Shown here: positions 1 through 35,935 of the stretch, piece by piece | How the letters are laid out: each line of letters starts with the position of its first letter | Numbering within the stretch: position 1 is the first letter of the stretch | From: an uncultured Nitrososphaeraceae archaeon | GTDB lineage: Archaea > Thermoproteota > Nitrososphaeria > Nitrososphaerales > Nitrososphaeraceae | Direction: 5' to 3' | Length of the DNA stretch: 35,935 nt | NCBI GenBank assembly: GCA_963837175.1 | Contig: CAWIMJ010000015.1 | Location: 1 to 35,935 of the forward strand | Program-made: the position numbers and the translations under genes | The notes under the pieces: model-generated | The model's database searches: none | The model's input: only the letters and a program-made list of their open reading frames with translations | Told to the model about the DNA's origin: nothing

Positions 1-51
1 TACCCATATGTGTGAGAGGTTGCGATAACCTTTTGAGTATAAAAATGTCAT

Positions 52-202
52 TTCTTAATAAAAAATGGACGCTTTAGGCTTGAGTATGATTTATTTTCTT
101 AAGAATTTTCTTAAGAAGATTTTTGTTAACAAGCAAGGCTTGCGATTGGATTTCTTAAGATTGAAATTTTTTTATTAAGAAAGCATATTAGCTTATTAAG
201 AA
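52..202. repeat. Array of seven 10-bp (near-)palindromes TTNTTAANAA upstream of the integrase
   Basis: TTCTTAATAA 52, TTCTTAAGAA 96 and 108, TTGTTAACAA 123, TTCTTAAGAT 152, TTATTAAGAA 172 and 193. AGG(C)TTG recurs at 17, 76 and 136 (about 60-bp spacing). Confidence 0.7.
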
Positions 203-273
203 AAGCTAATGACAGACCTATTACTGGTTTTGGAAACCATAATGCTTATTATCATGGATTTCTTACTATTACT

Positions 274-1389
274 ATGGAATTACAGCATAAGGAAGTAATA
301 GTCCAAAAGCATAAGGAATGGGTAAGTGTTGGTGCAAGTATAAGAAAAAATGAAATAGATCTTTTCAATAAGCAACTTGACAATCTAAGATGTGAAACTC
401 TAAAGGATTTGTGTAGTCTGTTGATAGCCGGAAAACTTAGACTAGTAACAGATGATGAGCAAGTTCAAATAATGAAAGCACAGACTCAATCAACAGGCCT
501 CCTTACTTCACAAATAAGCGACAAGTTTAATTTTTGGAAACAAATAGATGATGAAGATTTCCATAAATGGCTTTTGGGAAAATATCATCCACATACCGCA
601 AACTGTTTGCATAGTTATTATATCCGGTACGTCGAGATTTTCTTTAATCCTAATCCTGACGTTGAACTTTTCAAATGCACTAATCCTAAACGTTCTTGGA
701 TTTTGCAAGCAATAAAGCGATTTGCAGACTATTACGTCAATAGATATGGAAACAAGGATGTGAAGCATTTAATTTCAAGAATAATCGAGCGATATGAACT
801 CAACAGAGGCTTGGACCATAAAGATCGTATCTATCTAGTCAGTCCAAACTTTGTTGAAGACAAAATAAACAAAATAATGAGTATACCTAGTGATATCGGG
901 TTCACTTGCAGAATTGGCTTGTTTTCAGGATTGCGTGAAGATGAAATAATTTACATTAGAGTAAATCCGATATGCGACCAATCCTTTGGTTGTCAATGTG
1001 ATAAACTTCATGTTGCAAACTGTGGGAATGGATTGTCAGTTATTACAATAAATTGGATAAGAGGTAATAAGAAGGCATTAGCAACAGTTATTCCAACTGT
1101 ATATTGGGAAAAGTTAAGGAACATGCCAAAATTCGATCAATACGATATACAAGCTGCACATAAAATATTGAAGAGAGAAGCAGGTATTGCCTATGTCATA
1201 TTGAGAAAAATACATTACAATGTTATGCGGTTCAAGAATGCCATAGAATTAGATGAGGCGGAGGTATTAGCCGGACGTTTCAAATCAGTTAGTGCTAGAC
1301 ATTATGTATTAAATGATCCTGATAAACTCTCAGGCAAGTACATCTCAGCCTGGCAAAATTTTGGAGTAAATATCGCTGAGAATATGTGA
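274..1389 (+). CDS. Archaeal SSV1-type tyrosine integrase/recombinase with N-terminal extension
   Basis: 371 aa. Motifs FSGLREDE (Arg I), INWIRGNKK, ILRKIHY (Arg II), LAGR and SVSARHY (Tyr nucleophile) match the SSV1-like integrase C-terminal pattern. Confidence 0.8.
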   Translation: MELQHKEVIVQKHKEWVSVGASIRKNEIDLFNKQLDNLRCETLKDLCSLLIAGKLRLVTDDEQVQIMKAQTQSTGLLTSQISDKFNFWKQIDDEDFHKWLLGKYHPHTANCLHSYYIRYVEIFFNPNPDVELFKCTNPKRSWILQAIKRFADYYVNRYGNKDVKHLISRIIERYELNRGLDHKDRIYLVSPNFVEDKINKIMSIPSDIGFTCRIGLFSGLREDEIIYIRVNPICDQSFGCQCDKLHVANCGNGLSVITINWIRGNKKALATVIPTVYWEKLRNMPKFDQYDIQAAHKILKREAGIAYVILRKIHYNVMRFKNAIELDEAEVLAGRFKSVSARHYVLNDPDKLSGKYISAWQNFGVNIAENM

Positions 1390-1518
1390 AGGTCGGCTTA
1401 AGTCAAGGAGAGTATCTGAATATTAATATTTATTTACTTGTGTGTACTCAACGCCATTAATACCCATTATCATGGTTGTGGATAACCTGATATACTTACC
1501 ATAATATTTTTTAAAATA

Positions 1519-1896
1519 ATGGGAAAGAAAACAATTGAAAAGATAAATTCAGATGATCTGTGGGAAAGCATTGCTAAACAGTATGAATTTATAGAAGGTG
1601 CACAAATGTCAAACAGCTTTATTATACTAATGGCCTTAAATGAATCACAACCATTAAGCACAACTCAAATATCAGAAAAAATTGCAACAAATTCAAAAGG
1701 TCAGTTATTCAAAATTTCTGGAGCGCTCAAAGATTCATTAGAGAATAGACTACGAAAAGCTGGATATGTTGATGGTACGGATATTCCAAATGAAAAAACT
1801 GATAGAAAACCAATTAGAATGACTTTGTATTCGATAACACCAAAGGGTCAAAAGCTGTTGAAGGGCTGGTTGGCATTCCTTTTAGCGTTGACATAA
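1519..1896 (+). CDS. Winged-helix (PadR/MarR-like) DNA-binding protein, paralogue 1
   Basis: 125 aa. PLSTTQISEKI helix, RLRKAGYV and LYSITPKG wing motif; clearly homologous to 3347..3784. Confidence 0.8.
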   Translation: MGKKTIEKINSDDLWESIAKQYEFIEGAQMSNSFIILMALNESQPLSTTQISEKIATNSKGQLFKISGALKDSLENRLRKAGYVDGTDIPNEKTDRKPIRMTLYSITPKGQKLLKGWLAFLLALT

Positions 1897-2155
1897 TAAT
1901 GCTCCATATATTCTAAGAATTAGTGTAGTTCTAATTCAACTAATTAGAATAAATAGCATTAAAATAATAGATATTAAAAAGGTATGCCATGGACTTGCAT
2001 GCATGAGTACACGCTTAATCAAAAGATAAGACGACATTGTATTGATTTATTGTCTCATTTTCAAAATCGCGAAAAGCTTGGATTGAAAATCTCCTGTATT
2101 ACAAATTGATAAAGAACCTTTTTACTTGAATATTATTTCTTATAGTATGACGTCG

Positions 2156-3310
2156 TAAGTCAAGTGTCATAGTATCTGTCGTTATTCCATCTTCCAAATC
2201 TTTTGTCCAGATATTCTGATACTGAGGCCTTCTGGTCTTCTATATTTTCATAAAACCTATTTGCACATACATCTGATTTTATTCTTTCATTTACCTTTCT
2301 TTCATTCGGATTCAGATACGGAGTCTTCTTTGGAAGATGGATTATGGTCAACCAATCATTCTGTGTCTTGATATATTCACAAACCATTCTGCTTATATGA
2401 AATGAAGCATTATCCCATATCAGTGTCAGTCTTTTCCATCTAGTGTTCATGACATATCTCCTTAGATTCTCCAGATGATCTATGGTGTTATTAGAGTTCA
2501 TAACGTCGTAGAAGTCATACATTAACTTCTGATCTGGCCATAGCATAGATATGTATGCAGAGAACTTCTTCCTGCTACCATTGTGTTCTATCTTATGTTG
2601 TTCTCCTTCAAAGCTCATGGATTTTATGATACATGGCTTTTGTGTTATTGTAGTTTCATCTTCAAATGCTAATATGACTCCTTTTTTTAAGAGCTAAAGC
2701 TACCTGCTTGTAGTTATCTATTTTTTCTTTGCCTTCTTCGTAATCAGGTCCATGCAGTAGTTCCAATTTTGGTCTTTTACATCTAAATCCTAAGTCTCTG
2801 GTTATGCGTTGTAGATGTTTGAAACTGATGGGAATATCAAGCTCATCTGTAAGGCATCTTGCAAGTGATTCTTAGGCTCCAAGTATTTCTGAGATAACCA
2901 AAGATATGTGGATCATTAAATAATGCTGAAACAATGATCTCTTTATCGCTATCAGTTATCCTAGATTTTGCTCCACCAGGTTTCTTGTTTTTTAATCCAT
3001 CGATTCCTTTCTTAATGTAGGCGGCAATCCATCTTTGTACGGATCTACTGTTAATTCCATGCTCCTTTGCTATGTCATGATATGTTCTACCTTCTCCTTT
3101 TTGTAATATAGCCAACAACTTGCGATACTCATTTTTGTTATCCGTAGTCTTCATGGATGACTTTAACATGTTCTTTTGTTCTATAGTAAGTCCCAGAGCA
3201 GAAGGATGATTCATAAAATGAAGATATACTACATATGTTAAGCTTTATTCCTACAAAAACCTAGACCAAGTAGTAAACAAAATACGACATGGATTTTGAC
3301 ACTTCACTTA
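2156..3310 (-). mobile_element. IS630-family insertion sequence
   Basis: Ends TAAGTCAAGTGTCATA and reverse complement TAAGTGAAGTGTCAAA (14/16 match) including the TA target duplication; encloses the transposase. Confidence 0.85.
2160..3214 (-). pseudogene. IS630 transposase (HTH + DDE), frameshifted
   Basis: N-terminal HTH (RSVQRWIAAY...G..GL) and DDE domain (FEDET, IWDNASFH, YLNPNE). Slippery AAAAAAAG site near 2680-2690 is typical of IS630; there is an extra +1 indel near 2870 (WSLR|SLAR). Confidence 0.85.
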
Positions 3311-3346
3311 GCATTTTTAAATAATATCTAGGTTTTACCTAAGGCA

Positions 3347-3784
3347 GTGCACAACCAAAAGGCTGCTGAAAATACCCCAAAAAACTTTGAAAAACAAAAG
3401 AAGAAACAGCACCTAAAAGAGTCTGATCATACTAATCAAAAGATATGGGATTCTATTGCAAAAAATTACGATATGATACAAGGTGCACAGCTTTCAAACA
3501 GTTTCATAACACTTATGGCCCTAAGTGAGGCTAATGAACCACTTAATACAACACAAATCTCTGAAATAATTTCCTTACATACAAAAGGACAGATATACAA
3601 AATTTCTGCAACTCTTAAGGATTCATTAGAGCATAGACTTAAGAGAGAAGGATATGTCGAAGGTATTGACGTACCTACCCAGGAAGGTTCACGAAAGGCG
3701 GTGAAAAAGAGTTTGTATTCGATTACCCCCAAGGGAAGAAATCTGTTAAAAGGCTGGATTAGTTTTCTATCAGCATATTCTTAA
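3347..3784 (+). CDS. Winged-helix (PadR/MarR-like) DNA-binding protein, paralogue 2
   Basis: 145 aa. IWDSIAKNY..IQGAQLSNSFI, PLNTTQISE, LKDSLEHRL and LYSITPKG..LLKGW all align with 1519..1896. Confidence 0.8.
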   Translation: MHNQKAAENTPKNFEKQKKKQHLKESDHTNQKIWDSIAKNYDMIQGAQLSNSFITLMALSEANEPLNTTQISEIISLHTKGQIYKISATLKDSLEHRLKREGYVEGIDVPTQEGSRKAVKKSLYSITPKGRNLLKGWISFLSAYS

Positions 3785-3904
3785 AAGAAATGAAATAACA
3801 CAATTCTAATAGATTCATGTAAAATAATGTATTATAATATTATAATTTTCATCATCACTTACTGCATTGATAGTTATTGTTTCCCTCGAATAGTAACAGT
3901 GTCC

Positions 3905-3955
3905 CCCGTCATTTGTTGGTCAGATAATCGTCATTTTATCGTCAAATAATCGTCA
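3905..3955 (+). repeat. Five helically phased GTCA-core direct repeats (11-bp period)
   Basis: CCCGTCA 3905, TTGGTCA 3916, ATCGTCA 3927, 3938 and 3949; followed by TATA-like AATATATA at 3961. Confidence 0.75.
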
Positions 3956-4019
3956 GATTCAATATATACGCTGATATGACATTTGCATTTTAATAAATAA
4001 AATCATCAACAAATAAATC

Positions 4020-4745
4020 ATGCAAAATCTTATAAAGAAATTGGAAAATATTAAAAGTATATTGGGACGAAAAGTACCAAAATCTATCAAACAACGAGTC
4101 ATTAAGCAATGGCTTCAAGGTATCTCTAGAGATCAGATTGCCAAAGATAATGACAAAGGAGCTGGAACTGTAAGTACTATTATAAAAGATGCTAGACAAG
4201 AGATTCCAGACATTGACTTACTCAGAGAAGTGGCTATAATCGTAAAGAAGAATTATGACTTGGATGTGTCTGTACTTGCATCCTCTATCAGAATAAAAAA
4301 CACATTAGATGGGATGGATTTAAATGAAGATCAGGTAGAATCATTCATTGAAAATATCATTATTTACTGCTTTAAGCATGGTTTGACAGGTGAGAAATTT
4401 CTTAATATTGTAAACAAGGTATGTACCTTATCAGATAACCTTGGACTGCCATTAGATCAGCTGCCTAATCATATCATACAAGAACAGTTAGAGTTGGAGA
4501 AAGTGAAAAAACAAATAGAAGATGCAAAAGTAAAACTACGTCAGGTATTGCAATATTACGATGTAACTACGGATGATCTTGAAGAATACAAAAGAAATAT
4601 ACCGTTAATTGACTATATTAAAACGTTAAAAAACCAATTAGATGAAGCAAAACAAAAAATAATTAATTTGGTTGAAAAACTTAGTGATGAGCAATTAGAG
4701 AGCGCAAAGTGGTTCCAGAAATGGAGAATTTGTTCCTCTCGTTGA
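4020..4745 (+). CDS. HTH + coiled-coil protein, probably C-terminally truncated
   Basis: VIKQWLQGISRDQIAKDNDKGAGTVSTII HTH followed by a long heptad-rich region; distantly similar to the 14228/29941 family. It ends against the integrase shard. Confidence 0.6.
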   Translation: MQNLIKKLENIKSILGRKVPKSIKQRVIKQWLQGISRDQIAKDNDKGAGTVSTIIKDARQEIPDIDLLREVAIIVKKNYDLDVSVLASSIRIKNTLDGMDLNEDQVESFIENIIIYCFKHGLTGEKFLNIVNKVCTLSDNLGLPLDQLPNHIIQEQLELEKVKKQIEDAKVKLRQVLQYYDVTTDDLEEYKRNIPLIDYIKTLKNQLDEAKQKIINLVEKLSDEQLESAKWFQKWRICSSR

Positions 4746-4780
4746 TAACTCTATAAGCTTGCACTCAATAATTGTATAGA

Positions 4781-4917
4781 CTTGCTGTAATCCTAATCAA
4801 TTGGTTCAGAGGTCATAAAAAAGCTATTTCACTATTTTACCAACCATTATGTGGAAGCAATTCAGATATATTCCAAGCTTCAATGATGTTGATCTTGACA
4901 TCGCTTACAAGCTTAAG
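4781..4917 (+). pseudogene. Fragment of a second SSV1-type integrase
   Basis: LAVILINWFRGHK then, after a frameshift in an A run, KSYFTILPTIMWKQFRYIPSFNDVDLDIAYKLK. Aligns with LSVITINWIRGNKKALATVIPTVYWEKLRNMPKFDQYDIQAAHKIL of 274..1389. Confidence 0.75.
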
Positions 4918-5075
4918 TTGTATTATAAGAGACTGTAAAGAAGCTTTTCTAGATGTTATCTTCTTATTTAAAGGAGTCGACTTATAAGGTGACTTATCTT
5001 CATGTACTTTCATAGCCTGTTTCTGATAAGTATTTAATAGTTAAACCGTTACCATATAAAAGAACTAAACTATAA

Positions 5076-5648
5076 ATTTCAATCCTATCTTAGTCAGTTT
5101 CTAACATTCTATTTAGCTCATCTCCATGATTCTGAAGTATTTGTTTCAATCCTATCTTAGTCAGTTTCTAACTTCGTTTGGAACAACCGCAGGAACAACG
5201 ATAAGAGACCAGTTTCAATCCTATCTTAGTCAGTTTCTAACATATCACAAGGATACATGCAGCTTGCAAACCAGTGGCGGTTTCAATCCTATCTTAGTCA
5301 GTTTCTAACGAATACGCTTTGCAACAGAGGCGGCAACCTGAATCGGTTTCAATCCTATCTTAGTCAGTTTCTAACGCGCGGGAGAAATTACGCATATCAT
5401 CATCTTTCATCATCAGTTTCAATCCTATCTTAGTCAGTTTCTAACTGGACTTTTGCTATTCCGTTGCAGTGTCGTCCTTCTAGGTTTCAATCCTATCTTA
5501 GTCAGTTTCTAACATATACAAAGATTTAGTGATAGCGACCATAGACATCTAGTTTCAATCCTATCTTAGTCAGTTTCTAACCGAGCGTTGGTAGGCTCTG
5601 ATGCCACACCAATTCAAGGTTTCAATCCTATCTTAGTCAGTTTCTAAC
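5076..5648 (-). CRISPR. CRISPR array, 9 repeats / 8 spacers, type I-like repeat
   Basis: 30-bp repeat GTTTCAATCCTATCTTAGTCAGTTTCTAAC at 5076 (G>A variant), 5143, 5212, 5280, 5346, 5416, 5484, 5552 and 5619. Unique spacers of 37, 39, 38, 36, 40, 38, 38 and 37 bp. The reverse complement ends in ATTGAAAC and the variant repeat is then the trailer, supporting minus-strand transcription. Confidence 0.98.
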
Positions 5649-5720
5649 ATTTCGCATCCCTCTGGGTTCGCCTATGTATGGGTAATAAAGGAATTAATAA
5701 CGTATAGACATTAAACACAT
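5649..5720 (-). promoter_or_regulatory. Putative (short) CRISPR leader
   Basis: Lies on the side opposite the degenerate repeat; has a small CCC-TCT-GGG inverted repeat and AT-rich TATA-like stretches (TTATTAAT, TTTATTAC on the minus strand). Confidence 0.5.
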
Positions 5721-5722
5721 CT

Positions 5723-5770
5723 TAATGATTCGATAGAAAAAGATTCACCTTTAGCATTGATTGCAGTAGT
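5723..5770 (-). pseudogene. Shard of the small helical 'INAKGE' family gene
   Basis: Translates TTAINAKGESFSIESL, matching TTAINAKGEPFPTEPL of 28019..28335. Confidence 0.65.
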
Positions 5771-6039
5771 TAAGAGTACATATTTGCATTTGAAATAAAT
5801 AAATAATTAGCGCAAATTAATAGCCTATTACATTTTAAAAGTCGTCATCATTACTATGGCGAATAACTAAAGAGAGTTTATAAAACATATAGATAGATAG
5901 ATAGATAGATAACCATGTTAATCCAAACTATGAAATGAAAGAAAAACCTTTAAAGCTTTTATCATCCACTCCACTATCAGTATTTTTGAATATAGTTATG
6001 GTATTGGCTCTGTTAACTTCCATTATCAGTTAAGAATAT

Positions 6040-6260
6040 GATGAGTTCGTTTCTATCAGTTTCTATATGTAGGGATACAAAATAAACATCTGGAGCATCT
6101 ATTGACATGCTCTATGTTACAACCTTTTATTCTACATGGAAAATGATCATCAAAATATTCTGTCGTATTGTTGATCTACTGATTAACCTTTCCATAAACA
6201 AGAGGGTACTCATTTTTAGGAGTTTTGAATATCTATACATAGCCACTCTCAATAACTTGT
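6040..6260 (-). pseudogene. Degraded DDE transposase C-terminus (IS6-like)
   Basis: MER... then TEYFDDHFPCRIKGCNIEHV, with stops and frameshifts; resembles thaumarchaeal IS6-type transposase ends as recalled. Confidence 0.45.
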
Positions 6261-6550
6261 CTTTATGAAGATTTGATATTTGCAATGGATTACTTAGCTT
6301 CATTGATTCATCGATATTTCCTGTCTACAATTCAAATTTAGAAAAATAGCTGATGCTTTGCATATAATAGAACAAACAATTATAATCTTGTGTAGATCGT
6401 AATCAAAATATGAATGCTTCTATAGAGCAAATATAATAAGAATTATGTAAACAGAACACTCTAACTTTAGGTATTAACTAGATAAATGCAAGAATTACTT
6501 AGTTGAACATACAATAATTTAAATTATATTCAACTAAAGAGATACTGATA

Positions 6551-7144
6551 ATGACTGAGGAGGCAGAAAGAGAAGAAATTAAAGACGAAACTCACCAATT
6601 ACAAGATGAAGAACAAGAAGAATTTGAGTCAGAGGACGAGGAGGAGGAGGAAGAAGGAGCTTCTAATCAACATCCACAACAGGGAGAAGGACATCAAATA
6701 AAACTAAAAGAAGAAGAAGAAGAATTGCAAAAAAGAGTACAAGCAAAAGCAGAGGACATAGGAGGAGGAGGAGGCATTATCAGGGAGGTGTCCGAAGAAG
6801 AAATACTTCCTATAGAAAAGGAGAAGAAATATAACGAGGATTCAAAAAAAGGAAAACAAAAGATAAAGAAAGTTAAGGCAAAAGTTAAAGCTACCAAGAA
6901 AGAATATGATAATAATAATGATTTAGCAAGCCTATCAAGACAAATTGAAAAACAGGCAAACCAAATATCAAGAATAGAAAAAATAGTTCAGCCATTACAA
7001 AAATATGTCAAAAACGTAGATATGCAATTGCAGATGGTAAAACAGATTAATGAATCAGTGAAGCAATTACAAAGACAGTTAGTACAAATTCAAAAATCCA
7101 TTGTAAAGAGTAATAGTAACAGTAGAAGAAAAAAAGGAAAGTAA
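6551..7144 (+). CDS. Low-complexity acidic/basic coiled-coil protein
   Basis: 197 aa. Glu-rich N-terminus, Lys-rich linker, C-terminal heptad repeats. Confidence 0.65.
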   Translation: MTEEAEREEIKDETHQLQDEEQEEFESEDEEEEEEGASNQHPQQGEGHQIKLKEEEEELQKRVQAKAEDIGGGGGIIREVSEEEILPIEKEKKYNEDSKKGKQKIKKVKAKVKATKKEYDNNNDLASLSRQIEKQANQISRIEKIVQPLQKYVKNVDMQLQMVKQINESVKQLQRQLVQIQKSIVKSNSNSRRKKGK

Positions 7145-7429
7145 AATCTATTGTCTCTTGATTGTTGACATTTTTCAAAAAATCGAGGTTTTAATTATTA
7201 TCTCTGCAGAATCATCGATAGATTTCATATTTTACTTTATCATAATATTGTATATGATCTAATGAATTACAAAGTGTAAAAACCATACTCTACAGACAAA
7301 CAAAATCAGGAAAGAGACATATTATCAGTTTAGAGTAGCATATCCTTAACTTATTATTGTAGCGTACAGCTTGGTAATTCTGGGTTAGTATAATAATAAT
7401 CTGAAAAGTATTTCAGCCCACTCCTGTCA

Positions 7430-8110
7430 TCGTTATTGACTTTCCTGAGCATGCTAAGTGTGGCATAAACCATCATCTATGAACAAAGGGGTAGTACCAC
7501 GCTCAGGTATTGATATACAGATGCCAGATTGGGATTGAGTCATACCGAGCAATGCATATTGGATATGAACTCCACATAACATCAAGTATTGTTTCGCTCA
7601 TAGTACCGTTATCAGCAGATTTTACTCAGACTGATGTACAAGATAATCAATTGTATCCTGCAATAACATGTACTCTTCTTAAAGTAGTGCGTTACATAGC
7701 GTCTGTTTCTGGATATGATGACCATAAGCTGTATAATCTAAACATAGACAGAGGATTTGAATTAGTATGTCCGGTATCAGAAATAACAGAAGAAAAGTAT
7801 GCTTTATTGTTTCAAATACTATACAGGACTTAACAGAAGAGCGTGTTAAATACAAGAATGCTGGTTTAGAAGTTGAAAGTCAGGCAATCATTACAAGCAT
7901 ACCAAGATAAAATAACAAGTTATATGATTATGGCATTACTTTATCTATAATTAGAGAATCTGTCAAACCTTATGCTTTGTTGCATAACTAAAGAAATCGC
8001 AATTGTTAAGCGTTTTCAGCATTATTCGATTTACATTTAGAATGTATTCTTACCTATAGAATAAGGATTTTTTAACATTAATGACTAATATCAGAGTTAT
8101 GCAACAAAGC
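7430..8110 (+). pseudogene. Degraded DDE transposase (IS5/IS1182-like)
   Basis: VWHK..SMNKGVVPRSGID, GYELHITSS..IVPLSADFTQTDVQDNQ and SGYDDHKLY across frameshifts; IS-end-like GTTATGCAAC near 8096. Confidence 0.6.
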
Positions 8111-8199
8111 AAAACCTTACTCTGAATTCATTAGCGGGGACATCTTTCGTCTTCTCCCACACCCTCTTAATTTCGGTATTGTCATTATTGTTTCCATCG

Positions 8200-8480
8200 G
8201 ATAGTAGCAGAGTTTGCTTCTCCTTTGAAATTAGCTGCATAGAAGATCACTTGTTCTTCGAATTTGGCTTCAGCGAAGTTTGTGCCAGCTTTGAAAGTAG
8301 AAAAAGAGAAGTTTGCCTCTTCTTGGAATTGAGACTCACTGAATTTTATTAAGCCTCCTTGGAATTTAGTTTCAGAAAAATTAGATTTTTTGAATTGAGA
8401 TTTATGAAAATTAACCCCTAGAGGAAATTGTCTTTTACTAAAATCTATCTCTGTTTGAAATTTAGCTTCATGGAAGTCAA
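8200..8480 (-). pseudogene. Pentapeptide-repeat protein fragment
   Basis: Start-less open frame DFHEAKFQTEIDFSKRQF...ANFSFSTFKAGTNFAEAKFEEQVIFYAANFKGEAN, with Phe every 5-6 residues. Confidence 0.75.
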
Positions 8481-8517
8481 TTTAATAATAAGAAATAATG
8501 CAGTAGACTTAATACTA

Positions 8518-9489
8518 TTATTGAGCCTTCTTCTCTATTGTCCTTCTTGTACGCTCAATTAGATTCATCAACTGATAACCATATTCAAGGTTGTGTTTAA
8601 CATGATTGATACCATGGGAAGCATCAGCTATGAATTTATTATCAAGGATATTTTCAATATAGACTCTGACTCTTTTTACAGAGTTAGCAGCACGTCCAAA
8701 TTGATAAGCTGCAATCTCTCTACCAAGTTGCGTTTCTATTTCCTGTCTAAATTCTTGTCCTGAGCCTTCTATTATTAGTCTGCTATATTTTTGTAATCGA
8801 CTATAGTTGCGGCATATTTCACTTATCCGCTTCAGGTCTGAATCCTGCAATCTTGATAGCGATTCTTCTAGCTCTTTTCTTTCTCTATTTGTTATCTGAG
8901 CAAGCCTTTCAACAAGGTCCTTATTCGATAATAAGAGTCTCTCCTTATGTATAGTGGCTGCTGTCGTTGAAGTTGCTATCACAGTTACCTGTGTTTTCCA
9001 TTCCTTTTTCTGTTCTTCTCTAGTCATCGTTGATTGCTGTTTCCTTAATTGATAATATTTCTCAATACCGATTGAACTTACTTTAGTGCCTTTAGTATCA
9101 ATACCTTGGTTAATAATAGAAATAACATCGACGACAATTGTTGGAAAGTTTAACTTTAGACTATGACTGAAGTTTTCATAGTTTTCTATAATATCTCTAT
9201 AGATCTTGAGGATTACATTGTTTATTATTTGTGAACTCATTCTTTTCTCTTCTATACCTTTTGCAGATAATGTCAGAAAGTCAGACAATTGTGATTGGGA
9301 AAAGACATAGGAAGCCAGTGAAGAATATGCATTTGCTATAATCTTTATAGCTTTAATCCATTCGTTACTAAGATTTCCCGATTCTTTTGGATCTTTTTGT
9401 ACAAGTTCCAAGGCATCACGATAAATTTCGTTATCTTTTTCTATCTTTAATATATTAAGACAATGAAGTAGTGTTTCCATGAGTGGCAT
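8518..9489 (-). CDS. Helical hypothetical protein ending in an HD-domain-like first motif
   Basis: 323-aa intact ORF; C-terminal SHGINHVKHNLEYG resembles HD motif I, but no HD dyad follows. Confidence 0.7.
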   Translation of the reverse strand: MPLMETLLHCLNILKIEKDNEIYRDALELVQKDPKESGNLSNEWIKAIKIIANAYSSLASYVFSQSQLSDFLTLSAKGIEEKRMSSQIINNVILKIYRDIIENYENFSHSLKLNFPTIVVDVISIINQGIDTKGTKVSSIGIEKYYQLRKQQSTMTREEQKKEWKTQVTVIATSTTAATIHKERLLLSNKDLVERLAQITNRERKELEESLSRLQDSDLKRISEICRNYSRLQKYSRLIIEGSGQEFRQEIETQLGREIAAYQFGRAANSVKRVRVYIENILDNKFIADASHGINHVKHNLEYGYQLMNLIERTRRTIEKKAQ

Positions 9490-9610
9490 ACGTCAATAAT
9501 TTATATGATATTCAGACCTTTATGCTTCGAATACAAATGTTCTTGATCATAGTAATGTACTATCTTTTTAATCATATATCCTAGAACTATTCCCTTCTCG
9601 ATTTAAGGTC

Positions 9611-9644
9611 TTATAGATAGTGTCAAGATGGTTATAGATAGTGT
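9611..9644 (+). repeat. 13-bp perfect direct repeat, 21-bp period
   Basis: TTATAGATAGTGT at 9611 and 9632, upstream of 8518..9489. Confidence 0.6.
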
Positions 9645-9770
9645 TTAGTGATTGTTATATCACAAGATGTGGGAAATTCACCTATCCTCTTTCTAATCCT
9701 ATCATCTAGAAGATTAACATTCTCATTTTCTTTTACTGCTCCGGTCGATTGTGTGTAACTGTTACTGGAA

Positions 9771-9923
9771 TGTGCACATCTTAAATAATTACATTCCCAT
9801 AACTTGACCTTATGGAAAGTGCAAAGGATTTTATAGATAGGTCAGACGCAGAGCTGATAAAATCCTACTTGTTGGGAGGAGTACCTGATATGTCACACGT
9901 AGATGGAGTTGACGATGGCGTAG
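9771..9923 (+). repeat. Duplicated promoter/RBS/5' end of the 26844 gene
   Basis: Homologous to about 26718..26877. The 39-bp core CTGATATGTCACACGTAGATGGAGTTGACGATGGCGTAG is identical (9885-9923 = 26839-26877). Confidence 0.85.
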
Positions 9924-9964
9924 ACTCCGTCATATGGAAATCTTTTATAGTTATCACCATATCC

Positions 9965-10119
9965 AATGCCACTTTTATCGCAATAAATATGTGTCCTGAG
10001 CTTGAAGGATCGACATTAAATCTTACCCCAACTAATAAACCATTAGTATCTATCACAGAAATTGTATTTGTACCAGTTTGGTTAACATATACATCATTAA
10101 TAGATGAGTCAACCATCAT
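9965..10119 (-). pseudogene. YVTN/YncE beta-propeller shard
   Basis: VDSSINDVYVNQTGTNTISVIDT is one YVTN-type repeat. Confidence 0.55.
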
Positions 10120-10179
10120 AAAACTTGCTGCATGGAAAAGCTTAGTTGGGCTAATGGAGTCAAATTATATAGACGCATT

Positions 10180-10263
10180 GACGATGGAAAGCTGTATACC
10201 TAAATCTACCTAGTCTACTTAAGAGTTTATAGCTATCAATATGTTATTTAGTTATCGTAGCAT
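10180..10263 (+). promoter_or_regulatory. Conserved promoter of RHH-like gene (copy 1)
   Basis: 76/84 identical to 16919..17002; TTTATA box preceded by three TAC(C/T)T repeats about 10 bp apart. Confidence 0.7.
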
Positions 10264-10674
10264 ATGGATGCTTTAAATCAAAATAACAACAAGAAACTAA
10301 CAAAGGTACTCTCAACAAAACTATCAGTAGAAGATTATAATTCATTTGTTATACTAACCAAGATTGAATATGAAGCTGGATTAATAAAAGAAGAAAGTAC
10401 ATCAGAATTATTACGATTTACTATAAGACATATACTAAAGCAAGCTCATAATCAACCTGAATATCTTATACTCGTACAAGAGCAACAGCAACATCAGAAG
10501 CAAGTTCAAAACAATCAGCAGAAACAACAGCTTCATAATCAAGTTATTCTACCGTCACCTCCTCCTACTTCTATTGCTTATCATCAAAGTCAAGTTCATA
10601 ATATATCTCGTACAAACAATTTCATTGGTCAGAAAATGTCACCATGGAAATTATCATCATTACTATCACGCTAA
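10264..10674 (+). CDS. Ribbon-helix-helix-like protein with Gln/Pro-rich tail (copy 1)
   Basis: KVLSTKL strand, SVEDYNSF helix and STSELLRFTIRHIL helix; paralogues at 17003 and about 20062. Confidence 0.7.
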   Translation: MDALNQNNNKKLTKVLSTKLSVEDYNSFVILTKIEYEAGLIKEESTSELLRFTIRHILKQAHNQPEYLILVQEQQQHQKQVQNNQQKQQLHNQVILPSPPPTSIAYHQSQVHNISRTNNFIGQKMSPWKLSSLLSR

Positions 10675-10756
10675 TGAATCACCATACATTATAGTGATAA
10701 TGAGGTATGAAATGATCTACTAATCTTTAAAGACAGACGAAGATTTTCTAAACAGT

Positions 10757-11260
10757 ATGTCAAATAACTCAAATACTGTGTTAACTATGTTCTACATAGT
10801 TACATTCATTGTGTGTGTCTCACCTTTAGAAACTAATGCACTTAGCACATTTGATCAGACTGACAATATTGCTTTGGATAACATCCAGGCTTCCGATACC
10901 TCTAATCGCACAAGCGGTGGTCTTAATTCATGGGTATGTTTCACAGAATTCGGTCAGACAGATTGTAATGATATGTCAAATGCTTCAAGTACATATATAG
11001 GACTAGCAGCAGGAGCTGCAATTGGTGGAGGGATAAGCTGGTGGATTTATAACCGACAGAATAAGACTTCTCGTAAGCAAGATGATATTCTAGACTCCAT
11101 TAAGGAGATTGAACGAAAGAATAAAGAAATATTGACACATTTAGAGTCATATGCAAAACACCATGATTTAGTTTTAAAGAAAATACTTCACCTAGACGAA
11201 CACATAGAAGCATTAACCAAAAAGATCGAAAGTACAGCACAAGAAGATCCTCATTCCTGA
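10757..11260 (+). CDS. Signal-peptide + single-TM + coiled-coil hypothetical protein
   Basis: Hydrophobic N-terminus, TM segment YIGLAAGAAIGGGISWWIY, C-terminal heptads. Confidence 0.65.
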   Translation: MSNNSNTVLTMFYIVTFIVCVSPLETNALSTFDQTDNIALDNIQASDTSNRTSGGLNSWVCFTEFGQTDCNDMSNASSTYIGLAAGAAIGGGISWWIYNRQNKTSRKQDDILDSIKEIERKNKEILTHLESYAKHHDLVLKKILHLDEHIEALTKKIESTAQEDPHS

Positions 11261-11576
11261 GCAAAGGAATTTGTTAATCATCAAAGTATAGGACTACACC
11301 TTTAGTAACATCATTGCTTTAATTAATGATCCTAATGATGTTGGTAATTGTCGTGGCAAAGTATTTGAGCCATGATCCTTTAGCAGCCTGAGATTATTAC
11401 ATAGTCTTTAGCAAGAGCATTCCCAATCTATTTTAAGAAGAAGGATATTAAACAAGCAGTAAATCTTGCAACTGAGTGATTCAATACCATTTACTTGGTG
11501 ATTAAAAATGCTGCTAAATATTTAAGATAAAAACGGTCAACAACAATATAATATAGTTAATAAAAAATAAGGAAGG

Positions 11577-11681
11577 CTAGTTAGCAGCAATTAAAGCTGA
11601 TGCTTCTTGTGCTGAATCGACTAATGCTATTCCCAATCCGCCAGATATGAGAGCTCCTATGATTGCTAATAGTTTTCTCAT
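11577..11681 (-). CDS. 34-aa signal-peptide-only precursor MRKLLAIIGALISGGLGIALVDSAQEASA|LIAAN
   Basis: ATG at 11681, TAG at 11577. Basic n-region, hydrophobic h-region, polar c-region, A-S-A signal peptidase motif, 5-residue tail. T-rich terminator-like run follows the stop. Below the ORF-track length cutoff. Confidence 0.75.
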   Translation of the reverse strand: MRKLLAIIGALISGGLGIALVDSAQEASALIAAN

Positions 11682-12902
11682 TAACTAATTATGGGAAATC
11701 TACTACAAAAGTGTTATGGAGCGGAGATATTGACTCTTCAGCTGACGATGGTAGAATAGTGAGATATCATTGATGGTACTGAAAGAGATGGCGGACAAGG
11801 ACAAGTTCAATGAGACTGCCGAGAACATGATTTTTGCCCTGTCTTTAGAAAGATAGAATATAGCAATAAGCTACAAATGAAGAGACTAGATAAGGTTTCT
11901 ACACCAAAGAAAGTATTGTTCATAGAACTGAGTATATTGGTACTTGGAATTAGATTACTCGCCATAGGCCTTCAATCACCTGCGTTTTCATAACTACTCC
12001 AATGTGGATATGATCATGGGATGAACAACATACGTATCAAACAGAAGAAACTACATGTAATAATAATCAACCACAAATTTATAACGGTAATCAAGAGCAA
12101 GCAAAAGAATAGTAACAGCTATTGTCAACAAAATTGCAGCTTATTTTATAAATATTCAAAATCTATCAGATGCTGATTCTTTTAGTAAAATAAAGCAGTG
12201 GATTTTAAATAGTAAAACCAAAGGCCTGGGAATGGCTGTTTTTTCTAACTAAAACGTTTGTAATAAGATGTTAGAAAATAATAACTAATAAGAGTTATGA
12301 AGCAAAGAAAGATACACAAATCAATATAATATATACTCAGAATATGAGCAACAAAAAAGAGAAGTAGGATATTTTCATTAAATTTGTTTCATTTAACCTT
12401 CTTAACAGAAGAGTATTACGGCTGCAGGAATACCCTGAACTCTATTAATATCTGTTATTCTTGAATGTAGTAGATATGCGAATTTATGTTAGTTAGTATA
12501 TAATATAGAGAGTAGTAGAACTTATTTTATTAGTTTTAGTAGTTCTCCAATTTAGGCGCGCTGCCCAATTTCATGTGGTTATCAACAAAAGTAAGTGAGC
12601 TATAATTGCTTTTATTGTTCAGCAAAAATATTTTTCGACTAGGCGGTGCGAAGTAAGAAAACTAATAAACGCTTACCATTGAATTTAGAGGACTCTATAA
12701 AACATGAATGCGCAATAATAGAGCCGCGCGCCGACAGGAGAAAAGTTTGTTTTATGGTAAGTAGTTTTATTATTAGTTCTCTTTATTTTATATATTGACA
12801 AATTTGGTTGTGGCTGCAATGAAGAAGAGAGAAGAGAATAAAAAGAACAACCCAACGCAAATGAACCTGTAGTAGTTCGTTTCACAAATTCAATTAGTTA
12901 AT

Positions 12903-13484
12903 ATGGCTGGTATCTGCATAATCCAAGGAATAAGCAATTTGGATTCGAAGACTAGAAACAAAATTGTTATCTTAGGCACGGTATTTGGTTCTCTTCTATT
13001 GTCTTATAGTGCTACGGTATTTTTTATTCCGAACGCATATGCTATTAATAACACTGAGGCAATAGGAGGTCTAGCCGAAACTGTTGATTTAGGCAGTCCC
13101 TTTTATATTCAGCATTATCAGTCTGTTGTTGAAAAGCCACAATCCGAAGACGAGCCTGGAAACTTTACAGGCGAAGGGATACTCAATGGAAGCTTGAGCG
13201 TGAGTGCAATAGGGAATAGCACCGAAACCCTCAGAAATAATGACACAGTCTATATCCAAGGGAATGCAAAGTACTTTACTGATGATAACATGGACATGGC
13301 AAACTACAACTTCCAAGCGATAGGTAATTATCGTCCAGACGGTACTTTCGAAAGTAGGGGAGTGGCGATCTTTGATGATGTTGCTACTGGAAAACTCTCG
13401 GGTCTAAGCAATTCAGTTGCCATCTATAAGGACAGGATTGATACCAACGGAAACGGGACATTTCTTATGTGGCACTGGAAATAA
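12903..13484 (+). CDS. Secreted beta-rich hypothetical protein
   Basis: Signal peptide ending PNAYA; Gly/Asn/Thr-rich beta strands; ATGKLSGLSN motif; ends WHWK. Confidence 0.7.
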   Translation: MAGICIIQGISNLDSKTRNKIVILGTVFGSLLLSYSATVFFIPNAYAINNTEAIGGLAETVDLGSPFYIQHYQSVVEKPQSEDEPGNFTGEGILNGSLSVSAIGNSTETLRNNDTVYIQGNAKYFTDDNMDMANYNFQAIGNYRPDGTFESRGVAIFDDVATGKLSGLSNSVAIYKDRIDTNGNGTFLMWHWK

Positions 13485-13589
13485 GATATTGTGAAAACAA
13501 GAGAAATATTATTTATAGATGGACTGACTGTTAATATGGATCCTAGGTTGACTACCTGCTACATATGCAGCTAAAGTTTTCAAAAAGAC

Positions 13590-13832
13590 ATGGGATTTAA
13601 TTTTCATAGCATCAAATTTGAATCATGGGAAGGCTTTGAATATGCTCTGAGAGAAGAAAATAGAATTTTATTTGATAAGTTTATAGAAGAAAGCAAAAGA
13701 GAAGAATATGCTAATGCTGTTAATGCTAAAGGAAAATTATTTGCAACTGAAAGCTTGTTTATGGTTTTGATATTTCAACAGAAAAAAATGATTAGTCAAT
13801 TAATTGCAAAATTGTCAGAATATAAAAAATAA
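13590..13832 (+). CDS. Small helical 'NAKG' family protein
   Basis: ESWEGFEYALREENRILFD...AVNAKGKLFATESLFMVLIFQQ; paralogue of 28019 and more distantly 33643. Confidence 0.7.
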   Translation: MGFNFHSIKFESWEGFEYALREENRILFDKFIEESKREEYANAVNAKGKLFATESLFMVLIFQQKKMISQLIAKLSEYKK

Positions 13833-13864
13833 CAAAACCACTAATATATACATGAAGATAGAAA

Positions 13865-14035
13865 ATGGATAATAAAAAGAGGCAGAACAGAAGAAGATTT
13901 GAAGAAGAAGCATACTCATCATCAGTAGAAGATATGACTTTTATATCAGATTACTTTGCTTGGTGTGTCTATAAGCTTAAACGTAAAAAAAGAGAAGAAC
14001 AACAAGAAGAAGAGTACAATGCCTATGTAGAATGA
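13865..14035 (+). CDS. 56-aa hypothetical protein
   Basis: MDNKKRQNRRRFEEEAY...YNAYVE, starting about 30 bp after the 13590 gene. Confidence 0.4.
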   Translation: MDNKKRQNRRRFEEEAYSSSVEDMTFISDYFAWCVYKLKRKKREEQQEEEYNAYVE

Positions 14036-14066
14036 TAAATCATGCCTATTATTAGCCCATTTATGT

Positions 14067-14157
14067 TTAGATATTTTCTGGCTTAGAGATGAAAGTCTTG
14101 AAGATTCAAAAAACATTCCAGTGCCAGATAATATTGCAAAAGATATTGCAGAAAATT
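14067..14157 (+). pseudogene. hsdM: Type I R-M methyltransferase C-terminal shard
   Basis: LDIFWLRDESLEDSKNIPVPDNIAKDIAEN matches the characteristic HsdM C-terminal LDIFWL.DESL motif. Confidence 0.7.
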
Positions 14158-14227
14158 ATTCCTATAAATATTGCAGTTGCAGGCGCTTTAAGCTTACATC
14201 ATAGTATAACTCTTTAAGATACAAAAA

Positions 14228-14597
14228 ATGACGATATTAACTAGACAGGAAAGAGAAAGACTTGTACTAGAGCTTTACAACCTAGGTAAAACTTATCGTG
14301 AAATATCTAAAGAGGCAAGAATATCTCCACGTGATATAGGAGTTATTTTGAATAAGGTAGTTGAAGAGAAGAAGAAAGAAGGATTGAAGAGGAATAAAAC
14401 AAGAAGATAATACTGATGTTGAGAACAACGAAGAACAACAACTATCTCTATCGACCCAAGCATACAAACTCTTTTCTGAAGGTAAGACTCCATTAGAAGT
14501 AGCTATTGCATTAAACCTAAGAGAGTCAGAGGCAACTAAATTCTACAGAGAATATTGGAAGCTAAAACAACTACACAATCTGAATATGGTTTATGAA
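14228..14597 (+). pseudogene. HTH-coiled-coil family gene, 5' part
   Basis: LVLELYNLGKTYREISKEARISPRDI HTH, a frameshift, then LSTQAYKLFSEGKTPLEVAIALNL...WKLKQLHNLNMVYE; breaks off at 14597. Confidence 0.8.
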
Positions 14598-14647
14598 CTA
14601 ATGTTGTGAAGTATTGTTTAATAGAGTATCCAACACAAACAAAAAAG

Positions 14648-15442
14648 ATGAAAGTAGTATTGCTAGCAGGAGGTTTAGGATCAAGAGCCAAACCGTTTAG
14701 CGATTATTGTCCAAAGGCATTAATTCCAATCAATGGACGCCCAATAATTGACCATATTATAAGATATATTTCAAAATTCTCATTCATAAGCGAAATTCTC
14801 ATAGTTTGTGAATTTGATTCTCATGGAAAACAGATTATAAATTATTTTGAAGGAAAGGAATGTATCATTGACAAAAAAATTACATTCGTTGAAGACAAAA
14901 AGAAAGGAACCGGCGGGTCACTGCTAGAATGTCAGGAAAAGTTAAAAGATGATCCTGTATTTTTAGTATGGTTCTCGGATAATCTATGTGCACTAAATCT
15001 TGATAAAATTGTTGTTGAATATAGCAAAATAAATAGTTTAAACAAAGATAATGATGCTATTGGATTATTAATTGCTAGAAAAAAAAGACATGAAGAAACT
15101 GGCAGAGTAATATTAGATGAATATAGCAAAAGTAACATCAATTTGATAAAAGAATTTATTGAAAAACCGATAATAGAACTAGAATACCCTGAAGCAGCAG
15201 GGATATACATTTTTAACAATGGATTTTTGGATCTACTGAAACAAAAATCGAATGAGAAGGAGAGTTTTGACTTGTCGTCAGATATTTTATCTAAAATTGG
15301 TCATAATACAAAATCTAAATTTTACTGCTATCTTATAGATAGTAATGAGATAAACTGGGCAGATATAGAATCACCAACATATGTTGAAAGAAATAAGAAA
15401 GAGATCGACAGCATTATTTTACATATGGAATCAATTAAATAA
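14648..15442 (+). CDS. Sugar-phosphate nucleotidyltransferase
   Basis: VLLAGGLGSRAKP..PKAL.PING signature, GTGG, FIEKP, AGIYIF, WADI. Confidence 0.92.
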   Translation: MKVVLLAGGLGSRAKPFSDYCPKALIPINGRPIIDHIIRYISKFSFISEILIVCEFDSHGKQIINYFEGKECIIDKKITFVEDKKKGTGGSLLECQEKLKDDPVFLVWFSDNLCALNLDKIVVEYSKINSLNKDNDAIGLLIARKKRHEETGRVILDEYSKSNINLIKEFIEKPIIELEYPEAAGIYIFNNGFLDLLKQKSNEKESFDLSSDILSKIGHNTKSKFYCYLIDSNEINWADIESPTYVERNKKEIDSIILHMESIK

Positions 15443-15759
15443 AATATATACAAGGATATTCAGTATTTTTATTTAGTTCTTTTGATAATTTCTGCAATTT
15501 AATATGTTCGATGACATAATATATAATATATTAATATCAAATATTTAAAAATTAATAAACATCTAAAAAAGGCAAATCCTAACTTCCTAACCTTGGTTCT
15601 AGAGGATATTCAATAACTTGATTATAAATCTGCAAAGGTCTGAGAAAATATAATTAGTACGAAGAAAGTATAATGAACCCATTGTAGAAGAAAATCTGAC
15701 TCGATCAATTTTCGGGTGAGTAAAAAAATGCAATATAGTATTCCAAAGCTGCTTCTTTG

Positions 15760-16438
15760 GTAAAAAGCAACAGTCTTTGCAGAGAAAGGAAGAACTGATA
15801 ATATTTGGGCTTTCAATAGCATCCTCAAGTTTATACAATTACTCAAAGAACGCGTTGACCGTAAAGAAATAACTGCAGGAACAATACGCAACTACGTAAA
15901 AAGTATAAAGTTATTCTGTCAGATGGCAGACATTTCTATACCATGGGACAAAATTACAAGGGGTATTCCAAGGGGAAGAAGATACGCTGATGATAGAGCG
16001 CCAACATTAGATGAAATTAAAAAGATGTGTGAATATCCTGACAGGCGAATAAAACCACTTATCTACACTATGGTATCTTCAGGTATACGTGTTGGTGCTT
16101 GGGACTATTTGCATTGGGGAAATATTCAGCCTATCCAACAAGAAGGTAAAATTGTAGCATCAAGAATGATAGTTTATGCTGGTGAAGATGATTCCTATAT
16201 TACTTACATAACTCCATAGGCCTACCGAGCACTTGCAGAATGGATGAAGTATAGAGAAGAATCAGGAGAGATAATAACTGATAATAGCTGGGTTATGCGT
16301 GATCTATGGGATACGAGAGTTAAGATAAGTAAAGGGCTAATAACAATTCCAAAGATACTAACTGCTATAGGCGTAAAGAGATTGATGGAGCGCGCTATTT
16401 GGGCGCAAGGTTTGAGAAAGAAATTAGAACAGGAATAG
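15760..16438 (+). pseudogene. Tyrosine recombinase (second, non-SSV family), disrupted
   Basis: EITAGTIRNYVKSIKLFC, DDRAPTLDEI and SSGIRVGAW (Arg I). In-frame TAG at 16217-16219; truncated before the HxxR/Tyr motifs. Confidence 0.85.
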
Positions 16439-16770
16439 AGGAAGAAGACCCGTCTATACCTGCACATCCGTCACAAGCGTCACATCCGTCACCGATTGAA
16501 GAATGTCCTTCCGGTTCTTCATTACCGTCATCAGATAAAGACCATCGGCCTTCTACATCTCCTGCAATAGTCCCACCAAGTGAAGAAATATCACCATTTC
16601 AGCAACCACAACAGAAAGAACAAAAACAAAAACAGCAGCACAAGAAACTCGATTGCTTTTATTGTAATCAAGCTTATCCAGACGATAAGGAACGCATTAA
16701 GTATATAGGCATTGAACATCCAGGTAAAATGTTCTGGCCAACACCAGACGACTTTGAGAACCGTCTATAA
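16439..16770 (+). pseudogene. C-terminal fragment of a protein with C2H2-like zinc finger (possible Rep)
   Basis: Pro/Ser repeat region followed by CFYC-x12-Y(for H)-x4-HPG; fused out of frame to the integrase remnant. Confidence 0.45.
16450..16494 (+). repeat. Five tandem 9-bp repeats (CCGTCACAN consensus)
   Basis: CCGTCTATA CCTGCACAT CCGTCACAA GCGTCACAT CCGTCACCG. Confidence 0.7.
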
Positions 16771-16845
16771 TAATACGTTCATCAGTTAGATCTATAGATA
16801 CTCCCATTATCATCTATTTCATCTAGTAAATAATATCAATCAGTG

Positions 16846-16911
16846 TTTCCACACACTTTTACCCACAATATGACATACGAGTAAAGAATTTTCCACACAT
16901 TTTGACCCACA
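16846..16911 (+). repeat. 22-bp direct repeat pair, 44-bp period
   Basis: TTTCCACACACTTTTACCCACA (16846) and TTTCCACACATTTTGACCCACA (16890), 20/22 identical. Confidence 0.8.
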
Positions 16912-16918
16912 TTTGGTA

Positions 16919-17002
16919 GACGATGGAAAGCTGTATACCTAAATCTACCTGGTTTACCTAAGAGTTTATAGCTATCAATATGTAATTTACTTACAGTATC
17001 AT
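16919..17002 (+). promoter_or_regulatory. Conserved promoter of RHH-like gene (copy 2)
   Basis: 76/84 identical to 10180..10263. Confidence 0.7.
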
Positions 17003-17437
17003 ATGGATGTTGTAAATCAGAATAACAATAAGAAACTATCAAAGGTACTTTCAATGAAACTATCGATAGAGGACTATAATGCATTTCTTACGCTAACCAG
17101 GCTTGAATATCAAGCTGGATTAATTAAAGAAGAAAGCACATCAGAATTACTAAGATTTACAATCAGACATATTCTAAAGCAAGTTAATAATCAGCCTGAA
17201 TACCTTGTACTCAAACAACAAGAGCAACAACAGAAACAACCTCAAAACAATCAGCAGCAACAACTACAACTTCATAATCAGGTTATTCTACCGTCTCCTA
17301 CTACTGCTACTGCTTTTCATCAATGTCAAGTTTCTTCTAACATATCTCGTAGAAACAATTTAGTTGGTCAGAAAATGAATTCATGGAAATCATTACTGCT
17401 ATCAATCCAAAGAAATCAGCAGCATACATTGTGGTGA
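17003..17437 (+). CDS. Ribbon-helix-helix-like protein with Gln-rich tail (copy 2)
   Basis: Close paralogue of 10264..10674. Confidence 0.7.
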   Translation: MDVVNQNNNKKLSKVLSMKLSIEDYNAFLTLTRLEYQAGLIKEESTSELLRFTIRHILKQVNNQPEYLVLKQQEQQQKQPQNNQQQQLQLHNQVILPSPTTATAFHQCQVSSNISRRNNLVGQKMNSWKSLLLSIQRNQQHTLW

Positions 17438-17759
17438 TAATAATCTTTAATTTACCTACAAACTTTAAAGATAGCATAATATTTCTTTGGTAATCTCTTT
17501 TAATACGTAGACAGATAATAAGACTAATGAAAGCAAAATACAACTACGCTATACCCCTTAGTAGTGTAATATAATAAAATGGGTGAGATTTGACAAAATT
17601 GACGCGCTTGTAAATGCAAGGTATGGTCTGATTATAAGAAGAACGTTGGTCCAATATAGTTTTAGAGAATTTTGCTAATTGCAAAACAACTGGACAGATT
17701 ATTCAATTGATAGATCCATGGGAGTCTCAACTTTATACTGATTTGTAGAATATATAGAA

Positions 17760-18128
17760 TTAAGTTCGTATATGATTTAAACAATATGGTGGCAGCAGAC
17801 CGATAGGAGCTGATGATAACAATAACTTTTCAAATCTGTATTGTCTGTCTAGACGTGATTCGGAACTATCATTCATCTTCAGCGTTACAACTACACCATA
17901 AACGAACCATTCGTGATTAGAATCGTTATCTCTTACAAAACATCCACGATAGCCAAGAGTTGGAGGAGGAGAAGAAGAAAATTTATCTGTTGATGTTTCT
18001 AATAAATTCCAAATATTTTCCAATTTTTTGATTAGTTTTCTATTAACTGACCATGTTGGATCTGGTCGGCCAGAAAAAACAAAGGCACCTGCAATCCATT
18101 TTTCTTTCTTTCTAATTAATTTTGACAT
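17760..18128 (-). CDS. Stand-alone FSGRxxP...LGYRG domain protein
   Basis: Likely start ATG 18128 (MSKLIRKKEKW), overlapping the upstream gene by 17 bp. FSGRPDP and PP.LGYRG are shared with the N-terminus of 18112..18996. Confidence 0.7.
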   Translation of the reverse strand: MSKLIRKKEKWIAGAFVFSGRPDPTWSVNRKLIKKLENIWNLLETSTDKFSSSPPPTLGYRGCFVRDNDSNHEWFVYGVVVTLKMNDSSESRLDRQYRFEKLLLSSAPIGLLPPYCLNHIRT

Positions 18129-18996
18129 GACCATGCATGATAACCATGAATGTACAAAAATCTGTGTATGGTCCTCTATCAGCTGTGCGTGGATTTGAAA
18201 TTGTAACTCCACTATTATCTAAGTTTGTTACTGGAGTACTACCAGGTTTGTGTGTCCAATAACCATTTCTTCCTTTTCTATACCAGTGAAAATCCCAATC
18301 AGGTGCAATCACTAATGCTACTAAATGTCCTTCAGTTGGACATTTATTGTTTGCTCTAGGTGTATCTATAACTTCGTCAGCTTCAGCAGCAGGTTTTACG
18401 GAAGCACATGAAAATGAGGTATACATTGCACCAGCTGCAAGTCCAGGCTGGGCAAATGTATCACTCCTATAGTTAGCGGCATAATTATAACAATTATTAT
18501 TAAGTTGTTTTTGTCCTCCATCATTCCACCACTGGGGTTCATAAAGTGGTGCACATCTACATAAAATCCTAGAAGGCCAACGAATTGGCTTTACTTTGTA
18601 ATCTTTACGCAATTGGGCAAATCGTACAATCTCTTTCCTAACGAAGCTGGGAAAATTTCTTCCAAGGTTTATTCTGCGAATTGGTCCTTTTGTACTACAG
18701 AAAAAATCCTCATACTTTTCATCAGTAACACGATGGGCAAGCTTAGGACCAAATAAATCTCCGTTGACTAACCGAAAAATATTTGGAAGATCTTTTGACT
18801 TTGATTTATTACCCTTTTGTCTAAATATAAGTCCTCTATATCCAAGAATTGAGCTTGGGGGTTGTTTAATCTCATCTTTTCCTAGTTTGCGTGAAGGTTT
18901 TAGCCGTTCTAGTGTTTGTATAGCGTCATCTTCCTCTAATTCTATAACTGGATTTCTTCTTCCACTGAAAATATCAATTGTAATTTCAAGTTTCAT
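18112..18996 (-). CDS. Papain/transglutaminase-like Cys-His enzyme with N-terminal FSGR/LGYRG domain
   Basis: NNCYNYA (catalytic Cys), DFHWYR (His) and WTHKPG motifs. Confidence 0.7.
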   Translation of the reverse strand: MKLEITIDIFSGRRNPVIELEEDDAIQTLERLKPSRKLGKDEIKQPPSSILGYRGLIFRQKGNKSKSKDLPNIFRLVNGDLFGPKLAHRVTDEKYEDFFCSTKGPIRRINLGRNFPSFVRKEIVRFAQLRKDYKVKPIRWPSRILCRCAPLYEPQWWNDGGQKQLNNNCYNYAANYRSDTFAQPGLAAGAMYTSFSCASVKPAAEADEVIDTPRANNKCPTEGHLVALVIAPDWDFHWYRKGRNGYWTHKPGSTPVTNLDNSGVTISNPRTADRGPYTDFCTFMVIMHGHVKIN

Positions 18997-19080
18997 ATTG
19001 TTTTTGTCTATTTTCTAAAGATTTAAGCATTTTTTGTTTTAGTTCCTTAAATTAAACTAGGCCATAACTTTTTCCACATA

Positions 19081-19950
19081 AGCATACAAACTCTTTTCAG
19101 AAAGTAAGACTCCATTAGAAGTAGAAATTGCATTAAACCTGAAAGAGTCAGAGGCAACTGAATTCTACAAAGAGTATTGGAAGTTAAAGCAACTACACAA
19201 TCTGAATATGGTTTATGAAGAGATTAAAGATGACATTGCATCATTTCTAAAGTTATACAAATTAGCAAAGGCCAAACGTATGGGAATTCAGCAAGTTGTT
19301 GACACTCTTGCAATTGCAAATAACGATTTACCAGCCATTGAAGAGAGAGTCAAAACGCTAAGAAATGATACAAGTACGCTGCAATTTCAAAAAGGTATAG
19401 ATGAAAGAAATTTATACCAATTGAATAATCAAATAGCAGCAACAACTAAACTCTTGAATTCTTTTCGTATATCTTGTGAAAGAGAAAGAAGAGAAATGGA
19501 ACATCTACAGAATGAAAAGGCAAGACTCGAGGCTACTGTAACTCAATTTAAGAATAATAATGAAGAATACCTTGATAAAATAAAACAGGTAGCTTATGAA
19601 GAAGTGAGAAGTGTATTAAATGACAGTAAATTACTATTGAAAGTTGCTACTCTCTCAATAATTGAAGCATTAAGAAGGAACTCTGAATTATGTGAATTTG
19701 TAATGAATGATGATTCAGATCAATACTACTATCTGTATATGGACGTAACTATCCTTCGTTAATGTTATCAGGACGACAGCAACAACAATCATTTAATGAT
19801 ACTTATACTGCTTTGATATTAGAAGAGTCTGAAAAACTTTACAATGAGTTAACAACAGAGTTGACAAATAGGGCTGTATCAGCAGCTGCAGCGATGAGGG
19901 CATCATCGTTACCATCACCAGCTAATAACACAACCAGAAACTACCTATAA
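19081..19950 (+). pseudogene. HTH-coiled-coil family gene, 3' part
   Basis: Starts AYKLFSE..TPLEV; first 139 bp are 128/139 identical to 14459..14597. Long coiled coil; frameshift near 19730. Confidence 0.8.
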
Positions 19951-20061
19951 GATTGATAAGAAGGATGAAATAGAAGAACCGAGATATAATAATTGATCAG
20001 AAATTTATAACGATGACCAGCAGCTACCAAATGAATAATGATAAATAGATATTATCAACAA

Positions 20062-20392
20062 TGCTATCAATAGAAGATTATAATTCATTTGTTATACTAA
20101 CCAAATAGAATATAAAGCTGGATTGATTAAAGAAGAAAGTACATCAGAATTACTAAGATTTACAATACGTCATATACTAAAGCAAGTTCATAATCAACCT
20201 GAATATCTTATACTCAAACAAGAACAACAAGAAACAACTTCAATACAATCCAGCAACAACTTGTTAATCGGGTTACTTTACAGCCTACTCATACTGCTGC
20301 TTATTAATGAGCATCAAGTTCCTAACATATCTAGCAGAAACAATTTAGTTGGTCAGAAAATGAAACAATGGAAATTATCATCATTACTATAA
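20062..20392 (+). pseudogene. RHH-like gene (copy 3), 5'-truncated and frameshifted
   Basis: LSIEDYNSFVILT / AGLIKEESTSELLRFTIRHILKQ / NNLVGQKMKQWKLSS. Confidence 0.8.
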
Positions 20393-20597
20393 CGCAAACA
20401 AATCAGATAAATTGTCATGATAATAGTGTGCGAATGATCTACAAAACCTAAAGCGAGCACAAGATTTCTTTCGCAATACGCGTCGTTCAGTATTGTAATA
20501 TTTACACGTTTGATTTAATATTGGACCAATTTAGTATATTGAAAACCTTATTAGTATCTAATTTGCATTAATAAGGAAGAATTATAGAAATGGCAAG

Positions 20598-21038
20598 ATG
20601 GTTATAGTGTCAAAAGATCTGACTAAAATAATTACTTTTCCTAAAGAAGAGGAACCATCTCTCAAAAGGATTCTAATTGTAGATGATGATCCTGATATTA
20701 CTATAACCTTCAAAATAGCTTTAGAAAAGGAAAATGATAATAAGAAAGAATTTGAAATTCATACATTTAATGATCCTCTATTAGTATTATCACAATTCAA
20801 GCCAAGTTTCTATGATCTATTGTTAGTTGATATTAATATGCCAGGTATGAATGGCTTTGAATTATGTACAGAGATATTAAAAGTAGATCTTAATGTCAAG
20901 ATTTGCTTTATGTCTGCTGGAGAAGTAAATCACGAAGCTGTAAGAGAAATATATCCAACCATAAGTATAGGGTGTTTTATAAAAAAGCCTGTTGCAATAG
21001 ATTATTTGGTAAAGAGAATAAAGGCAGAGTTAGAGTAG
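20598..21038 (+). CDS. Single-domain response regulator (receiver)
   Basis: RILIVDDD, LLVDINMPGMNG (phospho-Asp), FMSA, IKKP. Confidence 0.92.
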   Translation: MVIVSKDLTKIITFPKEEEPSLKRILIVDDDPDITITFKIALEKENDNKKEFEIHTFNDPLLVLSQFKPSFYDLLLVDINMPGMNGFELCTEILKVDLNVKICFMSAGEVNHEAVREIYPTISIGCFIKKPVAIDYLVKRIKAELE

Positions 21039-21679
21039 TAGTAGTGAACATTCCCTGATCGAACTCATGAATTAACTCTGTCACGAACGATACAGATTAA
21101 TTTTCTTCTTAAACCTACATTATCGTTGCCTTCATCATCATTTCCACATACACACAATCAAGTAATACTTATAGAATAGAAGAGCCCGAAGGCTATTATA
21201 ATAATAGTAAAGGCAATATTGCTAATTGATTTAATAACAGCAATCATAATTCATTTACAATATTGGCTATTCAATGTAGTAGACCTGTATTAAAGTAAAG
21301 TTATTCCATTGCTTTAGCACGTAAGAAAAATATGATTTTGTGGCAGTAAGAACTGCCGATGTTTTTATTCGACGCCGAATTCTATTTCACCTGCATTTTC
21401 ACAGCCTGCAAAGCCACTACATCTGTTACTCTGATCTTGTTCAAAACTGAAGCTTGTATCGTCTCCGCCGCCATCTCCTCTGCAGTCGTGTACACTAGCT
21501 TTGTTATACTTCTTGCTGTATTTCTCTTCGGATCACTTGCTGGTTCCTCTAACTCAGCAGCCTTTGCTAGTTCTGACACTTCAGAGAAATGTAACAGGTT
21601 TCTCTACCATTCAAAATTATGTTACTATCAGAGTCAGAACTGAACAAGATCCAATGTCTTATAGTTAAGAGTGATTCAC

Positions 21680-22468
21680 TTAAGGGACTACCTTAATATT
21701 CCACTTAGCAACGTCATGTTCTACAGGTTGGTTAGGCTTGAAGGGGTTTTCGTATTACTTGCAATTCTATAGTATGATCTCCAACTGGCAATGGTTTGAA
21801 GAACAGATAATAATGTTCAGCCATTGATGTATTGTTTCCACCAACGATAGGTGCTTTCCACTCGAAAGGATTATCTGGAGGCACAATAAAATTGAATGGT
21901 TTAGAAGTAGTTTGACGGACAATATTAGATGAAACATCCTGGCCGTCAACCTTGACTTGCATCAATTTAATCTCTTTGTTTGAATCTTTTGCGCAAATTA
22001 AAAGATCAGCAGGGGACTTGTATCCGGATATTCGCCTTCATGAGGTTTTGATCCTGTAGAACATTCACCGGTATATACAGTCAAGTAGAGTAGTTGACTA
22101 GATGATATTTCACATTTTTGGTTTCTTGCATTCACGTTTTTTGCTACCGCAAAGGAGGGATTTCCCAAAAAGACTACCGATTGGTTATTACCTATGATAC
22201 CACCATCTCCCTTCAGACATTCAGGCCAATTTTTATCAGTAGTACTAGGGTTAGCAATCTCCCAATTCCACCACTTTGCTATTAGAGGTTCAAGCGAATT
22301 AACTCCAGCTGGTGGAGAATTAGGAGAATAAAAATCAATACCAGCTGGACTAGCATACAAGTTCTTTAAAGGACTACTAGTAATAATAAGGATGGCTGTC
22401 ATTAATAGAGTTAAGAATATTATGTTCCGAATGTCTAATCTTATGCTATGAAGAGATAATGAATGCAT
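21680..22468 (-). pseudogene. Secreted Cys-containing protein, split by two frameshifts
   Basis: Signal peptide (..LYAS), KWWNW...C...VVFLG...CEI...ECS. Continues in 21732..21965 (VKVDG...FFKPLPVGDHTI) and ends WNIKVVP in a third frame. Confidence 0.65.
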
Positions 22469-24090
22469 CAACTTAATACTATTGATGTTTCGAAACTGGA
22501 TTGATATAATCTTTTGTAACTCTAGGACGAAATAATATGACATAATGACTTTTATTTGTTGATTTATTGAGATAATTTGCCACCATTGAAGGTTGTTGTA
22601 GATAATTTCATTCTTAGCAGATTGATTATAGCCACAATCATATAAGAACCGATTGAACAGAATTTGATGTGTTCAAGTTATTGAAAATATTAAGTCATAG
22701 GTTAGCGTTTTAACAAAGATAGTTTGAATATTTACCAAATTCAGCATTATCTCTCGCCTCGTTTAATGTGTGATCCCTTTTGTATCTCATTCAATACCTC
22801 CTCTATCATTAGTTTTTACATCTTCTTCGTCAGGATCTGTATCCATATGGCTTCTCATCTCATCCGACAATTTGATTTTGTTGGCAAGTGGTAGGACCCT
22901 CTTTTCTATTTCTCGTTGCATTTCTGCCATTCCTATCTTCTTCAAGACATCAGCATCAACTTCTAAGCCTTTATAGATCTCTCGTCGTAATTCACTATCT
23001 CTAGAAACATATGTTGCACATCCGAACATTCCAACAAGAAGCATATATGATGATAGTCCTAAGAACAAAAGCGTGACAAGTCCAAACGGGGGATATGCTC
23101 CATAGAATGGCATTCCTGGTTGCATTGAACTAAATAATGAGACAATACCTATGGAAGAAATTATCAAATAGTTTTTCAAACCTTTTCGTTTCATTTTTCT
23201 TCCAATAATCAAGAAGGCAATAGCGAAAAATAATCCAGATACTTGATAGCTAATTCCAAAGATGACCTGGAATTGCTGGGAGTATATAATTTCAACTAAG
23301 GTAGGATCAGTTACTAAGTTTGAATCTCTTACAATAAATGAGAAAACTTGGTAGAGTAATGGAATACCAACTATTAGCCAGAATCTCTTCTTTCCAATTC
23401 TGTTTGCATAGGGTTTAAGTAATAAAGCCGTGAGGATCCATGAAGATATTATCATCAGAGGCAAAACATAGTTTCCCAGTCCATAGATGAATGCAATATC
23501 ACTAGAGGGAACAATTACGCCCGTAATTAGAGATGTATAATCTCTGGGATATATCAACTGAGACTGATTCGTAAACTGTTGTGTAAGCAACGGAACAGTG
23601 ATTAAAATTAGAAATAGAATCACACTGAAAACAACTGCATAAATTAGGATTGAAAAAGATGTAGCAAATCTAAACCATTGTATGAATATTAAAGATAGGA
23701 TTCCAAGTATAATAGCAGACCAAATATGACTGAGATATACTACTAATAATGAGAATATCTTATTATATTCATGGAAAATAAGCATTTCTGAGATCATGAT
23801 AAACAATATGAGCGATATAGTGTATTGGACTAGGGATGTACCAATATAAGTAACTTTAAACAATAATGGTCGACTAGTTGTCGAATGAATATCATTTCTT
23901 TTGGCGGATAGGCAGCAATATGGTATTAATTATTGAAGAAACGATAACAAATGATGCAAACAATAACAAATGCAAATTGCCAGGAGTTCCTAAATCAGTT
24001 CCATAGAAAATGTTAATGAACTGAGAGTCCACTATGGTAAGAACAACTATAAGTGAAATCAGTATAAGTGCCTGCTTGCTACTACTTAAT

Positions 24091-25140
24091 AGACATATTG
24101 CGTAATTATGAAAGAAAATCTCTTTACGATGGTCAATCTTAATCTATCTGTTTTTAGAGTAACATCCCACCATTAGTTCGCATTATTCTGAAATTCACCA
24201 GTCCTGAAACTATGTCTGAAGCATGATCATATCTTCCAAGCTTGTTTCTAAATTTAATACCATTATTCCAAACTTTTTAATTCTGCATATAGTGTGCTCT
24301 ACTATTACCCTTAGTTTGGAATGCTTTCTATTATGTTTCTTTTCTCCACCTGACAGTTCACTTTTCCTTTTCTTTCTAAATGGTAGTACATACTTTACAG
24401 TGGGAAAATCATTTTTAACTCCCATGTAACCAAGGTCAAGGATATTCTCAACTTGCATTGGAGTTGTAGGATGTTTATTTTTGAAAATCTCATAATCATG
24501 TATTCTTCCCCGAGCATGACCTGTTTTGTGCAGTATGGTACCTTCATTGTTTACCATATATTGTGTCTTGATAGTATGTTTCTTCCTTTTACCCGAGTAA
24601 TAGCTCTTCCTTCTCCTTTTGTTCTTTGGCCTTGGGATCTCTTGTTCAGTAGAGTCTATGAAAGCCTTGAAACCAGGAAAGTACTCCTCAACTTCGTCAA
24701 CGGTTCTAAGCCTTCTGGCACGCTTGTACAATTTCTTTGGCAATGGAACACATCGTTTGATGAGTGGTTCGAGTATAGATATGTCTCTGCATACATTGCT
24801 TTGATTGAGATTAAATAGAAATCCTGATAACGTAAAGGTAATGTACAATCTGTAATAGACCAGAAGCATCAGGAACCTTTCTCTGACTTTCAGCTTGAAT
24901 GGTCTACCAGCACCAACATCTCTTTGTCTCTTCCTATTGGAAAGACGCTTTCTTTCATGCTCACCGTATTTTGATTCTATTTCTTTGGAAATGACATCAA
25001 ATTCTGCTACAGCCAGTCCAGTAAACGATTTGAATAACAACGGTCTTCTTGATAGGCTAGCATAAGACATCAATGGAGTATCGAATATGAACGGATCAAT
25101 GAAGAATAAATCTCTAAGCTTTCAATTACGCAAGAAATAT
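24091..25140 (-). mobile_element. IS5-family insertion sequence
   Basis: TIRs AGACATATTGCGTAATT / ATATTTCTTGCGTAATT (13/17); AAT target duplication at 24088-24090 and 25141-25143. Confidence 0.85.
24210..25073 (-). pseudogene. IS5-family transposase (HTH_Tnp_4 / DDE_Tnp_4-like), C-terminal frameshift
   Basis: FKSFTGL, GAGRP, IDSTEQEIPRP, YYSGKRKKHT, DLGYMG, RVIVEH. The true C-terminus KFRNKLGRYD...GLVNFR continues in another frame. Confidence 0.88.
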
Positions 25141-25794
25141 AATGTACTAACAATAGAGAGCATAATCTTGGTCACACTCCATATGTCCTGTCATTAAGCA
25201 AGGAAGTAAAAACTGACCTCTTCATATTAAATATCTCTGCTAATGCCAGGATCGCTCTTATTAACTAAATGTTTCAGCCAATCTCAAGCGAAAAGATGTA
25301 TTCGCTCTACCAGATAGCAATACTGGTACAATTATACTTAGGTTTAGAAGAGGACGTCGTGGCGGTGATGGTCCCAACAGATGGGTGATAATAAGTAATA
25401 TACATTCATCAAAGAGAATTGGATAATTGCTATAAGTCCTCATAATTTTATTTCTATGTCAGAACTTTATACATTGCAAAATTTGATGAATTATAATATA
25501 GGGTAATACTTTAACAAACAATTTGGATTTTGACTTGTTAGCCATTGGAATAATGTCTTATAACAATATCACTTTCTAAATATACCAATTAATATAATTA
25601 CGCTGACATTACTTTAACATCATGATCATACGTTTTAGACAATAATAGATTTAGCTAAGTTAGTAAGCATACAACCCTAGATATGAGAAATTACCTAGTT
25701 GGAGATGAGTAAGCATATTTATCTTAATTGGTATACTTAGACAATAATGATGTTAAACATCAAATCTACTGAGTTAGATTACTAACTCTTATCA

Positions 25795-26167
25795 TCATCC
25801 TTTCATAAATCCAAGAGTAAATCCAGCTGACATACTACCAGTAATGGGAATACCAAAGCTAGTCATTGCTAATGAGGCTGTTGGAGCAGCATGGACATCT
25901 GCTGACATTATTACCACTAATACCTGGAATCTGTGTTATTACATTTGAAAGTGTTGTAATAGTACTTTCAGATACTTGCTGAAGTTTATTCCAGTTTATG
26001 TTAGCTATCTGATGATATTGTAGGTACACTAATCCAGCTAGAAATAATCCAACTATTACTGCTACTAATTTAATTACTTTCTTTAAAGCATATCCAATTA
26101 GAACACCTACAAAGAAGCCACCCCCTAGAGTAGCTGCAGTTGATCCGAAACTATCAAGAATGGTCAT
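25795..26167 (-). pseudogene. FUN14-domain membrane protein (frameshifted)
   Basis: LGGGFFVGVLIGYALKKVIKL...LVYLQYHQIANINW; the C-terminus GSMSAGFTLGFMKG is in another frame. Confidence 0.8.
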
Positions 26168-26519
26168 AATCCTAGATGCTCCTGCTCCTTGGTTCTGCAG
26201 TTGTTATGAAATGACTACTTTGACACCACTGTAATAGTATAGTCCTGTGTATGGTAACGTTGACAGATATGAGTATCCAGTCTAAATAATGAAAACTTGT
26301 GATGGCATACTTCAATCCGTCTGGATTTTCTATACCTTTTTGCTTACCTAAAGCCTTGACAATTTGTCTTTGTTGTAGCATGTATTCTATTTTCTCTACA
26401 AGAGCTATAGCTTTTGTAGTAGACTTTTCTATTCAATATTATTATTATGTAGATTCATAGTCAACATGCTTTGCAGGCATATATTTGCCATCTTTGTCTC
26501 TATCATGATTCTATCTACT

Positions 26520-26665
26520 TGTATAAAGGAGCATGTTTCTTTTCTTGCAATGTGCCATAGTCTCTTTACGCTATTGCTCATCCTATCTTTCTCCAATTCA
26601 CTTTTGAGTGAAGTGATTCCCAGATTTCTGGATTTACAGCGTCTACATAGATGTTAAACCCATTG
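26520..26665 (-). pseudogene. Possible terminase-like nuclease-domain shard
   Basis: NIYVDAVNPEIWESL resembles the IYVDxAxP motif of terminase C-terminal domains; short and disrupted. Confidence 0.3.
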
Positions 26666-26843
26666 CTGAGCAGGTAGCTATATTCAGTTAAGCCAATAAA
26701 ATTATAATAATATATGAAGTGCACACCTTAAATAATTATAATCTCGTAACTCAGCCTTATGGAAAATACAAAATATCTTATACATCAGTCATGTGCATGG
26801 CTCATAGAATCCTGTTTGTTATTGGGAGAGGAGGACTACTGAT

Positions 26844-27689
26844 ATGTCACACGTAGATGGAGTTGACGATGGCGTAGGTTATGGTGTGTCTGGCACCAGC
26901 AGTAAAGCCGCTGGCAATGGTGTGTATGGCGAAAGTGATAGCTTTGGTGATGGTGTGTATGGCAAGAGCAGTGAAGGCGCTGGTGTGAATGGCATTAGCC
27001 AGAAGGGCGGTGGTGTGCTTGGCGGCAGCCGCGACGGCTTTGGTGTGGTTGGCATGAGCGGCAACAGCGCTGGTCTCTATTGCAATAGCAGTTTTGACTA
27101 TGCTGCGATCCTAAACGGGAAAGTGAAAATAACCGGTAATCTTGAAAAAGCTGGAGGATCATTTAAGATAGACCATCCACTTGACCCAGCTAACAAATAC
27201 CTCTGCCACTCATTTGTAGAGTCACCAGATATGAAGAACGTCTATGATGGTGTAGTAGTATTAGACAGCAAGGGTAAAGCAGAGATAGAGCTTCCAGATT
27301 GGTTTGGTATACTCAATAAGGATTTTCGCTATCAGCTTACTGCTATAGGAGCTCCTGGGCCTAATCTGTATATTGCAGAGGAAATATCAGATAGCTACTA
27401 ATACTAATACAAAGTACAGTAGTAGTAAAAGGCAGACAACAAAAACAGTCGTTTCAAGATTGCAGGCGGTACTTCAGGAATGAAAGTCTCATGGCAGGTA
27501 ACAGGTATACGAAAGGATCCTTGGGCTAATGCTAACCGGATTGAAGTTGAGGAAGAAAAGCCTGATAAGGAACGAGGCTATTATCTACATCCAGATCTTT
27601 ACGATCAACCAGAAGAGAAAGGAATAAGCCACTTGCTCTTTCCAAAAGACAAAAGAGAAGAAGTGTTGGCAAGAGCTGTTCAGAAATGA
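26844..27689 (+). pseudogene. Gly-rich GVYG-repeat protein with phage tail-fibre-like C-terminal domain, split
   Basis: GVxG repeats, then GGSFKIDHPLDPANKYL.HS.VESP, IELPDWF, YQLTAIG and KVSWQVTGIRKD; stop/frameshift around 27400-27440; GGAGG RBS. Confidence 0.7.
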
Positions 27690-28018
27690 GAATAAGCGTA
27701 ATAGCTTTATCTTATCTTTGAGTTAAGTTGTTGAGTTGAAATATAGTATATAAAGAAAATAAATACTATATAAAGAAACCTCTACCTAGACGATAGGGAA
27801 TTGATAAATGATTATGTAATCTCAGTATTACTAATCATCAATATAATGAATTCTTCCATCATTCTTCTGATGTAATCTTTTATATTTTCTCTACCTAATT
27901 CTTGTTCTTCTATACTGCCTAACATAATTTCGCATATCTTTTAAAACCAAGTAAAAGGATTTTTTAAGCATAGTAAACCTAACATATTAAGAAAAATCTG
28001 TAAACGAACTTTTGTTAG

Positions 28019-28335
28019 TTAGTATAGTTGTTGTTTGGTTTTCTTAAGCTCTTTTTCTTCACTATTACTATTATTATCAAGTAATTCCTTCTTTGAAAGT
28101 TGTTTTGTTAACCAGTCAATTATTTTATGTTGTGAAAGCAATAATGCCATAATCAATGGTTCAGTTGGAAATGGTTCACCTTTTGCATTAATTGCAGTAG
28201 TAGTAGCATATTCGTAACAATCATTTAGCATATGCATAAATAATTCTCTGTTATCAGCATGCAAACTATCTGCAAAACTTCTCCAAGATTTAATTTCTTC
28301 TTTAGAAAGGATATCTTCATTTGAAAATAGACCAT
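28019..28335 (-). pseudogene. Small helical 'INAKGE' family protein (1-nt indel after ATG)
   Basis: LFSNEDILSKEEIKSWRSFADSLHADNRELF...AINAKGEPFPTEPLIMALLLSQHK. Confidence 0.65.
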
Positions 28336-28776
28336 GTAATCAATCACCTATAACCTCTTTTCTATTACTTTTAAGAATTAGAATACTTACGAGACAGGAA
28401 GAGTGATATCCTAAAAGGCTAACACTATCATTGATGCGAAATCTTACAATGATAGAAAGTATATTCTGGGCATGATTATCATGTCAAATTTGATTCATAA
28501 ATCATTGGTCCATACCAATCTTTTTCCTTAGAATAATCAAATTTAGAGGTAAGAAAAGAAAATAAGATGGTGAAACAATAGTCATATTTTGCTTGTACTA
28601 TTTCATCCTCAGATGATGCTAATCATGGTAATTTGCGATATTAAAGATAACTCAAAGTGTAAAGCGACCAAATCAAGTTAATAACATAATGTAGTAATCT
28701 CATGTATATTACATTATTGTAATGTATAGATAGAGAAATGCGTTCTTTTTTTATTCATGCGCATTTTACGCTTAGC

Positions 28777-29939
28777 TATACTGACTAACAAAAGTTAGTT
28801 ATATTGTTTATCTTTTTATGTACTAAATATTTAGATTGGTAATATTTATTATTTTTAGTAGTAGTAATTGATTTCACGTAAACAACTAAATTCTGCTTAC
28901 AGAAAAGAAACAGATGCTGTTGTAAAAGAAAGAATATTACTTGTAAAATATGTTAGATATGATAAGAAGGAAGCATCAAGTGTAGCAGAAATTGAACTAA
29001 ATAAAACTAGGACATGGGCTTACAAATGGTTGCATAGATTTGATAGATAGAGATGGACTAGAAGAAGGATTGAAAGACAAGGAAAGAAGTGGCAGCAGCA
29101 GACCTCCATCAGTATCAAAAGAAATAATGGTAAAAATAAGAAAAGAATTAGAAGATAGTAACACTGGTTGGGATTTCAGGCAGGTAATGGATCTGATATA
29201 CAAAAAAGAGGAGCAAGAGTAAGAAAGATATCATAAATACACATATACCGTTTATTACACAAGTGGGGTTTCAAACCAAACCAAAAGTACCACAAAAAAG
29301 GTTTGTAAATACAGCATCAACAAAGGATAAAACGAAATTTAAAAAAGAGTAAAACGGATCCTAAAGAATCTGGATTATGATGATTGTACTGTTCTTATAC
29401 AAGATGAATCCATATTCGTATATATGATTATCTGATAAGGAAAAAGAAAGAAAGAAATGGATTTCTAAAGACAAAAGACCAGTAGTTAGTTACAGGTTCA
29501 CGCAACAAGACAGTTATCTTTTTTTGGTTGTCTATCAATAGAAGGCAAAAACAACTATTTAGACAGTACAAAAAAGTTTGACAGTAGCATATTTGTGGAT
29601 TATCTAAAACATGTAAAGAATAGATTTGGTAAATTTGTAATGTTTGTTGATGATAGGGCAACACCACATTGTTCCAAAGTTACAAAAGCATATCTTGATG
29701 CAAATAAGGATACTATTAGACTAGAATATTTTCCTATTGGATCTCCAGAATTTAATGCATCAGAAGAATGTTGGAGACAAGGTAATAAGTATCATATACT
29801 TTCTAGTTATTATTATTATCCAACATTTGCTAATTTGAAAGATACTATTTGTAGTTATTACAGAACTAAAGATTCAATTTAGATATAATCAAATATTTGT
29901 TTAGATAGATAGCATAACGAACTTATGTTAATGAGTATA
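28777..29939 (+). mobile_element. IS630-family element with heavily frameshifted transposase
   Basis: TIRs TATACTGACTAACAAAAGTT / TATACTCATTAACATAAGTT (17/20, TA target included); fragments WAYKWL.RF, IQDES, DRATPH, SPEFNASEECW. Confidence 0.85.
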
Positions 29940-29940
29940 G

Positions 29941-30402
29941 TTGCAATTAACTGAGGAAAGAAAAAAACGGGTAATTGATCTATATTTTAACGAACATAAA
30001 ACCTACGCCGAAATTACACAAATAATGAAAATGTCACCCCGTGACATACACACTATTATAAAGGAAGAGAAGGCTAGACGACAAATATATAAACATGAGA
30101 AACATCAACAGCAAGGAGAGCTATCTTCCAAAGCCTACAAACTCTTTTCTGAAGGTAAGCGTCCTGTAGAAGTCACTATCGCACTAAACTTGAGAGAGCT
30201 AGAAGCAACCAAATTGTATAGAGAATATTGGAAACTAAAACGATTGCATATACTCAATTCCATATACAAAGAGACATATAGTAAATTAGGGCCATTTTTG
30301 AAATTATATAGAAAACTAATAAAGCAAAAAGGTATTAGTATTGAACAAGTAAAGGGCGTTGCTTCCATCCTTAGCTTTCATATAAAACCTTCTATTTTTT
30401 AA
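29941..30402 (+). pseudogene. HTH-coiled-coil family gene, 3'-truncated
   Basis: RVIDLYFNEHKTYAEI...MSPRDI, LSSKAYKLFSEGKRPVEV.IALNL, YREYWKLK. Confidence 0.75.
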
Positions 30403-30516
30403 TCTTGTCAGTACGTTGAGTTGCAAAATTGAGTCAATTCTATCCTGCATCCCACCGAACCCGTTGTGATATCACTTCTTTATTAGGATTCCATGCGAAT
30501 AAAAAGGAGAGAAAAA

Positions 30517-30705
30517 TAAGTATCTTAGAAGTAAGAGGACGGGAATCGTCAACAGACTCATATTCAATGTTCAGATTTGCGATGAGGTCTCCTAAGACTA
30601 GAGAGAAATGCACTGAAAGATTAAGGATGTTTTTTTGATTTTATTGATATCCTTACCAGCTCTATGTCGGAGCATTCCAAAGCCTTCTGTGATAGAGCAA
30701 AATAA
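30517..30705 (+). pseudogene. N-terminal shard of a tyrosine recombinase
   Basis: YSMFRFAMRSPKTREKC..RLRMFF/DFI resembles N-termini of the family represented at 15760, as recalled. Confidence 0.5.
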
Positions 30706-30789
30706 GGCTAGGGTATTATCAGCCTCTCTCCATCATCTCTTCAATAAATACTACTTTTATTATACATAGTAATAATTTACAAGCAGTAA

Positions 30790-31854
30790 TTGACAATATC
30801 GGCATACATAATTAATAAAAAAACAATAAGACAAACCAATATTTCTGACCCCACAGCGCTTAGAAGGGAGATGGTGGAAAATCCTGAAGAGTCTTTATGG
30901 ATTCATGGGGATGAACCTGAAGATGTATTTCAATTACAAGGTATTTTCGGTCTACACCCATTATCAGTAGATGCAGTCATACATCAGAATCAGCCTTCAA
31001 AGATCGAGGAATATGATGAATATTTATTTGCAATTGTAGATGGAGTGAGATATGATGAAGAAGAACAAAAACAAAATAAAAATGATGGTGATGAATATAA
31101 TGTCAGGCTTATAGAAGACGATCTTTACATATTTTTTGAACGGCGTTGGATTATTACTATTAATTTCTATAATCATCAATTTGAAGAGAACATTCGAAAG
31201 AAAGTTAGAAACCTACAACAATCAATACCAACAAGTAAACAGTCATCTAGCAATAGTAGTAGTAAAGATCGTGGGGGCATCTATGGAATATGCGAAATTA
31301 TATATCGTCTTGCAATAGAGGAGATTATTTCAAGTTATTATCCTGTATTAGATAAAGCTAACAATCAAATTGAACAAATAGAAGAATACATACTTGAAAG
31401 TCCATCGAAGTCGCAGTTATCAAATATACTTATAGTTCGAAGAAAAATAAGTTTTTTGGAAGGTAGCCTAGGGATGGTTTCAAGATCTTTTCATGAGATT
31501 ATCAGTGGCGTTGTACAAACAAGGCTTAGCGATGATTCTAGAAGACAGATTCGTTCTCTTAATGACAGAGTCACATATTTAAGAAATAATATAGAGAATA
31601 TGCATCATAGAGTTATCAGTTTGCGAGAAGCTTATAATTCCTCGTTAACTGCGAATTTGAATGAAACTATCAGGACACTTACAGTTATTGCTACAATAGT
31701 CCTCCCTCTTACGTTGATAGCAGGTATTTATGGGATGAACTTTGATATAATGCCTGAATTGCATTCACAGTTTGGTTACTACTATGCTTTAGGTTTAATG
31801 GCAGCAGTAGGTGGCGGAATGATTGCTTATTTTAAATGGAAGAAGTGGATTTGA
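30790..31854 (+). CDS. corA: CorA-family Mg2+/Co2+ transporter
   Basis: FGLHPL, KIEEY, LNETIRTLT...PLTLIAGIYGMNF..MPEL; two C-terminal TM helices. Confidence 0.95.
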   Translation: MTISAYIINKKTIRQTNISDPTALRREMVENPEESLWIHGDEPEDVFQLQGIFGLHPLSVDAVIHQNQPSKIEEYDEYLFAIVDGVRYDEEEQKQNKNDGDEYNVRLIEDDLYIFFERRWIITINFYNHQFEENIRKKVRNLQQSIPTSKQSSSNSSSKDRGGIYGICEIIYRLAIEEIISSYYPVLDKANNQIEQIEEYILESPSKSQLSNILIVRRKISFLEGSLGMVSRSFHEIISGVVQTRLSDDSRRQIRSLNDRVTYLRNNIENMHHRVISLREAYNSSLTANLNETIRTLTVIATIVLPLTLIAGIYGMNFDIMPELHSQFGYYYALGLMAAVGGGMIAYFKWKKWI

Positions 31855-32099
31855 GCTGTAATAATAATGGCAGTCATTCAATATCTATTTCTTTGAAATT
31901 CAAGGTGTTTTCAAGTGTTTTATTTGAAAGTTCTTCTCAAGGCACTAATGAAGAATAACTGATTATGATACAAGGGTTACACTACCAAGATTAATTCGTG
32001 CAAAATATGAAAACCTACAATCAATTTGCTGATATAGCTATAAACAGCTATATTTGGTAGTTTTAGAAAAATTTACTATAATTGCAAACTACTGATTTA

Positions 32100-32290
32100 T
32101 CTATCAACAATATCACCTTTACTATTATGAAATATTTCTTCCTTCTCTGTTTTGTAGATATCACTTTGATCTGATGGATCTAAGAACGATGATGAAGCCA
32201 ATGATAAAGTAGGATTTAAAGAAGATGCGCCTGCTGTAGATACAGTATCATTGTCAATACTTCTATAAGGTTTTGGTAATTCGTTTCTGC
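32100..32290 (-). pseudogene. C-terminal shard of a repeated gene family (copy A)
   Basis: Encodes ...DQSDIYK...HNSKGDIVD; homologous to about 33955..34140. Confidence 0.5.
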
Positions 32291-32453
32291 TAAATCTAAT
32301 AGGATATCCTCTTATTAGATCCTTTTTTATTTTAGAATATATAATTATATTAGGATCGATATTAATTAGAATAACGCTTTAATAATAATATCTTATCAAA
32401 TAAAGTTATATATACTTCTACAAATTCTTGGTGGTAGTAGTGCTAAAAACATA

Positions 32454-33461
32454 ATGAAATTTAGATTTATAATTGCTACTTCTATTACATTGATAACAAT
32501 TCTAATAGGTACTACTGCTATTGCAATGCCAAATGCAGCTTATAGCCTTTCTTCTCCTCCGACTGTTCCCAACGGTGACACAACCAGGATTGTCAATGGT
32601 AAAAATAATAATAATAATAATAATAATAAAGAAGTAATCCTAAACTTTGACGATGGGTACAAGACCCAATATACTAATGCCAAGCCAATTCTAGACAAGT
32701 ATGGATATAAGGCTACTTTCTATATAATCTGCAACTATGTGGAAAATGGAGAGGGAGTAGTTCGTTCCAATGCTAGAATGAATTGGGAAGATATAACAGC
32801 ATTATACAAGGAAGGATATGATATAGGATCTCATAGTATGAATCATAAAGATCTTTCTCAAATGTCAAAAAAGATGTTAAATTTTGAAGTAGGTCAGTCA
32901 AAACAATGCCTTCTTGACCATGGCATTAATAATACCACAAGCTTTGCATATCCTTTTAATGGAGGATCTGATAAGGCAGCAGTAGTGGATATAGTTGCTA
33001 AATATTATGATATAGCTAGAACTGCTAGTGGTCCACTAATGTTTTTACATTGTGATGGATTTAAAGATGAATCAAGTCAGACTGATTGTAGAACATATTC
33101 TGGTGGTAATGATGGTAGCAAACTCAATTTTGTAAATAGGTACTCTATTATAGGTTGGAGCCATGATGCCGCACGGAGGGACAATTCATTTGATGATTCT
33201 GAATTGTTCAATAGATTCGTTGAAGTTGTCAATAGTCAGTCTATGTATAACACAAATGGTACAATAGACGCAATTCCTATAGTTATATGGCACAGAATAG
33301 ATAATGGCGGGGAAGGTAATCCAGACATTTCTGCTACTACTATAGGTCTATTTGAAAAAGAAATTAAATATTTACACGATAATGGCTTTAAGGTATTGAC
33401 AATGGCAGACCTTGGATACGATGAAAATAGCAATTATCTATATCTAAAAAAAGATAGATAG
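32454..33461 (+). CDS. Secreted polysaccharide deacetylase (NodB/CE4)
   Basis: Signal peptide; LNFDDG, KATFYI, IGSHSMNH, FAYPF, IWH motifs. Confidence 0.9.
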   Translation: MKFRFIIATSITLITILIGTTAIAMPNAAYSLSSPPTVPNGDTTRIVNGKNNNNNNNNKEVILNFDDGYKTQYTNAKPILDKYGYKATFYIICNYVENGEGVVRSNARMNWEDITALYKEGYDIGSHSMNHKDLSQMSKKMLNFEVGQSKQCLLDHGINNTTSFAYPFNGGSDKAAVVDIVAKYYDIARTASGPLMFLHCDGFKDESSQTDCRTYSGGNDGSKLNFVNRYSIIGWSHDAARRDNSFDDSELFNRFVEVVNSQSMYNTNGTIDAIPIVIWHRIDNGGEGNPDISATTIGLFEKEIKYLHDNGFKVLTMADLGYDENSNYLYLKKDR

Positions 33462-33642
33462 AAAGAAATAAGGAAACGACTAAACAATAGTTGCTCAAAC
33501 TATTCTTCTAACTGGATAGGTTTTGATCGAAAATGATTGGTCTTTTGGTGGTCTATAGCAGTAGGTCCAGAAAATATATCTCTACCCTTCTTTTGTTCAT
33601 GTATTTTATTAGCCTCTACCTAATAATGTAAATGATTTCTCC

Positions 33643-33894
33643 ATGGGCAGAACAATTCCTTCATTTCGAATAGCTAGTATAATGGAAGAAAAAGAATGGA
33701 AATCATTTAGAGATTCTCTTGCCAAATCAGAGAGAAAGATATTTGATGATATGTTTGCTATTTCTCATTTGTATAACTCTGCATGTTCTTATTCTGCCAA
33801 ATATGTTAGAATACACCCTATTTTCATGTCTATTATATTTCATCATTATAAACAACTTACAAAGCTCACTGAACAAATTGAAGAGAATGATTGA
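33643..33894 (+). CDS. Small 'MGRT' helical protein
   Basis: MGRTIPSFR...EWKSFRDSL...RKIFDDMF; shares W..F...L...R..F with 13590 and 28019. Confidence 0.75.
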   Translation: MGRTIPSFRIASIMEEKEWKSFRDSLAKSERKIFDDMFAISHLYNSACSYSAKYVRIHPIFMSIIFHHYKQLTKLTEQIEEND

Positions 33895-33954
33895 ATGGGT
33901 TGGTTGATTTAATCCCTAATTACCTATTAATCACGGCAGGCTGTTATTATATCA

Positions 33955-34140
33955 ATCAGCAATATCGCCTTTACTTTGTGATGTGAATCTGGCTCTTCCA
34001 TTCTATGGCTATCACTTTGATTAAATATGGTTAACAATATAGATGATGACCGCGGCAATGATAGGTGGTAATAAAGGGACGATATTTCTACGGGTTAAGT
34101 GGTATCCGTTGTGCTAGCACTTCTATAATATAATTCTGCT
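33955..34140 (-). pseudogene. C-terminal shard of a repeated gene family (copy B)
   Basis: Encodes ...NQSDS...EEP...SKGDIAD; homologous to 32100..32290. Confidence 0.5.
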
Positions 34141-34653
34141 CCATTATACTATAATCAGGTCAACCTTAAAGTTTTCTATCATTCTATTTTTGAGTATCAA
34201 TGCAGAGTTATTAGATTATCATATAAACTAAAACATCCTTACTTTAGTTCTTAAAGTTGGTCGTCATATCGATAATATTCAGGATTTAATCTAAAACCAA
34301 TAGTATGTTCATATGGGACCTCACTTAACCTTAGATGATAGTCTGAGTTTATTTTCTTTCTAAACTTATTCTGATATTATATCAGAAATATTCGAAAATT
34401 CTTCGTCATGATAAATAGATAGTTACTCATAAGAGTAACGCCTACAGTTATGAGCACAATAATGTACTCAGCTATATATCAAGACAGCAAACGCATGACT
34501 GCATAACAGGTCTGGTTCTCTATTTTCTACCCAACTTAATAGACATCTTTTCATTAAAACGTAATATATTACTCTGAATAAGGATAAAAAACAAACTATA
34601 AGAAATATACATATTTTATCATTTCTTTTGTCTTTACTGATAAAAGTGATTGA

Positions 34654-35415
34654 CTAAACACTTTGTAACAAAAGTTTATTAGAGCTCTCCTCTTCCTCTA
34701 ATCTAAGTAAATCTGAATATTTTATTAATTCATAACCTTCTTTTTCTTTTACATATTTAATCATATCAATTTGGTCTGCTAATGCTTCATCAGGATCATA
34801 TGGAGGATGAATAGCCATTCTAAATAACCCGTTAGTTTTGCCGTTGACATTGAATAATCTGTTATAAAACATCTGTTTGTTTTGCTCTAGTGTTTGTTTA
34901 TTCTTTTCTTTGTTTCCTTGTTGATCCCAATTCATAACAGGATGAAGTATATATTTTTTGCCTGCTTGAATAAAGTCAAGTTCTGTCATTGATTCGGAGA
35001 TGTTAAATTTCAATTCCTTTAATGCTTCTATACATTGACGGCTCAAATGCCATGCTGGTGGTATAAACATCGAAGGCCTTGGTAGTCTAGCAGCCAATAA
35101 AATATCTAAGCCTTTTTGGATCTCTTCCTTTTCTTCTTCTTTTGAATGTGTATCGAAATCGTCAAACTCTCCTTCTACTTGGTGATATAGTCCATGCAAA
35201 GTAAGCTCTACATTATCTGATTCTAATAATGAAGAAATCTTGTCGCAGAAAGCAACATAGTCTTTAAGATTGTATTTTTTTCTATAATATGGCACAATAC
35301 TCAGATTGTATCTGATTTTTAGTTTATTGAGTTCATATGATATTTTTAGTATTTTGTCTGAATGAGAAGGATTTACATCATGGATTGTTATAATTGCTAA
35401 TTTTCTATCTATCAT
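34654..35415 (-). CDS. DUF2334-like polysaccharide deacetylase-family protein
   Basis: TIHDVNP, LSIVP, LHGLYH, FIPPAW, RMAIHP motifs. Confidence 0.85.
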   Translation of the reverse strand: MIDRKLAIITIHDVNPSHSDKILKISYELNKLKIRYNLSIVPYYRKKYNLKDYVAFCDKISSLLESDNVELTLHGLYHQVEGEFDDFDTHSKEEEKEEIQKGLDILLAARLPRPSMFIPPAWHLSRQCIEALKELKFNISESMTELDFIQAGKKYILHPVMNWDQQGNKEKNKQTLEQNKQMFYNRLFNVNGKTNGLFRMAIHPPYDPDEALADQIDMIKYVKEKEGYELIKYSDLLRLEEEESSNKLLLQSV

Positions 35416-35935
35416 CCCAGCGCAATAATAAAAGGATATGATATTTTATGTTAATATGCTGACTTTTTTTCTTATTCAAGTCAATATAAGCAAACCGAAT
35501 TTGATCTTTATAACAGAAGTCTATCTAATCTTGCTATGACTTATTGGTAAAAATTCATATTTGCTTGAACCCTAGCCATAAATGGGTTCATATAATATTC
35601 TTTAATTATATCGCTACCAATAAAAAGTAACGTATTGTAGTGTTAAGGAGTTTTGAACTTTACATGTAAAGGATTCAATAGCATACTTTATTATTATTTT
35701 CAATTATTTGTTTTAATTCAATGTAAACCTTCAAAGGAATCAAAAGCAATCAAATTCAGTGATATTGAGACCTGCTTAGAGACGGTTTCGTTTTATTTGA
35801 TTATTATACAATAATCATCTTTATTCTCAATCCTCACTTCATTGCAATAATTCTATGAATCCTCTCCATTAACTCACTTTTTCAAAGGTTCATGATCTTT
35901 TTAGTTTACGGAACATGCAACAATAACGCTAATCT

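Follow-up and report, generated by a model that had tools for sequence, protein, structure and literature searches.

A cas-less CRISPR array of a type I-B repeat family among integrase and helix-turn-helix gene fragments in a soil Nitrososphaeraceae genome

Genes and Features of the Locus

The window analyzed here is an entire 35.9-kb contig (35,935 nucleotides; C15) from the genome of a Nitrososphaeraceae member, a soil ammonia-oxidizing archaeon, and multicopy sequences form a mosaic throughout it. The assembly comprises 58 contigs at 91.5% completeness. Since the window starts at the first base of the contig, 273 bp before the integrase gene, DNA further to the left cannot be read. The features that concern us are the following:

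274..1389, + strand: intact tyrosine recombinase of 371 aa, 'archaeal phage integrase' family; first gene of the int-wHTH(-HTH241) backbone
1519..1896, + strand: wHTH regulator (PadR/MarR-like) of 125 aa; the integrase's conserved downstream partner
2160..3214, - strand: decayed IS630-like transposase in two ORFs, between both wHTH genes
3347..3784, + strand: second wHTH paralogue, 145 aa, 59-61% identical to 1519..1896
4020..4745, + strand: HTH241, an HTH and coiled-coil protein of 241 aa with a weak HTH_23 match as its only one
4737..4913 (or 4915), + strand: frameshifted integrase shard, internal/C-terminal part of a second integrase gene
4914..5075, + strand: trailer flank of the array; its first ~75 bp are an N-terminal shard of a second HTH241-like gene
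5076..5648, - strand: CRISPR array with 9 repeats (30 nt) and 8 spacers (36-40 nt), type I-B repeat family
5076-5105, 5143-5172, 5212-5241, 5280-5309, 5346-5375: repeat copies 1-5, array read on the - strand
5416-5445, 5484-5513, 5552-5581, 5619-5648: repeat copies 6-9, array read on the - strand
5619-5648, - strand: leader-proximal repeat
5649..5669, - strand: 21-nt junction from the leader-proximal repeat to the next shard, lacking the leader of the family
5670..5772, - strand: gene shard right of the array, 3' end of a small family-conserved gene with the motif AINAKGEPFP

The integrase has the usual length of its family, for which 202 homologues were found, and most of the 120 listed carry a precomputed PF16795 assignment. 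Its own match to this Pfam model lies just under the cut-off (E 9.7e-6, 26.0 bits vs. 27), and it also matches the PHROG 5127 integrase (E 1e-8). Residues R221, K266, H314, R319, R335, and Y344 are invariant in an alignment of 25 sequences, and the structure model (pLDDT 78) is closest in Foldseek to XerA (4a8e) and the catalytic domain of the SSV1 integrase (3uxu/3vcf), with TM of 0.58-0.61. As modeled, the protein is a tyrosine-recombinase fold with catalytic-type Arg/Lys/His/Arg/Tyr residues, and the gene is intact, as an initial sequence-only reading of this DNA had stated. PDB sequence searches with the integrase and its profile returned nothing relevant, the solved SSV1 integrase chains included, and no relatives were found in IMG/VR by protein or alignment. 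In 3 of the 14 loci scanned, an intact homologue lies ~290-500 bp downstream of a tRNA gene (tRNA-Ala or tRNA-Gly), which points to an unsplit integrase type. A whole integrase gene downstream of a tRNA is what we take to be a pNOB8-like arrangement rather than the split SSV1 type. C-terminal integrase fragments starting at about residues 214-257 recur in five loci, with stops and frameshifts and no tRNA alongside.

The adjacency of integrase and wHTH genes is seen at 5 of 16 relatives' loci and at two loci of this genome. The first wHTH protein matches PadR below the cut-off (E 8.8e-4); its model (pLDDT 72) has a winged helix-turn-helix fold, and the top Foldseek matches are nearly all MarR/PadR regulators, with TM-to-target up to 0.71. 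The second is likewise a sub-threshold PadR match (E 1.8e-3) and can be aligned with the wHTH genes of relatives, so the twin paralogues noted in the initial reading are real. The transposase remnant between them retains an HTH part (2843-3214, HTH_28/HTH_23, E 4e-11) and a DDE part (2160-2618, DDE_3, E 6e-14), with copies or fragments on C19, C34, and C57. HTH241 is multicopy, with paralogues on C5, C43, C34, C9, C12, C16, and C21, and its gene follows the wHTH gene in related elements, the order at one locus (L123 of G019) being int-wHTH-HTH241. The integrase shard that follows HTH241 in the window is 92% identical to C34:34288-34464 and 84% identical to integrase genes on C34 (39611-39731) and C16 (166619-166739); tblastn of its 71-aa ORF likewise supports the homology. 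It had been placed about 160 bp from the trailer repeat, and the measured distance is 161 bp.

The Array, Its Flanks, and a Second Copy of the Junction

The near-perfect nine-repeat array first noticed in the sequence is genuine. Eight of the nine 30-nt repeats (+ strand letters: GTTTCAATCCTATCTTAGTCAGTTTCTAAC) are identical and the leftmost has a single change, an A instead of G as first base, while the eight spacers are mutually dissimilar and each unique; at least three near-identical direct repeats of 23-47 nt with unique spacers of similar length define a CRISPR array. In the crRNA sense, on the minus strand, the repeat 3' end is ATTGAAAC, and from this end the degenerate left repeat at 5076 is read as the trailer and the right side as the leader side. 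The repeat RNA hairpin, folded one base off register, is unremarkable (-2.4 kcal/mol, z -1.3), and an Rfam scan of window positions 4500-7000 gave no match. Apart from a two-repeat remnant on C34, this is the sole CRISPR array of the genome. Another 15 periodic k-mer clusters were checked by period self-identity, eight of them also by eye, and were rejected as arrays; we read them as coding tandem repeats. Among contigs of four soil DNA runs, those of two cover 4981-5131 and 5077-5225 with zero differences, but these two runs may be the source sample and so lend no independent support. No RNA run containing the array stretch is listed.

Gene shards border the array on both sides. The shard on the right is 94% identical to G002:C195:14858-14960, a site with no repeats, and its AINAKGEPFP motif occurs in ORFs of 6 of the 10 relatives' loci examined; this gene is unrelated to CRISPR. 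The leaders of three loci of the repeat family (L055, L017, and L069) have in common a GTGGAYCYTTATATW box and a leader-repeat junction motif. Both are absent from the flank in the window and from that on C34, and the conserved leader was found nowhere else in the genome. A leader-box match at 5734-5748 has three mismatches and lies inside the gene shard; it was rejected as a leader, the window holding eight matches at that level vs. 10.8 expected by chance. The promoter-bearing leader and conserved leader-repeat junction of a type I-B array are therefore missing here.

On the trailer side, C34 carries a second copy of the junction at which integrase shard, flank, and trailer repeat meet. The two copies agree at 164/178 and 151/162 flank positions (92-93%), with the trailer flank 93% identical to C34:35230-35391, and the first 68 residues of an HTH241-like protein, encoded at C34:35076-35282, match the C-terminus of the shard ORF in tblastn. 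The copy on C34 has decayed to two repeats: its trailer repeat shares the A variant and has an additional 4-nt deletion, and its second repeat is interrupted by an insertion sequence of ~870 bp with TTAG duplicated. Its single spacer was compared with spacer 1 of the window, and the resemblance (24 of 40 columns alike) is not significant, being matched by 345 of 2000 shuffles. Chance adjacency in a shard-rich region had been offered as an alternative for the position of the array. With the same junction occurring twice in the genome, the adjacency of array and mobile-element DNA is not attributable to chance.

Neither att repeats nor a tRNA were found around the array, so the grounds for placing it inside an element are the gene content and the duplication of the junction. 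The proposal of an integrative element carrying its own array accordingly holds in part: the DNA is mobile-element-derived and the junction was duplicated, but with the leader missing a working module is not what we see. The proposal of an undescribed linkage between recombinase or regulator and CRISPR fared worse when co-occurrence was scored. None of 16 homologous integrase loci of relatives has an array and, conversely, none of 30 stretches with the repeat family elsewhere encodes integrase, wHTH, or HTH241 proteins, which argues against any general linkage of this kind.

The Repeat Family and the Search for cas Genes

The window repeat can be assigned to a type I-B family of repeats, members of which are found beside I-B cas genes. 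The identical 30-nt repeat adjoins cas2 in a Ca. Nitrosopolaris contig (L055), of another genus, where it sits between cas2 and the housekeeping gene moeA. A 19-nt repeat core is common to the window and a Methanoculleus array (L063) that adjoins Cas2, Cas1, Cas4, a Cas8-like CXXC protein, Cas7, Cas5, and Cas3, and G008 (L017) has a related repeat flanked by Cas6 and Cas7. In L055 and L063 the cas genes lie toward the leader, and in L017 they are found on either side of the repeats. The family also occurs as degenerate mini-arrays or single repeats in the Cas1-less genomes G008, G018, G021, G022, and G035, the arrays of these relatives being visibly degenerate, and on three metagenome contigs.

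Such a distribution could mean that the array is a chromosomal relic: an ancestral type I-B locus would have lost its cas genes, with elements and insertion sequences piling up beside the array later and the link to the integrase being incidental. The survival of the family in Cas1-less relatives, the place of the identical repeat beside moeA in L055, and the mosaic nature of our contig are all in keeping with this. However, the window shows no synteny with L055 beyond the repeats, the genome's own moeA being on C12 and far from any repeat, and no trace of the repeat at three or fewer mismatches was found in the six other genomes of the genus. Moreover, a single ancestral locus does not explain a trailer flank made of a truncated element gene, or the same junction occurring twice. 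We consider a relic unlikely.

No cas gene was found in the window, as the initial reading had observed, among the ORFs scanned with Pfam: nine within 1-9.5 kb and, within 9-36 kb, 20 of 26 ORFs of at least 90 aa, the other six including several overlapping opposite-strand frames. The same holds for the assembly, which was searched with nine family models (Cas1, Cas2, Cas5, Cas6, two for Cas7, RAMP, Csm1, and cas3_core). The first eight gave no match in this 91.5%-complete assembly, and cas3_core recovered only sub-threshold helicases (best 70 bits vs. a cut-off of 102). Tblastn of 515 ORFs from 13 relatives' CRISPR-bearing stretches, most of them beside Cas1, and of 14 ORFs of the G008 locus returned non-cas matches only. 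A 45-aa match of a 790-aa ORF of G008 on C33 belongs to a TFB-like gene and was rejected as a cas3 remnant. Across the family, Cas1 was detected in 8 of 81 genomes and Cas7 in 7 of 238, and neither in the seven genomes of the genus (this one and six others). The cas genes of a type I-B system were therefore found neither beside the array nor elsewhere in the assembly. This leaves the suggested borrowing of host Cas proteins without a lender in the assembly, and the recommended search for cas operons with the same repeat elsewhere in the genome brought none to light.

A matching cas operon might nonetheless have escaped assembly or binning, perhaps just beyond the left end of the contig, in which case this would be an ordinary working array. 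The incompleteness and fragmentation of the assembly, and a window that begins at contig base 1, leave room for an unassembled cas locus. Against this, cas genes of the family lie on the leader side or on both sides, and here the 30 kb toward the leader consist of non-cas genes; the leader itself is gone, no partial cas gene is present at any contig end, and Cas1 and Cas7 are absent from all seven genomes of the genus searched. We regard an assembly gap as very improbable.

Spacer Targets

The pooled GC content of the spacers is 43.9% vs. 34.0% for the genome, a level reached by 2.6% of 20,000 random genome windows. The search of virus and mobile-element databases that had been recommended yielded no protospacer. 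Spacers had no match in their own genome (blastn-short), the whole array gave chance matches only (E of at least 2) against cultured phages, and 238 family genomes, with two candidate places scored per genome, gave repeat matches only. Exact 24-26-nt cores of five of the eight spacers (2, 3, 4, 6, and 8) had no match in IMG/VR. Soil thaumarchaeal mobilomes are poorly sampled. In a published test of 487 nitrifier arrays, no match with fewer than two mismatches to that study's soil viruses was reported either (PMC11849493).

Origin and Fate of the Array

We favor, with a probability of roughly 60%, the reading that this is a leaderless, cas-less type I-B array fragment, lodged in and copied with the debris of tRNA-integrating cryptic elements and inert in its host. 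The array lies amid a jumble of cryptic integrative elements of a single kind, some copies intact and others broken, with a backbone of integrase, wHTH, and HTH241, and abuts a truncated HTH241-like gene that itself follows an integrase shard. Copying or acquisition has placed this composite in the genome at least twice (C15 and C34). The array itself probably originated in a cas-positive lineage of Nitrososphaeraceae and either traveled on such an element or recombined into one. Judging from the gene complement, the array is most likely inert here: Cas6 is missing for cleavage of its transcript, Cascade and Cas3 for its use, and Cas1-Cas2 and the leader for its extension. Since the repeats are flawless although the flanks of the two copies have diverged by 7-8%, the array was probably still active, or was homogenized, after the copies split. 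Eight substitution-free repeats are not what long neutral decay would predict; they fit recent arrival, and also ongoing use.

It is with ongoing use that a different reading begins, in which the array is working cargo. The int-wHTH-HTH241 element would carry it as portable immune memory against competing elements, and it would act with type I-B Cas in trans, supplied by a later-arriving cas-bearing integrated element or by other hosts. The duplicated junction, the perfect repeats despite diverged flanks, the identical repeat adjoining cas2 in another genus, and the foreign-like spacer GC are consistent with this, and precedents are described for two thaumarchaeal conjugative elements (PMC6563490) and for Sulfolobales virus mini-arrays (PMC6858448). 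However, nine models detected no cas gene in the assembly, and Cas1 and Cas7 are lacking in six congeneric genomes. The leader and promoter, which the virus mini-arrays are described as keeping (PMC6858448), are missing, all 16 related integrase loci are devoid of arrays, and no spacer found a match in its own genome, cultured phages, the 238 family genomes, or, for five of the eight, IMG/VR. We hold working cargo to be unlikely. Broader still is the conjecture that cas-less soil Nitrososphaeraceae keep intact I-B repeats, both in arrays and singly, because small tRNA-integrating elements shuttle array fragments from lineage to lineage, usable once a cas-bearing integrated element arrives; repeat perfection in diverged copies would then reflect selection and not recency. 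This we find distinctly doubtful.

Comparison With Known Systems

Returning to the favored reading of an inert fragment, cas-less arrays on thaumarchaeal integrated elements have already been published (PMC6563490), and the window would add a soil Nitrososphaeraceae case to these few. NCAV2-E1 and NitIsl-E1 of Nitrosocaldus are integrated elements with stand-alone arrays, which are proposed to have arisen from a cas-bearing array by cas loss (Krupovic et al. 2019, PMC6563490). Likened to them by description, our array is also a cas-less, I-B-like array in integrated mobile DNA of an ammonia-oxidizing archaeon. However, as those elements are described there, they have 69-96 spacers, are defined conjugative elements, and match a host array with working I-B genes, whereas the window array has eight spacers, no defined borders, no leader, and no host cas genes that we could find. 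The mini-CRISPR arrays of the Sulfolobales viruses SPV1 and SPV2 (Medvedeva et al. 2019, PMC6858448) are similarly cas-less, with repeats that match those of cellular systems. They are described as having one or two spacers, a host-like leader with BRE/TATA, spacer matches to sister viruses, and Cas-bearing hosts, and none of these four was found here. The leaderless stand-alone repeats on viruses and plasmids in the same account (PMC6858448) resemble the single repeats found here in relatives.

The integrase shares the tyrosine recombinase fold with SSV1/pNOB8-type integrases, its catalytic domain being closest to XerA and the SSV1 integrase; its match to the Pfam family PF16795 falls just short of the cut-off, although most close homologues carry that assignment. 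It has no sequence-level match to the solved SSV1 integrase chains, and the tRNA-adjacent intact homologues at 3 of 14 loci point to the unsplit type.

The locus illustrates one stage in the fate of such arrays: the leader is lost, the host lacks Cas, and an insertion sequence has already disrupted the sister copy. Since a genome may harbor an array that it is unable to use, spacer-based host assignment in soil metagenomes calls for caution. Were expression and use in trans demonstrated for the array, this would count as evidence of immune memory moving separately from the Cas machinery. Orphan CRISPR arrays are common. As with those in cas-less genomes, no cas gene was found in this genome, and insertion sequences and gene fragments flank the array. 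Unlike them, it has perfect repeats and a duplicated junction with mobile DNA, which together favor a recent import over gradual decay on site.

Array Anatomy and Genetic Setting

The draft genome of this uncultured archaeon of the Nitrososphaeraceae, a family of soil ammonia oxidizers, spans 3.81 Mb in 58 contigs (91.5% complete, 3.2% contamination; GC content 33-34%), and its contig C15 (35,935 bp) makes up the entire window. One CRISPR array was found by a k-mer scan of this genome, the 15 other periodic clusters reading as coding tandem repeats (by period self-identity for all, and also by eye for eight). A sequence-only reading had described a nine-repeat array with no cas gene in the window and with integrase, winged-helix (wHTH) and shard neighbors, and this description is confirmed.

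Features of the array and its neighborhood (window positions)
274-1389: intact integrase, leftmost neighbor
1519-1896: wHTH gene
2160-3214, opposite strand: decayed IS630-like transposase
3347-3784: second wHTH gene
4020-4745: HTH protein of 241 aa (HTH241)
4737-4913: integrase shard
from 4914: shard of a second HTH241-like gene, adjoining the array
5076-5648, minus strand: CRISPR array, nine 30-nt repeats and eight unlike spacers of 36-40 nt
5670-5772, minus strand: shard from the 3' end of a small gene that is conserved in many Nitrososphaeraceae genera

Eight of the nine repeats are identical; in the leftmost, the outer base is A instead of G. Read on the minus strand, the repeat is GTTAGAAACTGACTAAGATAGGATTGAAAC, and its final eight bases (ATTGAAAC) match the handle that crRNAs of types I and III usually carry. 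This handle-like 3' end identifies the degenerate left repeat as the trailer and the right as the leader side, an orientation confirmed by related loci in which cas2 or cas6 lies upstream in the same sense.

The integrase has the length usual for its family and the invariant residues R221, K266, H314, R319, R335, and Y344. The best structural matches of its model (pLDDT 78) are XerA from archaea and the catalytic domain of the SSV1 integrase (TM-scores to the target of 0.58-0.61; weak E-values of 2e-3 to 1e-2). The earlier label "SSV1-type" holds at the level of Pfam family and fold, but intact homologs adjacent to tRNA genes point away from the gene split on integration that defines this type. 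Such homologs lie ~290-500 bp downstream of a tRNA in three of the 14 loci scanned (tRNA-Ala in contig C16 of the same genome and in relative G018, tRNA-Gly in relative G019). As the window integrase starts only 273 bp from the contig end, its tRNA target, expected ~300-500 bp upstream of the gene, may sit just outside. The wHTH model (pLDDT 72) matches PadR/MarR regulators.

A Truncated Leader End

The leaders of three related arrays (L055, from Ca. Nitrosopolaris; L017, from relative G008; and L069, with 21 repeats) align mutually and have in common a BRE/TATA-like box (GTGGAYCYTTATATW) ~70-85 nt upstream of the first repeat, together with a junction motif. Compared with these three, both box and motif are absent from the right flank of the window array and from the flank of its second copy on contig C34, and nothing leader-like was found elsewhere in the genome. 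The best box-like site in the window flank was rejected (three mismatches; eight such sites in the window against 10.8 expected by chance). The gene shard at 5670-5772 lies just 21 nt beyond the last repeat and has 94% identity to a stretch of relative G002 (contig C195) that contains no repeats. With an unrelated gene this close and the leader absent, we conclude that the array is cut off at its leader end. The shard's gene (protein motif ...CYKY..AINAKGEPFPTE...) has no link to CRISPR.

Absence of cas Genes

No cas gene was detected among the 29 window ORFs scanned, a set that covered 20 of the 26 to the right of 9 kb that reach 90 aa or more. Genome-wide searches with models of Cas1, Cas2, Cas5d, Cas6, DevR-type Cas7, Cas_Cas7, RAMP, and Csm1 returned no match, and control genomes gave matches in every cas model search. 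The cas3_core model found six helicases, all below cut-off (best 70 bits vs. 102). Similarly, tblastn recovered housekeeping neighbors only, the queries being 515 ORFs taken from CRISPR-bearing stretches of 13 relatives (most of these stretches next to Cas1), 14 ORFs of the G008 locus, and the Nitrosopolaris Cas2; an apparent Cas3 match was rejected, as it sits in a TFB-like gene. The sequence-only reading had proposed looking for a cas operon elsewhere in the genome, and neither models nor tblastn revealed one in the 91.5%-complete assembly. Within the family, Cas1 occurs in eight of 81 genomes and Cas_Cas7 in seven of 238, and neither occurs in any of the seven genomes of the window's genus, this one included.

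The Repeat Family in Other Genomes

L055 has seven copies of exactly this 30-nt repeat, flanked by a Cas2 gene (Pfam, 70 bits) at the leader end and by moeA at the trailer end. A 19-nt core of the repeat is found in arrays of Methanomicrobia, Thermococci, Thermoplasmata, and others (19 stretches), and on a Methanoculleus contig (L063) this core adjoins a full I-B set (Cas2, Cas1, Cas4, a Cas8-like CXXC protein, Cas7, Cas5, and Cas3). In G008 (same family, other genus), a degenerate five-repeat array has Cas6 on one side and, on the other, a 588-aa ORF and then Cas7. The full order at L017 (G008:C111, 4022-11243) is Cas6 (4022-4696), the array, the 588-aa ORF, Cas7 (PF05107), a 182-aa ORF, and a 790-aa ORF. 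Cas1 has no match in G008, and L017 has the appearance of a type I-B effector module that lacks adaptation genes and whose array is decaying.

At three or fewer mismatches, five of the 60 other genomes from relatives contain the repeat: G008 and G018 have decayed mini-arrays, G022 and G035 one single copy each, and G021 two single copies. None of the five has a Cas1 match above the family cut-off, G018 having one weak sub-cut-off fragment. Three soil metagenome contigs hold one perfect copy each. The single intact or near-intact 30-nt repeats (L018 8613-8641, L021 1831-1859, L057 4207-4236, L071 3637-3666, L072 1843-1872, and L073 846-875) are located in cas1-less genomes and soil metagenome contigs beside mutually unrelated genes (PNPOx, CBS, BNR, MCM-like); these copies may represent arrays that have collapsed, or repeats that stand alone.

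A Duplicated Junction With Mobile-Element DNA

A decayed copy of the junction spans C34:34274-36361 of the same genome (locus L086 4274-6361). Its C34:34288-34464 is 92% identical (164/178) to the integrase shard and C34:35230-35391 is 93% identical (151/162) to the trailer flank. The trailer repeat that follows has the same A variant plus a 4-nt deletion; after a 37-nt spacer, an ~870-bp IS5-like insertion flanked by duplicated TTAG interrupts the second repeat (30/30 with the insertion removed), and no further repeats lie beyond it. The C34 copy retains what the window lost, namely the integrase gene end and residues 1-68 of the HTH241-like gene, which shows that the gene directly bordering the array is a truncated HTH241-like one. 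Chance adjacency in a region rich in gene fragments had been considered a real alternative; the occurrence of the same junction twice (C15 and C34) rules out a one-off coincidence and ties the array to mobile-element DNA.

Among 16 integrase loci from eight relatives, a wHTH gene lies directly downstream in five, accompanied by HTH241 in one (G019), and C34 carries two more integrase-wHTH pairs; the integrase-wHTH(-HTH241) backbone is a recurrent element. The test proposed earlier for a general recombinase/regulator-CRISPR linkage is negative in both directions: none of the 16 loci has an array within up to 8 kb on each side, and none of 30 fetched stretches with the repeat family (7 + 23) encodes the integrase, wHTH, or HTH241 proteins. 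Six periodic k-mer clusters at the relatives' integrase loci were all tandem coding repeats. The association of integrase and array is a single capture event, copied later.

Other Multicopy and Possibly Mobile DNA on the Contig

The contig matches relatives solely through short multicopy pieces and shows no long synteny with them. A ~415-bp multicopy element (14185-14597) encodes a frameshifted small HTH-like protein (MTILTRQERERLVLELYNLGKTYREISKEA...), with seven further copies in the genome covering at least 60% of a 491-bp query around it and dozens in the genus (75-88% identity). A 2.5-kb segment (21600-24100), whose 358-aa ORF has no Pfam match, is probably a mobile element, given copies at 90-92% identity on C34, C36, C42, and G005:C19. 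The 1.58-kb stretch at 12036-13619 is a recent within-genome duplication (99% identical to C34:90459-92043). Furthermore, 15 nt at 30449-30463 are identical to the 3' end of tRNA-Lys(CTT) at C7:3527-3621, and C7:2615-3286, 240 bp from this tRNA, is 92% identical to window 15764-16435; together these may be an attachment-site remnant of another integrated element.

Age and Origin of the Array

The C15 and C34 flanks differ by 7-8%. If this divergence is split evenly between the lineages, about nine substitutions should have accumulated across the eight inner repeats (240 nt), and none is seen. Three explanations could account for this: the array may still have been growing, or been homogenized, after the copies split; the two copies may have diverged while in cas-positive hosts, each arriving on its own; or the repeats may be under selection. 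Pooled spacer GC (43.9%, 303 nt) exceeds that of the genome (34.0%), a value reached by only 2.6% of 20,000 random genome windows, and fits foreign protospacers. We favor import from a cas-positive relative, which would have occurred on such an element or by recombination into one. With a probability of roughly 60%, the array would now be an inert fragment, lodged in element debris and copied with it. The idea of an integrative element carrying its own array is partly supported, in that the array does lie within mobile-element DNA; nothing points to a module that works or is general.

Comparison With Known Element-Borne Arrays

Krupovic et al. (2019, PMC6563490) describe four thaumarchaeal integrated elements with arrays, two having complete I-B genes and two being conjugative elements whose arrays lack cas genes and share their repeats with a cas-bearing array of the host; loss of cas genes is the origin proposed there for such cas-less arrays. 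Virus-borne mini-arrays with leaders, as well as leaderless single repeats on viruses and plasmids, are reported by Medvedeva et al. (2019, PMC6858448), and an incomplete I-B system carried by a provirus has been described in Haloferax. Set against these, the window array has neither host Cas nor leader, is small, and has a decayed sister copy; it belongs to the already-known class of element-borne arrays.

What the first reader, a model, noticed from the sequence alone, without database searches (positions are those of the whole stretch)
11290..11720. Signal-peptide-only micro-gene predicted to export a pentapeptide: candidate archaeal peptide signalling
Seen: MRKLLAIIGALISGGLGIALVDSAQEASA|LIAAN is a textbook Sec signal peptide whose only cargo is 5 residues, followed by a T-rich terminator-like run. 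Just downstream on the same strand, a stop-riddled hydrophobic frame (ACLISFFLK*IGNALAKDYVIISG) weakly resembles AIAFLIIGRKMKRKGLKNYLIISS of the polytopic protein at 22747-25163. Established: Bacillus Phr and arbitrium AimP precursors have this signal + 5-6-aa mature peptide design. Inference: a pheromone/receptor pair, with the multi-TM family as receptors and stand-alone receivers such as 20598 as possible outputs. I know of no described system of this kind in these archaea.
Basis: partly seen in the sequence, partly recalled or inferred. Interest (0 to 1): 0.82.

Follow-up and report, generated by a model that had tools for sequence, protein, structure and literature searches.

The report
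Asn-ended signal-peptide micro-gene family
The 34-codon gene is real and belongs to a large, previously unnamed family of tiny archaeal genes that look like export signals carrying only a five-residue peptide ending in asparagine, but what that peptide does is still unknown.

Summary
The ORF exists on the minus strand at 11577-11681: 34 aa, with a T6 run after the stop.

It is not a chance ORF or a truncated shard. It belongs to a family of 31-40-aa ORFs:
- A family profile found 265 clusters in 1.84 billion proteins.
- The family occurs in 44 of 151 genomes of the window's taxonomic family and was not found in sister families.
- No Pfam or NCBIfam model matches it.

Members share five features:
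- an MRK start;
- a glycine-rich hydrophobic helix;
- a Pro...Ala-x-Ala signal-peptidase-type site;
- a mostly 5-residue tail with three hypervariable positions;
- a near-invariant terminal Asn, encoded by AAC or AAT and followed by any of the three stop codons.

Many members sit in tandem arrays. The first copy has a TATA-like box, internal copies have Shine-Dalgarno-like sites, and the last copy is followed by an oligo-T run. About a third lie beside a phosphoribosyltransferase-like and/or a dienelactone-hydrolase-like gene.

The window copy is a lone orphan with neither neighbour and no clear TATA box.

The "signal plus pentapeptide" design is supported. The proposed receptor (the multi-TM family), the downstream "remnant" and the receiver link are not.

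Best reading is an exported X4-Asn peptide of unknown role. The main rival is an uncleaved membrane micro-protein.

The parts
11577..11681 (-). Micro-ORF, 34 codons plus a TAG stop (stop at 11577-11579).
   Evidence: ORF list; sequence. Family membership.
11595..11681 (-). Residues 1-29, a predicted Sec-type signal peptide: n-region MRK, h-region LLAIIGALISGGLGIALV, c-region DSAQEASA with Ala at -3 and -1.
   Evidence: Read from the sequence. Family-wide conservation of K3, A10, G14 and A29 and of the (-3,-1) site. Cleavage is inferred, not shown.
11580..11594 (-). Residues 30-34, LIAAN, the predicted released pentapeptide. Its terminal Asn is the family's invariant residue.
   Evidence: The same tail, LIAAN, occurs in 4 distinct family sequences, for example in L063.
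11559..11570 (-). Oligo-T run (TTATTTTTTATT) starting 7 nt after the stop, a candidate archaeal terminator.
   Evidence: In the family, a run of at least 5 T lies within 40 nt of the stop in 25 of 43 last or solo copies and 0 of 13 non-last copies; background is 9%.
11682..11741 (-). The 60 nt upstream of the ATG. No TATA-like box and no Shine-Dalgarno-like site were recognised, so expression of this copy is uncertain.
   Evidence: the window row scored False for both. For comparison, 26 of 43 first or solo family copies have a TATA-like word at -42..-17.

Best explanation
The ORF at 11577-11681 (minus strand) is a genuine protein-coding gene. In this genome it is a lone copy of a previously unnamed micro-protein family that, in the genomes searched, was found only in the window's own taxonomic family of archaea.

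The 34-aa product is essentially a Sec-type signal peptide followed by five residues. The proposed mechanism has four steps:
1. The peptide is released from the ribosome and inserts into the membrane with its N-terminus inside (basic MRK start).
2. Its 13-residue C-terminal part reaches the outer face.
3. Type I signal peptidase cuts after Ala-Ser-Ala.
4. The pentapeptide LIAAN is set free outside the cell. Its free C-terminal Asn is the feature the cell or a partner recognises.

The family makes many such X4-Asn peptides, often from tandem polycistronic arrays with diversified inner residues. The most likely use is an extracellular cue such as cell-cell or self signalling. This is untested and no receptor has been identified.

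Shown: the family, its conservation pattern, coding-type selection, gene-expression signals in the family, and the neighbour association. Inferred: translation of the window copy, export, cleavage and any signalling.
For: Family:
- The single-sequence search found micro-ORFs in another genus at E 3.7e-6 and 3.0e-4.
- A 6-row profile hit 44 of 151 genomes and 12 of 18 genera of the taxonomic family.
- A 41-row profile found 265 clusters at E<=0.001 in 1.84e9 representatives. Nearly all are 31-55 aa and the match runs to their C-terminus.

Coding:
- Conserved residues use several synonymous codons (Gly column: GGT 15, GGC 23, GGA 8, GGG 1; terminal Asn: AAC 33, AAT 15).
- All three stop codons follow the Asn.
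- pN<pS in 717 of 724 informative pairs, median dN/dS 0.41. The pairs are not independent.

Expression signals in the family:
- TATA-like word at -42..-17 in 26 of 43 first or solo copies and 0 of 13 internal copies (background 13%).
- SD-like word at -16..-4 in 11 of 13 internal copies and 5 of 43 first or solo copies (background 9%).
- Oligo-T after 25 of 43 last or solo copies and 0 of 13 non-last copies.

Cleavage-site logic:
- 177 of 178 Asn-ended sequences have a (-3,-1) site. Position -1 is Ala in 168 of 177; position -3 is Ala in 139 and Val in 30.
- Pro lies within -7..-3 in 95 of 177.
- The tail is 5 residues in 128 of 177.

Hypervariable core in a conserved frame, from 33 within-array pairs: identity is 1.00 at Asn, 0.73 at +1, 0.69 in the c-region, 0.49 in the h-region and 0.31 at tail positions +2..+4. 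There are 94 distinct pentapeptides among 128.

No known family: no hit reached a curated cut-off in Pfam or NCBIfam for 5 members.
Against: - No transcript, peptide or cleavage data exist for any member. No RNA run was listed for the window, which is not evidence either way.
- The window copy has no recognisable TATA or SD word upstream. It lacks the family's usual neighbours. It is not present at the syntenic site in a same-genus genome. It could therefore be silent.
- The hydrophobic segment is much more conserved than a generic signal peptide needs. A10 and G14 are at least 90% conserved and there is a small-residue pattern G9/A10/S13/G14/G15/G17. This suggests the membrane helix itself has a function.
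- Whether archaeal signal peptidase accepts a substrate with only five residues after the site is unknown (own knowledge).
- No receptor-like gene recurs next to the family.
- My rule for picking the cleavage site preferred A-x-A, so the -3/-1 counts lean towards it.
- The models contained the window sequence.
Confidence: 0.5

Rival explanations
1. The peptide is an uncleaved single-pass membrane micro-protein. The 34-aa peptide stays whole in the membrane, N-terminus inside, with a 13-residue outer tail. Its glycine-rich helix packs against itself or against a membrane protein, acting as a small regulator, a subunit or a pore-forming stress peptide. The Ala-x-Ala...Asn end is then an outer-face recognition motif and not a processing site.
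For: - The helix is strongly conserved across genera. A10 and G14 are at least 90% conserved, and the consensus is AI-GALI-GG-GI.
- The h-region is 18-21 residues, long enough to span a membrane.
- Tandem arrays of small hydrophobic peptides are also typical of bacterial type I toxins (own knowledge).
- In this genome one PRTase paralogue (C43) carries an N-terminal hydrophobic segment that faintly resembles the family, at only 3.6 bits.
Against: - An anchor has no obvious need for a near-universal Pro...Ala-x-Ala site at a fixed distance from the end.
- The best-conserved parts between array paralogues are the c-region, position +1 and the terminal Asn, not the helix.
- The tail's inner positions diversify like a ligand or core peptide.
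Confidence: 0.28
2. The peptide is the precursor of a modified peptide (RiPP-like or Trojan-horse-like). In the cytoplasm the terminal Asn is modified by the neighbouring enzymes. The PRTase-like protein might use PRPP, and the DLH-like hydrolase might act in maturation or self-protection. The peptide is then exported through the Sec-type leader and released by signal peptidase, acting as an antimicrobial or a modified signal.
For: - 17 of 46 loci (11 genomes, 6 genera) have a PRTase-like and/or DLH-like gene within the stretch held. 8 loci have both, in the layout PRT -> micro-ORF(s) -> <- DLH with gaps of 2-220 nt.
- Background is about 1.9 PRT and about 1.05 DLH matches per genome.
- At PRT loci, DLH is present in 8 of 13 with a micro-ORF and in 0 of 16 further PRT loci, 13 of which lack one. 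These loci are related and not independent.
- The PRPP-binding loop (DDGAATGAT-type) and the Ser/His columns of the hydrolase are invariant.
- An invariant C-terminal Asn is the hallmark of microcin C-type precursors (own knowledge).
- A 34-mer must be targeted after translation, which leaves time for cytoplasmic modification (inference).
Against: - About two thirds of loci, including the window, have neither enzyme nearby.
- Both enzyme families are widespread without micro-ORFs: PRT in 133 of 151 genomes and DLH in 112 of 151; 13 of 16 further PRT loci have none.
- No ThiF/E1-like or other known RiPP enzyme recurs.
- No precedent known to me for a PRTase acting on a peptide.
Confidence: 0.1
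3. The window copy itself is a dead or silent relic. The family is real, but this orphan copy, in a repeat- and transposase-rich stretch, is no longer expressed.
For: - No TATA or SD word lies upstream.
- The flanks 11288-11823 have no DNA match in 40 related genomes.
- A multi-copy repeat lies just upstream at 11800-12120.
- The genome's only other copy (C52) has no in-frame ATG, GTG or TTG start.
- Same-genus genomes show only remnants beside a PRTase gene.
Against: - The ORF is intact with an ATG start and every conserved family residue: K3, A10, G14, A29, N34.
- Its tail LIAAN is shared with three other distinct members.
- An oligo-T run follows the stop.
- 17 of 43 first or solo family copies also lack a match to my crude TATA word list.
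Confidence: 0.12

Closest known systems
Bacillus Phr peptides and phage arbitrium AimP (RRNPP-type signalling pro-peptides)
   Same: A roughly 40-aa ORF made of a Sec-type signal peptide with the 5-6-residue active peptide at the extreme C-terminus. Paralogues have diversified peptides. (The design is recalled from own knowledge; the window features come.)
   Different: - No sequence relation: no Pfam or NCBIfam hit.
- No pro-region: the predicted signal-peptidase cut would give the final pentapeptide directly.
- No adjacent TPR-type receptor gene.
- Invariant terminal Asn and tandem polycistronic arrays.
- Archaeal host.
Enterococcal inhibitor-peptide precursors (PrgQ/iCF10 type) and streptococcal SHP
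   Same: These are 'signal-only' micro-genes in which the last few residues of a very short hydrophobic precursor are the released peptide (own knowledge).
   Different: - Those precursors are about 22-23 aa.
- Their mature peptides are hydrophobic 7-8-mers cut inside the membrane span by an intramembrane protease and exported by a dedicated ABC system.
- They sit beside Rgg/PrgX regulators.
- None of these features was seen here.
Microcin C-type precursors (MccA)
   Same: A very short ribosomal peptide whose obligatory C-terminal Asn is the site of enzymatic modification (own knowledge). Here the terminal Asn is invariant in the 41 aligned members and ends 132 of the best 150 database representatives.
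   Different: - MccA has no signal peptide.
- It is encoded beside a ThiF/E1-like MccB. No such gene recurs here.
- The neighbours here are PRTase-like and DLH-like proteins of unknown function. The PRTase-like protein's closest solved relative is the hypothetical protein TT1426, PDB 1wd5, at E 4.9e-43.
Bacterial type I toxin peptides in tandem repeats (Ldr, Ibs, Hok-like)
   Same: Hydrophobic single-helix peptides of 20-50 aa, often in tandem copies (own knowledge; arrays here).
   Different: Those peptides lack a signal-peptidase site and a conserved C-terminal residue, and are paired with antisense RNAs. Antisense RNAs could not be tested here.

Membership tests
Sec / type I signal peptidase signal peptide (n-h-c design) | Basic n-region, hydrophobic h-region and a c-region with small residues at -3 and -1 | tested here: met
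   Window copy: MRK, then LLAIIGALISGGLGIALV, then DSAQEASA with A at -3 and -1. Family: 177 of 178 sequences have such a site, and -1 is Ala in 168 of 177. My site-picking rule favoured A-x-A.
Sec / type I signal peptidase signal peptide (n-h-c design) | Actual export and cleavage | not testable with these tools
   No SignalP-type predictor and no experimental data were available. Cleavage is inferred.
RRNPP-type signalling peptides (Phr, AimP, PapR, NprX) | Short secreted precursor with the mature peptide at the C-terminus | tested here: met
   This is at the level of sequence design only.
RRNPP-type signalling peptides (Phr, AimP, PapR, NprX) | Adjacent gene for a cytoplasmic TPR-type receptor (Rap, NprR, PlcR, PrgX or AimR) | tested here: not met
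   Pfam on 10 window ORFs around the gene found none. No receptor-like family recurs in 46 loci. The recurrent neighbours are Pribosyltran, DLH, Response_reg and three families without a Pfam hit.
RRNPP-type signalling peptides (Phr, AimP, PapR, NprX) | Re-import by an oligopeptide permease | tested here: inconclusive
   An SBP_bac_5 protein is present in 139 of 151 genomes of the taxonomic family, whether or not micro-ORFs are present. It is therefore permissive but not informative.
RRNPP-type signalling peptides (Phr, AimP, PapR, NprX) | Sequence membership in a described peptide family | tested here: not met
   No Pfam or NCBIfam hit reached a curated cut-off for 5 members.
Microcin C-like peptide-nucleotide precursors | C-terminal Asn | tested here: met
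   Invariant in 41 aligned members. 132 of the best 150 representatives end in Asn.
Microcin C-like peptide-nucleotide precursors | Adjacent MccB-type (ThiF/E1-like) adenylyltransferase | tested here: not met
   Not among the recurrent neighbours and not among the 10 window ORFs scanned.
Type I toxin-antitoxin small hydrophobic toxins | Overlapping antisense RNA antitoxin; toxicity on over-expression | not testable with these tools
   No RNA data were available (one search listed no run).

The most novel reading that the evidence does not exclude
These micro-genes encode the first ribosomal, Sec-exported peptide pheromones of Archaea. Signal peptidase releases a repertoire of X4-Asn pentapeptides from tandem arrays. 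The diversified inner residues give strain or paralogue specificity, and the free C-terminal Asn is the handle read by a still unidentified sensor in soil ammonia oxidisers. A still bolder variant is that the PRTase-like neighbour phosphoribosylates the terminal Asn before export.
Probability: 0.2. Interest if true: 0.9.

Novelty: new variant of a known kind. Interest (0 to 1): 0.78.

Why it matters
- My five searches turned up no paper describing peptide-based cell-cell communication in Archaea or this family. These were search listings and abstracts only.
- The family is large, clearly coding and unannotated. Its architecture has only one economical reading, export of a tiny Asn-ended peptide. 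That turns a vague question ("do archaea use secreted peptides?") into a directly testable one: look for X4-Asn peptides in spent medium and add synthetic ones back.
- The hosts are soil ammonia oxidisers, organisms that matter for nitrogen loss from soils.
- The family also gives a first functional handle on a widespread PRTase-like/DLH-like gene pair of unknown function.
- It shows how much biology sits in ORFs below the usual annotation length. None of the six single-contig genomes sampled has the family, which may be why it went unnoticed.

Tried and rejected
Chance ORF or nonsense-truncated shard. Rejected on the family evidence. Longer relatives are rare oddities:
- a 90-aa secreted protein with a similar leader beside a PRTase gene in a same-genus genome;
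- one locus where ...ALN runs on into about 130 codons, but with the leader out of frame;
- a few database entries in which Asn is followed by W and a second unit. These look like TGA read as Trp by the gene caller or mutated to TGG. That is my inference.

Conserved DNA motif instead of protein. Rejected because stop codons and Asn codons vary.

Remnant of the multi-TM gene downstream. Rejected.

Receiver and HTH neighbours as partners. Set aside. The two response-regulator query proteins match 22 and 34 places in this genome and the HTH/coiled-coil family 20 places.

Secreted 215-240-aa neighbour, present at 7 loci. The AlphaFold model had mean pLDDT 67. Foldseek gave only weak beta-sandwich and chagasin-like hits with TM 0.2-0.4. 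No conclusion.

Other checks without a usable result:
- Complex prediction (PRT + DLH + micro-protein from one locus): no verdict, score 0.00. This is not evidence either way.
- The look-up of sequencing runs: no RNA holder listed. Not evidence.
- ESM Atlas: no usable hit.
- tblastn against phage records: no match.
- Own-genome PRTase paralogues: no micro-ORF beside them.
- Literature searches: I saw only listings and abstract starts and read no paper. None describes this family.
- Supplements were not consulted.

Unpublished genomes:
- G093 is flagged unpublished. Loci L028 and L061 come from it. They are counted in the 56 and 63 member sets, in the 196-sequence set, and in the neighbour counts (1 of 13 PRT loci, 1 of 12 DLH loci, 1 of 7 receiver loci). 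They are not in alignments A3 or A6.
- G055 and G093 are also counted in the genome tallies, and G093 in those.
Full report
WHAT IS AT THE SITE

On the minus strand an ATG-to-TAG ORF of 34 codons runs from 11681 down to 11577 (sequence). Its product is MRKLLAIIGALISGGLGIALVDSAQEASALIAAN.

It has a basic start, an 18-residue hydrophobic stretch, and a polar stretch ending Ala-Ser-Ala, followed by five residues. A T6-containing run (TTATTTTTTATT, 11559-11570) begins 7 nt after the stop.

The window has about 33% G+C and is gene-poor. It holds a DDE transposase and multi-copy repeats.

The region 11288-11823, including the ORF, has no DNA match in 40 related genomes. The convergent 167-aa gene at 10757-11260 is 85-86% identical in two same-genus genomes. 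Their sequence diverges right after it, and no micro-ORF is present there.

IT IS A MEMBER OF A LARGE FAMILY

- Used alone, the peptide found micro-ORFs in another genus at E 3.7e-6 (58% identity, residues 2-34) and E 3.0e-4. Both are 35-36 aa and end in Asn-stop.
- A 6-row profile then hit 44 of 151 genomes and 12 of 18 genera of the same taxonomic family at E<=0.1.
- A 41-row profile hit 9 of 73 genomes of that family at E<=0.001. It hit 1 of 227 genomes of the other families of the order, and that one hit lies inside a 183-aa frame, so it is not a member.
- None of the six single-contig genomes in the sample (G007, G020, G052, G062, G095, G122) is among the 44.
- Against 1.84 billion representative proteins the profile found 265 clusters at E<=0.001 and 12 at E<=1e-10. 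The best 150 are almost all 31-55 aa, with the match running to the C-terminus.
- Pfam and NCBIfam gave nothing above a curated cut-off for five members.
- In the window's own genome there are two copies among 108,702 frames of at least 20 aa (the model included the window sequence). The second copy, on C52, has no in-frame ATG, GTG or TTG and is probably dead.

ANATOMY OF THE FAMILY

In 41 aligned members the terminal Asn is the only invariant column. K3, A10, G14 and A29 (window numbering) are at least 90% conserved. 132 of the best 150 representatives end in Asn.

Among 196 unique sequences, 178 end in Asn. Of these 178:
- 177 have a small-residue (-3,-1) pair 3-13 residues from the end. 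Position -1 is Ala in 168 of 177; position -3 is Ala in 139 and Val in 30.
- Pro lies within -7..-3 in 95 of 177.
- The tail after the site is 5 residues in 128, 4 in 19, 3 in 8, and 6-13 in 22 of 177.
- The 128 pentapeptides include 94 different sequences. Position 1 is mostly G or A. Positions 2-4 are variable, with position 4 often L, M or F. Position 5 is always N.

My site-picking rule preferred A-x-A, so these counts lean that way. The window's LIAAN occurs in four distinct members.

IT IS CODING

- Conserved residues are spelled with several synonymous codons. For example, one Gly column uses GGT 15, GGC 23, GGA 8 and GGG 1, and the terminal Asn uses AAC 33 and AAT 15.
- The Asn is followed by TAA, TAG or TGA.
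- pN is below pS in 717 of 724 informative pairs, with a median dN/dS of about 0.41. The pairs are related and partly saturated.
- 12 rows lacked a nearby start codon. These are decayed copies or duplicates of the same locus, so the family also turns over.

GENE ORGANISATION

Many members stand in head-to-tail arrays with a period of about 115-120 nt. One contig has eight copies; others have four, three plus one, three, or two.

Counts:

| Signal | Copies where expected | Other copies | Background |
|---|---|---|---|
| TATA-like word at -42..-17 | 26 of 43 first or solo | 0 of 13 internal | 13% |
| SD-like word at -16..-4 | 11 of 13 internal | 5 of 43 first or solo | 9% |
| T5+ run within 40 nt of the stop | 25 of 43 last or solo | 0 of 13 non-last | 9% |

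This is what a leaderless first cistron, SD-driven internal cistrons and an oligo-T terminator would look like. I regard it as strong indirect evidence of expression.

The window copy has the T run but neither a TATA-like nor an SD-like word.

WHERE THE FAMILY VARIES

Between paralogues of one array (33 pairs, 7 arrays) identity is as follows:
- 1.00 at the Asn
- 0.73 at position +1
- 0.69 in the six residues before the site
- 0.49 in the hydrophobic segment
- 0.31 at tail positions +2..+4

This is a conserved processing frame around a hypervariable tripeptide. It is the signature of families of secreted ligand or core peptides.

NEIGHBOURS

I clustered ORFs of at least 70 aa around 45 non-redundant loci plus the window. 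Two neighbours recur:
- a roughly 240-aa Pribosyltran-domain protein at 13 loci;
- a roughly 230-250-aa DLH / alpha-beta-hydrolase protein at 12 loci (Pfam).

17 of 46 loci (11 genomes, 6 genera) have one or both, and 8 have both. The usual layout is PRT -> micro-ORF(s) -> <- DLH with gaps of 2-220 nt. In two loci the array lies upstream of PRT. Three of these loci are near-identical duplicates in one genome, and many loci carry only 1.5 kb of flank.

Both enzyme families are common on their own:
- PRT is in 133 of 151 genomes with about 287 matches.
- DLH is in 112 of 151 genomes with about 159 matches.
- Of 16 further high-scoring PRT loci, 13 have no micro-ORF, 3 have a remnant or a divergent member, and none has DLH.

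The link is therefore real but partial. The PRPP loop and the hydrolase Ser/His columns are invariant. The PRT's closest solved relative is the uncharacterised TT1426, PDB 1wd5.

Other recurrent neighbours:
- Receiver-domain proteins (7 loci) and an HTH/coiled-coil family (4 loci) belong to families with 20-34 places in this genome, so chance adjacency is plausible.
- A secreted 215-240-aa protein of unknown fold class occurs at 7 loci.

The window copy has none of the PRT, DLH or secreted neighbours. The genome's PRT paralogues have no micro-ORF beside them.

HOW IT MOST LIKELY WORKS

A 34-mer leaves the ribosome before its hydrophobic segment can be read co-translationally. This rests on established knowledge of tunnel length. 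Targeting must therefore be post-translational.

The basic start should stay inside and the short C-terminal part should cross. The Pro...Ala-x-Ala site is a textbook type I signal-peptidase site. A cut there would free X4-Asn outside the cell.

I put export plus cleavage at roughly 0.55-0.6 and a signalling role at roughly 0.2-0.25. The combined statement in the report is given 0.5 because it leaves the role open.

The main rival (0.28) is that the peptide stays whole as a membrane micro-protein. The unusually conserved small-residue pattern of the helix argues that the helix matters in itself.

A modified-peptide reading that uses the neighbouring enzymes and the terminal Asn is attractive but thin (0.1). 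The chance that the window copy is silent is about 0.12 and is compatible with any of these.

COMPARISON WITH WHAT IS KNOWN

The design is that of Phr, AimP and other RRNPP pro-peptides, and of the enterococcal and streptococcal "signal-only" precursors. Membership fails: there is no sequence relation, no adjacent TPR receptor and no pro-region.

It shares with microcin C precursors the obligatory terminal Asn. It has a signal peptide and lacks an MccB-type neighbour.

My five searches of the paper library (listings and abstract starts only) showed no description of this family or of ribosomal peptide signalling in these archaea.

Cluster look-up was off, so I could not see how public records name these ORFs.

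VERDICT

The object is a new, unnamed micro-protein family whose architecture points to exported Asn-ended pentapeptides. Its function is open.

Noticed in passing
window 11800-12120: Multi-copy repeat just upstream of the micro-ORF. Parts of it match 10 other places in this genome at 75-100% identity, and many places in same-genus genomes. Its nature (MITE, leader or other) was not determined.
   Followed up: partly
window 22787-25073 (minus strand): A polytopic membrane protein with at least 7 hydrophobic segments (22787-23863) lies next to a DDE_Tnp_4 / HTH_Tnp_4 transposase (24210-25073). The membrane protein has 88-90% identical paralogues on C36, C34 and C42. Its upstream frame is broken by stops, so the insertion element may have truncated it.
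   Followed up: partly
window 14291-14594, 19067-19591, 30001-30396: Copies or fragments of an HTH/coiled-coil protein family with about 20 places in this genome. The same family lies directly beside micro-ORFs in three other genomes (L027, L033, L042). It may mark variable or mobile regions.
   Followed up: partly
G000:C52:28595-28720 (L071 6596-6721, minus strand): Second family copy in the same genome. It ends in ...IRIGN but has no in-frame ATG, GTG or TTG start, so it is probably a pseudogene.
   Followed up: yes
G000:C43 (L073 1495-2322, minus strand): A PRTase paralogue carries an extra N-terminal hydrophobic segment that faintly resembles the micro-protein helix. It scores only 3.6 bits against the family model, which is not significant.
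   Followed up: yes
L065 4542-5069 (G063:C69): One locus where the ...ALN end is not followed by a stop but runs on into about 130 further codons, while the leader part is out of frame. It may be a frameshifted longer relative or an assembly error.
   Followed up: partly
P0001, P0002, P0005, P0096 (database representatives): In these gene calls the family's terminal Asn is followed by Trp and more sequence; in two of them the extra sequence is a second family unit. This is what reading a TGA stop as Trp (code 4 gene calling) or a TGA-to-TGG change would give.
   Followed up: no
L036, L037, L038, L045, L049, L053, L064: A secreted 215-240-aa protein family with a conserved KWWQW motif and a ...VTYHITVK end lies beside micro-ORFs in 7 loci. 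It has no Pfam or NCBIfam hit. The model is a beta-sandwich with only weak chagasin-like matches.
   Followed up: partly
L007/L013 (G002:C38) and L081 (G003:C25), same genus as the window: Directly downstream of a PRTase-like gene lie a 90-aa secreted protein with a family-like leader plus a 23-aa Asn-ended fragment (G002), or an 18-aa leader remnant (G003). The PRT-linked module seems to have decayed in this genus.
   Followed up: partly
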